In this document: piece after piece, positions 1 to 64,000 of the stretch
Layout of the letters: each line of letters begins with the position of its first letter
How positions within the stretch are numbered: position 1 is the first letter of the stretch
From: a virus
Direction: 5' to 3' (one strand)
Length of the DNA: 64,000 nucleotides
IMG/VR virus record: IMGVR_UViG_3300027714_000005
Made by a program: the position numbers and the translations under genes
Notes under the pieces: generated by a model
Seen by the model: the letters and a program-made list of their open reading frames with translations, nothing else
Database searches by the model: none
What the model was told of the DNA's origin: nothing

Positions 1-13
1 TGCGTTAGACGTA

Positions 14-1246
14 TTGAGGGTTGCAGCCGGAGATTCGTCCTACCAGATATCAACAGACGAGTACGGTATTCAGTTTGTTCGTATTCCCAAGTTCACACCA
101 ATACCCACAGATAGTCAGGGTAACGTTACAGTCGCATACTGGAATGAGTTCAAGAGATATTCCTTTACTGACCTCTCAAGTATACCAGAGGGGTCTATAA
201 TCATCGTAGGCGGGAGTTACGCAGGTTCTAGTGTGGTTAGTACACCTATGGGTTCTATGTATCCGCATGACGTACAAGCAAATCTGGTCAAGACAATGAT
301 CGGGGGTGTGACCATCGAACGACCCCCAGAATTTATTTTCTATGAGCTCTTGACAACTCTTGTATTATGTGGTATAATCCTAGCTCTTCTAGGGAAGGCT
401 GATATACTAATTTCAGGAGTGTCGTATGTCATCATAATTGGTGGTATTCTGTATGTGGTCAACGAACTATTCAATACCCAGTATCTCCAACTAGACCCAA
501 CATTCCCAATTATCACATTGACCTTGGTGTTTGCTCACGGTTCCTTTGTTCAGTTCTATGTACAGTTCAAAGCTAAACAACTTATTAAAGGACAGTTCGG
601 TACGTACCTATCACCCGACATGGTAGATATGTTGGCCAAAGACCCCAGTCTACTGAAGTTGGGTGGAGAGAAAAAAGAGATGACATTCCTCTTCATGGAC
701 ATTGTAGGATTCACCCCCATATCAGAACACTATAAAAACAAGGACGATGCGGAAGGGTTGGTTATACTCATTAATAACTACCTAAATGAGATGACTAATA
801 TTATCCTAAATAACGGTGGAACCATAGATAAGTATATGGGTGATTGTATCATGGCGTTTTGGAACGCCCCCTTACCTTGTGAGAATCATGCTGAGATGGC
901 AGTGAAGTCCGCAATAGAAATAGAAGAGAAGACAGATGAACTTAGACAGAGATACATTGCGGAAGGTTTACCACCGATTAACGTTGGAACTGGTATCAAT
1001 ACTGGGTCTTGTATTGTTGGTAATATGGGTAGTGAGTCACGGTTTGATTATTCAGTCATCGGAGACGCAGTCAACCTTGCCGCAAGACTTGAAGCAACTG
1101 CCGCAAGAGGAGACTATCTCGAATACAAAACTATCTACTCCAAAGCAACCAAAGACCAACTCATAGATATAGAGTCAAGTCCGATAGGACTCATTAAGGT
1201 AAAAGGAAAGGAAGAAGAAATTGAAATCTATACACATAATCGATGA
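14..1246 (+). CDS. CHASE2-type membrane adenylate cyclase (class III), 5'-truncated by window edge
   Basis: Three TM helices, then cyclase motifs FMDIVGFT, DKYMGDCIMAFW, GINTG..VGNMGS.RFDYSVIGDAVNLAARLE; GVTIERP resembles the end of a CHASE2 domain. Confidence 0.9.
   Translation: MRVAAGDSSYQISTDEYGIQFVRIPKFTPIPTDSQGNVTVAYWNEFKRYSFTDLSSIPEGSIIIVGGSYAGSSVVSTPMGSMYPHDVQANLVKTMIGGVTIERPPEFIFYELLTTLVLCGIILALLGKADILISGVSYVIIIGGILYVVNELFNTQYLQLDPTFPIITLTLVFAHGSFVQFYVQFKAKQLIKGQFGTYLSPDMVDMLAKDPSLLKLGGEKKEMTFLFMDIVGFTPISEHYKNKDDAEGLVILINNYLNEMTNIILNNGGTIDKYMGDCIMAFWNAPLPCENHAEMAVKSAIEIEEKTDELRQRYIAEGLPPINVGTGINTGSCIVGNMGSESRFDYSVIGDAVNLAARLEATAARGDYLEYKTIYSKATKDQLIDIESSPIGLIKVKGKEEEIEIYTHNR
350..378 (+). 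promoter_or_regulatory. sigma70 promoter inside cyclase gene
   Basis: TTGACA-17-TATAAT with extended TG. Confidence 0.6.
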
Positions 1247-1724
1247 TTTCCTAACACCCGAAGATTACGCGGAAGTTATGGAACTTTCAAAAGATATTCA
1301 TCTACACGAAGCTGAAGACTATTCTAAGAAGTATGGTACAAAGACTAACGACTATGCGTGGAAAACGTGGAATGGTTGTAGACGTAGTGACAACTATGTG
1401 GACTTTCTCGACTTTTTCAGTGATAAGGTCAACCTTCACTATAACGTAAAGATTTCTAGGTTAGAGTTCTTTACCCACCCCCTAGAGAAGTTTCCCATAT
1501 ACGAACAGGAGACTCAACAACACATCGATGCCTTGTTCGAGTTCTCTGGTGTCCTCTACCTTGACGAAGGTGCTGTAGGACTAGGTACTACAATTGGTAC
1601 TGAATATGTTGAGTGGAAACCCAATCGATTAGTGACATTCCCCGCATTAACCTACCACAATCCCCACTTTGGCGGAACTGAACGAACCGTTCTGACTTTC
1701 TTCTCTCATAAGAAAAAGTTATAA
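1221..1724 (+). CDS. 2OG-Fe(II) oxygenase-like protein
   Basis: HxD (QHID), GVLYL, WKPNRLVTFP...H...R motif pattern. Confidence 0.65.
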   Translation: MKSIHIIDDFLTPEDYAEVMELSKDIHLHEAEDYSKKYGTKTNDYAWKTWNGCRRSDNYVDFLDFFSDKVNLHYNVKISRLEFFTHPLEKFPIYEQETQQHIDALFEFSGVLYLDEGAVGLGTTIGTEYVEWKPNRLVTFPALTYHNPHFGGTERTVLTFFSHKKKL

Positions 1725-1773
1725 GTAACACCCCCTTTATTCGATCTTAGTCTACTCATTATGAAAATAAGAG

Positions 1774-1838
1774 TGGACAAAGTGTGCCTATTCGGTTATA
1801 ATAAGTACTTAGTTAATCGAGTTGAGAGAGAGAAAGTT
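1774..1838 (+). promoter_or_regulatory. early promoter cassette, class A copy 1
   Basis: TGGACA-17-TATAAT + AAGTACTTAGTTAATCGAGTTGAGAGAGA leader. Confidence 0.85.
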
Positions 1839-1982
1839 ATGATTAAGTATGTATTGAGAAACGTTGTTAATGACCAGTTAGTTAACTGTAAGATGTTTGA
1901 CACTGCTGTCGATGCCATGTGGTATCGTCATACTTATCTTGAACGTGATACTGCTTGGGTTGACCAAGTGGAGGTGAAGTAG
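1839..1982 (+). CDS. small early hypothetical protein (MIKYVLRN...)
   Basis: ATG directly after the cassette leader; the track start at 1761 lies upstream of the promoter. Confidence 0.7.
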   Translation: MIKYVLRNVVNDQLVNCKMFDTAVDAMWYRHTYLERDTAWVDQVEVK

Positions 1983-1986
1983 AGAT

Positions 1987-2265
1987 ATGGCACTTGCCCC
2001 GATGAATGTTGAAAACGTATTAGGTGAGTTCACCGAGAAAGAGTTTGGTAACTACTTCCACTACTCTGAGAATGCTAACAGAGTTGGAGGGTGTAAGGAT
2101 TGGTGTTGTTTCCCCCACCTCGTATGGGTTGGTGGTTTACATCAAGCGTATCGTTATGCGAAGGTCAAGAAGACTGTTGCTTACGTTGTGACTGATGAAA
2201 ATGATGACGGCAGTCCCGTTATCGAAAAATGGTTTCTTAAAAAGAATGTGGAGTATGTTGTATGA
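1987..2265 (+). CDS. hypothetical early protein
   Basis: GGAGG SD upstream, operonic spacing. Confidence 0.7.
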   Translation: MALAPMNVENVLGEFTEKEFGNYFHYSENANRVGGCKDWCCFPHLVWVGGLHQAYRYAKVKKTVAYVVTDENDDGSPVIEKWFLKKNVEYVV

Positions 2266-2507
2266 TTAATGAAAATGGTATTGAAGTAATCCCTACCCAT
2301 ATTGGTGGCCTGTGGAATATAACTCATAACATGGCGGTAATGGAAACCGATGTCAATGAATACTTCTACAACCCTGAGTTGGACAAGTTTGGTAACAAAG
2401 ATGACTGGGTCTGCAAAGACGGTTGGGAACGTATCATCGTATCCAATTATCTGACTGCACAAGAAGTTGACAAAATCTTTTTCAAATTATATTCAAATAA
2501 CGCTTGA
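2262..2507 (+). CDS. hypothetical early protein
   Basis: ATGA overlap, GGAG SD. Confidence 0.65.
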   Translation: MINENGIEVIPTHIGGLWNITHNMAVMETDVNEYFYNPELDKFGNKDDWVCKDGWERIIVSNYLTAQEVDKIFFKLYSNNA

Positions 2508-2566
2508 CAAACACTGCTGTTGTTGTTATAATAAGTACTTAGTTAATCGAGTTGAGAGAGAGAATT
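2504..2566 (+). promoter_or_regulatory. early promoter cassette, class A copy 2
   Basis: TTGACA-17-TATAAT + same leader. Confidence 0.9.
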
Positions 2567-2707
2567 ATGTTTGATAATGAAGTTGGTAACCTAATGAACG
2601 ATCTAGTAATGCTGATTGATGCTGCTGAGTGTTACAATGAAACTTACTACGACAGTGAGTACAAACGAATTGTCAACCGATTGGTTGAGTTAGGAGGATT
2701 AAAATAA
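2567..2707 (+). CDS. 46-aa hypothetical protein (not in ORF track)
   Basis: MFDNEVGNLMNDLVMLIDAAECYNETYYDSEYKRIVNRLVELGGLK*, follows the cassette, TAATG overlap with next gene. Confidence 0.7.
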   Translation: MFDNEVGNLMNDLVMLIDAAECYNETYYDSEYKRIVNRLVELGGLK

Positions 2708-3039
2708 TGGGTATTCACGTAAACATTTATAAGCAGGGTGACTACGATTGCACCGCAGGTGGTGAGTCAAGTTACGCAAAAGGTTTCTGTGTTGTAAACG
2801 CAGAAGGGCCATTCGAACCGTGTGAGGACTACCCGTCCGCAACACTGGTGATGGCAGAACCAATTGGTGGTAGGAAAATCCTGAGAATGATTCCGACTTC
2901 GAAGTTGGGAAACAACATGACCATGTTCGGTGGAAACTATGCGGGTTGTTCTGACTCAAGGTTCTCAAGACTTTGTGACCAGTTACTCGGTAGTACGTTC
3001 TACGGTGCGGTTGCTATCCACGATAGGGTGGAAGGTTGA
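2707..3039 (+). CDS. conserved phage hypothetical protein (MFGGNYA..SDSRF motif)
   Basis: AGGAGG SD; motif recurrent in phage proteins. Confidence 0.7.
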   Translation: MGIHVNIYKQGDYDCTAGGESSYAKGFCVVNAEGPFEPCEDYPSATLVMAEPIGGRKILRMIPTSKLGNNMTMFGGNYAGCSDSRFSRLCDQLLGSTFYGAVAIHDRVEG

Positions 3040-3048
3040 AATTAACGC

Positions 3049-3117
3049 TTGACTTTACTACAAGAAGTGTGTTATAATACTTGTATCGAAACCAATAATG
3101 AAAAGAGAGAATATATT
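3049..3117 (+). promoter_or_regulatory. early promoter, class B
   Basis: TTGACT-18-TATAAT + ACTTGTAT leader. Confidence 0.75.
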
Positions 3118-4086
3118 ATGAGCATGAATGACGTTTTACAAATTGAGACTATGGCTTACGCTGGCAAATCACCTTGGGGTGAGATTGGTACGCAAGTATC
3201 AAACGACCTATCCCCACAACAAATTATGACTAAGGCAGGTCTTGACTGGTCTGTCGAGAAAGTCCCGACCTTCGCAATCATGGGTGACGAACAAATCCCT
3301 ACGGGTCAGGAAGCACTTGTCCGGTCTTCGGACAAAAAGATTCTAACCCAAGTTGGTACGAATTGGCATCCTGTCCAGAACGAAACTGCGTTTGAGTTCT
3401 TCAACGACTTCTGTCTGGAAGGTGGTATGGAGATGCACACTGCGGGTTCACTAAAGGGTGGCAAAATGGTCTGGGCACTTGCCAAGATTAACGAGTCATT
3501 CGATGTGTTGAAGGGTGACCAAGTAGATTCCTACCTGTTGTTCTCCAACCCACACGAGTACGGTAAGTCAATCGATGTTAGATTCACACCAATCCGTGTT
3601 ACCTGTATGAACACCCTTGCGATGGCAATCAAAGGTTCTGCGGTTAACGGAATGAAACTTAACCACCGTAAGGCATTCGACCCTCGTAAAGTAAAAGAGA
3701 CTATGGGTATCGCACACGAGAAGTTTGAACAGTACAAAGATGTTGCTCAGTTCCTTGCGGGTAAGCAGTTCACTATGGACGCATTGATTCAGTACTACAA
3801 CAACGTGTTCCCTAGAACTTACCAAGGTAAGGAAACAGTCCAAGTCAAAACTGTTCAGGACTTGACATCGAACGGTCAGAAAGCGTTTGAGTTCTTGGAG
3901 TCACAGCCTGGCGCTGAGTTCGGAAAGGGTTCATGGTGGCAAGCACTTAACAGTGTGACCTACTTGACTGACCACCAGATGGGTCGTGAAGCAGATTCAC
4001 GTATGACTTCTGCATGGTTCGGTGTCAACCAGACTCGAAAGATTAGAGCAGTTGAAACAGCAGTCGAATTGGCGACTGCTCAATAG
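3118..4086 (+). CDS. DUF932 / phage-plasmid TIGR03299-like protein
   Basis: AGLDWSVEK, TAGSLKGGK.VWALA, YLLFSNPH, TPIRVTCMNTL; ATG 3118 lies after the promoter. Confidence 0.85.
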   Translation: MSMNDVLQIETMAYAGKSPWGEIGTQVSNDLSPQQIMTKAGLDWSVEKVPTFAIMGDEQIPTGQEALVRSSDKKILTQVGTNWHPVQNETAFEFFNDFCLEGGMEMHTAGSLKGGKMVWALAKINESFDVLKGDQVDSYLLFSNPHEYGKSIDVRFTPIRVTCMNTLAMAIKGSAVNGMKLNHRKAFDPRKVKETMGIAHEKFEQYKDVAQFLAGKQFTMDALIQYYNNVFPRTYQGKETVQVKTVQDLTSNGQKAFEFLESQPGAEFGKGSWWQALNSVTYLTDHQMGREADSRMTSAWFGVNQTRKIRAVETAVELATAQ

Positions 4087-4097
4087 GTGTATATATA

Positions 4098-4283
4098 ATG
4101 AGAAGGGGAAAACAACCACTTGCGACACGAGCAAAACAACAGATATCCATTTGTTGCAAGACACTGTGTGAACGTGAAGTGGTTGAGGAGTACATAAAAG
4201 AACTTGAAGACGAAGTAGAATGGTACAGAGAATGGTGGAAACTATCCACCCAAAAAACTATTAATGGAGAAAATAATGAGTGA
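4098..4283 (+). CDS. hypothetical protein
   Basis: ORF with AGGT SD filling the gap. Confidence 0.5.
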   Translation: MRRGKQPLATRAKQQISICCKTLCEREVVEEYIKELEDEVEWYREWWKLSTQKTINGENNE

Positions 4284-4557
4284 ATTTAAATTAAACGATG
4301 TAGTTGCGGTAATGTGTAACTCAGGTGAATATGTAGGTAAGTTCAAACAAGAAGGTGCTAATACTATTACAATCACTGACCCCCGTATGGTGGTGAGTAA
4401 TGAACAGGGACTTGGATTCGCACATGGTATTTGTGTTACTGGTAAGGCAGATGTGACTGAGGTTGACATCTATAAGAGTAGTATTTGTTTTGTGACGATG
4501 GTCAACGAAGACCTGCGTAAAGCATACACCACTAACACGAGTGGTATTATTCTGTAA
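4276..4557 (+). CDS. small beta-rich protein, possibly Sm-like fold
   Basis: GGAG SD; pattern DVVAV..SGEYVGKF..ITITDPR..YTTNTSGIIL is typical of T4-like small Sm-like proteins. Confidence 0.55.
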   Translation: MSEFKLNDVVAVMCNSGEYVGKFKQEGANTITITDPRMVVSNEQGLGFAHGICVTGKADVTEVDIYKSSICFVTMVNEDLRKAYTTNTSGIIL

Positions 4558-5717
4558 TGAAACGTAGGATACTCTGTTTAGATTATATTCTCTGTAATTT
4601 TCATAATCTAATAGCATTGGCCAAGGATGGTCATACAGTCTTTATGACCACATCCGAAGAGAATTTTCCTACTGCGTATTACGAATCTTTTGGTATAACA
4701 ACGGTTGATTCTGTTACAAGTTCGAGAGACTCTTTGTTACAACAGTTTATAGTGTCTAATAAAATAGATACTGTAATCAACCAAAACCCAAACAGAGATG
4801 TGCATAATAGTCTGTTTCGAGACTTAGATTATATTGGAATTAGTTTGTTGAGTGGCCATTTGGAATCTCGTAAAGTATGGTGTCGAAAAAACGTTGGTGA
4901 CCTCGGAGTTAAACTACCGAGATTGTTGGACAATATTGAAATACCTTGTGTTATCAAACCATGTAAGACACTCAATAAAAAGTTAGGCAGAATCCGTAAT
5001 ACTGTTGTTTTGTTAGATGAACGCAATGTCAAATATCTAGATGAACCTTACTATATAGAAGAATACCTGTCGGGTTGTATTGAGACCAATGTAGAGTTTG
5101 TTGTGTCTGGTGGCAAATGGTCTATACAACACTGCCAACAGGCTCTAGGTGAGGAGTCGTCAAAGATTGCGGGTAATCTTCGTCACTGGACAAAAACTGC
5201 GAGTTATGCCAAGTTGTCTGATGTCAATAGGTCACTTACCATAGATAATGCGACCAAGATTCTTGATTGGGTTGCGACATTGGGTGGTAGTTTTCAAGGT
5301 CAGTTAACGGGTCTAATCAAAAATAATGAGTGGTATTTCTGTGAGATAAACTCAAGACCTGCCCAGTGCAATAGTCTGCCAATTTTCTGTACTGGGGACG
5401 AGTATCTTGAATCGATGTTGGAGGGTAAACCCAATATCATTGGCAATGCGTTCCCTTGGGATGTTCATAAGGTGATAGTACAACCGATGACCCCAGATGC
5501 CATATATCCCTTTGAGTTACATGAGAAATATGGAGTGTCTGTACCTTGTGGTCTTGACATCATTGATGGTGAATATAGGGTCTCTATGATATGGTTTCGG
5601 GATACAGCACCAGAGGAATTGATGGGAATTGCTATAATTGACGACCAGATACCTGATGATTTCATCAAAGAATTTGAAAATAATTCGAACTTTTCGGTAA
5701 GTCATTGTTTTATATAG
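4557..5717 (+). CDS. ATP-grasp fold protein (distant PurD-like)
   Basis: LESRKVWC, PCVIKP, IEEYLSG.E, WYFCEINSRP (ExNxR). Confidence 0.65.
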   Translation: MKRRILCLDYILCNFHNLIALAKDGHTVFMTTSEENFPTAYYESFGITTVDSVTSSRDSLLQQFIVSNKIDTVINQNPNRDVHNSLFRDLDYIGISLLSGHLESRKVWCRKNVGDLGVKLPRLLDNIEIPCVIKPCKTLNKKLGRIRNTVVLLDERNVKYLDEPYYIEEYLSGCIETNVEFVVSGGKWSIQHCQQALGEESSKIAGNLRHWTKTASYAKLSDVNRSLTIDNATKILDWVATLGGSFQGQLTGLIKNNEWYFCEINSRPAQCNSLPIFCTGDEYLESMLEGKPNIIGNAFPWDVHKVIVQPMTPDAIYPFELHEKYGVSVPCGLDIIDGEYRVSMIWFRDTAPEELMGIAIIDDQIPDDFIKEFENNSNFSVSHCFI

Positions 5718-5738
5718 CATTCTTATTTTCGAAATAAG

Positions 5739-5800
5739 TTGACAAAAGGTGCCCAATAGACTATAATAGGTACTTAGTTAATCGAGTTGAGAGAGTTATT
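5739..5800 (+). promoter_or_regulatory. early promoter cassette, class A copy 3
   Basis: TTGACA-17-TATAAT + leader with one substitution. Confidence 0.9.
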
Positions 5801-6211
5801 ATGTTTTGTATTGAAGGTCGTCATGCCAAACCAGAGATTGTTGAAGAGTACGTTGTCCGTCTCATGCAAGCTTTGAAGATTCACCGATTCACTTCTAAGT
5901 TGATAACAGTCCAGTTCAAATCTGAATTGACTAATTATGCTCAGGGTCTATGTGAGGGTGACAAAGATTATGCCACCATTCAGATCGGCAAGTTCGATCA
6001 GACCTTCCTTCAACAGATGCAAGCACTTGCTCACGAGATGGTTCATGCTCGACAGTTCTTACGTGGTCAATTGAGTGCTGTAGGTGTGTGGAAGTGGAAG
6101 GGTCGCAATGCTGACAACTACGCTTACACTAACCAACCTTGGGAGAAAGAAGCATATCGTCTTGAACGTGAACTCTTTCTCGATTGTTTCCCGTTTGAGA
6201 AAATGGTGTGA
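5801..6211 (+). CDS. HExxH zincin-like metallopeptidase
   Basis: ALAHEMVHARQ ... QPWEKEAY. Confidence 0.75.
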   Translation: MFCIEGRHAKPEIVEEYVVRLMQALKIHRFTSKLITVQFKSELTNYAQGLCEGDKDYATIQIGKFDQTFLQQMQALAHEMVHARQFLRGQLSAVGVWKWKGRNADNYAYTNQPWEKEAYRLERELFLDCFPFEKMV

Positions 6212-6219
6212 TTTAGGGG

Positions 6220-6280
6220 TTGACGATTGTTGTTTTGTGTGGTATAATACTTGTATTGATAATGAGAAAGGAAAGTGATT
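6220..6280 (+). promoter_or_regulatory. early promoter, class B
   Basis: TTGACG-17-TATAAT + ACTTGTATTGATAATGAGAA. Confidence 0.8.
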
Positions 6281-6907
6281 ATGAGAATAGGTGATAGAAC
6301 ATTGTACAGTTTGTACACCGAAAAACATGAACGTAATCAGAATAAGGGTGCCACTTGGTGCGGTTTCCGTCAAAAAGATACCGAACGCCTGAAGACCTAC
6401 CGAGCAGAGTGGACTTTCCAGTCTAAGATTACCAACCCTGAGTTCACGTCCATTAAGGACGCAGAGAAGTTTGCGAAGAAAGTTTACAAAAGTAAGACTT
6501 GGTCAAACCTCTGGGCAAAATCTGTCGAAGAAGATGTTGGTCGTATATTCAACAACTACCCTACTGTAGTGCAGAGTAAGAGTCGCAGTAAGAAACTTGC
6601 GGGGTCTACTGACGGTAAGGTTGTCTCACTAGACTTGATTAGTGGTTTGAATGTATACACCCTGTTGCATGAACTTGCTCACACTCTGGGTCATATGCAC
6701 CACGGCCGTTCGTTCCGTCAAACTCTGTTGACCTTGGTTGGTCAGTTCATGGGTGCGAAAGAGAAGAAGACTCTCAAAGAAGAATTTAAGAAGAAGAAAC
6801 TCCACAGTGGTGACGCAAAGAAACCGCAGGAGTTTGACAAGTGGGTCGAGACTAAAGAACGACTGGAGAAAATGCGTGATGCCAAGTGGCTTGCCGAGAA
6901 CGCATAA
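6281..6907 (+). CDS. HExxH metallopeptidase-like protein
   Basis: TLLHELAHTL...HHGRSF. Confidence 0.7.
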   Translation: MRIGDRTLYSLYTEKHERNQNKGATWCGFRQKDTERLKTYRAEWTFQSKITNPEFTSIKDAEKFAKKVYKSKTWSNLWAKSVEEDVGRIFNNYPTVVQSKSRSKKLAGSTDGKVVSLDLISGLNVYTLLHELAHTLGHMHHGRSFRQTLLTLVGQFMGAKEKKTLKEEFKKKKLHSGDAKKPQEFDKWVETKERLEKMRDAKWLAENA

Positions 6908-7077
6908 TGACTAAAGGTATATTAGAGTATGACTGCGAAGACCCACCCGCGATAACAGAACTGGAAATGGACTATTTTGAATTCCTTACTTTGTGTAAGG
7001 AACGGGGTGTCGATGAGAGTAAGTGGCCCTCACTAAAAAGATTTGCGAAATTACGCAGACAACTAATGAATGAATGA
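6907..7077 (+). CDS. hypothetical protein
   Basis: TAATG-coupled ORF (MTKGILEY...). Confidence 0.55.
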   Translation: MTKGILEYDCEDPPAITELEMDYFEFLTLCKERGVDESKWPSLKRFAKLRRQLMNE

Positions 7078-7441
7078 GAGTGATATGAGTATAATAGATA
7101 ATGATATGAAAAACGCACACAATATTGAGACGGTCAGAACTGACATGCCTCCGATTGAGGAGATTGCAAACAGTAAACGATGGTTCAAGTCCGCAACCCC
7201 CAAACAAACTTTGGATTGGTATCTCAAGTGGGTGGCATCTATCTTGCTTCTATGCGGAATGTCTATGAGAGGAATTGACGGTCTGCAAATATATGACTTG
7301 ACAATCTCGGTCATTGGTGTTATACTATGGTTATGGGTTTCGATGTTGTGGAGAGACCGTGCATTAATCGTTGTGAACAGTGTAGGACTATTATTACTCA
7401 TCCGCAACCTTATACAATTACTCTATGGAGATACATTATGA
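7070..7441 (+). CDS. small 3-TM membrane protein (DUF6552-like)
   Basis: DWYLKWVAS...W.DRALIVVN hydrophobic pattern. Confidence 0.65.
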   Translation: MNESDMSIIDNDMKNAHNIETVRTDMPPIEEIANSKRWFKSATPKQTLDWYLKWVASILLLCGMSMRGIDGLQIYDLTISVIGVILWLWVSMLWRDRALIVVNSVGLLLLIRNLIQLLYGDTL

Positions 7442-8157
7442 ATTTTAAACATGAACCAGTCACGTTGACTGAAATGAATGCAGTGACCACTGATACTGGT
7501 CGTAAGTATATGACACCCGAAGGCATTAACCTTCCGTCTATTACAACGGTGCTATCCATTTTGTCACGTGACTCCATCGCCAAGTGGCGTAAACGTGTTG
7601 GTGATGCAGAGGCGAACCGTGTCTCATATCGTGCATCGACCCGTGGTACATCTGTTCACGAAATCTGTGAGAAGTACGTGAACAACGACCCAGCCTATGA
7701 CAAGTTCATGGCAACCGACCCCGACACTGGGGAACAAACGTTGACTACCCGCACACCTGACCTAATCGATTCTTTCCTAAAGATTAAACCAATCCTCGAT
7801 GAACGTCTGACTACGGTGTACGCACAAGAAGCACCCCTGTACTCTACCCATCTGGGTGTTGCAGGTCGTGTGGATTGTGTGGGTATCTTCGATGGTAAAC
7901 TATCCATCATTGACTACAAGACTTCTATGAAACCCAAGAAACTCGATTGGGTTAAGAACTACTTCATGCAGGAAGCAGGTTATGCTGTAATGTGGGAAGA
8001 ACGTACTGGTCAACCGATTACTCAGTTGGTTACTATTATCTCTGTTGATAATAACGAACCTCAAGTCTTCATCGAACATCGTGATAACTGGATTAATACG
8101 TTAAGAAATACAATTAAACAGTATAATGAGGAAAACTCTGCTTCCATTTTGTTATAA
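7438..8157 (+). CDS. PD-(D/E)xK exonuclease (Cas4/RecB-like, T4-like phage type)
   Basis: PSITTVLS, RGTSVHEICE, QEAPL, AGRVDC, IIDYKTS, Q..GYA.MWEE; GGAG SD before ATG 7438. Confidence 0.85.
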   Translation: MNFKHEPVTLTEMNAVTTDTGRKYMTPEGINLPSITTVLSILSRDSIAKWRKRVGDAEANRVSYRASTRGTSVHEICEKYVNNDPAYDKFMATDPDTGEQTLTTRTPDLIDSFLKIKPILDERLTTVYAQEAPLYSTHLGVAGRVDCVGIFDGKLSIIDYKTSMKPKKLDWVKNYFMQEAGYAVMWEERTGQPITQLVTIISVDNNEPQVFIEHRDNWINTLRNTIKQYNEENSASILL

Positions 8158-8160
8158 ATA
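8153..8160 (+). promoter_or_regulatory. T4-type late promoter
   Basis: TATAAATA 34 nt upstream of ORF 8194. Confidence 0.75.
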
Positions 8161-8193
8161 GTGGTATAATAACATTTTACTTATGGGAATTCG

Positions 8194-9492
8194 ATGTTAC
8201 AGTTTAGTCAACTCAATGAGACATCTCTCACTTTTGCTGAGATTGTACGTCCTGACAGGGCGTACCGTGCAGACCTCTTTATTCAAAAACTAAAATCAGG
8301 CGAACCCTTTGAAACTACAAAGGGTGACTCGATAGTTTTACAGTACGACCCCGCAATTGAAAAGGCGATTCGTACAGGTGATAAAAAGGGACTACCAATC
8401 AAGGCACTAAAAACCTTGGATGGCACAGAGATTGCGTTTGGTGTACTCTCAAAGACCGCAGAGTTTGGTGGTGGCCGTGGTTCTGGCGGTGGTTCGGATA
8501 ACACCCGTGCAACCGAATCCGCTCAGTGTGTCTACGCACAACTTATGTGGGACAACCCCAAAACAAACTTCTCTCCTGACGAACTCCGCTCCACCTTTAC
8601 AAAGGTTCAGGTTGACGCAAATTTGTCTGATGTTCTTCTTGGTGATGACCAGTGGATTGCATCATCTATTAACACGGCAAAACTTCTCCATAAGGTATTA
8701 AAGAAGAAACAGTACACGTGGCATCGTGGTTCACAGTGGGTTAGTAAACTTGAAGACACCTTCAAGAAACTCAACCGTGAAGAGAAACTATTCAGTAATC
8801 TAAACAAATGGACTCCTGCCGACATCTGGGCAATCGCTCGTGGTGCAGAAAACAAGTATAATATCCTTGACGCAAATAGTATTTCCGAGTTAAACAATGA
8901 GTTGATGAAAGCCTATGCTGCTCGTGATATCATGGGTATCTCACTCAAACAGACGGGTAAAAAATCTAAGTTGTCGCAAGTTAACTTCCGTGCTCCATTC
9001 GTACCACCAAAATTCATCAAACAAACCTTCGGTAAAAGAAACTTCTACGGTGCGAAGGATGGGTACTTGTTTGGGTCTGGTGGATTCGAACTTCAATTCC
9101 GAACCTTCCCAACCTTCCAGTGTGAGATTATAGGTAAGAAAGCAAAACACGGTAAAGTATCCTACGGTGGTATCAGTGATGCTATGAAGGATGCTGTCGG
9201 TAGACCACTTACTCAGAAGAAGGTTGTAGAACAATTACTCAAGAAAAATCCAGTGATGTTCTATGAACAGTTCTGGAAGTACTATGTGATGACTAGTGTA
9301 AAACAAAGTGACAGTAAAGAAGAACTGATTGCAAATCTAGAGAAGAAAGGTTTCGAGTGGTCTGTATCCAAGTACATGGTATTAGAACTGTTCACTTCGA
9401 TTAAGGGTAGAGAACAACAAGTGTTAGACTATATTGTTCGTATTGCAAAGTCACAAACAAAGAACTCAGCCGTTCACTTGAAGGTGTTGTAA
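8194..9492 (+). CDS. putative head-packaged protein, restriction-endonuclease-like fold
   Basis: ESAQC ... KWTPADIW ... GISLKQ resembles a PD-(D/E)xK variant; N-terminus MLQFSQLNE. Confidence 0.5.
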   Translation: MLQFSQLNETSLTFAEIVRPDRAYRADLFIQKLKSGEPFETTKGDSIVLQYDPAIEKAIRTGDKKGLPIKALKTLDGTEIAFGVLSKTAEFGGGRGSGGGSDNTRATESAQCVYAQLMWDNPKTNFSPDELRSTFTKVQVDANLSDVLLGDDQWIASSINTAKLLHKVLKKKQYTWHRGSQWVSKLEDTFKKLNREEKLFSNLNKWTPADIWAIARGAENKYNILDANSISELNNELMKAYAARDIMGISLKQTGKKSKLSQVNFRAPFVPPKFIKQTFGKRNFYGAKDGYLFGSGGFELQFRTFPTFQCEIIGKKAKHGKVSYGGISDAMKDAVGRPLTQKKVVEQLLKKNPVMFYEQFWKYYVMTSVKQSDSKEELIANLEKKGFEWSVSKYMVLELFTSIKGREQQVLDYIVRIAKSQTKNSAVHLKVL

Positions 9493-10712
9493 TGAAATTT
9501 AAGAACTTTATAACAGAACAAAAGAACACTCACATGACCCATATCGAGGATAAGGTTCTCTATGGTGGTGTGAACGGTACACGTCAAGCAATCAATGCAC
9601 TACGTGAACTCCGTGATATGTTGTCTGGTCAGACTAAGAGTAAACTGTCAACCAAGTGGGACGGTGCTCCCGCAATCTTCTGTGGCACAGACCCTAGTGA
9701 TGGAAACTTCTTTATTGCAAAGAAAGGCATTTTCAATAAGAATCCCCAACTCTTTAAGTCTGCTCAAGAGATTGATGCAGAACTTTCGGGTGACCTTGCG
9801 GTCAAGATGAAACTCGCATTGAAACACGTACCTGAACTTGGTATCAAGGGTATCATTCAGGGAGATTTCTTATTCTCAACCGGAGATACTAGTAATGAGG
9901 TTATTGAAGGTGACAAGTATACAACCTTTCATCCCAACACCATCATATATGCGATACCTTATGATCAAGCTGCCGATGTACGAAAGGCGAAGATTGGAGT
10001 CGTGTGGCACACAACCTACACAGGTGATACTTTCGAGTCACTCAAGGCATCCTATGGAGTGGACGTATCCAAATTTAAGGATTCGAAGAATGTCTGGTCA
10101 CAGGACGCAATGTTAAGAGATGTGTCTGGTGCGACTATGGATGCGAAGGAAACTAAGGAAGTTACGGAACACCTAAGTAAAGCGGGTAAGATATTTAACC
10201 AGATTTCTGGTTCTACTCTCCGTGAGTTAGAAGGTAATAAAGACCTCGCAACACTAATTGAACAGTATAACAACACTTTTGTGCGGCAACAAACGGTCAT
10301 TACTAACACTAAAGCGCACGTTCAGGGTTTAATCAAGTGGTTGGATGCAAAGTTTCAGAAAGAGAAAGATAAGAGAAGTACTGAGAAAGGTAAGGCAACC
10401 CAACAGAAGAAGTTGGATGACTTTATGAAGTTCTTCTCCACCAAAAATCAAAAGAATCTAGTTGCGATGTTTGATTTACAAAAAAGTATTGTACTTGCAA
10501 AACTGAAACTTATAAATAAACTTAATAGTATCTCTAAAATCGATGCGTTTGTACAAACCAAAACTGGTTATAAGATTCGTACAGGTGCAGAGGGGTTCGT
10601 TGCTATTGACAAGTTAGGTGGTGACGCGGTCAAGTTAGTTGATCGACTAGAATTTTCTTATAATAACTTTAGTCCAGATATCCTAAAGGGTTGGGACAAA
10701 GTTAAGAAATAA
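9492..10712 (+). CDS. DUF6267-like protein, nucleotidyltransferase/ligase (KxDG) fold
   Basis: HMTHIED, STKWDGAPA, QGDFLF, FHPNTI.YA, AEGFVA, VKLVDRLEFS..NF. Confidence 0.75.
   Translation: MKFKNFITEQKNTHMTHIEDKVLYGGVNGTRQAINALRELRDMLSGQTKSKLSTKWDGAPAIFCGTDPSDGNFFIAKKGIFNKNPQLFKSAQEIDAELSGDLAVKMKLALKHVPELGIKGIIQGDFLFSTGDTSNEVIEGDKYTTFHPNTIIYAIPYDQAADVRKAKIGVVWHTTYTGDTFESLKASYGVDVSKFKDSKNVWSQDAMLRDVSGATMDAKETKEVTEHLSKAGKIFNQISGSTLRELEGNKDLATLIEQYNNTFVRQQTVITNTKAHVQGLIKWLDAKFQKEKDKRSTEKGKATQQKKLDDFMKFFSTKNQKNLVAMFDLQKSIVLAKLKLINKLNSISKIDAFVQTKTGYKIRTGAEGFVAIDKLGGDAVKLVDRLEFSYNNFSPDILKGWDKVKK
10511..10518 (+). promoter_or_regulatory. late promoter (intragenic)
   Basis: TATAAATA about 220 nt upstream of ORF 10739. 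Confidence 0.45.
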
Positions 10713-10738
10713 ATGGGATAAACCAGAGAGGTAAACCA

Positions 10739-11122
10739 ATGTCCAAACTAATCGGACTAAAAGAATTTATTAAGGTACTCGAATCACCGGACGAAGCATT
10801 GAATATGCAACAACGTCTGAAGATGGCACGTACCTTCAAGAAGAACAAAGCAAAAATCGCAATGGGTCGCAAACGTGCGGAACGTAAAGTTGCTGATATG
10901 CCCACTCTAAAGAAACGTGCACAGAAACAAGCACGTCAAGTCTTCCTCAAGAAAATCACTAAAGGTGTCGAAAAGGGCGATCTCTCTATGGCACGTAGAG
11001 CGTCCATCGAGAAACGATTATCCAAGTTTAAACCTAAGATAGATAAACTAGCAAAGAAACTACTTCCTGCGGTACGTAAGGGTGAACTAGCTAGAAAACG
11101 AGGCGGAAACAAGAGTGATTAA
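10739..11122 (+). CDS. highly basic putative internal head protein
   Basis: K/R-rich after an acidic leader ending VLESPDE; GAGG SD. Confidence 0.65.
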   Translation: MSKLIGLKEFIKVLESPDEALNMQQRLKMARTFKKNKAKIAMGRKRAERKVADMPTLKKRAQKQARQVFLKKITKGVEKGDLSMARRASIEKRLSKFKPKIDKLAKKLLPAVRKGELARKRGGNKSD

Positions 11123-13031
11123 AGATTTTAAATCATACCTAACCGAAGAAGCGAAGGAGGTTTATTTTACGTTTGGTAGAATGAATCCACCTACTATCGG
11201 TCACGGTAAAGTATTAGATACTATTGCAAAAAAAGCAAAGGGTGCGGACTATAAAGTCTACGTATCCCAGTCACAAGGGCCTAAAGACCCACTGTCATAT
11301 TCTGACAAGGTAAAACACCTACGTAAGATGTTACCCAAACATGGTCGAAACATCATGGTTGATAAGGGTGTACGAAGTGTGTTCGATATCGCAACTAAGT
11401 TGTATGACCAAGGATACAAACGAATCACTATGGTAGTCGGAGAAGACCGTCTACGTGAGTTCGAAGTCCTGTTGAACAAGTATAACGGAACCAAAGCACG
11501 TCACGGTTTCTATAATTTTGAGAAGATATCTGTTGTATCTGCTGGTCGTAGAGACCCAGATGCAGAAGGTGTTGAAGGTATGTCTGCGTCTAAGCAACGT
11601 GCCAATGCAAAAGAGAATGATTACACCGCATTTACTCAGGGTGTACCAACGTCTATGTCCGATAAAGATACACGGAAGTTATTCAATGATGTACGGAAGG
11701 GACTAGGTCTCAAGGAAGAGACATCTTTTAAACGTCACATTAACATGGGTTCTGCGGGTGATATCCGTGAAGCATATGTTGAAGGTAAGTTGTTTGAACT
11801 TGGCGACATTGTTGTTATCAAAGAAAGCGAAGAAGTCGGTGTGGTATCTGTACTGGGTGCGAACTATGTTATCGTTGAATGCGGTGACAAGAAAGTTCGC
11901 AAGTGGTTGGATGCTGTTGAACTTGTTGAGAAACAGGACAAGGACATCAAAGACCGTGAAGGAACTCAACCCGCACGTTATCATTCAGGACTCAAGAAGT
12001 CTACCAAGGTAAAACGTGACGCACACTTCAAAGCAAAGAAAGATGGCCCTGCGCCAGGCGATGCGACTGCCAAGACTAAACCATCCAAGTACACCAAAGC
12101 ATTCAAAGATATGTATGATGAAGACTGTTGGGATGGGTATAAACAAGTAGGTGTGAAGAAGAAAGGGAACAAGACTGTTCCTGACTGCGTACCAGTAAAT
12201 GAGTATGGCGGCCCTGAAATCTCCAAAGCAGATTACCTGAAGAAACAACGTAATAGTACCCCCCCTATCAAAGAAGATGTTTCTCAGAAAGAGTTGGATG
12301 ACCTAGAAAAATTCGGTGATAGATTACTCAATAAGTTTGATGTTGATATCGAATTCACTCGTCACTTCAAAGACCGTATGAACGACAAACGTAACAAACC
12401 TGCTATTACTGTTGTAGAGATAGAACGTCTATTCAAGAAGATGGCAGATAACAAGGGTAAGAAGATTAAGAAGCACGGTAACTCAGAAGCAATCCTCAAG
12501 GATATGCAGTCTGACCTAAACCTACCTGTTGTGGTTAACTGGAAGAACGGTGAGTTCGAAGTTGTTAACAAAACAATAATGCGTAAGAAGGGGTTCAAGT
12601 CACCCGATCCAGTTCTCACTTACGAGGGTAAGATGCTCGACAAACTGAAATCAGTAACTATTGGTAAGAAGTCATATCAGGACGCATTAAAAACACTCCA
12701 GACTTTGTTGATACGCAAAAAGAAAGAGGGTGGTGGTAAACTGAGACATGGTACTGAGTACTACGCTGCACAAGTCGCTAAGTCATATCAGGGTATGAGT
12801 GACCGAACTCTCCATAAGATGTTAGGAGAAGATTGTGGTGCTGGTGAAGAAGGTACAGACAAACTCATCAAGAAGTATAAGAAAGATACTCCGATGTCTG
12901 AAGATGCAGTCAAGGCAGCGCAGGAAAGAATCAAGTCTGAAAAAGATGCCGACAAGAAGAAGCATGATGGACTACTAGATCGTGCTAGACTTGCTCGTGC
13001 AAAAGCAAAGAACGCGAGTACAAAACCATGA
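11115..13031 (+). CDS. HIGH-family cytidyltransferase-like multidomain protein
   Basis: FTFGRMNPPTIGH, VVGEDR, SAGRRDPDAEGVEGMSASK; several extra C-terminal modules. Confidence 0.85.
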   Translation: MIKDFKSYLTEEAKEVYFTFGRMNPPTIGHGKVLDTIAKKAKGADYKVYVSQSQGPKDPLSYSDKVKHLRKMLPKHGRNIMVDKGVRSVFDIATKLYDQGYKRITMVVGEDRLREFEVLLNKYNGTKARHGFYNFEKISVVSAGRRDPDAEGVEGMSASKQRANAKENDYTAFTQGVPTSMSDKDTRKLFNDVRKGLGLKEETSFKRHINMGSAGDIREAYVEGKLFELGDIVVIKESEEVGVVSVLGANYVIVECGDKKVRKWLDAVELVEKQDKDIKDREGTQPARYHSGLKKSTKVKRDAHFKAKKDGPAPGDATAKTKPSKYTKAFKDMYDEDCWDGYKQVGVKKKGNKTVPDCVPVNEYGGPEISKADYLKKQRNSTPPIKEDVSQKELDDLEKFGDRLLNKFDVDIEFTRHFKDRMNDKRNKPAITVVEIERLFKKMADNKGKKIKKHGNSEAILKDMQSDLNLPVVVNWKNGEFEVVNKTIMRKKGFKSPDPVLTYEGKMLDKLKSVTIGKKSYQDALKTLQTLLIRKKKEGGGKLRHGTEYYAAQVAKSYQGMSDRTLHKMLGEDCGAGEEGTDKLIKKYKKDTPMSEDAVKAAQERIKSEKDADKKKHDGLLDRARLARAKAKNASTKP

Positions 13032-13270
13032 TTAAGATGGCATTAACCAGACGGGCGGGTGAACTCATTGAGGGTGCTCTTGCGGATAAGTCTAAGAAGT
13101 CGGGTATCTCCGTAGATACATTAAGAAAAGTATACAATCGTGGTGTTGCCGCATGGAAGACTGGTCACCGGCCAGGCACTACTCCCCAACAGTGGGGATA
13201 TGCCCGTGTAAATGCCTTCATAGTAAAGAAGAAAAAGGGTGGTCTGAACCACGATAAGGATTTAGCATAA
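13028..13270 (+). CDS. DUF5824-like C-terminal half
   Basis: LRKVYNRGVAAWKTGHRPGTTPQQWGYARVNAF. Confidence 0.75.
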   Translation: MIKMALTRRAGELIEGALADKSKKSGISVDTLRKVYNRGVAAWKTGHRPGTTPQQWGYARVNAFIVKKKKGGLNHDKDLA

Positions 13271-13271
13271 C

Positions 13272-14786
13272 ATGAAAACTATTAAACAGTTGTTAGAAAC
13301 GTATCAACAATTCTTGGATAAGTCACCTAGTAACTGGGGTGAGGAAAAGGTAGTTGCCTACGGAGAAAAGAAAGGTTACAAAGTGATCGGTGTATGTGGC
13401 CACGGTAGGATAGACGGTATCGTACTGTTCGGTCTGGATGCGGGAGACAAGAAGTATGTCGGTAAGGAAGCAAAAGTCAAGACTGGTCAAACAGTATTCC
13501 GTTATGCTACTCGCAATAGTATGGCAGGTGACATCTTTCCGTTAGTTAAGATTGATGTTAAGAAAGGTCTTCTGTATAACCTATCTCAGAAGTCAAGTGA
13601 AGGTGAGATTGAACACGCAGAGTTTGAGACCAAAAGTGTTAAGTTGCGTTACTTACGTCTTGCCGCGACTGCCAACCTCCGTGATATTACTGGGTTCGAT
13701 CCCGGCTTTGGTTCAATGAAAGAGTCTGTTGAAGAAGGTAAGAAACCTTCTGCCGCTGATAGACTGACTTCTCGACTCAAGAAGGGTGGAGTGGACTTGG
13801 ATAAAAGAGCTAAGGATAGAAAGTCTGAACACGACAAACTGAAGAAAAAGTATGCCAATGAGTCTGTAGACCTTGACGAAGGTAAGATGAAAGAGTTTCA
13901 TGGTTACGTAAAAGCAGGGAAGTCCGCAGAGTGGATTTCTAAAAAGATTGGTATCGATGTCAAAGCAATAAAGGATTTCATGAAAGATATGAAAGAATCA
14001 AACGAATTACAAGAGGGTAAGAACTTCATCCCCGACCTTCAAAAAATCGTAAAGAATAAGAGTGCGGGTAAAGTTGGTGGTGTCATGATTGATATGTTTA
14101 CCGCCAGTGCTATCACCCAAGCATACGATAAAGTTAACCCCGCAATGAAGAAGAAGATGGAAACATCTGATGTTAACAAGCTTGTTGGACTTGCACAGAG
14201 ACTCATGGGAGAGTCTGTAGAAGTTGAACAGGTTTCCGAAGCAATTAAAACGTTTAAAGATATTAACGAAGCAATTATGTCTACTTGGACAGTTACTGTT
14301 CAAAAACCAGTTAATAAGCTTAAGAAAGGTGATAAGCAAGTTGTTAACGCTCGTTCTGCTTTTGAAGCAATTAATAAAGCTATGAAGTTGTGGAAAGACC
14401 CTGCTCTTAAATCTGCTTCTGCTGATTCATTTAAGATTACTAAGGAATCTCTTGATGAAGCATCTGCAAGAGCAGACGCAATGAGAGCAATGGGTAAACG
14501 TGGTAAGGACAGTGCGGATGATGATAATGACGCAACCGATGATGACCGCAAGGCGGCATCTAAGAATGTTCTAATGCAAGTACGCAAAGCATCCGACCTA
14601 CCCAAAGGTGGGGATATTGAGTTTGAAAACGGTAAGAAGGGTAAGATTTCTCAAGACGATGCACAGAAGATGACTCGACTGTTCGGTATGTTGAAGAAAC
14701 CACAGGACAAAGAAAAGTTTCAGAAAATAATTTCAAAAGATTTGAAGTCTCTTCAAGGTCTTCTTAAACGATTGGGAAAACACTGA
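13272..14786 (+). CDS. modular putative internal head polyprotein
   Basis: MKTIKQLLE start; repeated ES(V/L)xE linkers between basic modules. Confidence 0.65.
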   Translation: MKTIKQLLETYQQFLDKSPSNWGEEKVVAYGEKKGYKVIGVCGHGRIDGIVLFGLDAGDKKYVGKEAKVKTGQTVFRYATRNSMAGDIFPLVKIDVKKGLLYNLSQKSSEGEIEHAEFETKSVKLRYLRLAATANLRDITGFDPGFGSMKESVEEGKKPSAADRLTSRLKKGGVDLDKRAKDRKSEHDKLKKKYANESVDLDEGKMKEFHGYVKAGKSAEWISKKIGIDVKAIKDFMKDMKESNELQEGKNFIPDLQKIVKNKSAGKVGGVMIDMFTASAITQAYDKVNPAMKKKMETSDVNKLVGLAQRLMGESVEVEQVSEAIKTFKDINEAIMSTWTVTVQKPVNKLKKGDKQVVNARSAFEAINKAMKLWKDPALKSASADSFKITKESLDEASARADAMRAMGKRGKDSADDDNDATDDDRKAASKNVLMQVRKASDLPKGGDIEFENGKKGKISQDDAQKMTRLFGMLKKPQDKEKFQKIISKDLKSLQGLLKRLGKH

Positions 14787-14789
14787 ACC

Positions 14790-15299
14790 ATGAAATCCTT
14801 TGACGAACATTGCAGTTGTGTAAAAGAATCATCTCTGATTGAGAATAATCAGTACAGGGTTGGTTCTGAGAAATACTTCGAGTACTTCCGTGATGTTCGT
14901 GAAGCATATCATGCCGGAGAACTGACAGTAGACCCCAGTGAGATTGATATCGTTGAGGGTAACCTTGGTGAGTTCGCAACCTATAAGGGTGAAAATGTTG
15001 CGTTAGATTGTATCTTCGAAGCAGAAGAGAAGAACCCACCATTGAACAAACCCAAAGTCGGTGGTGCAAAGAAGTACTATGTGTATGTCAAGGATGGAGA
15101 CAAGGTAAAGAAAATCTCTTGGGGTGACACCACTGGACTCAAAGTTAAGTTGAATGACCCAGCTGCACGTAAGTCTTTCGCTGCACGACACGATTGTGCG
15201 AACAAGAAGGACAAGACTAAAGCAGGATACTGGGCGTGTAACCTACCACGTTATGCCAAACAACTCGGACTATCTGGAGGAGGAAACTTCTTTTGGTAA
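14790..15299 (+). CDS. DUF6321-like protein
   Basis: KKYYVYVK..KVKKISWGD...ARKSFAARHDC..K.DKTKAGYWAC. Confidence 0.7.
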   Translation: MKSFDEHCSCVKESSLIENNQYRVGSEKYFEYFRDVREAYHAGELTVDPSEIDIVEGNLGEFATYKGENVALDCIFEAEEKNPPLNKPKVGGAKKYYVYVKDGDKVKKISWGDTTGLKVKLNDPAARKSFAARHDCANKKDKTKAGYWACNLPRYAKQLGLSGGGNFFW

Positions 15300-15574
15300 A
15301 TTATGTAACTAGAGCATATACCGAATTATCAGTAAGTAATGGTAAGATAAGGGTATTCCGAGAGGATGTATCCGAATCACAATTGGTTTGGCATATGGAT
15401 GAGCGGGATAGGAGTTTCCACGTTATAGAGGGTTGTGGATGGATGTTGCAACGCGACAACGAAGAACCTGTAGATATGTTGGAAGGTCATAGTTATAGTA
15501 TAGATAAGATGGAGTATCACCGTATCCTAAAGGGTGACGGTGATTTAATAATTAGAATATATGAAGCTGCTTAA
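15293..15574 (+). CDS. small cupin-like protein
   Basis: VWHMDERDR...GW.LQ.D...EYHRILKG. Confidence 0.6.
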   Translation: MVNYVTRAYTELSVSNGKIRVFREDVSESQLVWHMDERDRSFHVIEGCGWMLQRDNEEPVDMLEGHSYSIDKMEYHRILKGDGDLIIRIYEAA

Positions 15575-16250
15575 TGTATTATATCGTGGTGGTGCTGGTG
15601 GCGAATTCTTTGGTGGATTGTTAACAGAACATCATAGTATTGCTACCAAAGGATTGCGGTATAACACTGAAACCGAAAGATGGTTTCTAGAGAGGGAAGA
15701 TTACCAGTCACACGAACCAGAGGTGACCAGAGTACACCCTAGAGATGTACAGAGACCGATATGGAATGGCAGTCTATGGAATGTAAGGTTAGACCACGGA
15801 TATGGTTTTCCTATCAATCAAGACTTCTGGATTGATTATCTCTGGAAAGATTGTAATGAGAACAAGACTATATTGTTCTTATCTGTAACAAGAGAAAGTC
15901 TTGATTACACCCAGAGTCTTGCTAAGAAGAAACTAATTAAGACCTCGGATCACCAGTCCGGTCAAGATATGATAGATGATGGTATCCTAGATGTTGAACA
16001 GTTCTGGGATAGACCTTGGGAATCTCAAGCATACTATTATAATATGTTCATGGAGATGATACCAGAAGGACAGAGTGTCCACGTAGTAGACCCGTATGAA
16101 CTGTTGTTTAAAGACGATGATAGTACGGTAAAAGAATTAGACAAGTTAACTGATTACCTTGGGATAACATATCCAATCAATTGGTTAAATAAAATAAGTT
16201 CTTATAGGACTAAAAATATTAATCTTATAAATAGAACTATACCAAATTAA
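15561..16250 (+). CDS. hypothetical protein (glycine-rich N-terminal loop)
   Basis: YRGGAGGEFF start; full-length ORF in operon. Confidence 0.6.
   Translation: MKLLNVLYRGGAGGEFFGGLLTEHHSIATKGLRYNTETERWFLEREDYQSHEPEVTRVHPRDVQRPIWNGSLWNVRLDHGYGFPINQDFWIDYLWKDCNENKTILFLSVTRESLDYTQSLAKKKLIKTSDHQSGQDMIDDGILDVEQFWDRPWESQAYYYNMFMEMIPEGQSVHVVDPYELLFKDDDSTVKELDKLTDYLGITYPINWLNKISSYRTKNINLINRTIPN
16226..16233 (+). promoter_or_regulatory. T4-type late promoter
   Basis: TATAAATA upstream of 16268. Confidence 0.7.
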
Positions 16251-16267
16251 ACACAGGGTTCACGAAC

Positions 16268-16582
16268 ATGGCATCGGAAACACAGTCTTCAAGGTTAGCA
16301 AGAATAGAGATGGACTCTGTTGCTAGATTTGACCGTCTAGAACAAAAACTGGATAGACTTGCCGAGGCATTAGTTACGTTGGCCCGTGTTGAGGAGAAGA
16401 TGAGTTCCTTGGAAAGAAACAATGAAAATAACTATGATAGGATGAATAAGTTCTCTCAGAAATTAGATGATATAGAAAAGAAGGTTGATGAGAACGCACA
16501 TACTGTTGCGATCATCAATAAAGTAGTTTATTTAATCACTGTCGCTGTAATCGGTGGCGCAATCAAATTAATGTGGATGTAA
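16268..16582 (+). CDS. coiled-coil protein with C-terminal TM helix
   Basis: Heptad pattern, then VVYLITVAVIGGAIKLMWM. Confidence 0.7.
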   Translation: MASETQSSRLARIEMDSVARFDRLEQKLDRLAEALVTLARVEEKMSSLERNNENNYDRMNKFSQKLDDIEKKVDENAHTVAIINKVVYLITVAVIGGAIKLMWM

Positions 16583-16591
16583 CGGAGAACA

Positions 16592-17665
16592 ATGATGAGA
16601 ACTAAAGACATGAGAGGGTTGATGGAAGCAATATCTTCCGTTATGACTCCTCAAGTAACAATAGACGAAGCCCGTCAAATGAAAGACCCAAAGAAAGACT
16701 CTATGATTACTAAAGGTGGTAAGACCATCGTAATCGATAAGTCTAAAGAGAAAGAATACCTTGCAAAAGGTTGGACTCTTTCTGAGAAGAAGAAACTCGA
16801 CCCTGTAGACGATAAGGCAAACGATAAAGAATTTAAAGACCGTAAAGACAAAGACATCGATAACGATGGTGATGTTGATTCGTCTGATGAGTTCCTGCAC
16901 AAGAAACGTGCTGCAACGGATGATGCAATTGATGGTGGAGACAAACCCGCCAAGAATGCTAAACCTAAGAAGGAAGCAGTTGAAGACGAAGACGAAGACG
17001 GTAAGAAGAAGTCTAAGAAACCTAATCCATTCGCTAAGAAGAAAGACGATGGCGAAGAGAAGGATTCCGAAGATAAGTCTGAAGACGATTCTGATGATGA
17101 CGAAGAGAAAGAAGTGAAAGACCCTAAAGTTGCTGGTAAGAAAGATGACAAGAAGAAAGTCGCATCTAATGCCAAGACTGCTGAAATCTCTAAGATTGGT
17201 GAAGGTTACACCACTAACGAAGAAATCAGAGGACTAGCTGACGCAATCACAGAACTCCACAATATGTGGGAATCTGCCGCACGTAAGTCTAATGCAACCA
17301 AACCTGAAGAGATGGATTCTAAAGACTCTCCCAAGGCAAAAGAGTTTGCCAAGAAGTCTGGTAAAGGTTCTGAAGAAGTAAACAATGATATAGAAGATGC
17401 AAAAGTAAAATCTAAGTCTGCCGAAGATGCAACTAAAGCATCATCTGGTAAGCGTAATGTAGACAACACTCTCGGTGACAACAAGATTGTCAAGTCAACT
17501 GTTGCAGAAGACGCAGATAACGTTATTGCACAAGCACAAAACATCATTGATGGTAAGACCATGAGTGAGATTGCCGCAATGGAAGAACCTAAATCAAAGA
17601 ACCCGCATGATGCACGTACTAGAGAAGCACGTTCATTCCTACAACGTATGGCTAAGAGAGGGTAA
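16592..17665 (+). CDS. low-complexity K/D/E-rich putative head core protein
   Basis: Highly charged; DIDNDGDVDSSDE EF-hand-like loop; xxE sites. Confidence 0.65.
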   Translation: MMRTKDMRGLMEAISSVMTPQVTIDEARQMKDPKKDSMITKGGKTIVIDKSKEKEYLAKGWTLSEKKKLDPVDDKANDKEFKDRKDKDIDNDGDVDSSDEFLHKKRAATDDAIDGGDKPAKNAKPKKEAVEDEDEDGKKKSKKPNPFAKKKDDGEEKDSEDKSEDDSDDDEEKEVKDPKVAGKKDDKKKVASNAKTAEISKIGEGYTTNEEIRGLADAITELHNMWESAARKSNATKPEEMDSKDSPKAKEFAKKSGKGSEEVNNDIEDAKVKSKSAEDATKASSGKRNVDNTLGDNKIVKSTVAEDADNVIAQAQNIIDGKTMSEIAAMEEPKSKNPHDARTREARSFLQRMAKRG

Positions 17666-17667
17666 TC

Positions 17668-17928
17668 ATGATACAGTTACTTGGAACAGAAGCTGCCTGT
17701 GGAGATTCCACAGGTACAGCATCAAACTTTAGTGGTGCATCACTTGTACGACTATACAACTCAACCACCTCTGACCATCTAGTAACACTGGAACAGACTG
17801 GTGGTACTGATATCGGAACACTTACCCTTACAGCAAAGGGTGTTGTTGAACTAAGAAAATTACCGACTGATAAAATCTTTGCTGCCAATGTTGGTGTCAA
17901 GGGTGTTGCAGTTGGATTCACTTACTAA
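17668..17928 (+). CDS. small beta-rich putative virion protein
   Basis: GAGG SD; Gly/Thr/Ala rich. Confidence 0.65.
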   Translation: MIQLLGTEAACGDSTGTASNFSGASLVRLYNSTTSDHLVTLEQTGGTDIGTLTLTAKGVVELRKLPTDKIFAANVGVKGVAVGFTY

Positions 17929-17944
17929 ATTATAGGAACACAAT

Positions 17945-18310
17945 ATGACTATTCAAGCTCCCGCATGGTGCGAAAACGCAGTACCGACAGCGAACGGTTG
18001 GACAGACCCACAGACTGGTGAAGTGTATTCTTCTGGACGATTCACCCCAGAACAGATTGCAGAGTTTCACGGTGTAACCGCACCACAGAAAGCACCAGAA
18101 GTACTGGTAGAAGTTCCGGTCAATGACTTTACAAAATCTCAGGGTCATTACAAAACTCCAACTATGTTAACTGAAGCACCTGTTGGTGGTAAGTCTCTTG
18201 ACGAGATGACTAAGATTGAACTTGAAGCACTAGGACGTACCCACGGTATCGAACTTGACCGCAGAAAGTCTAAGTCAGACCTTATTGACGAAGTAAAAGA
18301 CTTACTTTAA
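17945..18310 (+). CDS. hypothetical protein with C-terminal Rho-N/HeH-like motif
   Basis: LDEMTKIELEALGRTHGIELDRRKSKSDLI. Confidence 0.65.
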   Translation: MTIQAPAWCENAVPTANGWTDPQTGEVYSSGRFTPEQIAEFHGVTAPQKAPEVLVEVPVNDFTKSQGHYKTPTMLTEAPVGGKSLDEMTKIELEALGRTHGIELDRRKSKSDLIDEVKDLL

Positions 18311-18319
18311 ACAAACCCT

Positions 18320-18354
18320 AAGTAGAGGGGTATACTAAAATACCCCTTTTACTT
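18320..18354 (+). terminator. hairpin / probable intrinsic terminator
   Basis: AGGGGTAT-ACTAAA-ATACCCCT followed by TTT. Confidence 0.55.
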
Positions 18355-18365
18355 GGAATTACATA

Positions 18366-18734
18366 ATGTTGCAACTCACTAAAGACAACCTTACTCTATA
18401 CGCTGCACAACACTATGTCAATCCCCTGTGTATTGATAGTGAAGAGTTCTTCGAAGACCTCAAGAAATTCAAGTACGTAAAACGGTTACTCAATCGTTAT
18501 AGAGACACGGGTGTATTATCCGAACGTCTCATACTCAACCATCTAATAGTAATATTCAACGTGTTTGGATACCAAGCAGGATTAGACATCCTTGAATTAA
18601 AGGTAGAACTCGAACACTGGGGTACACTCAAACCATTCCTTATATTCCTCAAGGCAATCAACAACACCGAATATACCAATATAGAAATGGATAAGGTTGT
18701 TGTCGAATCACTCCGAGCGATAACAGACAAATAA
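18366..18734 (+). CDS. conserved T4-like hypothetical protein
   Basis: YAAQHY.NP.C...EF.EDL..FKY.KRL...ERLILNH...FNVFG. Confidence 0.75.
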   Translation: MLQLTKDNLTLYAAQHYVNPLCIDSEEFFEDLKKFKYVKRLLNRYRDTGVLSERLILNHLIVIFNVFGYQAGLDILELKVELEHWGTLKPFLIFLKAINNTEYTNIEMDKVVVESLRAITDK

Positions 18735-18757
18735 ATTAAAAACATTTGAATTTAAGG

Positions 18758-18765
18758 TATAAATA
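18758..18765 (+). promoter_or_regulatory. T4-type late promoter
   Basis: TATAAATA immediately upstream of ATG 18771. Confidence 0.7.
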
Positions 18766-18770
18766 GTATT

Positions 18771-19391
18771 ATGGGAATATTAAAAACAGCAGCAGACTTA
18801 GTATACACGATTCGGTTCTTGAAACTGTTAGTCACTCCGATTGAGAACACTGACGCATTCAAGAAAGGTATTGTTGATATAAACGGTAAACGTAAGAAGG
18901 AATTCAATACGAATAGTACTGATGACCGTGATGCGTATCGTTCACACTATACACCTTTCCACCGACTTGTATTCAACCTCAAGAAGATCATGGCGAAAGC
19001 ACCAGGCGGTTCGTCTGTGATTGCACGTTATGGTGCCGCACTCGCACTCATTAAAGAACACGGTGAACTGTCTGATAAGAATCTAGACAGGATACACAAT
19101 GCCACTGGTATCGATATTTTGGATTGTCTTGCAGAAGACTCTCAGTGGTTTATGATTGAGAACAAAGAACTATCCCACGGCATCTATCGCATGAAATACG
19201 ATACTGTCACCGCAAACTCCGCTGGGAATACGATACAATGCGAAGATGTTGTTAAGAAAGATGACAAGGTACGAATATGTCTGGGTCATCAAGAACCTAT
19301 TATGGAAGTATTAGGTATTGACATCTATAAAGGAATACACCTGAACTCTAACCAGTGGGTGTATTTCACAACCGGAGAAATAGTTCGATGA
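18771..19391 (+). CDS. conserved T4-like hypothetical protein
   Basis: DLVYTIRFLKLLVTP...AFKKGI.D..G...YTPFHRLVFNLK. Confidence 0.75.
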   Translation: MGILKTAADLVYTIRFLKLLVTPIENTDAFKKGIVDINGKRKKEFNTNSTDDRDAYRSHYTPFHRLVFNLKKIMAKAPGGSSVIARYGAALALIKEHGELSDKNLDRIHNATGIDILDCLAEDSQWFMIENKELSHGIYRMKYDTVTANSAGNTIQCEDVVKKDDKVRICLGHQEPIMEVLGIDIYKGIHLNSNQWVYFTTGEIVR

Positions 19392-19558
19392 GAAATTTCA
19401 ATAAGTTTTATGAGGAGATGACCAGTGTTGGTTCAGTGGCCGGTCTTACTGGCGAACCTCCTGTTCATCTAAAGAAGAAGAAGAAGAAGAAACCCGATGT
19501 TGTAAAACGGTTCATGGCTAATCGTAAAGAACACAAGGGTGTAACGCATAGGAAGTAA
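19388..19558 (+). CDS. small basic putative internal head protein
   Basis: MRNFNKFYEE start, poly-Lys; GGAG SD, ATGA overlap. Confidence 0.6.
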   Translation: MRNFNKFYEEMTSVGSVAGLTGEPPVHLKKKKKKKPDVVKRFMANRKEHKGVTHRK

Positions 19559-19561
19559 ATT

Positions 19562-20020
19562 ATGTTAAGTGGATTATTAGGTAGTCTGTTAGGATTTGGT
19601 GGTTCTGTTGTACCCGCAATCACCGGACACTTTCAAAAGAAGTCGGACAACAAGTTCGAACTCCAGAAGATGGAGAAAATGGCAGAACTCCGTGCAAAGG
19701 GTTTTGACCATGAAGTCAAGATGTATGAACAGCAGGGTGCGGATAAAGAGCATGACCGTCTGATTCAACACGACATTTCAATCAACCAAGGTACAGGTAT
19801 CATTGCAGGTCTACAGAAATCTGTACGTCCAGTAATTACATACGCATTCTTCGGTCTGTTCGTTACAATCGAGATTGCACTTCTAAGGGAAGCACTGGAT
19901 AGTGGTTTGCCACTTGCAGATTCTCTGGGACTATTGTGGGATGGTGACACCAAGGCAATCTTTGCCGCTATCATATCGTTCTGGTTCGGTTCTCGCGCCA
20001 TAGACAAACAACGAAAATAA
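19562..20020 (+). CDS. 3-TM holin-like protein
   Basis: SVRPVITY ... IISFWFGSR. Confidence 0.65.
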   Translation: MLSGLLGSLLGFGGSVVPAITGHFQKKSDNKFELQKMEKMAELRAKGFDHEVKMYEQQGADKEHDRLIQHDISINQGTGIIAGLQKSVRPVITYAFFGLFVTIEIALLREALDSGLPLADSLGLLWDGDTKAIFAAIISFWFGSRAIDKQRK

Positions 20021-20033
20021 ATTTCAAATAAGC

Positions 20034-20062
20034 TTGACTATACCCCTTAATTGGGGTATAAT
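20034..20062 (+). promoter_or_regulatory. sigma70 promoter of nrdA with inverted repeat in spacer
   Basis: TTGACT-17-TATAAT; TATACCCC-N6-GGGGTATA. Confidence 0.7.
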
Positions 20063-20128
20063 ACACCAATTGAAAAATCTAAGGGGTATATATAATACTA
20101 CCCCCCAGAATAACTATACTTATGGAAA

Positions 20129-22120
20129 GTGAAAATGCCCCTCAAAATTGACAAGAAGAAAGACTCCCTACTAGAAGAATACGCAGTTGGGATGTTAAAA
20201 GATTTTTATTTAAATGATAATGAAAAAAGTCCTCAAGAGGGGTTCGCAAGAGCATCACAAGCATGGAGTAAGTACCGAGATGAAATGGACGATGAGTTAG
20301 CTCAACGTCTATACAATTACGTCTCTAATAAATGGTTCATGTTCGCATCACCTGTACTATCTAATGCACCTAGTGGTGATAAGAAAGGCAAAGGTATGCC
20401 TATCAGTTGTTTCCTTACCTATGTACCCGACACACTAGAAGGTCTGATTGGACACTCATCCGAGTTAAGATGGTTATCCGTCATGGGTGGTGGTGTAGGC
20501 GGTCATTGGTCTGATGTAAGAACTGTATCTGATATTGCGCCTGGCCCAATGCCGTTCCTTCATACTGTTGACGCAGATATGATTGCGTACCGTCAAGGTA
20601 AGACTCGCAAGGGTTCCTATGCGGCATACATGGATGTGAGTCATCCAGACATCATCGAATTCTTAAATATGCGTGTACCTACGGGTGACGTACAACGTAA
20701 AGCATTGAACCTACACAATGCTATCAATATTACTGATGAGTTCATGGAAGCGGTTACTAGTGGTAACACGTTCGACCTACGTGACCCCAAGGACGGTTCT
20801 GTCAAAGAATCTGTCAATGCACGTAAGTTATGGGAACGTATCCTAGAGACACGATTCCGTACTGGTGAACCGTACATGAACTTCATTGACACCGCAAACG
20901 CATCGTTACCCCAACCACTGAAAGATAAAGGATTGAAAATACATGGCTCTAATCTATGCAATGAGATACATTTACCCACAGATGCACAACGCACTGCCGT
21001 TTGTTGTCTGTCTTCTCTAAATCTGGAATACTACGATGACTGGAAAGATACCAGTATTGTTCGTGACATTATCCGTATGTTGGATAACGTCTTGCAGTAC
21101 TTCATTGACAATGCACCCGACACAATTTCACGTGCAAGGTTTAGTGCCTCCCGTGAACGTAGTATCGGACTTGGTGCAATGGGATTCCACTCACTATTAC
21201 AGAAACATGGAGTGGCATGGGAATCTGAAGCAGCACGAGAAATCAACAAAGTCGTGTTCCGTCATATTCAAGACGAAGCTATCCGAGAAACCGAGTTACT
21301 CGCCACCGAACGTGGAGAGTATCCAGACGGTGAAGGGAGTGGTAGACGTAATTCTCACCTTCTTGCAATCGCTCCAAATGCGTCAAGTGGTGTTATCCTG
21401 TCAACCTCCCCGTCCATCGAACCACTGAAGGCGAATGCATACACCCACAGAACACGTGCGGGTTCATTCCTTGTAAAGAATAAATACCTTGACCAATTAC
21501 TTACTGATAAGGGTCAGAACAACGAGTCCAACTGGACATCGATTATCACTAACAAAGGTTCGGTACAACATCTACCATTCTTCACAGAAGGTGAGAAGGC
21601 AATCTTTAGGACTGCCGCAGAGTTGGACATGAACTGGGTTGTTACCCATGCGGCAGAGAGACAACCGTTTATCTGTCAGGGTCAATCCGTTAACTTGTTC
21701 TTCCCGTCTGGTGCGGACAAGTCATATGTAAACAAGGTACACATAAAAGCATGGAAAGAAGGACTTAAAGGTCTGTATTACCTACGCACAGAAGCAAAAC
21801 AAAGAGCAGAGAATGTATCTGAGAAGGTAGAACGTGTGGCACTTGCGGGTGATATGCGTAGTATAGTCTATAGTAAAGCAGACTGTCCTTTCTGTTCAAT
21901 GGCAATGGAAGAACTGAAGTTGAGAGGAATACCTTATGATAAGATAGACCTCAAAGAAATCGGTAAGACTGCAAAAGAAGTAACAGGACGAGATGTTAAG
22001 ACAGTCCCCCAAATCTATATTGAAGGTGAGTATGTAGGTGGATATGAAGACTTAATGGAATATTTAAATAAACCAATAGAGACAAGCGAAGACGATGAAT
22101 GTCGCGCTTGTGAGGGATAA
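20129..22120 (+). CDS. nrdA: ribonucleotide reductase class Ia alpha subunit with fused glutaredoxin domain
   Basis: PISCFL, SNLCNEI, VCCLSSLN, AIAPNASS, KGLYYLR; Grx CPFC/TVPQI/VGGY; terminal CRAC. Confidence 0.95.
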   Translation: MKMPLKIDKKKDSLLEEYAVGMLKDFYLNDNEKSPQEGFARASQAWSKYRDEMDDELAQRLYNYVSNKWFMFASPVLSNAPSGDKKGKGMPISCFLTYVPDTLEGLIGHSSELRWLSVMGGGVGGHWSDVRTVSDIAPGPMPFLHTVDADMIAYRQGKTRKGSYAAYMDVSHPDIIEFLNMRVPTGDVQRKALNLHNAINITDEFMEAVTSGNTFDLRDPKDGSVKESVNARKLWERILETRFRTGEPYMNFIDTANASLPQPLKDKGLKIHGSNLCNEIHLPTDAQRTAVCCLSSLNLEYYDDWKDTSIVRDIIRMLDNVLQYFIDNAPDTISRARFSASRERSIGLGAMGFHSLLQKHGVAWESEAAREINKVVFRHIQDEAIRETELLATERGEYPDGEGSGRRNSHLLAIAPNASSGVILSTSPSIEPLKANAYTHRTRAGSFLVKNKYLDQLLTDKGQNNESNWTSIITNKGSVQHLPFFTEGEKAIFRTAAELDMNWVVTHAAERQPFICQGQSVNLFFPSGADKSYVNKVHIKAWKEGLKGLYYLRTEAKQRAENVSEKVERVALAGDMRSIVYSKADCPFCSMAMEELKLRGIPYDKIDLKEIGKTAKEVTGRDVKTVPQIYIEGEYVGGYEDLMEYLNKPIETSEDDECRACEG

Positions 22121-22125
22121 GACAG

Positions 22126-23112
22126 ATGGCACTACTAGAATTTAGCAAAACATACAAACCATTCAAGTTTCCGTGGGCCGTAGAACTGACCAAGAAACAT
22201 GAAGAGATTCACTGGACAGAGGATGAGGCAGATTTATCTGAAGACATCCAAGATTGGAAACTTAAACTTTCTACACAGGAAAAGGAATTCATTACTCAGG
22301 TACTACGATTGTTCACACAGTCGGACGTACAGGTTGGTGAGAACTACCATGAGTTGATGATACCCAAGTTTAAGAACAACGAGATACGCAATATGTTATC
22401 CTCGTTCGCAAACCGTGAAGGTGTACACCAACGTGCGTATGCTCTACTGAATGATACCCTTGGTCTACCAGACGAAGAACATTCTGCCTTTATGGAATAC
22501 AAAGAGATGGCAGACAAGATTGACTTTATGAAAGAGGGTGACATTCACTCTCATACAGGACTGGCACTAGTACTCGCACAGTCTGTATTCAACGAAGGTA
22601 TGTCTCTGTTCGCATCATTTGTTATGTTACTGAACTTCCAACGTTTCGGTAAGATGAAAGGTATGGGTACTATTGTTGAGTGGTCTATACGTGACGAGAC
22701 AATGCACGTACAGGGTAACGCAAAGCTGTACCGTGAGTTCTGCGAAGAACATCCACGTATCGTTAACGATGAGTTGAAGTCTAAGATTTACGAGATGGCA
22801 AAGAATGCTGTCAAGTTAGAAGAACGATTCATTCACCTTGCATACCAGTCTGGTGAGATTGAAGGACTATCAGAGAATGACGTTAAACAATACATTCGAC
22901 ACATTGCTGATCGTAGACTACTACAACTTGGTATGAAACCTAAGTTCGGTGTGAAGGACAATCCACTACCGTGGTTGGACTGGGTACTGAATGGTGCGTC
23001 ACACGACAACTTCTTTGAGAAGAGAGTCACCGAGTATTCTGTAAATGGTATGGAAGGTGACTGGGGTTGGGACGAAGAACCTCCTGTGCGTGATGTTGCC
23101 AGTTACGTATGA
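22126..23112 (+). CDS. nrdB: ribonucleotide reductase class I beta subunit
   Basis: FTQSD, EGVHQRAY, EGMSLF, RDETMH, NFFEKRVTEY. Confidence 0.95.
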   Translation: MALLEFSKTYKPFKFPWAVELTKKHEEIHWTEDEADLSEDIQDWKLKLSTQEKEFITQVLRLFTQSDVQVGENYHELMIPKFKNNEIRNMLSSFANREGVHQRAYALLNDTLGLPDEEHSAFMEYKEMADKIDFMKEGDIHSHTGLALVLAQSVFNEGMSLFASFVMLLNFQRFGKMKGMGTIVEWSIRDETMHVQGNAKLYREFCEEHPRIVNDELKSKIYEMAKNAVKLEERFIHLAYQSGEIEGLSENDVKQYIRHIADRRLLQLGMKPKFGVKDNPLPWLDWVLNGASHDNFFEKRVTEYSVNGMEGDWGWDEEPPVRDVASYV

Positions 23113-23234
23113 TCGACTTTGAACCTGAAACATACGAATTGGACTGTGGTGTATGTGAATCACATACCGAAGTACTTGTGGTGAACAGTGAGGAGGAACC
23201 TCAGTACTGTCCTATGTGTGGTACACCAATATAA
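23109..23234 (+). CDS. 41-aa zinc-ribbon protein (not in ORF track)
   Basis: MIDFEPETYELDCGVCESHTEVLVVNSEEEPQYCPMCGTPI*; two CxxC; ATGA overlap. Confidence 0.7.
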   Translation: MIDFEPETYELDCGVCESHTEVLVVNSEEEPQYCPMCGTPI

Positions 23235-23253
23235 CCTAGTTATATATAACTTC

Positions 23254-23670
23254 ATGTGGATATATGAAGATAAAGAGTTTGAACCAGAAGACGAGTTCTT
23301 GGAGCAATTCCAAGGATTCGTGTACTGCTTGACTGAGTTAAGTACTGGTAAAAAGTATATCGGTAAGAAATTCTTCTGGAAACCCAAGATACTCCCTGTT
23401 ACAAAAACGAGAAAGAGACGTAAACGAACACGAGTCCAATCGGACTGGCGTAAGTACTATGGTTCCTCGGAAAGTGTAAAAACCCTTGTTGAAGGTGGCC
23501 AGAACTTCAGGAGAGAGGTTCTCAGACTATGTCACACCAAAGGTGACTGTTCATACTACGAAGCAAAACTACAGTTCCAATACGATGTTCTATTGAGTGA
23601 CGAATACTTTAACGAATTTATAGGGTGTAAAATTCATGCAAAACACATTAGACCGAAAATTAATAAATAA
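23254..23670 (+). CDS. GIY-YIG family nuclease-like protein
   Basis: GFVYCLT...GKKYIGKK...SDWRKYYGS; start at MWIY. Confidence 0.75.
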   Translation: MWIYEDKEFEPEDEFLEQFQGFVYCLTELSTGKKYIGKKFFWKPKILPVTKTRKRRKRTRVQSDWRKYYGSSESVKTLVEGGQNFRREVLRLCHTKGDCSYYEAKLQFQYDVLLSDEYFNEFIGCKIHAKHIRPKINK

Positions 23671-24574
23671 AGATATTGGTTATATCGGATTTGGAGAAGG
23701 GGTTCCCCTGACCTATGATGACCTGTGTGTTAGAATCAATAGAGTAAAACACGCATTACTCCAACGAGGCGTACAGAAGAATGATATTGTTAGAATCGAC
23801 TGTCTCTCAGCAAACCCCGATTCTGTTGCTTCATTCTTTGCTGTTGCTGAGTTAGGTTGTAATACACCTTTATTGTATGACAACTTATGGGCCAGTACTG
23901 ATCATTACATGAACAAGGAAAATATTCTCCCAGACCCAGAAAACACGTGGGAGAACATCAGGGATAAAGAGTTTCGATTGTCAGATATGCTCACCCCCAT
24001 CGCACAGGGAATGACTAAGGGTGATATCATGGGTGGTATTGGAAACAAATACCACTATGCAGCGGGTTCGTTTGGTAGAGAAGTTATAACGATAAACTAC
24101 TCCGAGTTTGTGGATATGCCCGACCATGATATTGAACCACCGTGGGACGTGACCGAGAATGATTTATTTGGTTTGCAGACCTTTAATAGTTTAGTATATC
24201 CAATAACACAGAAAGAGATTGTTGATAAGGCACGTGACTGTATCGACATCTTTGGTTATGCGGGAAAGAAGGTTGTGATTACTAAGAGTCAACACCATCA
24301 AAACTCTTTTGAGTTGTGTATCCTTCCCGCACTAATGTCTGCTCGTAGAATTTTCGAAATACCAGTGCCGGATTCGTACACCGATTTGGATGAAAATGTT
24401 AATGCGATTACGGATAGACTGAGACGAACGTGCACTCTGATGATGAAGAGAAACGGAGTTGACCTTGTCTGGGGTGTGTCGGAAGAGTTTCACGCAAAGG
24501 GTTTGACATACATTAGTGCTCAAGGAAACGACTGTACGGATGTAAACTCAAGGCCGACTTGTCATGTTAATTAA
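23636..24574 (+). CDS. degenerate AMP-binding (ANL) family protein
   Basis: LTYDDL...L...GVQKND.V; FAVAELG; HH..S...ILPALM; paralog of next gene. Confidence 0.55.
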   Translation: MQNTLDRKLINKDIGYIGFGEGVPLTYDDLCVRINRVKHALLQRGVQKNDIVRIDCLSANPDSVASFFAVAELGCNTPLLYDNLWASTDHYMNKENILPDPENTWENIRDKEFRLSDMLTPIAQGMTKGDIMGGIGNKYHYAAGSFGREVITINYSEFVDMPDHDIEPPWDVTENDLFGLQTFNSLVYPITQKEIVDKARDCIDIFGYAGKKVVITKSQHHQNSFELCILPALMSARRIFEIPVPDSYTDLDENVNAITDRLRRTCTLMMKRNGVDLVWGVSEEFHAKGLTYISAQGNDCTDVNSRPTCHVN

Positions 24575-25790
24575 CCGTAATATGGTAGGTCTACATGGAC
24601 GTGGCATTGTCTTTGATAAAGGCAGAGGATTGTCTGAACTACATGAGAAGATAGATTCGGTAAAGACTCTGTTGAGTAATGTTGGTGCGAACAAGGGTGA
24701 CCTAGTCACCATTGCTATTATGGAGGTAGACCTTACACATATCGCATCGATCTTTGCGTGTGGTGAATTAGGACTGAGAATCTTTATCTTAGATAGTCCT
24801 GCGACCAGAGAGTCTCTCCCGTTTACCAAACTTGCTTTACACGGGCCATCCGACTACTACCTCTACAGTACTCAAGAAGATACCGAGAATATATACAACG
24901 GTCTTCACGATGAGATGTTGGGACGTTATGGTGGTCTTGGTATTGACGCAACAGCACAACCAGATTACCTAGACTTTCCAAATGTTGAAGTGTTACCAAC
25001 AGACCCATTCTTGGTAAGTTCTACATCTGGAACCACCGGCCCGAGTAAACCCATCACTTTCTCACACCAAGAAGTCTATGACATATCCAAACGTAATATT
25101 AACGTGTTTTGGTTTGGACATGATGCCAAGGTGGTACATTCCAGAAACCTACACCATGCATCCGCAATATTGACTCACCTGTTTCCCGCACTGATGAATG
25201 CGTACTCACACAGTTCATTTGCGATTGGACACGACCTGAGTGCTGATGAAGATGCTGACCGGATGGTAGGTCTCAAAGACTTACTGAGAGAACCTCCATC
25301 CAATATTATGATACCCAACAAGGAAGAACTCTATGATTTCTTAGAGACATTTGGGGGTGCATTCCGTAATACAGTCAATATCAATATGTGTGGATTCGTA
25401 CTGGACGAGGAGTTTGTTGACCTTGCGAGAGAATACAATGTTTGTTTCCAGTCACATTTTGGTAGTATTGATACTGCTATACCATTGTTTATAAACCGTG
25501 TGGACAAGGACTCAATCGTCATTCCCAATTCACTAGGGGTACTATGTGATGACTTTTACAAGACAACCCTTGAGAATGGACGTATGAAGGTAGAACACCC
25601 CCTCTGGGACGCACCAAGGTACATTGACGATGATCTTATGATATTTGACGGACAGTATATTCTAATGAGTTCTCGTGATGTTGATGTCAACCTACCAGAT
25701 GGATTTGACATATCACCGTTCTTTCAAGACACCAAAATTAATTACGAACAACTAAGAGGGCACTTAAATGTTATTGCTAAACGGGTGTAG
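24564..25790 (+). CDS. AMP-binding (ANL adenylation) family protein
   Basis: STSGTTGPSKPI.FSH A3 motif; LHHAS; SHFGSIDT. Confidence 0.75.
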   Translation: MLINRNMVGLHGRGIVFDKGRGLSELHEKIDSVKTLLSNVGANKGDLVTIAIMEVDLTHIASIFACGELGLRIFILDSPATRESLPFTKLALHGPSDYYLYSTQEDTENIYNGLHDEMLGRYGGLGIDATAQPDYLDFPNVEVLPTDPFLVSSTSGTTGPSKPITFSHQEVYDISKRNINVFWFGHDAKVVHSRNLHHASAILTHLFPALMNAYSHSSFAIGHDLSADEDADRMVGLKDLLREPPSNIMIPNKEELYDFLETFGGAFRNTVNINMCGFVLDEEFVDLAREYNVCFQSHFGSIDTAIPLFINRVDKDSIVIPNSLGVLCDDFYKTTLENGRMKVEHPLWDAPRYIDDDLMIFDGQYILMSSRDVDVNLPDGFDISPFFQDTKINYEQLRGHLNVIAKRV

Positions 25791-26586
25791 TTTTGTCTAC
25801 GGAGATGAACTAGAAGGTTATGACAACACACCACCAACACATTGGCCTCATACATTTGGTCACCAACTTGCGGAGAAACTAGACATTGATTATGATAACA
25901 TCGCTGCGTGTGGTAATTGCAATCAAAAGATATTTCGAGAGACTGTAGACTACTTGACTAGTAGTAAAGACACACCGTCACACATGATGATATTGTGGTC
26001 AGACCCCATCCGAAAAGAAACGTTACTTGAAGTGAAGGATTCAGTTGAAACTTCAGAATTCGAAACACCTCGTAATATGTCTATGACACAGTGGCACGAA
26101 AATCGAATAGGGGATCTGTTACTCTCTATGTCAGAAAATGTTGCTGTGAAACACTCCAATCATATGTTATATAACCATTTAATAAACTTTGAACTCGAAC
26201 GAAGAACTGTTGACATATTTCTATCCACGTTTTGTACAGGGATGACCCACCAATTATCACTGATGTTGGGAATGCAAACCCTGTGTGACAGTATGGGTAT
26301 TAAGTTGGTACAGGGAGTATTCCACCTAAATATCAGGACAGAATTAAATAAGTTCTTAAATAGAATAGACAGGGAAGCAAGAGTTACCTCCAGTCAGGTA
26401 ATTGATTGGAGGAAATGGGTACTCGAAACACTAGACAAACTTCGGCCAGAGTGTCAGGTTGGGTTGGTGGGGTCTAGTAAGACCTTAATAGACTTTAACA
26501 ACTCTCGCAGACTTAAAAAATATGGTCACCCTGACGAGCAAGCAAACAAGGAATTCGCAGATTATTTGGAAACTTTCTTCAATTAA
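25768..26586 (+). CDS. SGNH-like hydrolase (DUF6071-like)
   Basis: NGCSFVYGDEL, NIA..G.CN..I, WS...R.E, GHPDE. Confidence 0.7.
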   Translation: MLLLNGCSFVYGDELEGYDNTPPTHWPHTFGHQLAEKLDIDYDNIAACGNCNQKIFRETVDYLTSSKDTPSHMMILWSDPIRKETLLEVKDSVETSEFETPRNMSMTQWHENRIGDLLLSMSENVAVKHSNHMLYNHLINFELERRTVDIFLSTFCTGMTHQLSLMLGMQTLCDSMGIKLVQGVFHLNIRTELNKFLNRIDREARVTSSQVIDWRKWVLETLDKLRPECQVGLVGSSKTLIDFNNSRRLKKYGHPDEQANKEFADYLETFFN

Positions 26587-26599
26587 TTGAAAATAATGC

Positions 26600-26660
26600 T
26601 TGACAAAGGGTGCTGTTGTTGTTATAATAAGTACTTAGTTAATCGAGTTGAGAGAGAAAT
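26600..26660 (+). promoter_or_regulatory. early promoter cassette, class A copy 4
   Basis: TTGACA-17-TATAAT + leader. Confidence 0.9.
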
Positions 26661-26846
26661 ATGATTGAAGTTGGTGATGTTGTTTATTGTAACTGGGGTG
26701 CGATGCATCCAACCGAAGAACTTGCTGTTACCAAGATCGAAGGTGATCGTATGTGGTGCGAAGGTGGTTTTACCATGTTGCTTCGTGACCTACGTAATAT
26801 GAGCATGAACTATAACAGTCCTATCGGTGTCTATTTATTGAAATAA
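26661..26846 (+). CDS. small early hypothetical protein
   Basis: Follows cassette; NWGAMHPTE ... SPIGVY. Confidence 0.75.
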   Translation: MIEVGDVVYCNWGAMHPTEELAVTKIEGDRMWCEGGFTMLLRDLRNMSMNYNSPIGVYLLK

Positions 26847-26849
26847 CGC

Positions 26850-26914
26850 TTGACAAACGTTGCCCTTGTTGTTATAATAAGTACTTAGTTAATCAATTTG
26901 AGAGAGAATATATT
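26850..26914 (+). promoter_or_regulatory. early promoter cassette, class A copy 5
   Basis: TTGACA-17-TATAAT + leader variant. Confidence 0.9.
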
Positions 26915-27175
26915 ATGAACCACGTTAACGCGATCCAAAACGCAAAAGAATTCGGTCAAGAGTTAGAAGTATTCACCAACTACGTCAACACCTTCTACGG
27001 TCAAGGCGGTATCTACGCCAAGCATGATCATGCAACTATTGACCAGATTCAAGCTGCAATTATGACTTACATTACTACATTGACTGATTTAGTCACTTGG
27101 GGTGGAGGTGATAGTCTTGATAGAGAAAGAGTCTCTATAATTCTGACTGACGAATTTAATGTTAATCTTTACTAA
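26915..27175 (+). CDS. small early hypothetical protein
   Basis: FYGQGGIY ... GGDSLDRERV. Confidence 0.75.
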   Translation: MNHVNAIQNAKEFGQELEVFTNYVNTFYGQGGIYAKHDHATIDQIQAAIMTYITTLTDLVTWGGGDSLDRERVSIILTDEFNVNLY

Positions 27176-27182
27176 AAAAACC

Positions 27183-27250
27183 TTGACAAACGTTGTTGTT
27201 GTTGTTATAATAAGTACTTAGTTAATCGAGTTGAAGAGAGAGAATATATC
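27183..27250 (+). promoter_or_regulatory. early promoter cassette, class A copy 6
   Basis: TTGACA-17-TATAAT, (GTT)n spacer, leader. Confidence 0.9.
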
Positions 27251-27673
27251 ATGGCCTATGTATCACAAGAAGAGAAAAAAGTCCTTGCAGTCGAAATCAA
27301 GAAAGTCTGTAAGAAATACGGATACAAAGTATCTTTAGCAATCCGTCATCATAGCACTCTTGTTGCTAAAGTGAAGGGTGCAGAAGACCTGATGAAAGGT
27401 TACTGTGACGTTCAGATGACTCCAAATAAAGTACTAAAGAGAGAGTTGAACGGTTACAACAACTTCTCTGTTGAAAGAGTCCTTGAAGAGTCTGCGAAGT
27501 GGGGACATGATGTTAACACTTACTGGCATTGCGAGAACTACTGTGAGAAAGGTGTTGCGTTCTTGACTGAGTTAAAGTCTGCAATGGAAGGAAAAGACTT
27601 CTTCAACGATGACGATTCAATGACTGACTACTTCCACAGAAGTCACTACACAGATATCAAACTTTACGCATGA
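27251..27673 (+). CDS. LPD29-like early protein
   Basis: MAYVSQE.KK...K.SLAIRHHS.L ... DDSMTDYFH..HY. Confidence 0.6.
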   Translation: MAYVSQEEKKVLAVEIKKVCKKYGYKVSLAIRHHSTLVAKVKGAEDLMKGYCDVQMTPNKVLKRELNGYNNFSVERVLEESAKWGHDVNTYWHCENYCEKGVAFLTELKSAMEGKDFFNDDDSMTDYFHRSHYTDIKLYA

Positions 27674-27693
27674 CATATATAAAAGGGTAAGAA

Positions 27694-27879
27694 ATGGAAA
27701 CCACACCAACAACTGAAGAACGATGCGCTAAGGCGATGGAGTTAGTGGTCGCTGCGGAAGATGAACTTGCTATTGCTATCGTGGAAAAGAACCTAGTAAG
27801 GATTGCAACCTATACCACGTTAGTTGATGAGTATCAACAGATGCATGATGAATTAAAAGCGTATTTAAAGTCTCAGTGA
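27694..27879 (+). CDS. small helical hypothetical protein
   Basis: ORF with purine-rich upstream sequence. Confidence 0.55.
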   Translation: METTPTTEERCAKAMELVVAAEDELAIAIVEKNLVRIATYTTLVDEYQQMHDELKAYLKSQ

Positions 27880-27916
27880 AAAACATTCAACGTATATATA
27901 ATATTAAGAGGAATAT

Positions 27917-28351
27917 ATGATTCACGTTACAAATAAAGAAGTGTTCGAAATTTTCGAGGACTTCACTAAACTTAAAACTAAAAAGGATAAGGTACTCTTT
28001 ATCCGTGAGCAGGGTAATCTAGTACCCGCAGTAAAAGATGTCATTCGAGGCGCATTCGATGACCGTCTGAAATTTGTGTTACCAGTTGGTAAACCACCGT
28101 ACACCCCGAACAGACCTGAAAGCGTACCCTCATCATTAAAGATGTTGCATCGTCAATTCAGTACATTCGTTGTGGGTGCTACTTCAGAAGGTCTGGGGCA
28201 AATGCACATCGAGAAAAAATTCATTCAGATGCTAGAATCTATTCATGCCGAAGATGCATTGATTGTTCTAGACATGGTGGCCAAAAAACCACCAGTAAAA
28301 GGATTGACAGTTAAGATAGTAGAAGAGGCATTCCCTAACTTACTACCCTAA
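27917..28351 (+). CDS. conserved T4-like protein (DUF6433-like)
   Basis: AFD....LP.G.PPY.PN ... EKKFIQMLESIH.EDA...V.EAFP.LL. Confidence 0.75.
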   Translation: MIHVTNKEVFEIFEDFTKLKTKKDKVLFIREQGNLVPAVKDVIRGAFDDRLKFVLPVGKPPYTPNRPESVPSSLKMLHRQFSTFVVGATSEGLGQMHIEKKFIQMLESIHAEDALIVLDMVAKKPPVKGLTVKIVEEAFPNLLP

Positions 28352-28397
28352 TTGATTTTCGTTATGTTTCTTTCAACTAACAGCAGGAGCGCGTTTA

Positions 28398-28571
28398 ATG
28401 CCAAGAAACCAAATAGAGCGATTGAAGAACGATAGCAGAGAACTTGACCAATACATTCACCGTCTCAAAAGGAAAGGTCGAGACAACTTAGCGCATAAGT
28501 TATCTGCAAAGAAATTGTACCTCAATCAAACTATTGCTGAGTACGAAAAATCAACTCATGTTCTAGCATAA
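28398..28571 (+). CDS. 57-aa hypothetical protein (not in ORF track)
   Basis: AGGAG SD; MPRNQIERLKNDSRELDQYIHRLKRKG... Confidence 0.65.
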   Translation: MPRNQIERLKNDSRELDQYIHRLKRKGRDNLAHKLSAKKLYLNQTIAEYEKSTHVLA

Positions 28572-28597
28572 AAAGGTAGGTGATACAGTATCTCGTG

Positions 28598-28617
28598 TGG
28601 GGTGCTTCGGCACCCCA
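28598..28617 (+). terminator. cUUCGg hairpin, probable terminator or RNA stabiliser
   Basis: TGGGGTGC-TTCG-GCACCCCA; weak U tract. Confidence 0.65.
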
Positions 28618-28645
28618 TTCGTCAATTTAAGGAAATAAAAAAGTA

Positions 28646-28882
28646 ATGCCCCTATATATTATAAAAAACAGAAAGACAGAAAATACCCAAACTATCATGT
28701 GTTCTTGGAACTCTCTACAGGAAAAATTAACCGACCTAGGCGAAGACTGGACTCAACAGATTGGTGCACCCGCACTGATATCCCATACGGGTAACATCGT
28801 AAACAAGACTTCCTCGGAATTTAAACAACTTCTTGGCAACATCAAGAAGGGTTCTGATAAATCTTCTACCATCGAGAACTAG
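28646..28882 (+). CDS. conserved small protein preceding phoH
   Basis: MPLY..KN.KT ... GAP.LIS ... FK.LL..IKK; usual phoH neighbour in T4-like phages. Confidence 0.7.
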   Translation: MPLYIIKNRKTENTQTIMCSWNSLQEKLTDLGEDWTQQIGAPALISHTGNIVNKTSSEFKQLLGNIKKGSDKSSTIEN

Positions 28883-28885
28883 ATT

Positions 28886-29572
28886 ATGACCATGAAACGT
28901 CTAAAGATAGACAACCTCTTGACGTACCAACCTATCACCGAAAACCAACGAATCGCATACCAGTCATTCAAAGAAGGAGATCACCTTGTTCTTTGTGGTT
29001 CTGCGGGTACTGGTAAGTCCTTTGTTGGAATGTATCTCGCACTACAGGACGTACTCGACAAGTCTTACGAACAGGATAAACTTGTTATAGTAAGAAGTGT
29101 CGTTCCTACCAGAGAGATGGGTTACCTGCCCGGCTCAGTAGAAGAAAAGTTCGCACCTTATACCGCACCCTATAAATCTATTGCTACCGAACTCTTTAAT
29201 GAGAAGATGGCATACGAGAATCTGGAAGCACAAGGTGTCGTTGAGTTTGTATCAACATCGTTTATACGTGGTACTACTCTGGACAACTGTATTGTGATGG
29301 TGGACGAGATGCAGAATCTCACCTTCCATGAACTAGACTCCATTATCACAAGGGTTGGTAAGAACAGTCGTATCATCTTCTGTGGTGATTACTATCAGTC
29401 TGACCTAAATAAAGAGTCGGACAAAAACGGAATACTTCACTTCATGAATATTATGGAAGTGATGAATAATTTTACAACCGTAGAATTTGGTTGGGCGGAC
29501 ATCGTTCGTTCGGACTTCGTCAGAGACTATATAATGACAAAGGATATGGTTGAACGAGGAAACCTAAAATGA
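28886..29572 (+). CDS. phoH: PhoH family ATPase
   Basis: GSAGTGKS, MGYLPG, SFIRGTT, VDEMQN, GDYYQSDL, DIVRS. Confidence 0.95.
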   Translation: MTMKRLKIDNLLTYQPITENQRIAYQSFKEGDHLVLCGSAGTGKSFVGMYLALQDVLDKSYEQDKLVIVRSVVPTREMGYLPGSVEEKFAPYTAPYKSIATELFNEKMAYENLEAQGVVEFVSTSFIRGTTLDNCIVMVDEMQNLTFHELDSIITRVGKNSRIIFCGDYYQSDLNKESDKNGILHFMNIMEVMNNFTTVEFGWADIVRSDFVRDYIMTKDMVERGNLK

Positions 29573-30033
29573 ATTTAAGTAAAAACTTCACACTCCAAGA
29601 GTTCACCAAGTCTATGACTGCAACTCGACTGGGTATCGATAACACACCTCAAGGCGATCATCTGAGGGCAGCGCAAGAGTTATTCACTCAAGTCGTTCAA
29701 CCCGTTAGGGAACACTTTGGTACAACCCGAATTAATTCAGGATATCGTTCGCCCGCATTGAACGAAGCTGTAGGTGGGTCTTCACGGTCACAACATTGTA
29801 AGGGTCAAGCAGTTGACTTGGAATGTGATAAGGCGGATAACCTTGTTGTCGCACAGTGGATTAGAGATAACCTAGGGTTTGATCAACTAATCTCTGAGTA
29901 CTACGAAGAGAATGACCCATCATCTGGTTGGGTTCATGTGTCATATGTGAGTCCAGAAGAGAACCGCGAAGAGTGTTTGACTGCACAACGTGTTGATGGC
30001 AAGACCGTGTATAGTTTAAGTTTACCTGAATGA
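29569..30033 (+). CDS. peptidase M15A (endolysin candidate)
   Basis: SGYRS..LN.AVGG...SQHCKGQAVD ... WVHVS. Confidence 0.9.
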   Translation: MNLSKNFTLQEFTKSMTATRLGIDNTPQGDHLRAAQELFTQVVQPVREHFGTTRINSGYRSPALNEAVGGSSRSQHCKGQAVDLECDKADNLVVAQWIRDNLGFDQLISEYYEENDPSSGWVHVSYVSPEENREECLTAQRVDGKTVYSLSLPE

Positions 30034-30854
30034 ACATAATCTTTCAGTATATGATTACCAACGAAGAGACGGAGAAACGATCTCCTGTCCCACAGTATCC
30101 TCAAGGTACACGTTCGGAACTGTATCGTGTAACCGGTGACCTGTCGGCAAAGTCCTTTCAAATCTATGCTGATAAGATTGGTTGTAAACATCACTACTCA
30201 ACTAACCAAGTATACACCAAGAACTTCGATGGGTCAACTGTTTTGTTGTTCGAATGTCTACGTATGATATATGACCCGATGTACGATGAGTACGACAAGG
30301 TCGCATTCATTGATTCCGATATCATATGTAATACCGAAGAGAATATCTTTGATGAGACCAATGGTTACGAGGTGACCGGAGTATTCGAGTCTGAGATACG
30401 CACATCTAAGGACGGTGGATACAATACTTGGGATTACGATGACGAGACTAAGAAACAACTGATTACCAAGTTAGAACGTAATGGTATGCCAATTGTCCCC
30501 ACAGAACCCCCATATAGACCGTCTTGCGTCACTACGTTCAATACTGGAGTGTTGGTATGGACTAAGGAAGCACGTCTTAAAGCACGGGAGTTGTTCGACC
30601 CTTGGTACAGTTATATGATGGATGGTGACAAACATGGTGACCCCTTCTGGTTGAACAATGACCAACCTTGGATATCTGGCCAGCTGACTAAACACGGATT
30701 CAAGATACAGAGTATTGACCAGAAATGGAACGATACCCCTACACACTGGCACGATGATCGTGGATATGAGGCAAACTTCCTTCACTATACTGGGGGTGGT
30801 AACAAGGTTGTTATGTTGGATGATTGGAAGAAAGGTAAATTTAAATACGTTTAA
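30030..30854 (+). CDS. GT-A glycosyltransferase (GT8-like)
   Basis: FIDSD, FNTGV, DQPW, KWN, FLHY. Confidence 0.75.
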   Translation: MNIIFQYMITNEETEKRSPVPQYPQGTRSELYRVTGDLSAKSFQIYADKIGCKHHYSTNQVYTKNFDGSTVLLFECLRMIYDPMYDEYDKVAFIDSDIICNTEENIFDETNGYEVTGVFESEIRTSKDGGYNTWDYDDETKKQLITKLERNGMPIVPTEPPYRPSCVTTFNTGVLVWTKEARLKARELFDPWYSYMMDGDKHGDPFWLNNDQPWISGQLTKHGFKIQSIDQKWNDTPTHWHDDRGYEANFLHYTGGGNKVVMLDDWKKGKFKYV

Positions 30855-30857
30855 CGC

Positions 30858-30905
30858 TTGACAAAGTACCACTCTTAGTGTTATAATAAGTACCTAATTG
30901 AGAGT
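30858..30905 (+). promoter_or_regulatory. early promoter, diverged class A cassette
   Basis: TTGACA-18-TATAAT-AAGTACCTA. Confidence 0.7.
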
Positions 30906-30923
30906 AAAGTAACTAAGGTATAT

Positions 30924-31523
30924 ATGAAGAAGGAAATACAATTGAACAAGCAAGTACATAAAGTAATACTAACAGACGCAGACGGTGTACTCCTGAACTG
31001 GGGTTACGCATTTGATGTCTGGATGTTAGAGAGAGGTTACAAAGCAGTAAACCCTCTCGAATATGACATCGCAAAAATCTACGATATCCCAAGAAATTTG
31101 AGTAAGAAGTTCGTAAGAGAATTCAACGAGAGTGCTCACATGGGATTCGTTCCCCCTCTGCGAGACGCAATGCAGTATGTCAGAAAGTTACACGAAGAAC
31201 ACGGTTATGTGTTTCACTTGATAACTAGTATGAGTAAAGACGAGAACGCACAGAAGCTAAGAACAATGAACATTAAGAAGTTGTTCGGTGAGACTGCGTT
31301 TACCAAGTTCATCTATCTGGACACGGGTGCTGACAAGGACGAGGTGTTGAGTCAATACGAAGGTACTGATTACGTCTGGGTTGAAGATAAGATAGAGAAT
31401 GCAATTGCGGGTAAGAAGTTCGGTCTAGAGAGTCTGGTCATGGAACATGGTTACAACATGAACGATGAAGAGTTCCCTCTGATGAAGAACTGGAAAGATG
31501 TCTACGAATACCTAGAAGGGTAA
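30924..31523 (+). CDS. HAD-family phosphatase (T4 gp30.2-like / 5'-nucleotidase)
   Basis: ILTDADGVLLNW, ITS, WVEDK. Confidence 0.8.
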   Translation: MKKEIQLNKQVHKVILTDADGVLLNWGYAFDVWMLERGYKAVNPLEYDIAKIYDIPRNLSKKFVREFNESAHMGFVPPLRDAMQYVRKLHEEHGYVFHLITSMSKDENAQKLRTMNIKKLFGETAFTKFIYLDTGADKDEVLSQYEGTDYVWVEDKIENAIAGKKFGLESLVMEHGYNMNDEEFPLMKNWKDVYEYLEG

Positions 31524-31547
31524 AATAAGAAACTGATATATACCTAC

Positions 31548-33089
31548 ATGAAAAAAAGATATGTAGGTTACTCAGAGTTTTATCACGATGCAGGTCTCGC
31601 CATCATTCAAGATGACGGTACTGTTGAATTCGCATCTCAGTCGGAACGTTATACTGGCATTAAGAATGACGGTAACATTCCCGATGAGATGTGGCATTTT
31701 GTCACCAAGGACGATCACGTCACTTTCTACGAAGATTACGAACTACGTAGAACTAAGATGGGTGGTCTCCGAACCTTTGGTATGTGGCAGTGGGGTAAAC
31801 AAAATGAAGATAAAACATATGAACAATTGGAGATTGGGGAAGAAAAAACCCCAATGTATGGTCAGTTGTCATTCGATGACTTCAATCTTCACCACGAAAG
31901 TCATTGCGCTCTAGCATTCTTTACCCGTCCTTGGGAATCCAAAGAAGATACTGTAATGGTATCCGTTGATGGTTCGGGTGAACTCGAATCACTCTCTATC
32001 AAAGACCACAATTTCAATACACTACACACCATACAATGGCCTCAATCCTTGGGTACAATCTATGGTGGTGTCACCGCTTCACTCGGTTATAAAGCACTAA
32101 GAGACGAATACATCATCATGGGACTCGCATCCTATGGTGAGGTTGATGACGAATTATATAAACTACTACACAACTGTTACTATTGGTTTGAAAGTAAACA
32201 AGGTAAAGATGTACGGATGAATGTAGAGTTCGCAGGGTATTGTCTTGCAGAAAGTGAACTGTCCGCAAAATACGCTAAGTATGAAACTCGATTCCGAGAT
32301 TACATATCGGAACACTGCACACCCGAAAATGCGTCTGCTACTGTGCAGAAGTTCTTTGAAGTTGAAGTGATGAAGATAATGACTACTGCACGGCAGTATG
32401 GTAGTAAGTTAGTGTATGGTGGTGGATGTGCTCAGAACGTTACTGCAAACACTTTAATCCGTGAACTGTTTGATGAGATGCATATTGCAATCGCACCAAG
32501 TGATTCGGGTAACGCATTAGGATGTGCGGCATACTCATGGCATAAGGCAACAGGGGGAACACACCTAAAGTGGTCTCCTTACCTTGGACACAACATAGAC
32601 CGTGACATAGACCCCAAAGAAGTCGCACAATACCTTGTAGATAACAAAATATGTGGTGTTGCGAATGGTCGTGCGGAATATGGCCCACGTGCGTTAGGTA
32701 ATCGTTCATTACTTGCAGACGTTCGTTCCGACATCAATGACACTGTTAACACTATTAAACGTAGACAGAAGTTCCGACCCTTTGCTCCGGCAATTCTATC
32801 CGAACACGCAGACGAATACTTCTCTGGCCCAATGAATGAGTATATGCAATTCACCGCAGTTGCTAAACACAAATACTCTTCGGTCACACATGCTGACGGA
32901 ACCGCAAGAGTTCAGTTAGTAACACCAGATTGTAAATCAGTCTTACGTCAGATACTAGAAGAGTATTACAAATTAACGGGTGTTCCGATGTTACTAAATA
33001 CATCTTTAAACATCCGTAACAAACCAATGGTCAATACCGTAGAAGAGGCTATTGAGTGGGAAAACAAATACAAAGTAAAGGTATTCTAA
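31548..33089 (+). CDS. carbamoyltransferase (NodU/CmcH family)
   Basis: HDAG, SERY, HHESH, VDGSGE, EY.IMGLASYG, GGCAQN, EYGPRALGNRS, FRPFAP, DGTARVQ, LLNTSLN. Confidence 0.93.
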   Translation: MKKRYVGYSEFYHDAGLAIIQDDGTVEFASQSERYTGIKNDGNIPDEMWHFVTKDDHVTFYEDYELRRTKMGGLRTFGMWQWGKQNEDKTYEQLEIGEEKTPMYGQLSFDDFNLHHESHCALAFFTRPWESKEDTVMVSVDGSGELESLSIKDHNFNTLHTIQWPQSLGTIYGGVTASLGYKALRDEYIIMGLASYGEVDDELYKLLHNCYYWFESKQGKDVRMNVEFAGYCLAESELSAKYAKYETRFRDYISEHCTPENASATVQKFFEVEVMKIMTTARQYGSKLVYGGGCAQNVTANTLIRELFDEMHIAIAPSDSGNALGCAAYSWHKATGGTHLKWSPYLGHNIDRDIDPKEVAQYLVDNKICGVANGRAEYGPRALGNRSLLADVRSDINDTVNTIKRRQKFRPFAPAILSEHADEYFSGPMNEYMQFTAVAKHKYSSVTHADGTARVQLVTPDCKSVLRQILEEYYKLTGVPMLLNTSLNIRNKPMVNTVEEAIEWENKYKVKVF

Positions 33090-33412
33090 TGGAAAATAAA
33101 AAAATGAAAGATTTTCACCCCGCAGACTCAAACGGAGACGGTATCGTCTCGGCAGAAGAACAATCAATGTACCTTGAGTTCAAGAGAAAAGAACTCGATG
33201 ACCAAGACGCAATGCGTGACGCACAACGTAAGATGACGTGGTTTGCTTTGTTTGGTATGTTACTATATCCTTTTGCTGTAGTTCTAGCTAGTCTAATGGG
33301 ATTGACTGAAGCACAATCGACACTGGGTAATATGGCACCTACGTATTTTGTAGCGACTGCCGGTATTGTTGCCGCATTCTTTGGTACTCAAGCATATAAT
33401 AAGAACAAGTAG
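33089..33412 (+). CDS. EF-hand-like, 2-TM membrane protein
   Basis: DSNGDGIVSAEE loop, then two hydrophobic helices. Confidence 0.7.
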   Translation: MENKKMKDFHPADSNGDGIVSAEEQSMYLEFKRKELDDQDAMRDAQRKMTWFALFGMLLYPFAVVLASLMGLTEAQSTLGNMAPTYFVATAGIVAAFFGTQAYNKNK

Positions 33413-34212
33413 TGGAAAAGGTTAGGTGGCGTGGCACGTGGGGAATGGGGGATGTTATTCTCGCACTCAATATCTGTCACAACTATTGTTATAAAAACGA
33501 TACGACACTCAACCTAGAGATGCACTGGGAGCACGGGGAAGACCATTTAGAAACCCCTGAAGACCCTGAAACAATCATAGAACGTATGACGTGGATACAT
33601 ACCAAATACTATCGTGAAGAAGATGTAACAGTAACCCACGTCTATAACTCCGACCTATTTGATTCTGGCAATGTAAATCCTAATAAATCTAAAAGAAGAT
33701 TCTACTTCGAATCTGGTGCGTTTGAAGATACAGATGCCCCTGACAATAACTGGCCTTGGAAAAGGGAACACTACAAAAATCATATCGATACCAAGAAGAT
33801 AGTTGTATGGACACCTACCTATAATTCAGAACCACCAAGAAAGTGGAAAAGGTTCTTGACAAAAGATGATTGGGGTGATATAATAGAGCTACTTCGCAGG
33901 GAGGGGTGGATACTAGTAGAACTCACTTATCGTACACCTATAAAAGAAGCATTCAAACAGATACAAGATGCAGACTATGTCTTCTGTTATGATGGAATGT
34001 GGCACTATCTCGCAAAGAACTTCTCTACACCAATATTTATACCATCATGGGAAGGCATCAGTGGTTATGCTTGCCCTCAAGTAGTATGTAGACCTAATAA
34101 GAAACTTACTATGAAGTTTGTATCTACATTCACTGAAGAGGGACATAAACATATGAAATATAAATCTGATAAATACCTAAGAAAACTTGGAGAATACTTT
34201 AGTGAAGATTGA
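33412..34212 (+). CDS. GT-B-like (GT9-related) glycosyltransferase candidate
   Basis: GMGDVI ... YDGMWHYLA.....P. Confidence 0.55.
   Translation: MEKVRWRGTWGMGDVILALNICHNYCYKNDTTLNLEMHWEHGEDHLETPEDPETIIERMTWIHTKYYREEDVTVTHVYNSDLFDSGNVNPNKSKRRFYFESGAFEDTDAPDNNWPWKREHYKNHIDTKKIVVWTPTYNSEPPRKWKRFLTKDDWGDIIELLRREGWILVELTYRTPIKEAFKQIQDADYVFCYDGMWHYLAKNFSTPIFIPSWEGISGYACPQVVCRPNKKLTMKFVSTFTEEGHKHMKYKSDKYLRKLGEYFSED
33856..33884 (+). promoter_or_regulatory. intragenic sigma70 promoter
   Basis: TTGACA-17-TATAAT with TG. Confidence 0.6.
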
Positions 34213-35164
34213 TAGAGCAGTAATTGAAATTAATGGTGCGTGTAACTATAGTTGTACTATGTGTCCTCAAGACACTAGAACGGGTGGTAGAAACAAAGAC
34301 TTTCTCAAGAAGATGGGACTGGAAGAGTTTGAGAGAAATGTTGCTGATTGTGCAAAACATGGACTACGAGTAGTTAACCTAGAAGGTAGTGGAGAACCCA
34401 CACTGAATAGACATCTACCCGAATACATTAAGATTGTTAAGAAGTATGGAGCTAAGTGTTTCATGTTCTCTAATGGATTCCGTATGCATGGACAGTTCAT
34501 GGCAGACTGTGTTGATGCCGGACTAGACTTCTTTCGATTCTCGTTCATTGGATACAACCCTGAGAAGTATGATGAGTGGATGAACAATACTATTGGAGGA
34601 AACTTCAATAACATTGTTGATAACATTAAACAGATGAAAGCATATGTGGACAAGACTGGAAGTGACTGTGTAGTCGCAACCTATCACTTGATTACTGACA
34701 ACGAAAACCTAAATAAAGAACTTGACCAGTATAAAGCTTTGGTTGATGACCTTGGTGTCAAAACTGAAATTTGGAAAATGCATAATTGGTCTGGTGTATA
34801 CAACATCGGTCTCAATGAGAGAGAAGGGAAGGTAAAAAGTTGTGGTAGACCATTTAGTCCTGATGTTGTTATTCGTGCTGGCGGTACTGACGGTAAGAGA
34901 GGTGGTGTTGCACCTTGTTGCCAAGTACTCGGTCAAGACGAAAAGGCCGTTCTGGGGCACACCTCTGAGAACACCATCGAAGAAATATGGTACGGAGAAG
35001 AATATACAAAACTCCGTGAAGATCATACTAGCGGAAACTATCCTGATTATTGTCTTAGTTGCGACTTTCTATTGGATGACCCCGAAGTACTTGTCTACAC
35101 TAACCATGAGCGTGACCTAATGAAGATGCACGGAACAGAGTTCGACTTAAATGATTACCGATAA
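34202..35164 (+). CDS. radical SAM / SPASM-twitch protein
   Basis: CNYSCTMC, GSGEPTL, SNG, C.RPF, PCC, C..C; GTG start after GGAG. Confidence 0.9.
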   Translation: MKIDRAVIEINGACNYSCTMCPQDTRTGGRNKDFLKKMGLEEFERNVADCAKHGLRVVNLEGSGEPTLNRHLPEYIKIVKKYGAKCFMFSNGFRMHGQFMADCVDAGLDFFRFSFIGYNPEKYDEWMNNTIGGNFNNIVDNIKQMKAYVDKTGSDCVVATYHLITDNENLNKELDQYKALVDDLGVKTEIWKMHNWSGVYNIGLNEREGKVKSCGRPFSPDVVIRAGGTDGKRGGVAPCCQVLGQDEKAVLGHTSENTIEEIWYGEEYTKLREDHTSGNYPDYCLSCDFLLDDPEVLVYTNHERDLMKMHGTEFDLNDYR

Positions 35165-35747
35165 TCTATGGATGATACAGATACACGGCAACGAGGTATC
35201 ACAACATTATGCAAAACAGTCGATTCCTACATGGGATTGTCATGTCAACCTCTTTGATGCATACACCCCAGAAGCAATGCCTAGCTACTTGAACTTTGGT
35301 AAGTTCTGGGGGGTGCGAGACTTCAGTGAATCTGAGAAGGCAGGATTCTACAGTCACCTAGAGTTATGGCAACTGTGTTTCGTGGAAGACAGACCTATCT
35401 CAATCATAGAACATGATGTGGTGCGATGTAAAAAGGATATGCCTATCATAGGTAACTTCTTTGCATTCGCAGACTTCGAAGATGAGAAAAGTTGGAGAAA
35501 CTATTCTACTAGATTCAAGGGTCATCCATACTGGGGAACAGATGAACCACTGTGTCCTGTCACACACGCATACTACCTCACTCCCGATGTTGCGGAGGCA
35601 TTATTCTACGCAGTCATCCTAGACCCCATCACTAAGTTCGTGGACGATTATATGTGGGAGTTCATGGGTCAAGACAAAGACAAGATAGTACAGTATTCTA
35701 ATCCTATATACTATGAACACATTGGAGGCACAATGGCCCATGAATAG
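35151..35747 (+). CDS. GT25-like glycosyltransferase
   Basis: FYSHLELW..C, IIEHD, HAYYLTP, VD. Confidence 0.7.
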   Translation: MITDNLWMIQIHGNEVSQHYAKQSIPTWDCHVNLFDAYTPEAMPSYLNFGKFWGVRDFSESEKAGFYSHLELWQLCFVEDRPISIIEHDVVRCKKDMPIIGNFFAFADFEDEKSWRNYSTRFKGHPYWGTDEPLCPVTHAYYLTPDVAEALFYAVILDPITKFVDDYMWEFMGQDKDKIVQYSNPIYYEHIGGTMAHE

Positions 35748-36531
35748 AATGATATATCAGGTTTCTGTAGGGAAACCATCTAAACTTTACGAACACTGTA
35801 TCCAATCGGTAAGTGATTACTGTGAACGACACGACATCAAACACATTATATTGAGTCAACCAAAACTAAGAATCAAACCAGACATCTTTACCAGTGGACG
35901 AAGCGAAGAGTCGTACATGAAGTATGGTGGGTATCTACCTATCTACGAGAAAGAGAATGCGTTTGAGTACCTCGATGATTATGACCAGATTGCAATCATT
36001 GATGCTGATATCTATATCCGACCAGACGCACCAAATATCTTTGATGAGATGGATGGCGACTACGCATTTGGTGCTGTTGCTGAACGTGAGATGGATATTC
36101 AAACTTGGTATACTGGCAAGATTCAAAACTACTCTGCAATGCAGTATCGTCACCTACACGGTAGCGGACAGGGGGACTTCGTACCAAATCACTTAGGGTT
36201 TGAGTTCTTCAATATGGGGATGATTCTCTTGAACTCACAACAATTCAAACCATACCTCAAGGGACAGTCACCCCACGACTTCTTGATGAGAGATGAGTTT
36301 AAGGACTTTGTTGATGGAATAGGTGCTTACAAATGGAGTACCGACCAGACACTATTGAACTACTTCCTCAAGAAGTACAAGATACCTACCAAACATATGG
36401 AAGGCAAATGGAATGGATTGTTTGGTGCGGTCAATAATGTAAAAGAGTGTCACTTTGTACACTTCTTCCTGAAGGACAAACTTCCCAACGGTGGAGAAAA
36501 TGTCGAAGAGTTAATGAAACAAATCGTATAA
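35740..36531 (+). CDS. GT-A glycosyltransferase (GT8/GT34-like)
   Basis: IIDADI, FFNMG, TDQTLLNY, KWN, FVHF. Confidence 0.8.
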   Translation: MNRMIYQVSVGKPSKLYEHCIQSVSDYCERHDIKHIILSQPKLRIKPDIFTSGRSEESYMKYGGYLPIYEKENAFEYLDDYDQIAIIDADIYIRPDAPNIFDEMDGDYAFGAVAEREMDIQTWYTGKIQNYSAMQYRHLHGSGQGDFVPNHLGFEFFNMGMILLNSQQFKPYLKGQSPHDFLMRDEFKDFVDGIGAYKWSTDQTLLNYFLKKYKIPTKHMEGKWNGLFGAVNNVKECHFVHFFLKDKLPNGGENVEELMKQIV

Positions 36532-36534
36532 ATA
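36527..36534 (+). promoter_or_regulatory. T4-type late promoter
   Basis: TATAAATA upstream of porin-tctA-tctC. Confidence 0.7.
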
Positions 36535-36580
36535 ACCCTTAGACAATACCGTCTAAACCTATATTAAGAGAGTGAGAAAT

Positions 36581-37177
36581 ATGAACATACTAAAGACAGT
36601 CCTTGTAGCAGGGACTTTAATTACTGCCGCACCTGCATTTTCCGCAGGAGACTACACCGAAAAGAACTTCAAACTTGTAAGTAAAGACACGGGGACATCT
36701 GTCCAATACCGTGGATACACCAGTGGTGACCAGTTCACTATGGTTGGAGTTGCACAAAAAGTTGGTAAGTGGAAAGTCGGGTATCGCAACACCAAGTCTA
36801 AAGGCAAGACCGAAAACCGTTATCGCATCACTGCACCGAAAGTATTCTCCCTAATGGGTGTTACTATGAAACCTCGTGCAGAGTGGAGAGAGTGGGAATC
36901 TGACCAGAAAGATTCATACCTACGTTTAACACCCGTTATTCAAACCGGAGGAGACATCACCAATAAACTATCATGGTTTCTTGATGTCAAACCTAAGTTT
37001 GCTTTTGGTAAGGTAGGCACCGATAATGGTCGTTTGGAAAGTGTACAGAATGATCTTGGAGTTGATTACCAATTCAATGATTACATTAGTGCAGGAATCT
37101 TCTACGAGTATGTGGCTGACGATAACTTTTCGAAAAAAGATGATTTCTTCGGAACAAGTATAGTCGTTAAGTTCTAG
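36581..37177 (+). CDS. small outer-membrane beta-barrel (KdgM-like porin)
   Basis: Signal peptide ending AFS-A, alternating beta strands, terminal Phe (SIVVKF). Confidence 0.7.
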   Translation: MNILKTVLVAGTLITAAPAFSAGDYTEKNFKLVSKDTGTSVQYRGYTSGDQFTMVGVAQKVGKWKVGYRNTKSKGKTENRYRITAPKVFSLMGVTMKPRAEWREWESDQKDSYLRLTPVIQTGGDITNKLSWFLDVKPKFAFGKVGTDNGRLESVQNDLGVDYQFNDYISAGIFYEYVADDNFSKKDDFFGTSIVVKF

Positions 37178-37179
37178 TC

Positions 37180-38607
37180 ATGGAAATCCTAGTTCTTTTA
37201 CTAGGAGTTCTGTACGGTCTACTAATTGGGGTTATCCCTGCCGCTGGTGCTACTACGGGTCTGGTTACTATCTTTGCATTCTTGCATTGGTTTCCCGACC
37301 CTTACCTTGCAGTAATATTCTGCATGGCAGTGGTCGCTGCGTCAACGACTGGGGATAGTTTCAGTGGTATTCTTCTAGGAATCCCTGGCGCAAACTCTGC
37401 CGCAACTACGATGATTGATGGTCACCCCCTTGCGCTTCAAGGAAAGTCAACCTATGCGTTGACTGCCGCAATCACATCGTCAACAGTAAACGGACTACTC
37501 TGGGGTGGTCTGGTGTTCTTCTTCCTTCCCTATTACGGTAAATTGGTTTACTTCTTTGGCATCCCAGAGTTGTGGATATTCACTTTACTTGCATTCGTGT
37601 GTGTTGTTTTTATATCGAGTAAACTGTGGGTTAGGAGTATTGTTGCACTATTGATAGGTTTATTCCTTGGTGCGGTTGGTACTGACCCCAATACTGCGGG
37701 TGAGAGATTCACGGGTGGTTGGTTTTATATCGAAGACGGTATTCAATTGATGCCTCTGGTCGCAGGACTCTTTGCATTCCCCGAACTGATTGCAGGATTG
37801 AAACGTGGTGGTACTATTGCACCTATCCTGTCAGGGTTCGAACAGAGACGTGAAGGGTTCAAGGCAGTATGGGACAACCGATGGTTATCACTGAGAGGTG
37901 GTTTCATCGGTGCTATCATAGGGATGTTGCCAGCACTCGGTGGTGCGGTAGGTGATTGGATTGCATACGGACAGACTGTTGCAACCAACCCAGACGAAAC
38001 ATTTGGTAACGGGAACATCAAAGGTGTAATTGGGCCGGAGGGTGTAAACAATGCACAGAAGGCAACATCAATGTTACCGACCGTCTTGTTTGGAATTCCA
38101 GGCGCATCATTCGCTGCTGTTCTGTTATCACTGTTTGCATACCTCGACTTTGAGATGGGTTCCTTTGATTTACTAGAAGATGGAAAGTTCTTTTCAAGCT
38201 TGACTTTTGGGTTCATGTATGGTAGTATAATAGTTGGGATAATTTGTATAGTTGCGATGCCATTGGTTGCATCCTTCACACAGGTTAAGTTCAAGTACTA
38301 TGCACCACTCATATTCGCATTCGTCACGTGGGCTTGTGTACAGTACACGGGTGGTTGGCAAGACTACTTTGTGTTGGTACTATGTACTATAATGGGTCTC
38401 ATACTTAGAAAATATAAGTTTAGTAGACCCGCATTGTTATTAGGGTTTCTGTTGAGTGAAAGGATTGAGAACCTTACACATCAAATGACTGGACTCTACA
38501 CATTAGAATCGGTGATGGATAGACCCCTATTCATTATCTTAACCATTATTACTTTAGGAGTATTCACATGGGGATTATCAAGAAAATCGCAATTGGACTT
38601 TGCTTAG
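37180..38607 (+). CDS. tctA: tripartite tricarboxylate transporter permease TctA
   Basis: ILLGIPG.NS.ATT..DG.PLA.QG, GLFA.PE, GVIGPE..NNA, LFGIPG, SRPALL.GF.L. Confidence 0.92.
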   Translation: MEILVLLLGVLYGLLIGVIPAAGATTGLVTIFAFLHWFPDPYLAVIFCMAVVAASTTGDSFSGILLGIPGANSAATTMIDGHPLALQGKSTYALTAAITSSTVNGLLWGGLVFFFLPYYGKLVYFFGIPELWIFTLLAFVCVVFISSKLWVRSIVALLIGLFLGAVGTDPNTAGERFTGGWFYIEDGIQLMPLVAGLFAFPELIAGLKRGGTIAPILSGFEQRREGFKAVWDNRWLSLRGGFIGAIIGMLPALGGAVGDWIAYGQTVATNPDETFGNGNIKGVIGPEGVNNAQKATSMLPTVLFGIPGASFAAVLLSLFAYLDFEMGSFDLLEDGKFFSSLTFGFMYGSIIVGIICIVAMPLVASFTQVKFKYYAPLIFAFVTWACVQYTGGWQDYFVLVLCTIMGLILRKYKFSRPALLLGFLLSERIENLTHQMTGLYTLESVMDRPLFIILTIITLGVFTWGLSRKSQLDFA

Positions 38608-39641
38608 TCTTAACTACACAAGCATTTGCTGATGTAACACTAGTCGTTCCACAAAAGGTTGGTGGAGGAACATCTGTATGGGCATCAATTGTCGCAAAGG
38701 AGATGGAGAAGTATCTGGATGAGAAAGTTATCCTACAACACTATCCGTCTGCACGTGACATCGGTGGATTCAATAAATTTCATAATGAGTATAAAGATCG
38801 AGACGATGTCATCATGGTATCGCATGGTGGTAACGGAGTATCGTTCTTAACGGAAGAGGTTGATTATGTTTACGCAGACTACGAAAGTATTGGTCTGATG
38901 AACCTCAACATCATTGTGGCAAAGAGAAAAGACTTCAACCCCGACACTAGTGTGATTAAGTTCTCTGCTGGTTCGGGACAAACTCCCGAAGCATTTGCAA
39001 TAACATTGTTACAGTGTGGGTGGTTACCTACAACACAACTGTATGTTGACTGTTTTAAAGACGAGGTTGTATGGGTATCTGGTATGTCTGGGGGTGAACG
39101 TAGGCTCGCATTCCGTAGAGGAGAACTCAATGGTACACGTGAGAATCCCGCTGCATACAAGAAACACGTGAGTCAAGATGAGAACGCAGAAGTATGGTTC
39201 CATCACGGTATCATAGTGCCACCTTTACATGAGGGACAAATCGCAAAACATATCGATGATGAGAATTATAAGGGTTACTTGTTAGAAGACCTATTCTTTC
39301 AGAAATGGGGATACGCACCAAAGGGTGACTTCTACGAAGCATACAAACTAGTTAAGTCATTCCGTGATGGTATGCAGAAGGCATTGTGGGTACATAAGGG
39401 TAATCCGAACCGTGACCGTTATGTTGCCGCACTCAATAAAGTTGCGTCCAACCCTGAGTCTATTGCCGCAGTTGCAAAGAAAGTCGGCAATTACGATTGG
39501 TACACTGGAGTTCAGGGTGACGAACATCGTGATATTTTGATGACGCTTATTGATGAGGGTTCTCTCGGAACATTGATTGACTTTAATCGTTCCGCATTGG
39601 GTCTTGATGCGGTGTACAAGGAAGAGTTACTTGTCCAATAA
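38568..39641 (+). CDS. tctC: TctC/Bug-like periplasmic binding protein
   Basis: Signal peptide (AFA-D), TLVVPQKVGGGTS, GGERRLAF.RGEL; adjacent to tctA. Confidence 0.75.
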   Translation: MGIIKKIAIGLCLVLTTQAFADVTLVVPQKVGGGTSVWASIVAKEMEKYLDEKVILQHYPSARDIGGFNKFHNEYKDRDDVIMVSHGGNGVSFLTEEVDYVYADYESIGLMNLNIIVAKRKDFNPDTSVIKFSAGSGQTPEAFAITLLQCGWLPTTQLYVDCFKDEVVWVSGMSGGERRLAFRRGELNGTRENPAAYKKHVSQDENAEVWFHHGIIVPPLHEGQIAKHIDDENYKGYLLEDLFFQKWGYAPKGDFYEAYKLVKSFRDGMQKALWVHKGNPNRDRYVAALNKVASNPESIAAVAKKVGNYDWYTGVQGDEHRDILMTLIDEGSLGTLIDFNRSALGLDAVYKEELLVQ

Positions 39642-40182
39642 GTACATATTAGTGACAGGTGCGCCAGGCAGTCGTTGGAGTGGATTCGTCAACGACTGCC
39701 TGTACACTCGTCCTGATGTAGATACTAGTGACCAGTCTCCCAATAGAGAGTATTGGGCTCATGGTGACTTAATGCATAAGGGTGCATACTTCGACCCTAG
39801 TTTCGAGTTCATGAATTCTCCAGAGTCTGAATGGGATAAACCATTTAGTGGTACTGGTTATAGAGTAATCAAGTCACACACGTTTGCGTTTATGTTGGAT
39901 AGGTTAAAGGAACATGGTCACGATATGTATTTGATACATAGACCTGATGACGAGTGTTATGAGTGGTGGCACACGGCTGGTGGTTGGGATATTACCTATC
40001 CAGACTACAGACGTTACTACTGGGATAATGATGGGATGAAAGACCAAATTAGATTACAGAACAAACACATTCTGGACTTTGTCAAACAGGAAGGTCTTGA
40101 AGGTTATGATGACGGAAAGAGGACGATATATCGATGGCGACCCCCTACAAATACACGAAAGAATTTGACCGAAACTGGTTGA
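39631..40182 (+). CDS. sulfotransferase/P-loop-like hypothetical protein
   Basis: LVTGAPGSRWSG ... VIKSH; TTG start after AGGAAGAG. Confidence 0.55.
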   Translation: MSNKYILVTGAPGSRWSGFVNDCLYTRPDVDTSDQSPNREYWAHGDLMHKGAYFDPSFEFMNSPESEWDKPFSGTGYRVIKSHTFAFMLDRLKEHGHDMYLIHRPDDECYEWWHTAGGWDITYPDYRRYYWDNDGMKDQIRLQNKHILDFVKQEGLEGYDDGKRTIYRWRPPTNTRKNLTETG

Positions 40183-40691
40183 AGGATTACTTTACATACG
40201 ACTGGCCCACATCACGAACTGCGGGTCTTGATGGTTATTACTGGACAGGATTTAGGTTAATAGATGAAATCAAAGAAGGGGAACGAGTTCTGGATGTTGG
40301 TTGTGGTCTCAATCCTTTTAAGCGTCACATTACCAATCTTCATGGAATTGATATCACAGACATAGGGTCTGATGAACAGGTTCCTGTAGAATACTTTAAG
40401 ACCGAAGAGAAGTATGATGTTGCGTTTGCACTGGGTAGTATCAACTTCGGTCACTACGATATGATTAAGAGTCAGACCGAAGGAATGGTCAATGCACTGA
40501 AACAGAAATCTCGCATCTATTGGAGATGTAATCCTGCACACCGTGACCACGGTAATGACAAAGTGAAGGATGTGCCATTCTTTCATTGGAGACTGGAACA
40601 CCACCTCTTGTTAGCAAAACGTTTTGGATACGAAGTAACAGAATTTATGCCTGACAAGAACAGGTACTACGTAAAATGGGAAAGAAAATGA
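40134..40691 (+). CDS. class I SAM methyltransferase
   Basis: VLDVGCG, GID, YDVAFALGSINF. Confidence 0.8.
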   Translation: MATPYKYTKEFDRNWLKDYFTYDWPTSRTAGLDGYYWTGFRLIDEIKEGERVLDVGCGLNPFKRHITNLHGIDITDIGSDEQVPVEYFKTEEKYDVAFALGSINFGHYDMIKSQTEGMVNALKQKSRIYWRCNPAHRDHGNDKVKDVPFFHWRLEHHLLLAKRFGYEVTEFMPDKNRYYVKWERK

Positions 40692-41392
40692 ACCACAAAA
40701 TATTCATCCACATACCTAAGAATGGTGGGATGACAATAAGAAAAAACCAGACGATTAGACAACAAGTCATCTTTTCTTCAACGAATAATCATAAGAGTGC
40801 TGCATACACCAAGGGCCTTGAAGAGAAGATGCACAACACCAAAGACCACCAAGGGTACGAACACGCACGTTGGAGAGACCTGAAGACTGATGTTCAGGAG
40901 AATTTCCAAGCAGTTGCAATCGTTCGTAATCCTTGGGATAGGGTTATGTCTCGGTTTAACTTTGCGAAGAAAGTAATGTACCACGAAGGAACCCAACCAA
41001 AAGACTATGCAGATGTATCATCCTTTGAGGCATTCCTAGAGGAACGTCATAAGTGGGGTGGTCAAGAGTATATGTGGCATCGTGCAATCCGTGGATGGTA
41101 TCCCGCATACGACCATGTGAGTGACTTGGAAGGAAACAACCGATGTGACATACTGCGGTTCGAGAACTATAACGATGACGTGAAACTATACTTCGGTCTA
41201 TTGAGCGACCCGGCTCCCCGCAACATTACTCGTGTACCCAATGATAATGGTAAGACGGGATACGGTACTTCTTATACTGATATATACACTAAAGAGACTA
41301 TACAACTAGTCGCTGACTGGTACAAGAAAGATATAGACTATTGGGGTTTTGACTTTGATACTGGTGCGACTAAAAATTACTGGATTAAATGA
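40688..41392 (+). CDS. sulfotransferase family 2
   Basis: FIHIPKNGG.TI, VRNPWDRVMS, LRFE, D...F. Confidence 0.85.
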   Translation: MNHKIFIHIPKNGGMTIRKNQTIRQQVIFSSTNNHKSAAYTKGLEEKMHNTKDHQGYEHARWRDLKTDVQENFQAVAIVRNPWDRVMSRFNFAKKVMYHEGTQPKDYADVSSFEAFLEERHKWGGQEYMWHRAIRGWYPAYDHVSDLEGNNRCDILRFENYNDDVKLYFGLLSDPAPRNITRVPNDNGKTGYGTSYTDIYTKETIQLVADWYKKDIDYWGFDFDTGATKNYWIK

Positions 41393-42048
41393 TGTTAAAA
41401 GAACTTTTTGACAAATACGGTTGTGATAAGGGAACGGGTAGACACCACTACTATAAAGAATATGAACCCTACATGAAACCCGTAAGAGAGGAGCTCCTCG
41501 GTAGAGGGCCCTCTACCAACGACCCTATCAATATTCTTGAGATTGGTACATTCAAGGGTGCATCTACTCGTGCGTTCCATGAATATTTTCCTAAGGCAAA
41601 CATTTATGTCATAGACTTATTTGACCGTATTCCGTCTAAAGATGTTACAATATTACGCAAAGACCGAGTTCGTTTCATAGAGTCGAACTCTACAGTAAGA
41701 TCACTCCCCAATAAGATTAAAAAAGCATGGGGTACGGATATCAAGTTCGACTTTATTATCGATGACGGTGCACATTGGCCAGAGGCAAATCGACTGACCT
41801 TTGAGAATACCATAGAGTTCTTGAAACCTGATGGGACATATTTTGTCGAAGATGTATGGCCATTGCACTTAATGACACCAACCCAGTTGTTAGATAAATA
41901 TCTCGTCAAGAATCCCGGCCGTTACGACATGGATAAACACCTTCAAATGATGGATGTTTTTAAGAAATACGATATGACATCATATGATCGTAGGGAAGAA
42001 ACCCGCCGCGGTGATACCTATATTATCGCAATGAAACACAAAAAGTAA
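41389..42048 (+). CDS. class I SAM sugar O-methyltransferase-like
   Basis: CDKG..HHY, ILEIG...GAS, FDFIIDDGAH, G.YFVED. Confidence 0.8.
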   Translation: MMLKELFDKYGCDKGTGRHHYYKEYEPYMKPVREELLGRGPSTNDPINILEIGTFKGASTRAFHEYFPKANIYVIDLFDRIPSKDVTILRKDRVRFIESNSTVRSLPNKIKKAWGTDIKFDFIIDDGAHWPEANRLTFENTIEFLKPDGTYFVEDVWPLHLMTPTQLLDKYLVKNPGRYDMDKHLQMMDVFKKYDMTSYDRREETRRGDTYIIAMKHKK

Positions 42049-42057
42049 GGAAATCCA

Positions 42058-43401
42058 ATGAAGTTAATATGTTTTGATTTGGATGGTGTGTTGGTTGACA
42101 CAAAAGGAATTCACTTCGATGCATTGAATGATGCGTTGATTGCACATGGACATGACCCAATCACAAAAGAAGAACATCTATCAAGATATGATGGTCTCAC
42201 CACGGATATGAAACTCCGCCATCTGGGCATTCCTGATGATGATAAGAAAAAGGTTAGTATCTCTAAACAGGCAATAACCTATCTGAAGTTGAATACAATC
42301 AAACCCAATCCTGCAATTACTGAGTTGTTCAAATATCTCAAGAAACAGGAGTATGGGGTTGCTGTATGTTCCAACGCACTAGGACGAACTGTCGAGAAGT
42401 GTCTGTTATCACTGAAACTGTATGACTACATTGACGAGGTGTATACCAGCGAAGACGTATTGAACAACAAACCCCATCCAGAGATTTACTGGAAGGCGAT
42501 GGGTGAATGGGGTGCATATCCCTTCGAGACTGTTATAGTAGAAGATTCTCCGGTGGGTATCACATCCGCATACTATTCCGGTGCAGAAGTCGTTCGTGTC
42601 AGTCACCCTGATGAAGTAAATATGGACTTGGTGTCACGTATCGAGAACGCATTCCCCGCATACGATGCACCTAAGTGGAAAGACTCCACAATGAACGTGT
42701 TGATTCCTATGGCTGGTGCGGGAAGTCGTTTCTCGGATGCGGGATATGTTTTTCCCAAACCATTAATCGATGTTAATAACAAACCTATGATTCAGACAGT
42801 TGTCGAGAATCTAGGGATTGACGCAAACTACATCTTTATCGTACAGAAAGAACATCGTGAGAAGTACAACCTAGACTCCATGTTGAACCTCATTGCACCT
42901 GACTGTACTATTGTAGAGGTTGATGGTGTAACAGAAGGTGCTGCGTGTACTACGTTACTTGCCAGTGAGTTCATTGACAACGATAAACCTTTATTCATTG
43001 CGAACTCAGACCAGTACGTGGAATGGGATTCTTTGGACTTCTTCTATAAGATGCAAGCACGACAAGCGGATGGTGGTATTGTTACTTTCAAAGCAACACA
43101 TCCCAAGTGGTCATTCGCAGAAGTCGATGACGGTCTTGTTAAACGAGTTGCTGAGAAAGACCCGATCAGTGATAATGCAACTGTAGGTTTCTATTACTTC
43201 CGTAAAGGCAGTGACTATGTCAATTCCGCAAAGTCTATGATAGAACAAGATATTCGAACCAACGGTGAGTTCTACGTTGCTCCGGTATTCAACACTGCGA
43301 TTGATGATGGTCTACGTATCTTTGCACACGAAGCGGCCGCAAACTGGGGACTCGGAACACCTGAAGACCTCGAAGCGTACCTACGAGAACACCACTGGTG
43401 A
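42058..43401 (+). CDS. HAD phosphatase fused to sugar-phosphate nucleotidyltransferase
   Basis: FDLDGVL/KPHPEIY/VEDS, then IPMAGAGSRF..PKPLI, NSDQ, EKDPIS, GEFYVAP, LGTPEDL. Confidence 0.9.
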   Translation: MKLICFDLDGVLVDTKGIHFDALNDALIAHGHDPITKEEHLSRYDGLTTDMKLRHLGIPDDDKKKVSISKQAITYLKLNTIKPNPAITELFKYLKKQEYGVAVCSNALGRTVEKCLLSLKLYDYIDEVYTSEDVLNNKPHPEIYWKAMGEWGAYPFETVIVEDSPVGITSAYYSGAEVVRVSHPDEVNMDLVSRIENAFPAYDAPKWKDSTMNVLIPMAGAGSRFSDAGYVFPKPLIDVNNKPMIQTVVENLGIDANYIFIVQKEHREKYNLDSMLNLIAPDCTIVEVDGVTEGAACTTLLASEFIDNDKPLFIANSDQYVEWDSLDFFYKMQARQADGGIVTFKATHPKWSFAEVDDGLVKRVAEKDPISDNATVGFYYFRKGSDYVNSAKSMIEQDIRTNGEFYVAPVFNTAIDDGLRIFAHEAAANWGLGTPEDLEAYLREHHW

Positions 43402-44156
43402 AAACCGCACTATGCATCTCTGGACGATGGAATGACGATTGTTCGCACAAGTGGGTAGACCGTTCTAAACGGTTACTACCCCACGACTACCTATACACTG
43501 GTTCATGGAAAGGTCAAAACACGGTGGACTTCACCGTAGATCACTTCTTTGATGAACCAGAGAACGAGTATCACCCAGTCTTTGACACCGAAGCATATCC
43601 TGATGATGCGTCTGCACTCAGACGTGATGTGTTCCCCCAGTTAATAAAAGAACATGAAGCTGGTGGTTCTTCCCACAGTCAACTTAAACACGCCCTCGCA
43701 TCACAGAACTGGCACAAACAGATTCTAATCCACAACGAGATGATGAAACAATTACCCGATGACATTGATATGGTCATACGTACTCGTTTCGATACAATAG
43801 TCTCCGACCAGTTAGACTGGCAGGGGATGATACAAGAGTCATATGACAAGATAGTTCCTATGGGGTTCAATTGTATGAACTACTACGGTACTCACGACTT
43901 CAATAGAGTTAAGGGCATGGGTAAGGAGACTACTTACTATATCAATGATGCGTTGATTATACATCCCAGAGAGTGTTGGGATACCGACTTAGTGGATAGA
44001 CTATATAAAGATAAGAAGTTAAAGAGTGCAGAAGAGGGATGGTATCAAATACTATCCGAACCTTTTGGTATGTACCACCAGAGTTATCACGGTGGTTGTT
44101 ATTTGTCTGGAAGATGGGATTTGGTGAGAGATGTTGATGCAAGCCTACATAATTAG
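43398..44156 (+). CDS. putative glycosyltransferase-like protein
   Basis: KTALCISG.W, D.VIRTRFD, IND. Confidence 0.6.
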   Translation: MKTALCISGRWNDDCSHKWVDRSKRLLPHDYLYTGSWKGQNTVDFTVDHFFDEPENEYHPVFDTEAYPDDASALRRDVFPQLIKEHEAGGSSHSQLKHALASQNWHKQILIHNEMMKQLPDDIDMVIRTRFDTIVSDQLDWQGMIQESYDKIVPMGFNCMNYYGTHDFNRVKGMGKETTYYINDALIIHPRECWDTDLVDRLYKDKKLKSAEEGWYQILSEPFGMYHQSYHGGCYLSGRWDLVRDVDASLHN

Positions 44157-44847
44157 TATGATAAACAACCACGAGTCAACAGTTGCGACTCGTCATGTTA
44201 TTGAATCAATAAAGAAAACTGGAACAAAACTAGAACCAATCATCCTGCCCGCAACAATTCCTAGTACAATAAAACAAGACCTCGATAACATGGGTCTGGC
44301 CGATTTACAATATACCTATCCAAGAGATGCATCACAAGACGGTCTTGATATGAGAACTGGTCTCCGACTGTCTCATTATCCTACCAACAATCTAAACAAC
44401 AGAATTGCGTGTATGGTATCTCATATGAGATGTTGGCAGAAAGCAATTGATCTAGATGAGACTATTGTTGTCCTAGAACACGATGCATACTTTATAGACA
44501 CTCTCTGTCCAGAGGACTTGACTTCTGAATGGAAAGGTGGTATAATAGGTCTTAATGATCCCAAAGGTGCAACTAGAAGATCACAAGAGTATCATAAGAT
44601 AGCATCTTCTTACGTAGGACTGCAATCAGTTCCAACTATAGATGATTGGGATGTACCACAAGGTCTTGCAGGTAACTCTGCATATATGATATCCCCCAAG
44701 GGTGCTAAGAAACTTATAAGTAAAACCATAGAGATTGGTATGTGGCCCAACGATGCATTGATGTGTAGACAGATGTTCCCGTGGTTACAGATAGTCTATC
44801 CGTATTATACTAAAACACAGGGGTTGAAGTCAACCACAACATCATGA
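44131..44847 (+). CDS. GT25 glycosyltransferase
   Basis: AC..SH..CW, VLEHDA, GNSAY.ISP.GAKKL, PND. Confidence 0.8.
   Translation: MLMQAYIISMINNHESTVATRHVIESIKKTGTKLEPIILPATIPSTIKQDLDNMGLADLQYTYPRDASQDGLDMRTGLRLSHYPTNNLNNRIACMVSHMRCWQKAIDLDETIVVLEHDAYFIDTLCPEDLTSEWKGGIIGLNDPKGATRRSQEYHKIASSYVGLQSVPTIDDWDVPQGLAGNSAYMISPKGAKKLISKTIEIGMWPNDALMCRQMFPWLQIVYPYYTKTQGLKSTTTS
44518..44546 (+). promoter_or_regulatory. intragenic sigma70 promoter
   Basis: TTGACT-17-TATAAT with TG. Confidence 0.55.
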
Positions 44848-45491
44848 AAGCATTCGTAATTACATTAATCAATAACGCCAAGAGCGTTGAAGTTGCACAG
44901 AAATGTGTTGAGTCTGGGAAACGACATGGTATTGATATCTGGAACTTTGAGGCATTCTCTCCAGCAGACGATCCAGTATCATTGTTACAGACCAGAGGTA
45001 TAGACCCCATTCAGTTTGATGAGAAGTATTCTCGCAACCTGAACTGCATCTCAGCATTCCTCTCACACTACGCATTGTGGGAACAGTGTATTAAGAGCAA
45101 CGAAACCTTTGTCATCTTCGAACATGACGCAATCGTTCTTGCACCTATTCCAGAAACAACCTTCAGATATGTAATGAACATCGGTGCACCGTCATATGGT
45201 AATTGGAACACACCTAAGATACTTGGTGTCAATCCCCTCACAACTAAGAGATATTTTCCGGGCGCACACGCCTACATGATCACCCCCGCAGGTGCTAAAC
45301 TATTAATAGAAAATGCACCCATGTATGCGAAACCGACTGACGTGTATATGAACCTAGATACCTTCCCTTGGTTACAGGAATACTATCCATTCTGTGCAGA
45401 GGCAAGAGACTCATTCACGACAATCCAAGTACAAGCTGGGTGTCAAGCAAAACATAACTACAAAGATGGATATGGTATTATCGATGCATGA
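44844..45491 (+). CDS. GT25 glycosyltransferase
   Basis: FLSHYALW..C, IFEHDA, GAHAYMITP.GAK.L, PTD. Confidence 0.8.
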   Translation: MKAFVITLINNAKSVEVAQKCVESGKRHGIDIWNFEAFSPADDPVSLLQTRGIDPIQFDEKYSRNLNCISAFLSHYALWEQCIKSNETFVIFEHDAIVLAPIPETTFRYVMNIGAPSYGNWNTPKILGVNPLTTKRYFPGAHAYMITPAGAKLLIENAPMYAKPTDVYMNLDTFPWLQEYYPFCAEARDSFTTIQVQAGCQAKHNYKDGYGIIDA

Positions 45492-46149
45492 AGTATTTTT
45501 AACTGGGTGCGATGAGAAAACCGCATGGCAGTTACCGTGGTTCGTATCGAACTACCGTAAACATAATAATCACCCAATCATACTCGCAGACTTTGGTATG
45601 AATCCTGACACACGTAAGAAGATGGTGGATGTCTTTGACTTGGTAATAGATGTCAAGAGTGAAGCAAAGGGGTGGTTTAAGAAACCTCGTGCGATACTAG
45701 ATGCCACTAGAGTTGACGGTGTCACTAAAGTTTGTTGGATTGACACTGATTGTGAGATTACGGGTAACATCGAAGCTATCTTTAAACTGACTCACAAGGG
45801 TAAGTTAGGTATGGTTGAAGACCGTCCGTGGACTCAACGTAGACCTGAGATGGGTCGATGGTATAACTCTGGTGTAGTGGTTGTGGAAGGCACACCAAAC
45901 GTCTTGAAGTGGTGGGCAGATGAGTGTATCCGTAATCCTGTACAGGGTGACCAAGAGGTATTATACCTTATGATGAATGGTGATGAGATACAGAAGATGT
46001 CATACATCGAACCTATCCCCCACATATATAACACTTTAAGATTAGACTACATAGATGGTATACAAGTAAAGAACCCTAAGATAGTACATCACACAGGTGC
46101 GAAGGGAAATGCTGTAATAAAAATGTTAATGGAGAAAAATGATGTATGA
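45484..46149 (+). CDS. GT-A glycosyltransferase (GT8/GT77-like)
   Basis: WFKKP, WIDTDC, YNSGV, GDQEVL, IVHHTG. Confidence 0.75.
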   Translation: MHEVFLTGCDEKTAWQLPWFVSNYRKHNNHPIILADFGMNPDTRKKMVDVFDLVIDVKSEAKGWFKKPRAILDATRVDGVTKVCWIDTDCEITGNIEAIFKLTHKGKLGMVEDRPWTQRRPEMGRWYNSGVVVVEGTPNVLKWWADECIRNPVQGDQEVLYLMMNGDEIQKMSYIEPIPHIYNTLRLDYIDGIQVKNPKIVHHTGAKGNAVIKMLMEKNDV

Positions 46150-46552
46150 ATATAGAACAAAGGTAGTACGTGTAGTTGATGGTGATACCGTTGACGTTGA
46201 CGTTGATTTGGGATTCGGAGTATGGCTTCGTAAAGAACGAGTCCGTCTATACGGTATCGATACCCCAGAATCACGAACACGTGACAAAGAAGAAAAGAAG
46301 TATGGACTTGCCGCAAAGGCATTCCTAAAGAAAGCACTTGGTACAAGTCCTATTCTGAAAACAACAAAGGACGGTAAGGGTAAGTATGGTCGTATCCTTG
46401 GTGAGTTTATTGTTGACGATGGAGAGACTGGTACTAGGGTTAATATCAACCAACTACTGATTGAAGAACATCATGCCGCTGCATATCATGGACAGTCAAA
46501 AGATGAAATCGCAGAACAACATTTGATTAACAGAGAACTAGTAAAATTATGA
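46139..46552 (+). CDS. thermonuclease (SNase-like)
   Basis: RVVDGDT, RVRLYGIDTPE, KYGRILG. Confidence 0.9.
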   Translation: MMYEYRTKVVRVVDGDTVDVDVDLGFGVWLRKERVRLYGIDTPESRTRDKEEKKYGLAAKAFLKKALGTSPILKTTKDGKGKYGRILGEFIVDDGETGTRVNINQLLIEEHHAAAYHGQSKDEIAEQHLINRELVKL

Positions 46553-46809
46553 AAATATTACACAACAATGTCCTAGTGACACAAGCAGAAGCAGAAACCG
46601 TTACTGGTGGTGGTATCATTCTACAGAGTGATTTGACATCCGGTAACAAAGCAGCAGTTGTCATCGCAGTCAGTGAAGCAGTCGCTGCAGCGGGTCTAAA
46701 ACAGAAAGACCGAGTGTTCCTTGATTGGAGTAAGTCTATGCCAATCGAAGTTGATGGATTGAAATGTGCTGTGATTGAATATTGTCACATTAGAATGGTT
46801 GTGAACTAA
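46549..46809 (+). CDS. groES: GroES/Cpn10-like co-chaperonin
   Basis: NNVLV, TGGGIIL mobile loop, AVVIAV, DRV.L. Confidence 0.7.
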   Translation: MKILHNNVLVTQAEAETVTGGGIILQSDLTSGNKAAVVIAVSEAVAAAGLKQKDRVFLDWSKSMPIEVDGLKCAVIEYCHIRMVVN

Positions 46810-46818
46810 GAGTAATTT

Positions 46819-47442
46819 ATGAGAGTTAATGTACTTGGTAACGGAGACAATGCGGGTATCTTTAAAAGAGGTACGCAAGGCAAACTATTGATATGTAACA
46901 TGCCTCCGTTCGAGATTCCTAAAAAGGAAGTATTCGCAACCTGTATGGTAGACTTCAAGATGATGAAGGCACTACAGGAAGGTCATATCCAACTTGATAT
47001 GTACGAATGGATTCTTGGTACTCGTCCCAAAGTTTGGATGGAACAATCCGGTACATTCTACATGAAGTACTCACATCTTATTAAGGGATTTTATCAACAC
47101 GTCCCTAAGTATGCCGCAGGAACGGGTGATCCAAGGATGGCTGCAACCAACTTCAACTGTGGTCACATGGCAGTTCATTATGCGTGTGCTAAGATGAAGG
47201 CGGACGAGGTTCACATCTATGGGTTCGATAGTATCTTTGATATGAACCTAGATAGTTTTACCGACCTTCTACTAGAGAGTGATCGTAGTACAGGTAACAC
47301 CGTGAGACTTGCACAGAACTGGAGACCTATCTGGACAGAGATGTTTAAAGAATTCCCCGACACTAAGTTTCACTTGTACCACTCGCATTCTAATATTAAG
47401 ATTCCGATATCGGATAATGTGTACGTACATACCCCAAAATAA
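46819..47442 (+). CDS. hypothetical protein, glycosyltransferase-like Rossmann fold
   Basis: VNVLGNG, ICN, NCGHMA, VHIYGFD. Confidence 0.6.
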   Translation: MRVNVLGNGDNAGIFKRGTQGKLLICNMPPFEIPKKEVFATCMVDFKMMKALQEGHIQLDMYEWILGTRPKVWMEQSGTFYMKYSHLIKGFYQHVPKYAAGTGDPRMAATNFNCGHMAVHYACAKMKADEVHIYGFDSIFDMNLDSFTDLLLESDRSTGNTVRLAQNWRPIWTEMFKEFPDTKFHLYHSHSNIKIPISDNVYVHTPK

Positions 47443-47446
47443 AAGC

Positions 47447-47475
47447 TTGACTTTTTATATCAACCGTGATATAAT
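47447..47475 (+). promoter_or_regulatory. sigma70 promoter of tRNA
   Basis: TTGACT-17-TATAAT, 8 nt upstream of the tRNA. Confidence 0.75.
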
Positions 47476-47483
47476 AGTTTTAT

Positions 47484-47558
47484 TCCGAAGTAGCTCAGTG
47501 GTAGAGCAGTTGACTGTTAATCAATTGGTCGTTGGTTCGACCCCAACCTTCGGAGCCA
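47484..47558 (+). tRNA. tRNA-Asn(GTT)
   Basis: Acceptor TCCGAAG/CTTCGGA, D arm GCTC/GAGC, anticodon GTT, T arm GTTGG-TTCGACC-CCAAC, encoded CCA. Confidence 0.97.
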
Positions 47559-47578
47559 TTACTATATGAGGAACGAGA

Positions 47579-47743
47579 ATGAGTCATTACGATAAAGAAA
47601 GAGAAAGTTACCAAGACTTTATTGCAAAAAAAGCAAAAGAAGCAAAAAGGATATCCGCTTCAATGGTTGCACCCTCACCCATAGAGTTAAGGGTGAAGGC
47701 GTTAGAGGAAAGAATAAAAGAGTTAGAGAAGAAACAGGGTTAA
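47579..47743 (+). CDS. 54-aa coiled-coil protein (not in ORF track)
   Basis: GAGG SD; MSHYDKERESYQDF...LEERIKELEKKQG*. Confidence 0.55.
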   Translation: MSHYDKERESYQDFIAKKAKEAKRISASMVAPSPIELRVKALEERIKELEKKQG

Positions 47744-48420
47744 GATCGTTTCTTCTTCTTACGTTCGTCAGCAATCCACTTCTTAGCTTTAGAGTTATCT
47801 ACTGGTTTTTTGAGGAACTTACTGACATCTTTATATGCACGTAGAGTCTCTACCTTAAAGTCTTTACCGTTAGAGTTATCAACAATCAACATATTCTGTT
47901 TACCGAACATAGTCTGGAATGCACCGATGTTACGTTGTACTTCTTTCCAGTAGTTGGTAACTTCTTTCGCACCAATAGTACGGTCACGTGCTTCATCACG
48001 TTCTATTGCGGTATCAAGGTCGGTGTTCACAAATATCATTGCAACATCGTAACCAAGATTCTTCATTGCACTGACTTGTGATTTAACCTTACTGAAGTCT
48101 TTACCAGTACCATCAATAACCAAACCAAGACGACCAGTAAGGTATCGTGTTTGCATGATACCAGTTAATTTCTTTGCCTTACCACGCATCTCTTGACCTT
48201 GTACAGAGAAGATGTTATCGGTGTTCATCTCCATACCTGCTTTCTTCATTGCAGCTTCGTATGCGTCATCAGAGTTTACAACCTTCAGACCTAATGCGGG
48301 AAGACCCGTCTTACCAACGATGAAAGACTTACCACTGCCTGGCCCACCAGCAAGGAATATTGCTTTAAAGATTGCGGGGTCATCGACACCCTCAGTTATG
48401 AACTTCTTAAACTTAATCAT
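47740..48420 (-). CDS. zeta-toxin/AAA_33-like P-loop kinase with capsid-targeting-like leader
   Basis: FLAGGPGSGKS, VNSDD, LVIDGTG, AIER...R.R; start MIKFKKFITE. Confidence 0.8.
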   Translation of the reverse strand: MIKFKKFITEGVDDPAIFKAIFLAGGPGSGKSFIVGKTGLPALGLKVVNSDDAYEAAMKKAGMEMNTDNIFSVQGQEMRGKAKKLTGIMQTRYLTGRLGLVIDGTGKDFSKVKSQVSAMKNLGYDVAMIFVNTDLDTAIERDEARDRTIGAKEVTNYWKEVQRNIGAFQTMFGKQNMLIVDNSNGKDFKVETLRAYKDVSKFLKKPVDNSKAKKWIADERKKKKRS

Positions 48421-48572
48421 TAGAATATCCACACTAGTAGTAACGTTACTACCACACCTTCGATGAATGCAACTGCACGTGTACCAAGGTCATACTTCAT
48501 AAGTGCTATGTCGTATAGGTCATCGTGCTTCTCCACGATAATTGCTTGTATTTCTTTTAACTTGTCCATCAT
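48420..48572 (-). CDS. 50-aa protein with C-terminal TM (not in ORF track)
   Basis: MMDKLKEIQ...EGVVVTLLLVWIF*; TAATG overlap with kinase. Confidence 0.6.
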   Translation of the reverse strand: MMDKLKEIQAIIVEKHDDLYDIALMKYDLGTRAVAFIEGVVVTLLLVWIF

Positions 48573-48581
48573 TTTACTTCC

Positions 48582-49412
48582 TTAGTAAACTTGCATTACT
48601 CGTTCGAGAATACGACTGTAGTTCGACATGATAGCTGTGAAAGCGTCATTATCACTCGAACTTAATTTAATACTACTGTTATTTATATGTTCTGCAAACT
48701 CACGAATATCTTTATTTTCACCAGTCAACCTAGTGGGTCTTGGTGGTAACGGAGTGCCATTCCTGACAGCAAGTCTTGCACTAAAATCTTCTCTCTCATA
48801 GAGGTCGATCAAATCAAAGTCTTCGGTGCACATTGATGCGAAGTCATTCTTGATATCAGATGCAACGAACGTCTGACCCACATCAAGGGGTTGTCCTGCT
48901 AGGAACACTGCGTCAAACAAAATATCTGAATTTACATAGTATGTATCATCTCCCATGACATAACGTTTGTTTGAAGATACTTCACCCGACACAAAGTGTC
49001 TACCAATGTCTTTACAGAACGATGCGTGATCGTCTGGGTATGCAGTGCATACGTAGGCAGATTGATGAAAGTGTGCGTTGACTATTGGCCATAGTTGTGA
49101 AACTAGGTTAGTCCTCAATCCACCTTCTGAGTGGTCATACAGTGTGGAGAATGCAGAGTCTCTAAATGATGGTACTACCAGAACATTCTGATATCCCAAT
49201 AGGTTAATCATATTAGATATACCTATTGCTTGCCAGATAAATGATTCCGCAAACTTCTCTTCTCGCACAAAGTCATACGCAGGATGAGCAGCAATAAACT
49301 CGATTATCTTGCGTTCTAAATGACCAAAGCTATCTTCGTTCACCATAACACTATTAACAGTCTGACCCGTCTTACCGATGACTACGTTAAATAAATCCCT
49401 ATTATGACTCAT
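48582..49412 (-). CDS. hypothetical protein, paralog A
   Basis: Shares GYQN.LVV.SF, FDAV.L.G and CTEDFD.ID.Y with next gene. Confidence 0.75.
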   Translation of the reverse strand: MSHNRDLFNVVIGKTGQTVNSVMVNEDSFGHLERKIIEFIAAHPAYDFVREEKFAESFIWQAIGISNMINLLGYQNVLVVPSFRDSAFSTLYDHSEGGLRTNLVSQLWPIVNAHFHQSAYVCTAYPDDHASFCKDIGRHFVSGEVSSNKRYVMGDDTYYVNSDILFDAVFLAGQPLDVGQTFVASDIKNDFASMCTEDFDLIDLYEREDFSARLAVRNGTPLPPRPTRLTGENKDIREFAEHINNSSIKLSSSDNDAFTAIMSNYSRILERVMQVY

Positions 49413-50215
49413 TAGTATACCTTATACCATTCATTAATAGTTTCTAGGTTAATTGCGAGTCGAAAGTATACTAGTCGATCTCTATGATTTCGAATCTTTC
49501 CCAAGAAATTTGGAGTGATACGTTGCTTCACTTCATATATTCTAGTGGGGGTGTTCACACACTCGATAAGACGATTGATGGATTGTTCTTTGTTCTTAGG
49601 CCCACCTTTTAGGTTTCTAGTCTTTGTGTCGCCACGGTAAACATCGATCATGTCGAAGTCTTCGGTGCAGTACTTCGCAAACTTTGCCTTAACATCAGTG
49701 GCACTAAACTTACCGTCTAACAGTGATTCACTGCCTAGTAGAACTACCGCATCAAACTTAACGTCAGTCTTCATCTTGAAGGTACTGTCAATTTTAAAAC
49801 AAGAGTCAACCGGAATTATGTTGATGTCGTACTTTTCATATAACGGGGTGAAGATACTTCCCATCTTGGGTTCTGCGACATAGATGTTGCCGTGTGTCTC
49901 GTTCACCGAGTGTACAATAGGTAACAGATGGTCACCCGCACTTTTTATAGGACGGTAGTTCCTATCTCGTAATTGAGTATATTGGTTGTTTTCGAAAGAA
50001 GTCACAACCAGAATGTTCTGATATCCCGAAGTCGCAAGCATTCCGTCAACAAGCGATGCGTCTGTCAGTAGAGTTGTTATATCACTGAACTTGGTTACCC
50101 TACCATTAAACTTTGGAATACCGTCACGAATTGTGGACATCATTGTTTCTTTAGTTTCTAAGTCAACTATGGTGTTTTGTTCTGACGTTCTCGGTTGGGT
50201 TCTATATAGAATCAT
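49412..50215 (-). CDS. hypothetical protein, paralog B
   Basis: Same three motifs as paralog A. Confidence 0.75.
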   Translation of the reverse strand: MILYRTQPRTSEQNTIVDLETKETMMSTIRDGIPKFNGRVTKFSDITTLLTDASLVDGMLATSGYQNILVVTSFENNQYTQLRDRNYRPIKSAGDHLLPIVHSVNETHGNIYVAEPKMGSIFTPLYEKYDINIIPVDSCFKIDSTFKMKTDVKFDAVVLLGSESLLDGKFSATDVKAKFAKYCTEDFDMIDVYRGDTKTRNLKGGPKNKEQSINRLIECVNTPTRIYEVKQRITPNFLGKIRNHRDRLVYFRLAINLETINEWYKVY

Positions 50216-50484
50216 TTCTTTATTCCTGAGTAGATGGACTGAATGTGGTCTTCAAACAGTTCGATTTTCTCTAGTCGTTTAGGCCAGAGAATATACTCTT
50301 TCTCTGGGTTTGCCTTGAGATTGTTTAGTAATGGTTGAATCGCACCAAACAACGCATCGAGTTTTTCTTGTGTTTCGGACACAGATGTAGAGACGTTCGC
50401 TACCTGCGCCTGTGCATTTTGCACCGCATCTAGTTCGTTCTCATCTACAAGTGTGAAACCAAAATCAAATAGTTCATTGGACAT
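50212..50484 (-). CDS. conserved phage hypothetical protein
   Basis: FDFGFT.VDE.EL ... PLLNNLK.NPEKEYI.WP.R; AGGAG SD. Confidence 0.75.
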   Translation of the reverse strand: MSNELFDFGFTLVDENELDAVQNAQAQVANVSTSVSETQEKLDALFGAIQPLLNNLKANPEKEYILWPKRLEKIELFEDHIQSIYSGIKK

Positions 50485-50502
50485 ATCATTCTCCTGTCAT
50501 AC

Positions 50503-50510
50503 TATTTATA
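50503..50510 (-). promoter_or_regulatory. T4-type late promoter
   Basis: TATAAATA on minus strand upstream of 50484. Confidence 0.75.
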
Positions 50511-50530
50511 AGTTTTTTTATCTAAAGTGC

Positions 50531-50559
50531 TTGACAAAAGGTGTTTAATTCTGTATAGT
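50531..50559 (+). promoter_or_regulatory. early sigma70 promoter
   Basis: TTGACA-17-TATAGT. Confidence 0.65.
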
Positions 50560-50561
50560 GT

Positions 50562-50888
50562 ATGTATACTGTCATGAAAGAAAAAGAAATGCAAACATTT
50601 AATGGTTCGATGAAGTATGATATGCATGGTCGGAAGCGTAAGACTAATGCGTGGAAGACCACCCCTAAACGTGCCAAGACGGAGTTTAAACCTTTAGAGT
50701 CCTATCCTGTCCATCGTGACGATAACCGCGAGAAGTACCCTTCTAAGAGTGATATGGGACGTGATATTGTAAGGGTAGACAATTCATATAGAATTGAAGA
50801 GTCTAAGAAGTTCACGGTAGCACCAGCCTATAATAAGGGTGCATATCAAGTAATCTCACGTTCAGACGTGAAACACATAGGAAAATAG
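50562..50888 (+). CDS. hypothetical protein (APAYNKGAYQ motif); start may be 50589
   Basis: C-terminal motif recurrent in T4-like phages. Confidence 0.7.
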   Translation: MYTVMKEKEMQTFNGSMKYDMHGRKRKTNAWKTTPKRAKTEFKPLESYPVHRDDNREKYPSKSDMGRDIVRVDNSYRIEESKKFTVAPAYNKGAYQVISRSDVKHIGK

Positions 50889-50889
50889 T

Positions 50890-51054
50890 ATGTTATTAAA
50901 CCCAGATGATAGAACCCCATTCGAAGTATTAACAAAGGCGATGTACGAGGACAACCGTAGTGAACGTAGATTGTGGAAAGACGAAGAAATCTCTTATGAA
51001 CAATATGTTGAAGAGAATATGCAATTTCTGCTTGACAACTTCAGAGAAGTGTGA
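50890..51054 (+). CDS. 54-aa hypothetical protein (not in ORF track)
   Basis: MLLNPDDRTPFEVLTKAMYEDNRSERR...DNFREV*. Confidence 0.6.
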   Translation: MLLNPDDRTPFEVLTKAMYEDNRSERRLWKDEEISYEQYVEENMQFLLDNFREV

Positions 51055-51093
51055 TATAATACTTGTATTGATAATGAGAACTGTGAGGATATT
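51032..51093 (+). promoter_or_regulatory. early promoter, class B
   Basis: TTGACA-17-TATAAT + ACTTGTATTGATAATGAGAA (identical leader to 6243). Confidence 0.85.
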
Positions 51094-51579
51094 ATGAAGA
51101 TTGTAATTCAAACCCAAGTACGAGAGAACTATGCTGCCCACAACGAGGACTATGTCCAAGGTGTAACGCAGGATTACTGGAAGTACAAAGGCGGTAGAAC
51201 CTTTGTAGTAAACAATGTGACCATTGCACAGTCTCAGGATGACGCCTTCTGGCAGTCCTTAACGGACGCTGTAACAGAGATGAACGAATCCTTTGAGGAG
51301 TATATCCTCAGTAGCGACCTCGTTGATGAGTGCGACTTCGACCTAAGAAACTTCGCCGTCACCCTAGAGAAAGACCTCTTCACCGAAGGGTTTGTTGCAC
51401 TGAGGAAGACCATCAATGGTGAGTACGGTTACATGAGAAAAGAAATACTCAGTAAGTACGAGAGATGGTTACAGATTGGTGGCGAACAGAAGGACTATTC
51501 CAGTTCGTTCGAATTCGTCAACGGTAAGATTCTTCCGTATAAAGAGTCGTGTGATTACCTGAAGGAGTTAGCGGCATGA
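51094..51579 (+). CDS. early hypothetical protein
   Basis: IQTQVRENYAAH...YWKYKGG; GAGG SD. Confidence 0.75.
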   Translation: MKIVIQTQVRENYAAHNEDYVQGVTQDYWKYKGGRTFVVNNVTIAQSQDDAFWQSLTDAVTEMNESFEEYILSSDLVDECDFDLRNFAVTLEKDLFTEGFVALRKTINGEYGYMRKEILSKYERWLQIGGEQKDYSSSFEFVNGKILPYKESCDYLKELAA

Positions 51580-51866
51580 ATGTCCCGAACGGTCTTGCGA
51601 GACTTATAAAAGGTGGTTGTACCATTGAGAAAAACGACATGGACTATGTGAATGGATTCCAACTCGTTTACAAATTTGATAATGATTATGGTGCGTCCGT
51701 AGTTAAACATGATTTCTCGTATGGCGGAAAGAAAGGCCTATATGAGGTTGCGGTGCTTGACAATGAAGGCGACCTGTGTTATACTACACCCATAACGGAC
51801 AATGTTCTTGGTTATCAAAACATTGGTCAGGTAGAACAAATACTTGCGGAGATATCACATCTATGA
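51576..51866 (+). CDS. conserved phage hypothetical protein
   Basis: FDNDYGASVV...SYGG..GLYEVAVL...TPIT. Confidence 0.75.
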   Translation: MNVPNGLARLIKGGCTIEKNDMDYVNGFQLVYKFDNDYGASVVKHDFSYGGKKGLYEVAVLDNEGDLCYTTPITDNVLGYQNIGQVEQILAEISHL

Positions 51867-52414
51867 ATATATTCCACTTAGATAACGACCCTATTGTTGC
51901 CGCACAGATGATGTGTGACAAACACGTCTGTAAGATGGTCACTGAGTACGGCCAAATGTTGTCTACTGCACATCGTGTACTAGACGGTGAGTTGTACATA
52001 GACAAGACCAAGAATGGTCGTAACATCAAACGATGGAGAGTGCCAGGCGATTGTCGAGAACGAGACTTGTACAAGGCATCTCATGTCAATCACCCGTCCA
52101 ACATATGGACACGTGAGAATGAAGCGAACTACCGATGGTTGTTCAAACACTTCCAAGCAACTGCGAAGGAGTATGAGAAACGATACGGACGTGTACACAT
52201 GACCTATGATAAACTAGGTGGTTATGTATGGTTTGCACCACGTAATATAAATTTAGTCGGAAGACTTACAAAATTCGCACAAGCAATGCCTGAGTATTGC
52301 AAACGTGAAGACCCAGTAGAAGCATACCGTTTCTACTACATAAAAGAAAAGGTAGACTTTGCAAGATGGAAGAATACCGAAACCCCAATATGGTTTAAGG
52401 AAGGAGTAGCATAA
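51863..52414 (+). CDS. pyrimidine-dimer DNA glycosylase / endonuclease V-like family
   Basis: MNIFHLD, DKHV.KM..E..QMLSTAH, H.NHPS..W, QAMP, AYR.YY. Confidence 0.75.
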   Translation: MNIFHLDNDPIVAAQMMCDKHVCKMVTEYGQMLSTAHRVLDGELYIDKTKNGRNIKRWRVPGDCRERDLYKASHVNHPSNIWTRENEANYRWLFKHFQATAKEYEKRYGRVHMTYDKLGGYVWFAPRNINLVGRLTKFAQAMPEYCKREDPVEAYRFYYIKEKVDFARWKNTETPIWFKEGVA

Positions 52415-52620
52415 TGCACGACATCAATGATTATGATCGCAAACGTGAACATCGTTTTTGTAATCAGTGGACATCGGAAAGAGAGTTCTGGTTGACCCCA
52501 TCTATTAGTATTAGTTTATATGATGGATTCTGCCTAGATATTTCGTTCTTGTGTTTCAAGTACTACACCTTTTTAAACTACAATAGGAAAAATGATAATG
52601 GAGAACAATATGACTTATGA
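52414..52620 (+). CDS. hypothetical protein
   Basis: GGAG SD, TAATG overlap. Confidence 0.55.
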   Translation: MHDINDYDRKREHRFCNQWTSEREFWLTPSISISLYDGFCLDISFLCFKYYTFLNYNRKNDNGEQYDL

Positions 52621-52864
52621 AGAAATTGTTAACACCCTACGCCTAGGTGTAGTAAACTTGTCGTTCACTAAAGTGAAAGATAATGCAGTACGTGAAATGA
52701 GAGCAACTCTGGTGGAAGATATGATTCCGGTAGACAAGATGCCTAAGACAGATGCAAACGCAAACACTGAGAAGAACCAACTCGCAGTACGTGTGTTCGA
52801 TCTGGATGTATCAGACTGGCGTTCATTTCGTGTTGATTCGCTCTTGACTTTTAACACTCTATAA
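52610..52864 (+). CDS. SH3-like/WYL-related protein (DUF2693-like)
   Basis: FTKVKD...REMRATL ... VFDL....WRSFR. Confidence 0.75.
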   Translation: MTYEEIVNTLRLGVVNLSFTKVKDNAVREMRATLVEDMIPVDKMPKTDANANTEKNQLAVRVFDLDVSDWRSFRVDSLLTFNTL

Positions 52865-52882
52865 AGTATACTATATAATACT

Positions 52883-53506
52883 ATGGTCACTAAAAAACTT
52901 ACATCAGCGCAGAAGGCAAAGGCAACCAGAGAGGCGAAGAAACTCGCCTCTTTGAAAGAACTTGGTTTCGAACGCAAGAAAGTTAAACGTAAACGCAAAC
53001 CGATGTCTGATGCACAGAAGGCTGCAGCGACAGAACGTCTTGCGAAGGCACGTGAAGCGAGAGGGGCGGACGGTAGTAAGTCAGTACATGAAGACTTACG
53101 AAACCAACCTGAAGATCATTTTCTACACTGGAAGAAAGTTAAGGAGTGGTTGAAAGCAAACCAACTTGAACTGAAAGGAATGTCGATGTTCAAGGACTCT
53201 AAGGTCTCTAAGGAAAGAGGACAATATATCGACCTAGAAGTTTACATATCCAACATGAAGAAGTATCTCAGTGGTGGTATATGGAGTGACTTTAGGTATG
53301 GTGAGAAACGAGAATCTCGTATCATGACCGTCTGTACTACTATGGCATACTATGATGATGGTAGACCTAAGAGAAGTTACGGGACTTGGTATCCAGATAT
53401 AGCAACAACTTGGACTAGAGAGTTGGAAGCTGAGTTCGGAACTCAGATATATTCCCCTATTAATAATGAAGAAGTTGAAGAAGAGGATATTGTCGATGAG
53501 AGTTGA
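52883..53506 (+). CDS. conserved T4-like basic protein upstream of gp33
   Basis: RKPMS..QK.AA.ERLAKAREAR ... YI.NM..YL..G.W. Confidence 0.75.
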   Translation: MVTKKLTSAQKAKATREAKKLASLKELGFERKKVKRKRKPMSDAQKAAATERLAKAREARGADGSKSVHEDLRNQPEDHFLHWKKVKEWLKANQLELKGMSMFKDSKVSKERGQYIDLEVYISNMKKYLSGGIWSDFRYGEKRESRIMTVCTTMAYYDDGRPKRSYGTWYPDIATTWTRELEAEFGTQIYSPINNEEVEEEDIVDES

Positions 53507-53768
53507 GTTTCAAATGGGTGGAGTAGATTCCTCGCAAGAAGAGTCTAGTTTCATGAACAGAAAGAAGTTTACCCGTATGGTAGAAGATACGGTACGATAC
53601 AAGTCAATGAATTACATTGATGCCGTTGTTTATCTCTGTGAAGATAACAACTTAGAGATTGAGGATATCAAGAAGTATATCGCGGTATCCATCAAGGAGA
53701 AGATTGAGTTGGAAGCTATGAATCTTAATTTTCTTGAAAAAGGTGAAAGATTGCCAAGTGATAAATAA
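53496..53768 (+). CDS. gp33: late transcription co-activator gp33
   Basis: F...VE..V....Y.DAV..LCE.N..E.E...K.I...IKEKIE.EA..LNFL; directly upstream of gp32. Confidence 0.85.
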   Translation: MRVEFQMGGVDSSQEESSFMNRKKFTRMVEDTVRYKSMNYIDAVVYLCEDNNLEIEDIKKYIAVSIKEKIELEAMNLNFLEKGERLPSDK

Positions 53769-53772
53769 TAGC

Positions 53773-53855
53773 TTGACTTTCTTTCTTTATTATGATACAA
53801 TGCATACACTTAATACAAATAATACAACCAATATAAATAATACCGGAGTAATACA
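53773..53855 (+). promoter_or_regulatory. gp32 control region: sigma70 promoter, late promoter, TAATAC-repeat leader
   Basis: TTGACT-17-TACAAT; TATAAATA at 53832; four TAATAC copies around the GGAG SD. Confidence 0.7.
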
Positions 53856-54782
53856 ATGTCTTTTGCAAACCTAAAATCTAATTCCCTTGACGTGTCGAAG
53901 TTGGCAGCAGCCGCTCAACAAGTCGGTGGGGGAACACAAACTAAAAACAAGTACGAAGATTTACGATTCTGGAAACCAACTGTTGATGATAACGGTAACG
54001 GTTTCGCACAGATTCGTTTCCTTCCTGCCGCTGAAGGTCAAGAACTTCCGTGGGTTCGATACTTCGATCACTTCTTTAAAGGGCCTACTGGTCAATGGTA
54101 CGTTGAGAAGTCTCTGACTACTCTTAACGGACAGAACGACCCAGTGAGTGAGTATAACTCACGTCTTTGGAACAGTGGTATCGATGAAGACAAAGAAGTC
54201 GCACGTAAACAAAAACGTAGACTACACTATGTCGCAAATGTCATGGTAGTATCTGACCCATCCAATCCTGCCAATGAAGGTAAAGTATTCCTTTACGACT
54301 TCGGTAAGAAAATCTTTGATAAGATTATGGATGTGATGCAACCACAGTTTCCAGGCGAGACACCTGTAAACCCATTCGATTTCTGGAACGGTGCTGATTT
54401 CCAGTTAAAGATTCGCAATGTCGCGGGATACCGCAACTATGACAAATCAGAGTTTAAAGGAGTAACTTCGTTCTTAGATGCGGATGAAACTAAACTTGAG
54501 TCAACTTATAATCAGTTGCATGATATGACAGAGTTTGTTGCAGAGTCTTCGTATAAGTCTTACGATGAACTGAAAGCACGTTTAGAAGTAGTACTTGGTC
54601 AAGCAACTGGTGCTGGTGCAACAGTTAAGAATGATATGTTATCTCAGACTGCTGAGAGTGTACCTTGGAAGTCTTCGGAACCAACCGTAGTGTCTAACAC
54701 TGCCCCAGAACCTACGATTGCTGCGACAGGAAATGAAGATGATACCTTGTCATACTTCGCGAAACTCGCTGCTGAAGACTAG
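53856..54782 (+). CDS. gp32: single-stranded DNA-binding protein gp32
   Basis: RFWKP..D..GNG.A.IRFLP, WYVEKSLTT, GKKIFDK, PFDFW.GA.F.LKI, NYD.SEF, acidic tail LSYFAKLA. Confidence 0.95.
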   Translation: MSFANLKSNSLDVSKLAAAAQQVGGGTQTKNKYEDLRFWKPTVDDNGNGFAQIRFLPAAEGQELPWVRYFDHFFKGPTGQWYVEKSLTTLNGQNDPVSEYNSRLWNSGIDEDKEVARKQKRRLHYVANVMVVSDPSNPANEGKVFLYDFGKKIFDKIMDVMQPQFPGETPVNPFDFWNGADFQLKIRNVAGYRNYDKSEFKGVTSFLDADETKLESTYNQLHDMTEFVAESSYKSYDELKARLEVVLGQATGAGATVKNDMLSQTAESVPWKSSEPTVVSNTAPEPTIAATGNEDDTLSYFAKLAAED

Positions 54783-54820
54783 GAAAGAATCCTTGCCTTA
54801 GGATAAACCGTTATGGTTAT

Positions 54821-54846
54821 AGGGTCTCTTCGGAGACCCTTTTTTT
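54821..54846 (+). terminator. intrinsic terminator
   Basis: AGGGTCTC-TTCG-GAGACCCT-TTTTTT between convergent genes. Confidence 0.92.
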
Positions 54847-55048
54847 ATCTGTCGTAAACTGTTGTTGACTCGTTCACTTTCTTGGGGATACAATAGGCTG
54901 TTACCATTGTGTTATGATGAATGTTCTTATGTTGTCCATGAACAAGGGCATGGGCATAGTCATTACACACATGAATACTACGGAAATACATATCTTGAGA
55001 TATGATATCCCCCTGCACCATTACCATAAGTAGGAATGCGTGTATCAA
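54845..55048 (-). CDS. small hypothetical protein
   Basis: MIHAFLL..YFRSI..C..YA...TAYCIP. Confidence 0.65.
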   Translation of the reverse strand: MIHAFLLMVMVQGDIISQDMYFRSIHVCNDYAHALVHGQHKNIHHNTMVTAYCIPKKVNESTTVYDR

Positions 55049-56640
55049 CCAAATGCCACTCGATCTAGGTCATCTGTAGCCGGAGACGCATCACCATACA
55101 CTGCACTACTCTGAGAGTTGTTAGTAGTGGTTGGTGCACTTATGTTCTGTACTGCAAGATTACCACCACCTGATGCCGACATATTTTCAACGTCATTTCT
55201 ACCAGTGGATAATGCTTCCAACTTACGACCACTCCTACCTGATCTTTCCATTGGTATAGTTGGGATGGTTGAAAGTTGAGACTCTTTCTCCTCGGTGTTA
55301 ATTTTGCTGACTTTTACAGTTAACTCTGGAATCTCACTTTGACTAACTTTCTGTGCAACAGGTAACTCTGGAATCTCACTGGTGCCGACTTCACCTTTAC
55401 TCAGTCTTTCTGCCTTTACCTTCTCTTGCTTCTCATACACAGATGCCTTGAACTTCTCTGCTCCATTAGTATCCATCAATTCTGCGTTTTCAAGGTTCTT
55501 GACAAAATCTGGTACTTTAATACCCAATTTCTCTAATAGTCCACCACCTAAACCTGCCAACTTCTGTGCTATTTTAATAAAGAAGTTGCCAACAACAGCA
55601 AGTCCATCTTTCATATGTTCGACACCTAACAACATAACATCGAACACACTATCAAAACCTAGTGCATTTTTGACTTTGTTTAGTAATAATGCGATACCCG
55701 CAATTGCGAGACCGACTCCAATAATAATAGGGAGGAAAGGTGCAAGTGCAAACGACATAGAGGCAACGGCAGTCATCAATGCGGGAACCAATGTGCCCAT
55801 TGTAAACACAGTTATTGCTAAGTATCCGGCTCGCAGGAACTTAACTGCCGTACCAAGTTTCGATAATACACCAGTCACCATACTCATCAAACCTTTACCA
55901 GTAGCAATCATTCCTAACTGTAGTGCAAGGAGACCTGCACGTACTATTTTAACCGCATTAATGATTTTGATGAAGACAAAACCGGCAAGGAAGGCACCAC
56001 TGAGTAGTACAAAACCGTTCATTATCTCTTTAAAGTTATTACTGATGAATGGAAACACGGTCTCTTTGAAGAAAGTAAAAATGCCTTCAGTAGCAGGAAG
56101 TATCTTCTCTTTGACAAATTTCTTGATACTATCAAAGTTCTTTATCATTACACTGAATACTTTAACACCAACAATACCAAGAGCAAGTTTAGCAAGTTTC
56201 ATGAGAAAAGAAGGGGTCTTGATTGGGCCACCAATCTCTTTCTTTCCATCAGCAAATTTTTCACCAACAGACTTATTTGCCTCTGCCTCTTTAGCGACTT
56301 CCTTTGCGTCCATTTTGTCTTGTTTTGATTGCAGTCTATCAGCAACTCTTGCTGCATTGGTATCATCTAGTGTAGCTATTTGAACCATTGTCTGTGATTT
56401 AATCAGGTCACCAAAAGCAGCCACCTGTAATTCTTGAGCAGCACGTTCATCACCCTCTGCCTTTGCTAATGACACAAGTTCAAGATTTGTTTGATGTGAT
56501 TCGGCAGCATTCTTTGCCAGTTCAGCATTCTTAGCAGTTAATAGTCGTAACGCAGCTAGACTCTCGGTATCAATCCTAATACCTTCTTCCAGTAGCGCTT
56601 CTTCTCTTTCTGCTTTTACTTGGTCTTCTCTTTTTGCCAT
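55045..56640 (-). CDS. tail tape-measure / gp29-like protein
   Basis: Helical, Ala-rich N-terminus, long amphipathic/TM middle, N/S/T-rich tail; downstream of gp26/gp51. Confidence 0.6.
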   Translation of the reverse strand: MAKREDQVKAEREEALLEEGIRIDTESLAALRLLTAKNAELAKNAAESHQTNLELVSLAKAEGDERAAQELQVAAFGDLIKSQTMVQIATLDDTNAARVADRLQSKQDKMDAKEVAKEAEANKSVGEKFADGKKEIGGPIKTPSFLMKLAKLALGIVGVKVFSVMIKNFDSIKKFVKEKILPATEGIFTFFKETVFPFISNNFKEIMNGFVLLSGAFLAGFVFIKIINAVKIVRAGLLALQLGMIATGKGLMSMVTGVLSKLGTAVKFLRAGYLAITVFTMGTLVPALMTAVASMSFALAPFLPIIIGVGLAIAGIALLLNKVKNALGFDSVFDVMLLGVEHMKDGLAVVGNFFIKIAQKLAGLGGGLLEKLGIKVPDFVKNLENAELMDTNGAEKFKASVYEKQEKVKAERLSKGEVGTSEIPELPVAQKVSQSEIPELTVKVSKINTEEKESQLSTIPTIPMERSGRSGRKLEALSTGRNDVENMSASGGGNLAVQNISAPTTTNNSQSSAVYGDASPATDDLDRVAFG

Positions 56641-56652
56641 GTCTGTCCCATT

Positions 56653-56787
56653 TTACTTACGTTGTTGTTCTTCGTGTCTTTGTTTCTCCTCCTCTAACCA
56701 TTGTTCTAGGAGGGTTACATAAATCTGCCTCTCCCACGGCATCATGTTGTCAAGTTCAGTTAACGAATAACTGTAGTTGTGCATCAT
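56653..56787 (-). CDS. gp51-like baseplate hub assembly ORF (not in ORF track); frame stays open upstream to the T8 run
   Basis: MMHNYSYSLTELDNMMPWERQIYVTLL...; YSLTEL.NM.PWER.IY motif. Confidence 0.8.
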   Translation of the reverse strand: MMHNYSYSLTELDNMMPWERQIYVTLLEQWLEEEKQRHEEQQRK

Positions 56788-56834
56788 AAAGAAGTTAGTC
56801 TTATAGTGATTTACAAGACTATCGTGCGAGAGGT

Positions 56835-57551
56835 TTAGGAAAAAAAATCTTGTAGTCCTTTCAGTTCGTGTTCATTCTCTTTATCACATTTTCCACAAGT
56901 CCACTTGACATCCAATGCTAAAGATGGAATGTGACTCAAGAACTCTCCGAGTTTATCAAACTGTTGTCTGGTCATCGAGTCAATAAAATCTTTTACTTCT
57001 TTTACTGGTAAATCTTTGATGATAACTCGTTCATCTGGGGTCAACACTGCTTCAATGGACTTTGCCAACATAGTGAAACCAAATTCTACGGACTCATCAT
57101 CACCTTGTTTATAGTTATTAACCACTTCACCATATGCAGGGTATTTCATCTCAACCGAAATGTCTTCTGAGAGTTCAATGAGTGATTGGTTATCGGTCAT
57201 CTCGACCTTTGCATTCATGACATTAATAGTAACTTCAGTCTTGTGGCCACACTCCTCGTCATTACACGAGATGGAAATGTCTGAAGTCTCACCTACGGAT
57301 CGTCCACGAATCTGTGTGAACATATACTCAACATCAAATGTTGTCAGTGATTTAACATTTGTGTTACTTTCAACACAAGCATCAATGGTCTTCGCCATCA
57401 CTTCCATCATCTGTTGTTGATCACCAGTCTCGTTGGCAATCATCATTTGTTTTTCTTCTTTGACCAAATAGGGTCGGTATGTTACTTCTTCCCCAGTTGA
57501 TGGTACTGTCAGTCTATAGGTGTTGGTTACGTTTAACTTAGGTAATGCCAT
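56835..57551 (-). CDS. gp26: baseplate hub assembly protein gp26
   Basis: MALPKL, YRPYLVKEEK, FD.EY.F..IR.RSVGE, two Cys pairs, GLQDFF. Confidence 0.85.
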   Translation of the reverse strand: MALPKLNVTNTYRLTVPSTGEEVTYRPYLVKEEKQMMIANETGDQQQMMEVMAKTIDACVESNTNVKSLTTFDVEYMFTQIRGRSVGETSDISISCNDEECGHKTEVTINVMNAKVEMTDNQSLIELSEDISVEMKYPAYGEVVNNYKQGDDESVEFGFTMLAKSIEAVLTPDERVIIKDLPVKEVKDFIDSMTRQQFDKLGEFLSHIPSLALDVKWTCGKCDKENEHELKGLQDFFS

Positions 57552-57575
57552 TATATTCTCTCTAATAATAATATG

Positions 57576-58277
57576 TTATAAAAACTTTCTAATCAGTTCG
57601 CCTGCGAGACCTTCAATAAATCCAGTATCTTTTGCGTCACCGCCTTTGGACTTCCAGTTCTTGTATGATAGTTGTACCGTCACTTCAAGTAACTGTCCGT
57701 CATCACTCAGATCAATTGCAACTAATGAAGTTGGGTATGCTTTATCTAGGACTATTGTATATGTGATATCGTCACCGAATATCAAATTTAAATCTAACTC
57801 ACCTTGTGCAAGGTCAATCGGCCCTAGTCTGGGTAATCTTGAACGTAACGATGAAGGAATCTTACCAGCATCGTATAGTTGTGTTTTCTTAATGGGGAAA
57901 GATGTACCCCTCTTAATGTGTTGAATGATTACTGGATGGGTGTACTCGTTAAAGTATCCCACTTCGTGAGTCTCTTGGTTGACCGCAAGGTTTTGCCAAA
58001 TCTCAAAGTATCTCCGTATCTTCATATCATTAAGACAATGGAATGTCAGGGTAACGTCTTCGATTGCGTGACCGTATGCTGTCTTACTTGTTTCTAAACC
58101 AATAGTTCGTTCGGTAGATAGTATTTGTCGGCCGGGCAGTGATGTTGCCTTACACAACAGGTTCATCTCTCGTGCGTCACCTGTTAACGGTGGTAGGAAA
58201 ATCTTAAACAGATTCCCCATTGCCATGCCACCACCTTTACCAATCTGTGACTTGAATTCATCGATACGTGCTACCAT
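57576..58277 (-). CDS. tail tube family protein (gp19/gp54-like)
   Basis: LC...SLPGR, VTLTF, YF..WQ, AYP.S, V.LSY..W. Confidence 0.75.
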   Translation of the reverse strand: MVARIDEFKSQIGKGGGMAMGNLFKIFLPPLTGDAREMNLLCKATSLPGRQILSTERTIGLETSKTAYGHAIEDVTLTFHCLNDMKIRRYFEIWQNLAVNQETHEVGYFNEYTHPVIIQHIKRGTSFPIKKTQLYDAGKIPSSLRSRLPRLGPIDLAQGELDLNLIFGDDITYTIVLDKAYPTSLVAIDLSDDGQLLEVTVQLSYKNWKSKGGDAKDTGFIEGLAGELIRKFL

Positions 58278-58870
58278 TAACCTTTACCTATCTTTTGTCT
58301 TGAATCGTAGAACACCTTCTGAGAGTTTGCCTTACGGAACTGTGCGGTTGGTAAGAATGTTGCAATCTCCCACTCAGGTTGTGGTACTTCCGCAAACTTA
58401 CTCTTGACGTGTGCATTCAAGTAATGTTTGAAACATGGTTCGTAGTATCGCAACTTCGCAATACTCTGTAATTTCTTATAGTTGATAGCAAACTTTGCAT
58501 CTTCGTTTTTATTACTAGCAGAAGTCTCCATCAACGCATCCAACATCTTTGCACGAAGGATAGGTGGAAGGTAGTGAAGGTTCAATCCATAAAACCCACC
58601 CTTTGCAGGGCCAACAACAATAACCAAGGGAAACAAATCGTAATACGGAAGTGTGTCCTTAGTCTTGGGGTCATAGAAGAACATCTGCATTGTTCCCACA
58701 ACACCACTCTTTGTACGACTCTTTAGTTGTTCCTCTTTCATCAATGCTTCACGATTGATGGAACGCATATTAGATGCTTTCTTTTGGAACCACTCACGAC
58801 TTTCCTTAGTACGGGGAGTTACTCCCGCACGGAATGCTTGTAGTTCTAGTCTGTTGAATATATTACTCAT
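58277..58870 (-). CDS. gp2: DNA end protector protein gp2
   Basis: YDPKTK.TLPYYD.FPL, GLNLHYL, C.KHYL..HV.S, LPT..F. Confidence 0.9.
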   Translation of the reverse strand: MSNIFNRLELQAFRAGVTPRTKESREWFQKKASNMRSINREALMKEEQLKSRTKSGVVGTMQMFFYDPKTKDTLPYYDLFPLVIVVGPAKGGFYGLNLHYLPPILRAKMLDALMETSASNKNEDAKFAINYKKLQSIAKLRYYEPCFKHYLNAHVKSKFAEVPQPEWEIATFLPTAQFRKANSQKVFYDSRQKIGKG

Positions 58871-58875
58871 AGTTC

Positions 58876-58883
58876 TATTTATA
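58876..58883 (-). promoter_or_regulatory. T4-type late promoter
   Basis: TATAAATA on minus strand just upstream of gp2. Confidence 0.7.
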
Positions 58884-58884
58884 C

Positions 58885-59394
58885 TTATTTTTTACGTTTC
58901 TTACGAAAAGGTTTTAAAGTTTTACCTAAAGGTTTCAACGGTTTGGTTGACTTAGGAATGATACTCTTCAGAGGTTCGTTCTTCTCCGTCCATATAACAA
59001 ACTTCCATCCACGTTCCTCTGCGTACTCCCTTGCGGCATCCCACTTATTTATATTCTTAACATAGGTAAAACTTTCGGTTAGATATCGTCTGGTGTTCTT
59101 ACTACCAGTCGGTATCCTAGTCTCCTTGTCTGGTTTGATCTCTACCAAGAAAGTCCTACCACTGGCCATCACCAACTTCATGTCCATAAAATATCTATGA
59201 TAACGCTTGTCAACCTCATATAAGTATGGTATAATGACTTCTTCGGATGACCACTTTACTACGTCAGGGTTACCATCTGCCCACTTGAATGCGTGTTTCT
59301 CCCACCCAGACCTATAGGTGACCTTTGTATGATCTCCCTCGTACTTCGATGGATTCTTTACGGTGTATATACCAGAATGTGTTTTAAATGCCAT
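58885..59394 (-). CDS. gp4: head completion nuclease gp4
   Basis: NPSKY.GD, YRS.WE, WSSEE..IPY, HRYF.D, EIKP, N..KW.AA, TE. Confidence 0.92.
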   Translation of the reverse strand: MAFKTHSGIYTVKNPSKYEGDHTKVTYRSGWEKHAFKWADGNPDVVKWSSEEVIIPYLYEVDKRYHRYFMDMKLVMASGRTFLVEIKPDKETRIPTGSKNTRRYLTESFTYVKNINKWDAAREYAEERGWKFVIWTEKNEPLKSIIPKSTKPLKPLGKTLKPFRKKRKK

Positions 59395-59402
59395 AAAAAC
59401 CT

Positions 59403-59438
59403 TATAAATAAAGATAAATGATTTACAACCTATTTATA
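59403..59438. promoter_or_regulatory. pair of opposed late promoters
   Basis: TATAAATA (+) 59403-59410 and (-) 59431-59438 between gp4 and gp48. Confidence 0.8.
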
Positions 59439-59449
59439 GAGAAAATAAA

Positions 59450-60541
59450 ATGCCTGATAACATATACGATGCCAAAGTCGGAGACAAGTTAACTCCAGCA
59501 CAAATAATCCAAGCAACGAAAGGTGAGACTCAGGGCACTGCAACAGAACCCGAAGGTGTGATAGCGAACAAGAACAAAAAGAACTTGGAATATCCGTTAA
59601 ACAATCCAGATGATTATAAAGGTAGAATCGTCTTTAATGTCATGAAAGACGCAGAGACTGACCTAGGTAATGTCGTGGGTGCTCTTACAGGTTTTATTAA
59701 AAAGACTTTAAACCCTGATGATGAAGCTCCAGATGGTAGTGCTATTGAAGAGACAACTGGTGCAAATCCTGAAGACATGGTAAAGGGTGTTTCGGCTCAT
59801 AAAGGTACTGAGACCACTACGCAAACTATTATAGCACCCAAACCACTCACCCCACTTGACAGACAGGTATCACTGTACCTTCCTGTAGGTTTGCAGTACC
59901 GTGACAATGTCGCATACGAAAATATGGACATCGGTGGTATGGGTGCTGGTGTTGAGTCGGGATTGAAAACTGGTTCTGGTGCTATAAATGCTTTAATTGA
60001 CGGTGGACTGAAAACTCTTACTGCGGGACTTTCCGGTTCTGCTAATAAGAATGTCGCAAAGATTGCTACTGTCAAACTTGCGTCCGCATTACCAGATGAA
60101 ATTGCGGGTGCATTTAAGTCTGCGGCCGGTGTGACATCAAATCCTAACACACGTGTATTGTTCAAGTCGGTTTCATTACGAGAGTTTGCATTTGCGTTTA
60201 AGTTCATTGCGACTTCTCCGAAGGAAGCAACGGAGATCAAGGAAATCATCAAACTCTTCCGAACAGAACTGTACCCCGAAAACATTAACCTACCCGTTGC
60301 GGGTAGTAATATATCTATTGGTTATCGTTTCCCTAATAAGTTTCAAATCGAAATTGAATATAATGGAGAAGAGATTGCGACTAAAATCAAACCATGTTAC
60401 CTCCGTGACGTTGGTGTGACTTATAACAACACTGCGATGGCAATGCATAGTGACGGTAACTTCTCTGAGGTAGAGATGACTCTATCATTCCAAGAGACAA
60501 GAACACTCAACAGGAAAGACGTTGAAGAGGACGGATTCTAA
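59450..60541 (+). CDS. gp48: baseplate tail tube cap gp48
   Basis: LYLP, NPN..VLF....LREF.F.FKF...S..E...I..II..FR, FP..F.I, L.FQE. Confidence 0.85.
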   Translation: MPDNIYDAKVGDKLTPAQIIQATKGETQGTATEPEGVIANKNKKNLEYPLNNPDDYKGRIVFNVMKDAETDLGNVVGALTGFIKKTLNPDDEAPDGSAIEETTGANPEDMVKGVSAHKGTETTTQTIIAPKPLTPLDRQVSLYLPVGLQYRDNVAYENMDIGGMGAGVESGLKTGSGAINALIDGGLKTLTAGLSGSANKNVAKIATVKLASALPDEIAGAFKSAAGVTSNPNTRVLFKSVSLREFAFAFKFIATSPKEATEIKEIIKLFRTELYPENINLPVAGSNISIGYRFPNKFQIEIEYNGEEIATKIKPCYLRDVGVTYNNTAMAMHSDGNFSEVEMTLSFQETRTLNRKDVEEDGF

Positions 60542-61284
60542 TGACAACTAAATACTTCTCTAATTTTAATATCATCTCTTACAGATTTGGTGACAACGAG
60601 AAACCAGTACTGTTTGACAATCTTAGTCAATATGTTGATGTCATAGATGGACTCAAGGATAACCTTAGTTTCTATAACCAACACACAATTATTTCTGGTG
60701 AACGTGCTGATACTTTATCCTATAAGTTGTATGGGACTACGGATTACTACTGGACGTTCTTTTTGATGAACGACCATTTGCGTGTATCGGGTTGGCCTAT
60801 AGATGTTCACACCATTCTGGATATTGCGAAAGAAAAGTATCCACACCGAACTGTTACCACAAATGATGTTGTCGCTGCAAACTTTCCGGTAGGAACGGTG
60901 GTAACCGGACTGAGTAGTGCTACGGTAGGAACTATTGTCAAACGAGACCTATGTATGGGTCAATTGGTTATCGATACAGTAGATGACAACAACTTTGATA
61001 AGAACGAGTCTATCGCATACACTAGTGAGGAAGGTGTGTTCTATGTTGCACAGTTGATACGAGAATCCACACAGTATGATGCAGTTCATAACTATGAGTT
61101 GAATGGGGTACATCAGGACTTACCACTCTACGACTTTGGTAATCCTGGCGCAACGTGGACTCCTATCACTTATAGAGATCGTATGGAACGTAGAAATGAT
61201 GAGTTGAAAACTATTAATGTATTGAAACCATCCGTCATAGATAGGGTAGTGAGTGAATTTAATAACTTCCACAAGGAAAGTTAA
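60541..61284 (+). CDS. gp53: baseplate wedge subunit gp53
   Basis: YF.NF..I.Y, GERAD.LS.KLYG..DYYW.F.L.N, WP, N...K.I.VLKP. Confidence 0.85.
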   Translation: MTTKYFSNFNIISYRFGDNEKPVLFDNLSQYVDVIDGLKDNLSFYNQHTIISGERADTLSYKLYGTTDYYWTFFLMNDHLRVSGWPIDVHTILDIAKEKYPHRTVTTNDVVAANFPVGTVVTGLSSATVGTIVKRDLCMGQLVIDTVDDNNFDKNESIAYTSEEGVFYVAQLIRESTQYDAVHNYELNGVHQDLPLYDFGNPGATWTPITYRDRMERRNDELKTINVLKPSVIDRVVSEFNNFHKES

Positions 61285-62648
61285 TGAGTAGCAAAACGAC
61301 ACAGTCGCAACAATTTAAGATTATTAAGGCAGAGATATCAGCTGATCGTCTTGGTGGTGTTGACACTAATACGTTTGATGTCCGTACATCTATTGCGGAA
61401 CTGAACATCTTCGAGAGTCTGGACAAACCTTATCTTACTGGTACGGTTGTTATTCTGGATGACAAGGCATTGTTCGATAAAATTAACTTCCAAGGTACGG
61501 AACGACTGTCTGTAGAGATGGCCTCGGTTGACAATAACTTGAACATAGTATTCAAACGTACCTTCATTATGACAGGTATTGAACAACAAGTCAAGTCAAA
61601 TGATAACGGAAAGTCTTCGATTGTGGTTTTCACGTTACTTGACGAACACGCATTTCTTTCATCATTAAAAAAGATTAGTAAGTCATTCAACGGACGTATC
61701 GATGATGTTCTAATCAAACTACTCGCCACCGAGTTGAAACTGAATATTGATCTATCATACCTGTTCTTACCTAATGGACTGAAGGCACTTCCATTACAGA
61801 CGAACATGAGGGGCATCATCCCAAATATGTCACCTATAGATGCGATCAAGTGGTTGACTAGTAGAGCAACGACAGTGACGGGATCACCATTCTTTACCTA
61901 TGCAACGATGCATGATGATAATCTACGTCTAGGTAATCTAGACTCCATGTTATCACAAAAAGCGTTTAACTCAAGGATACCCTATACATTCAACCCAGCA
62001 AACGTTTCTAATGCGGAGACACAGACTGAGTTTGAAAAGACATTTACTATTAAGGCAATGAAGACATCCAAGTCTGCAAACACTCTCAGTCTTGTACAAC
62101 GTGGTGCGGTGGGTGCTCTATTACAAAACACCAATCTTAACACGGGTATTATAACCAAGGGTCATCACAGTATAAGAAACGTCCTAGATAGACTAGAGAA
62201 TACAAATATCATTGGCAATAACCAGAATGTGTTTGACCCCAGCTTTAAAGTGGATAACAAGTTAGTAGACGAATATGACGCACAAGTCTACACAACAGTC
62301 ACTTCTACGGGTACTTACGGTAGACATAAAAGTTATCATGATGAGTATGATGGAACTAAGTTTAAAAAGAAATTAGAGAACCGAGCACTACTCAACCATA
62401 TGTACAAGAATATGTTTAATGTTGTGGTAGAAGGTGCGGGTTTTATTATCGCAAAGGCTAGTGTTGGTGACATCGTTAATTTAAAGGTTGTGAACGACAA
62501 CGTAGAAAGTTCTAGTGTTGCGACCGAGGACGATCTTATCGACAAATCGAAGTCTGGTGATTTTATAATCTATGATACAAGACATACGTTTCAAGGTACA
62601 CAACACACCGTGTCAATGAACCTGTGTAAACTGGAGAAACTTCCGTAA
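61284..62648 (+). CDS. baseplate hub protein (gp27-like)
   Basis: IFES...P.LTG, G.E.L, IPN.SP..AI.WL, SG..II...RH; between gp53 and gp5. Confidence 0.7.
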   Translation: MSSKTTQSQQFKIIKAEISADRLGGVDTNTFDVRTSIAELNIFESLDKPYLTGTVVILDDKALFDKINFQGTERLSVEMASVDNNLNIVFKRTFIMTGIEQQVKSNDNGKSSIVVFTLLDEHAFLSSLKKISKSFNGRIDDVLIKLLATELKLNIDLSYLFLPNGLKALPLQTNMRGIIPNMSPIDAIKWLTSRATTVTGSPFFTYATMHDDNLRLGNLDSMLSQKAFNSRIPYTFNPANVSNAETQTEFEKTFTIKAMKTSKSANTLSLVQRGAVGALLQNTNLNTGIITKGHHSIRNVLDRLENTNIIGNNQNVFDPSFKVDNKLVDEYDAQVYTTVTSTGTYGRHKSYHDEYDGTKFKKKLENRALLNHMYKNMFNVVVEGAGFIIAKASVGDIVNLKVVNDNVESSSVATEDDLIDKSKSGDFIIYDTRHTFQGTQHTVSMNLCKLEKLP

Positions 62649-63511
62649 TGAAACCGATTCTATCAGAGTTCTATGGTGACAACACACGATGGTTCATTGC
62701 AACTGTTGTTGATGCCTCACCCCCATATGGTTACGAAGGACGTGTGAAGATTCGTGTACACGGAATACATACGGAGTCTACCAGACTAATTCCCCAGAGT
62801 GACTTACCTTGGGCCCAATGTGTTATCCCAACCACAGAAGGTGGTGCTTCTGGTATAGGACGGATGCCACAGTTGCAATCAAGTGCTTTAGTGTTTGGTA
62901 TGTTTATGGACGGAGTTAATTCACAGACACCTATTATATTGGGTTCTCTTCCTCATATAGAAAATCCTTCTATAGTCCAACAAGGACAGAAGTTCGAAGA
63001 TACCGGAACAGATAACAAACCAGAGACCATCTTCGAGAAACTCGGTGCAGCATTAAAACCAAAAACGACTGACATCCAAAATGAAGCGGCCGGTAACATC
63101 AACAACCTAGTTAAACTTGCACGAGAAAACACATCGGTGACTTTCTTCTTGAACCTAGGGTACTCTGTGAAACAGGCTATAGGTATAACTGCGGGACTTA
63201 CCCACGCATCTGGTATGCGAACCGGAATCAATCCCCAGTCTAGTGGTATTGGTAATTTCCGTAATGGTCGATATCAAGACTTACTGAGATTCTCTAGTAA
63301 GAACAATGAGTTTCTTACACAGTTGACCTTTGTTGCATATGAATTAAACGGGTCACAGTCTGCCACCAACATAAGATTATTGCAATTAGACAGACTCGAT
63401 AACAACGGTATCTGTCAAGTATTCAGTAGATATTATTTGGAGAAACCTGATAACGCAACAAGCAAACAAATAGAATTGGCCGCACGAAGACTGATCGATA
63501 GGATAACATAA
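62648..63511 (+). CDS. gp5: gp5 N-terminal OB-fold with tail-lysozyme-like C-terminal domain
   Basis: WF...V, GRVKIRV.G.H, LPWA, V.G.F.DG..Q.P.ILG. Confidence 0.8.
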   Translation: MKPILSEFYGDNTRWFIATVVDASPPYGYEGRVKIRVHGIHTESTRLIPQSDLPWAQCVIPTTEGGASGIGRMPQLQSSALVFGMFMDGVNSQTPIILGSLPHIENPSIVQQGQKFEDTGTDNKPETIFEKLGAALKPKTTDIQNEAAGNINNLVKLARENTSVTFFLNLGYSVKQAIGITAGLTHASGMRTGINPQSSGIGNFRNGRYQDLLRFSSKNNEFLTQLTFVAYELNGSQSATNIRLLQLDRLDNNGICQVFSRYYLEKPDNATSKQIELAARRLIDRIT

Positions 63512-64000
63512 TGGCATTAAATAAAACAGACCTAAATCTCGTTCTGAATGCAGAAGGTAGAAAGAAAGAAGTTGGTAATGCTAGGTTTCAAGACCAGTCT
63601 ATAAGTGCTATCGAGGAAACATTTGTCAAAACGACAACAACCCTTGGACAAGAAGACGGTAAGATTCTCGGTGGTATCAAGTCATTAGGACAGTCTACCA
63701 ATTCTTCGGAAGAGGTTATTACTAGTGCTGTTGGTCTGATAACCGATACTCTCCCCGCATTGTCTGGTGCGAAAGGAAATGTGTTAACAGTCACCAATGC
63801 CACGGTACTAGACTCTGATGGAAAGTTCTTACGATACAAGTTACCAAGTGATTCTGATGGTAGTCTTGTACTTAATGCATTATCGATAGACTCTGCCGGT
63901 GGTGTTGTTTCGGTAGTAAGAAGTCTTCTTGGTCGTGACTCAGATGACAATGCTCGTTCTTTTGGTTCTACAACCACGAGTGTTACTGCACTGACAGGTC
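63511..64000 (+). CDS. baseplate/tail-associated protein, 3'-truncated
   Basis: TAATG-coupled ORF MALNKTDLNLVL..., open to the window end. Confidence 0.65.
   Translation, partial: MALNKTDLNLVLNAEGRKKEVGNARFQDQSISAIEETFVKTTTTLGQEDGKILGGIKSLGQSTNSSEEVITSAVGLITDTLPALSGAKGNVLTVTNATVLDSDGKFLRYKLPSDSDGSLVLNALSIDSAGGVVSVVRSLLGRDSDDNARSFGSTTTSVTALTG

Follow-up and report, generated by a model that had tools for sequence, protein, structure and literature searches.

Several described systems link a kinase of the Pnk/Zeta clade with an enzyme that has a ligase fold, among them T4 Pnk and Rnl1, bacterial Pnkp and yeast Trl1. Some ATP-dependent RNA ligases, such as Naegleria gruberi NgrRnl (Rnl5; 5cot, 6vt1) and Trypanosoma brucei REL1 (1xdn), do without an OB domain. 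NadR/NadM-type NMN adenylyltransferases and PPAT (CoaD) belong to another superfamily of nucleotidyl-transferring enzymes, marked by a Rossmann-like fold and by the motifs (T/H)xGH and SxSxxR, the latter of the ISSTxxR type. Phage T4, finally, packages the proteins IPI-III and Alt in its head and ejects them, their capsid-targeting sequence (CTS) being cut by gp21; the T4 CTS reads MKTYQEFIAE (PMC8442874). Here we analyze a locus that bears likenesses to all of these, in the genome of a marine T4-like phage (IMG/VR record IMGVR_UViG_3300027714_000005; the stretch analyzed, 64,000 nucleotides long, is referred to as the window).

Results

The locus is a gene array read from the forward strand, as are all features below unless stated otherwise. 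A T4-type late-promoter-like box, TATAAATA (8153..8160), lies 34 nt upstream of its first gene. The window holds 13 copies of the box compared with 3.5 expected, a count reached in none of 100 shuffles. By analogy with T4, it presumably works as a promoter. The first gene (8194..9492) encodes a 432-aa conserved protein matching phrog_1462, which is homologous to the product of a 465-aa gene located directly upstream of the DUF6267-like gene of cyanophage ACG-2014d (E 2e-6). The two proteins have the motifs W(T/N)PADIW ... G(I/V)SLK in common, and the 432-aa protein matched no PDB sequence. Its stop codon overlaps the start of the DUF6267 gene (TAATG; 9492..10712), which is followed by a gene for a very basic protein of 127 aa (40 K+R, 12 D+E; 10739..11122; phrog_23027 match). 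The latter gene overlaps the start of a nucleotidyltransferase (NTase) ORF by 8 nt, and in most related loci it also lies between the two enzyme genes.

The 406-aa DUF6267 protein is matched by PF19782 (E 2e-99), and a literature search on DUF6267 found nothing. A first-pass annotation had read the protein as a covalent nucleotidyltransferase of the ligase/capping type, and the fold and an invariant motif set now bear this out. The AF2 model has a pLDDT of 93.3, and every one of its long structural matches is to a ligase adenylyltransferase domain, nearly the whole of which is spanned. The closest in shape are ATP-dependent RNA ligases without an OB domain, the comparison taking in NgrRnl, REL1, T4 Rnl2 (1s68), the fungal Trl1 ligase domain (6n0t) and T4 Rnl1 (9do4). 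The order of motifs I, III, IIIa, IV and V in DUF6267 is that of these RNA ligases, and, as had been noted by eye, it has no OB domain: in both the sequence and the model, the C-terminus falls 25 residues past motif V. Sequence-profile comparisons with T4 Rnl2, T4 Rnl1 and PDB sequences were not significant; in the hhalign comparison with T4 Rnl2, itself not significant, only EGFV pairs, with EGYVLK. That DUF6267 has a ligase-type fold and catalytic motifs is, in our judgment, highly probable.

Conservation was assessed in 150 representatives, one per 50%-identity cluster, with counts given for the sequences that cover a position. The four motifs picked out by eye in the first-pass annotation, KWDG, QGDF, EGFV and VKLV, are all where it had placed them. 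Motif I, KWDG (aa 55-58; 9654..9665), is at the end of strand 51-55 in the model and ahead of strand 61-66; K55, the predicted nucleotidyl-accepting lysine, and D57 are conserved in 145/145 sequences and G58 in 144/145. Motif III, QGDF (aa 123-126; 9858..9869), is on strand 121-129, with D125 found in 149/149. The 70 residues from K55 to D125 correspond in spacing to K35 to E99 of T4 Rnl2. FHPN (9927..9938; F146, P148 and N149) is a candidate motif IIIa on the grounds of its spacing, 21 residues past D125, with F146 in 143/149 and N149 in 148/149. Motif IV, EGFV (aa 367-370; 10590..10601), coincides with strand 368-372 and has both E367 and G368 in 146/146. Motif V, VKLV (aa 380-383; 10629..10640), is on strand 379-382, with K381 in 146/146 and, further on, R385 in 144/146. 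The usual form of motif V is KxK, and the single lysine of DUF6267 sets it apart from the RNA ligases above, as does an N-terminal motif of its own, HxxHxED, here HMTHIED (9531..9551; H14, H17, E19, D20). H14 (140/141) and H17 (144/144) are also invariant in cyanophage DUF6267 proteins. These distant versions (about 25-31% identity) keep K55, D57, G58, D125, E367, G368 and K381 as well, and the motifs are thus not due to chance. The strict invariance of K55, D57, D125, E367, G368 and K381, present in all 145-149 covered representatives, indicates selection on catalysis.

Another difference from the RNA ligases is a helical module of ~130 aa that is set within the domain itself, separating motif IIIa from motif IV (about residues 215-347; 10134..10532; delimited by the secondary structure of the model), rather than forming a separate N- or C-terminal domain. 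Once this insertion is removed, the motif spacing is similar. Short helical-bundle structural matches fall on the insertion, which contains the invariant residues N261 and K337 and which is shorter in cyanophages, where one block of about 30-40 residues is absent. It probably has a substrate-holding role like that of the C-terminal domains in other RNA ligases.

Unlike those ligases, DUF6267 also carries a putative head-targeting leader. Its first nine residues, MKFKNFITE (9492..9518), resemble the T4 CTS, have a pLDDT <50 and are predicted to be removed by cleavage after E9. All three enzymes considered here, DUF6267, the NTase and a kinase described below, open with a T4-CTS-like leader ending in (I/L)-T-E, and among 212 ORFs scanned, a strict leader pattern matched only the DUF6267 and NTase ORFs. 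Most DUF6267 family members have the leader, and the others start at KNxHLxH; of the 115 members with an N-terminal extension, 103 have a [LIVMF]-x-E site no more than 14 residues from the mature start. The NTase leader is likewise conserved in homologues. The phage leaders equal those of IPI-III and Alt in length and pattern, with (I/L)-x-E at the end, and a gp21-type protease is encoded in 5/5 related genomes or records tested. A further virion likeness is the detection of a homologous NTase, as a 'Cytidyltransferase', in cyanophage virion proteomes (PMC10665884). In contrast to IPI-III and Alt, the predicted cargo would consist of nucleotide-transfer enzymes. Since cyanophage DUF6267 proteins lack the leader, not every member of the family would be packaged.

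The partner gene (11115..13031) encodes a 638-aa protein with the leader MIKDFKSYLTE, a HIGH nucleotidyltransferase domain (about aa 12-205; 11115..11759) and, past this, an SH3-like piece, the N-terminal part of DUF5824 and a phrog_23027/14518 module. The HIGH (here TIGH) assignment in the first-pass annotation is supported: the AF2 model of the domain (pLDDT 86.8) marks it as a genuine HIGH nucleotidyltransferase shaped like NMNAT and PPAT, its Foldseek matches (E 7e-6 to 3e-4, probability 1.0) being to NaMN/NMN adenylyltransferases and to PPAT. The domain also contains invariant residues. The domain shares the fold and both motifs of the NadR/NadM/PPAT superfamily, as seen in GRMNPPTIGHG (aa 21-31; 11175-11207) and GMSASKQR (aa 155-162; 11577-11600), with VGEDR between them (11436-11450). 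It nevertheless forms a family of its own, recognizable by the signature GR(F/M)NPPTxGH and the motif VGxDR, and barely reaches the Pfam threshold (CTP_transf_like, PF01467; 22.5 bits, cut-off 21). Another difference is that the same ORF continues into unrelated modules.

The suggestion that the two genes co-occur holds up well. An NTase gene lies downstream of DUF6267 in 74/80 viral loci and in most of a more diverse set of loci (n=43); the six remaining loci of the first set include at least five whose contigs end too soon. In cyanophages, the two genes are still adjacent at 22-28% identity (22% in ACG-2014d), and DUF6267-NTase and NTase-DUF6267 fusions both exist. The pairing is not fixed, however: jumbo phages infecting enterobacteria and Pseudomonas have the NTase on its own, without DUF6267, and some cyanophage loci have an NTase with no DUF6267 gene within 3 kb.

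The idea of a module is also sound, but it has three members rather than two. The third partner is a P-loop kinase of the Pnk/Zeta-toxin clade, encoded 36 kb away on the reverse strand (47740..48420) and starting with the leader MIKFKKFITE. It matches Zeta_toxin (2e-8) and AAA_33 (5e-8), and it is homologous (E 9.5e-79) to the kinase domain of a kinase-DUF6267 fusion, P0001; a second such fusion is L038. Similarity to T4 Pnk is weak and centered on the P-loop and NxDD for the window kinase, extends over 149 aa for P0001 (E 1e-4), and is accompanied by a weak match of the kinase to the Clostridium thermocellum Pnkp kinase domain. NTase-kinase fusions occur as well (L154, L155 and L066), and other fusions join DUF6267 to modules homologous to the window ORF 14790-15299 and to residues 395-507 of the NTase ORF. 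Such fusions could be taken as a sign of catalytic coupling, but their junctions have (L/I/M/V)-x-E sites just ahead of the mature start. Because these resemble protease sites, the fusions, which look like protease-cut polyproteins of head cargo, are weaker evidence for coupling than they would otherwise be and may reflect common packaging rather than a common pathway.

Discussion

DUF6267 is best read as a family, hitherto unassigned, that diverged within the lysine (covalent) nucleotidyltransferase superfamily, with a predicted activity. Our preferred explanation, which as a whole we consider about equally apt to be right or wrong, is that it serves as a head-packaged polynucleotide ligase, probably acting on RNA, in a heal-and-seal kit with the kinase and the HIGH enzyme. 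The association of a Pnk/Zeta-clade kinase with a ligase fold is that of T4 Pnk and Rnl1, Pnkp and Trl1. The phage module departs from these systems in having an extra HIGH nucleotidyltransferase, in its genes appearing to be late rather than early, with head-targeted products, and in that no 3´-phosphatase or cyclic phosphodiesterase (a 3´-end healing phosphoesterase) was found in the neighborhood. That related complete genomes have no other recognizable ligase accords with this reading.

The HIGH enzyme and kinase could instead act as NadR does, as NMN adenylyltransferase and ribosylnicotinamide kinase, making NAD+ or a related dinucleotide that DUF6267 uses as a nucleotidyl donor in the manner of NAD+-dependent ligases, with NMN released for re-use; or the pair might simply restore NAD+ against NAD-depleting defenses. 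The NTase does have the fold of the NaMN/NMN adenylyltransferases 8aih (E 7e-6), 9rpk and 1kku, with weak profile matches to the NMNATs 9rpk and 1f9a, but it matches PPAT equally well. Its HIGH motif pairs with that of E. coli NadR in hhalign (E 1.2e-3), the NTase-kinase fusions have the domain order of NadR and the P-loops align, although the similarity to NadR is confined to these two motifs. The occurrence of the NTase by itself in jumbo phages would suit an enzyme acting on small molecules, the published name of the cyanophage protein is already NMNAT homologue, and phage NAD-salvage pairs of a HIGH NTase and a kinase have been described (PMC7824862). Against this, the kinase scores with Zeta_toxin and AAA_33, of the Pnk clade. 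AAA_28, which we take to be the Pfam family of the NadR kinase domain, appears only faintly and only in the homologous NTase-kinase fusion L154 (E 0.0099, under its cut-off). DUF6267 matches ATP-dependent RNA ligases, an NAD+-dependent ligase appearing once among the matches listed (Foldseek rank 47, E 0.69), and neither NAMPT nor a Nudix partner turned up nearby. On balance, we regard a role in NAD+ metabolism as unlikely.

If the leaders and junctions are given more weight, the three proteins could be separate head-internal enzymes, brought together or fused only through the organization of a protease-cut array, with DUF6267 nucleotidylating a protein or small molecule and not a polynucleotide end. 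The (L/I/M/V)-x-E junctions, the additional fusion partners of DUF6267, the chain of unrelated modules in the NTase ORF and the jumbo-phage NTases all agree with this. However, the adjacency of DUF6267 and NTase persists in cyanophages with a leaderless DUF6267, the recurrent enzyme partners are all nucleotide-transfer enzymes (kinase, HIGH NTase and Pol-beta NTase), and the residues kept invariant belong to the ligase pathway, making independence of the three improbable. Quite doubtful, too, is the proposal that DUF6267 substitutes for an absent T4 gp30 in marine T4-like phages, as a nick-sealing DNA ligase for replication, recombination or repair of the injected genome. Another recognizable ligase does seem to be lacking: PF01068, PF01653 and PF09414 (ATP-dependent DNA, NAD-dependent DNA and RNA ligase) went unmatched in three complete related genomes that bear DUF6267, and cyanophages were not among the main match groups of a T4 gp30 tblastn despite >450 such records. 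Cyanophage records with DUF6267 (367+61+24) are about as numerous as those with the NTase (375+61+24), DUF6267 is near gp41 and MazG in cyanophages, and it adjoins a PD-(D/E)XK exonuclease gene in the window. Yet DUF6267 is without an OB domain or motif VI, which to our knowledge known DNA ligases require for adenylylation, and it would be odd for a replication enzyme to follow a promoter box of the late type and to carry a head-targeting leader. Finally, a catalytically dead ligase kept as an internal head protein with only a structural or scaffold-like role would accord with the leader, which is like that of T4 internal proteins, and with the adjoining very basic protein, but the invariance of the six motif residues in the 150 representatives and in distant cyanophages renders it highly implausible.

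We return, then, to the heal-and-seal kit. The CTS-like leaders on all three enzymes and the late-promoter-like box before the array lead us to propose that they are packaged and ejected: they would be loaded into the prohead, trimmed by a gp21-type protease and ejected along with the DNA. In the chemistry we envisage, K55 of KWDG would attack ATP or another nucleotide donor to give enzyme-NMP, the NMP would move to a 5´-phosphate end, and attack by a 3´-OH would seal the break. Least certain is the part played by the HIGH enzyme, which might provide a cofactor, NAD+ for instance, or adenylylate 5´-phosphate ends; we know of no role for a HIGH nucleotidyltransferase in RNA repair. With the kinase supplying the 5´-phosphate and the ligase sealing, the kit would act at the very start of infection to repair breaks in nucleic acid. 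Its target would most likely be RNA, for example tRNA that host nucleases have cleaved.

Fold and relationships of DUF6267

Pfam assigns the 406-aa product of the gene at 9492-10712 (+) to DUF6267 (E 2e-99), a family of 2494 protein clusters at E <= 0.001 that is present in 467 phage records. A literature search for DUF6267 found no paper that mentions the family, which has no name. The first-pass annotation had read the motifs of a covalent nucleotidyltransferase in this protein, and every one of them was in place when positions were checked in the sequence. Motif I, KWDG, spans residues 55-58; K55, the predicted nucleotidyl-accepting lysine, and D57 are kept in 145 of the 145 covered representatives, and G58 in 144 of the 145. 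Across the set of 150 representatives, K55, D57, K78, D125, H173, N261, E367, G368, K381, F388 and N392 are invariant in all covered sequences, while G58, N149, Y153, K337 and H14 are each absent in just one. Versions of about 300 aa from Synechococcus and Prochlorococcus phages, at about 25-31% identity, carry the same conserved residue set. Because these residues are invariant both in the representatives and in the distant cyanophage versions, the motifs are, judged from the alignments, under strong selection and no chance pattern. Motif V has a single lysine only, and motif IIIa was assigned by spacing alone.

In the model that AlphaFold2 gave from 60 homologues (pLDDT 93.3, pTM 0.90), KWDG lies at the end of a strand and is followed by a loop, and the invariant or nearly invariant residues D125, F146, E367-G368 and K381 lie on strands 121-129, 141-146, 368-372 and 379-382. 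Motifs I (KxDG), III, IIIa, IV and V are thereby recovered in order on beta strands, and the protein has the adenylyltransferase domain fold of the lysine nucleotidyltransferase superfamily. Structural comparison matched the model to RNA ligases (entry and the two values of each match in brackets): NgrRnl (6vt1; 8.1, 185), TbREL1 (1xdn; 8.1, 194), Trl1 (6n0t; 7.6, 199), T4 Rnl2 (1s68; 7.4, 179) and T4 Rnl1 (9do4; 6.8, 168), followed by DNA ligases and Rnl3 (several entries; 6.0-6.4, 168-189). A Foldseek search of the PDB gave no significant match, with DNA ligases recurring among the weak rows. K55 and D125 are 70 residues apart, D125 and F146 are 21 apart, and F146 and E367 are 221 apart, of which about 132 belong to a helical insertion (residues ~215-347). 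These spacings fit T4 Rnl2, in which the counterparts of the motif residues are K35, E99, F119 and E204. The first-pass annotation had also recognized no OB domain, and the model agrees: a single helix (385-393) follows the last strand, and there is no room for such a domain because the chain stops 25 residues past motif V. DUF6267 therefore lacks the C-terminal OB domain and motif VI of DNA ligases and mRNA capping enzymes.

The likeness to the Rnl2/REL1-type RNA ligases (PF09414) and to T4 Rnl1 is structural only. A Pfam scan of the protein at E up to 0.1 returned DUF6267 and no RNA or DNA ligase model, and when the family profile was aligned with T4 Rnl2 and Rnl1 by hhalign, the probability was <1%, which is not significant. 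Searches of PDB chains with the single sequence and with the profile found no ligase, only low-complexity matches to ribosomal protein eS8. Look-alikes in the ESM Atlas were confined to unnamed viral clusters. Since the tests at the level of sequence (Pfam ligase models, PDB profiles and hhalign) fail, DUF6267 is a separate family of the ligase superfamily, outside the named ligase families.

The HIGH nucleotidyltransferase and its pairing with DUF6267

The second enzyme occupies the first ~200 codons of a 638-aa ORF at 11115-13031 (+). Its start matches Pfam CTP_transf_like (PF01467) at 22.5 bits, barely above the cut-off of 21, and PHROGs labels the ORF "cytidyltransferase" (E 1e-65). GRxNPPTxGH, VGxDR, SAGxRD and GxSxxKxR are invariant among 38 aligned homologues, the last reading GMSASKxR in at least 90% of them. 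TIGH and SASKQR, kept in the 38 homologues, provide the (H/T)xGH and ISSTxxR-type motifs of HIGH nucleotidyltransferases. With the model (pLDDT 86.8), Foldseek found NaMN/NMN adenylyltransferases (NadD/NMNAT) and PPAT equally good (E 7e-6 to 3e-4, probability 1.0). The motifs, the Pfam match and the Rossmann-like fold all agree with the original HIGH nucleotidyltransferase call. Alignment with E. coli NadR by hhalign was restricted to the HIGH motif and its surroundings, 30 residues in all (E 1.2e-3, probability 19%). As modeled, the fold class is settled, and it would suit NMN as well as another substrate. The RNP and VGxDR motifs could hint at ATP sulfurylase, but the top structural matches included no sulfurylase, and this kinship was set aside.

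The two enzymes had been proposed to form a pair. The DUF6267 alignment found 80 viral contigs, of which 74 have the nucleotidyltransferase downstream of DUF6267; of the six exceptions, at least five end too soon. These contigs are close relatives, however, and therefore worth little more than one observation. A profile search of genome contigs with a 13-sequence DUF6267 alignment gave a more varied set of 43 loci at 33-69% identity, the majority of them on phage contigs that had been binned into MAGs; most of those with downstream room have the nucleotidyltransferase, and in a few no such gene was seen in 1.4-1.6 kb of downstream sequence. The DUF6267-like gene (22% identity) and the nucleotidyltransferase gene overlap in cyanophage ACG-2014d, the two domains also occur in single proteins in either order, and counts in cyanophage records of the isolate collection are nearly equal (367+61+24 for DUF6267 and 375+61+24 for the nucleotidyltransferase). 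Adjacency, near-equal counts and fusions thus uphold the pairing, but not as a strict one. Thirteen cyanophage loci have the nucleotidyltransferase and no DUF6267 within 3 kb, and the two genes are ~100 kb apart in ACG-2014f. In E. coli and Pseudomonas jumbo phages, the nucleotidyltransferase is a stand-alone protein of 186-191 aa, and the family also has matches in Klebsiella and Erwinia phages; none of these host groups appears in the list for the DUF6267 search. The two jumbo-phage loci examined (L178:4980-5513 and L179:4992-5564, ~190 aa) have no DUF6267, the genes next to the nucleotidyltransferase are unannotated, and the proteins have no clear T4-type leader. A predicted complex of DUF6267 with the nucleotidyltransferase domain scored 0.00, which is no verdict, neither for nor against binding.

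The pair also occurs in an isolate genome assembly, on a 188-kb contig of Nonlabens xiamenensis strain 1Q3, and another contig of that assembly carries a protease of the type of gp21, the T4 prohead protease. This suggests that the assembly includes a T4-like phage assembled with the culture.

Genome setting, kinase and fusion partners

The window, which encodes homologues of T4 gp32, NrdA and gp26, comes from a marine T4-like myovirus. Its best isolated-phage match is Phage C48C1 (Kyanoviridae), in which the gene order is the same and nucleotide identity across the region is 69%. DUF6267 is one of three tightly packed genes; a gene for a very basic 127-aa protein (10739-11122, +) lies between both enzymes and runs 8 nt into the ORF that begins at 11115. 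Upstream, the gene at 8194-9492 ends in TAATG, overlapping the DUF6267 start at 9492, and a TATAAATA box lies 34 nt ahead of 8194. The whole window has 13 copies of this octamer, with 3.5 expected, and several are just 5' of gene starts (8153, 18758, 36527, 53832 and 59403); by analogy, the copies would fit T4-type late promoters.

Searches found neither a family nor a structure match for the 432-aa protein of 8194-9492. It shares W(T/N)PADIW ... G(I/V)SLK (E 2e-6) with the product of the same-position gene of cyanophage ACG-2014d, a pattern that could be a PD-(D/E)xK-like nuclease core. DUF5824 is split in the window, its N-terminal part lying inside the nucleotidyltransferase ORF (11970-12125; aa 286-337) and its C-terminal half (E 5e-20) forming a separate 80-aa gene at 13028-13270, directly after that ORF; in phrog_3041 and in P0005, the complete domain is joined to the nucleotidyltransferase.

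A third enzyme emerged from the fusions. In P0001, the closest representative, an N-terminal P-loop kinase domain (AAA_33/Zeta_toxin) is fused to DUF6267. Among related loci, homologues of this kinase are fused to DUF6267 in L038 and to the nucleotidyltransferase in L154, L155 and L066, and are separate neighbor genes in L151, L156 and L159. The window has its own copy at 47740-48420 (-), matching the P0001 kinase domain at E 9.5e-79 and Pfam Zeta_toxin (2e-8) and AAA_33 (5e-8); a longer ORF call, to 48432, uses a GTG start four codons upstream. Its GGPGSGKS, VNSDD and ERDEARDR (P-loop, downstream Asp and lid) would suit the Pnk clade of P-loop kinases, but Zeta toxins and small-molecule kinases have such features too. 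The kinase is weakly similar to T4 Pnk (E 1e-4 over 149 residues for P0001, 3e-3 for the window kinase), and in the PDB a Zeta toxin is the best match, with faint matches to tRNA(Sec) kinase and the kinase domain of Clostridium thermocellum Pnkp.

Other partners vary. In L156, a 962-aa protein (8729-11614) beginning MRFKDFIKE joins a Pol-beta-type NTP_transf_2 domain to the HIGH nucleotidyltransferase and then DUF5824, two genes past DUF6267 and one past the kinase; this fusion is the only Pol-beta/Pol-X partner, with none in the window or the other loci examined. DUF6267 is also fused to non-nucleotide modules: homologues of window regions 14790-15299 and 12297-12635 (aa 395-507 of the nucleotidyltransferase ORF) are its N-terminal extensions in P0004 and P0112. 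The domain arrangements point to modules being shuffled freely among genes of the late cluster. Because protease-type sites lie at the junctions, the fusions look like head-cargo polyproteins. They demonstrate joint travel of the proteins, not action on a common substrate.

Putative capsid-targeting leaders

The capsid-targeting sequence of T4 reads MKTYQEFIAE and is cut off by the prohead protease (PMC8442874). DUF6267 begins with MKFKNFITE, the nucleotidyltransferase with MIKDFKSYLTE and the kinase with MIKFKKFITE, leaders of ~10 residues with (L/I)-x-E at the end. A strict form of the leader, M-x(1-4)-[FYL]-x2-[FYW]-[LIV]-x-E, was found only in DUF6267 and the nucleotidyltransferase among 212 ORFs, and at one of 752 internal methionines. 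Most members of the DUF6267 family have the leader and the others begin directly at KNxHLxH; residues 1-9 are modeled as disordered. Where another module precedes DUF6267, an (L/I/M/V)-x-E site stands 2-6 residues before the mature start, and [LIVMF]-x-E occurs within 14 residues of that start in 103 of the 115 extended members. Each of the five related genomes or records that were tested encodes a gp21-type protease (Peptidase_S77); no gp21 match was found in the 64-kb window, which is part of the phage genome, or in the nearest record, a 30-kb fragment. A cyanophage virion proteome includes a "cytidylyltransferase", and its authors state that such enzymes and kinases are common in cyanophage virions (PMC10665884). 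By analogy with T4, we infer on good grounds that DUF6267, the nucleotidyltransferase and the kinase are packaged in the head of the window phage.

Possible functions

Three complete related genomes carrying DUF6267 had no match to an ATP-dependent DNA ligase, NAD-dependent DNA ligase or RNA ligase family, and cyanophages were not among the main hit groups of a search with T4 gp30; DUF6267 is therefore the sole ligase-fold gene of these three genomes, which lack any recognized ligase family. We consider it an even call that DUF6267 is a polynucleotide ligase, with RNA the likelier substrate than DNA, within a head-delivered heal-and-seal kit, because an OB domain is missing, the best structural matches are RNA ligases and its partner is a Pnk-like kinase. 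That DUF6267 replaces the missing DNA ligase would suit those three genomes; it nevertheless lacks the OB domain and motif VI of DNA ligases, and we judge such a replacement quite improbable.

The NadD/NMNAT-like fold would also suit a relay around NAD+, in which a NadR-like kinase and an NMNAT feed the ligase-like enzyme or merely restore NAD+. PPAT matches that fold just as well and the NadR alignment is confined to the HIGH motif, and the relay seems unlikely to us. We also give rather little credence to DUF6267, the nucleotidyltransferase and the kinase being unrelated cargo enzymes: shared travel would be compatible with this, as would the stand-alone nucleotidyltransferase of jumbo phages, and the recurrent adjacency of the first two speaks for a closer tie.

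The heal-and-seal reading can be extended, in a form we think has only a slim chance of being right, to an injected kit in which a Pnk-like kinase, an NMNAT-like adenylyltransferase and an RNA ligase of a new kind repair tRNA or other RNA cut by the host. The kit would arrive ready-made with the DNA of marine T4-like phages and act ahead of phage gene expression. In the boldest version, the HIGH enzyme would adenylylate 5'-phosphate ends (pN-RNA + ATP -> AppN-RNA) by the chemistry of NMN -> NAD+ and then pass them to the ligase. If true, such a division of labor between HIGH enzyme and ligase would be one unknown in ligation.

Within the ligase superfamily, DUF6267 represents a new family and a new architecture, and its delivery context is unusual. 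T4-like cyanophages, together with related phages that infect SAR11-type and methylotroph hosts, rank with the most abundant viruses of the sea; as the sole ligase-fold gene of three complete genomes, DUF6267 has a bearing on the way these phages seal nucleic acids. A compact RNA ligase whose substrate-binding module is new might also serve as a laboratory tool. If the leader functions as in T4, these enzymes would join the injected class that acts before transcription, extending the list of injected enzymes (Alt, IPI*) to nucleic-acid repair or nucleotide metabolism, and may point to counter-defense.
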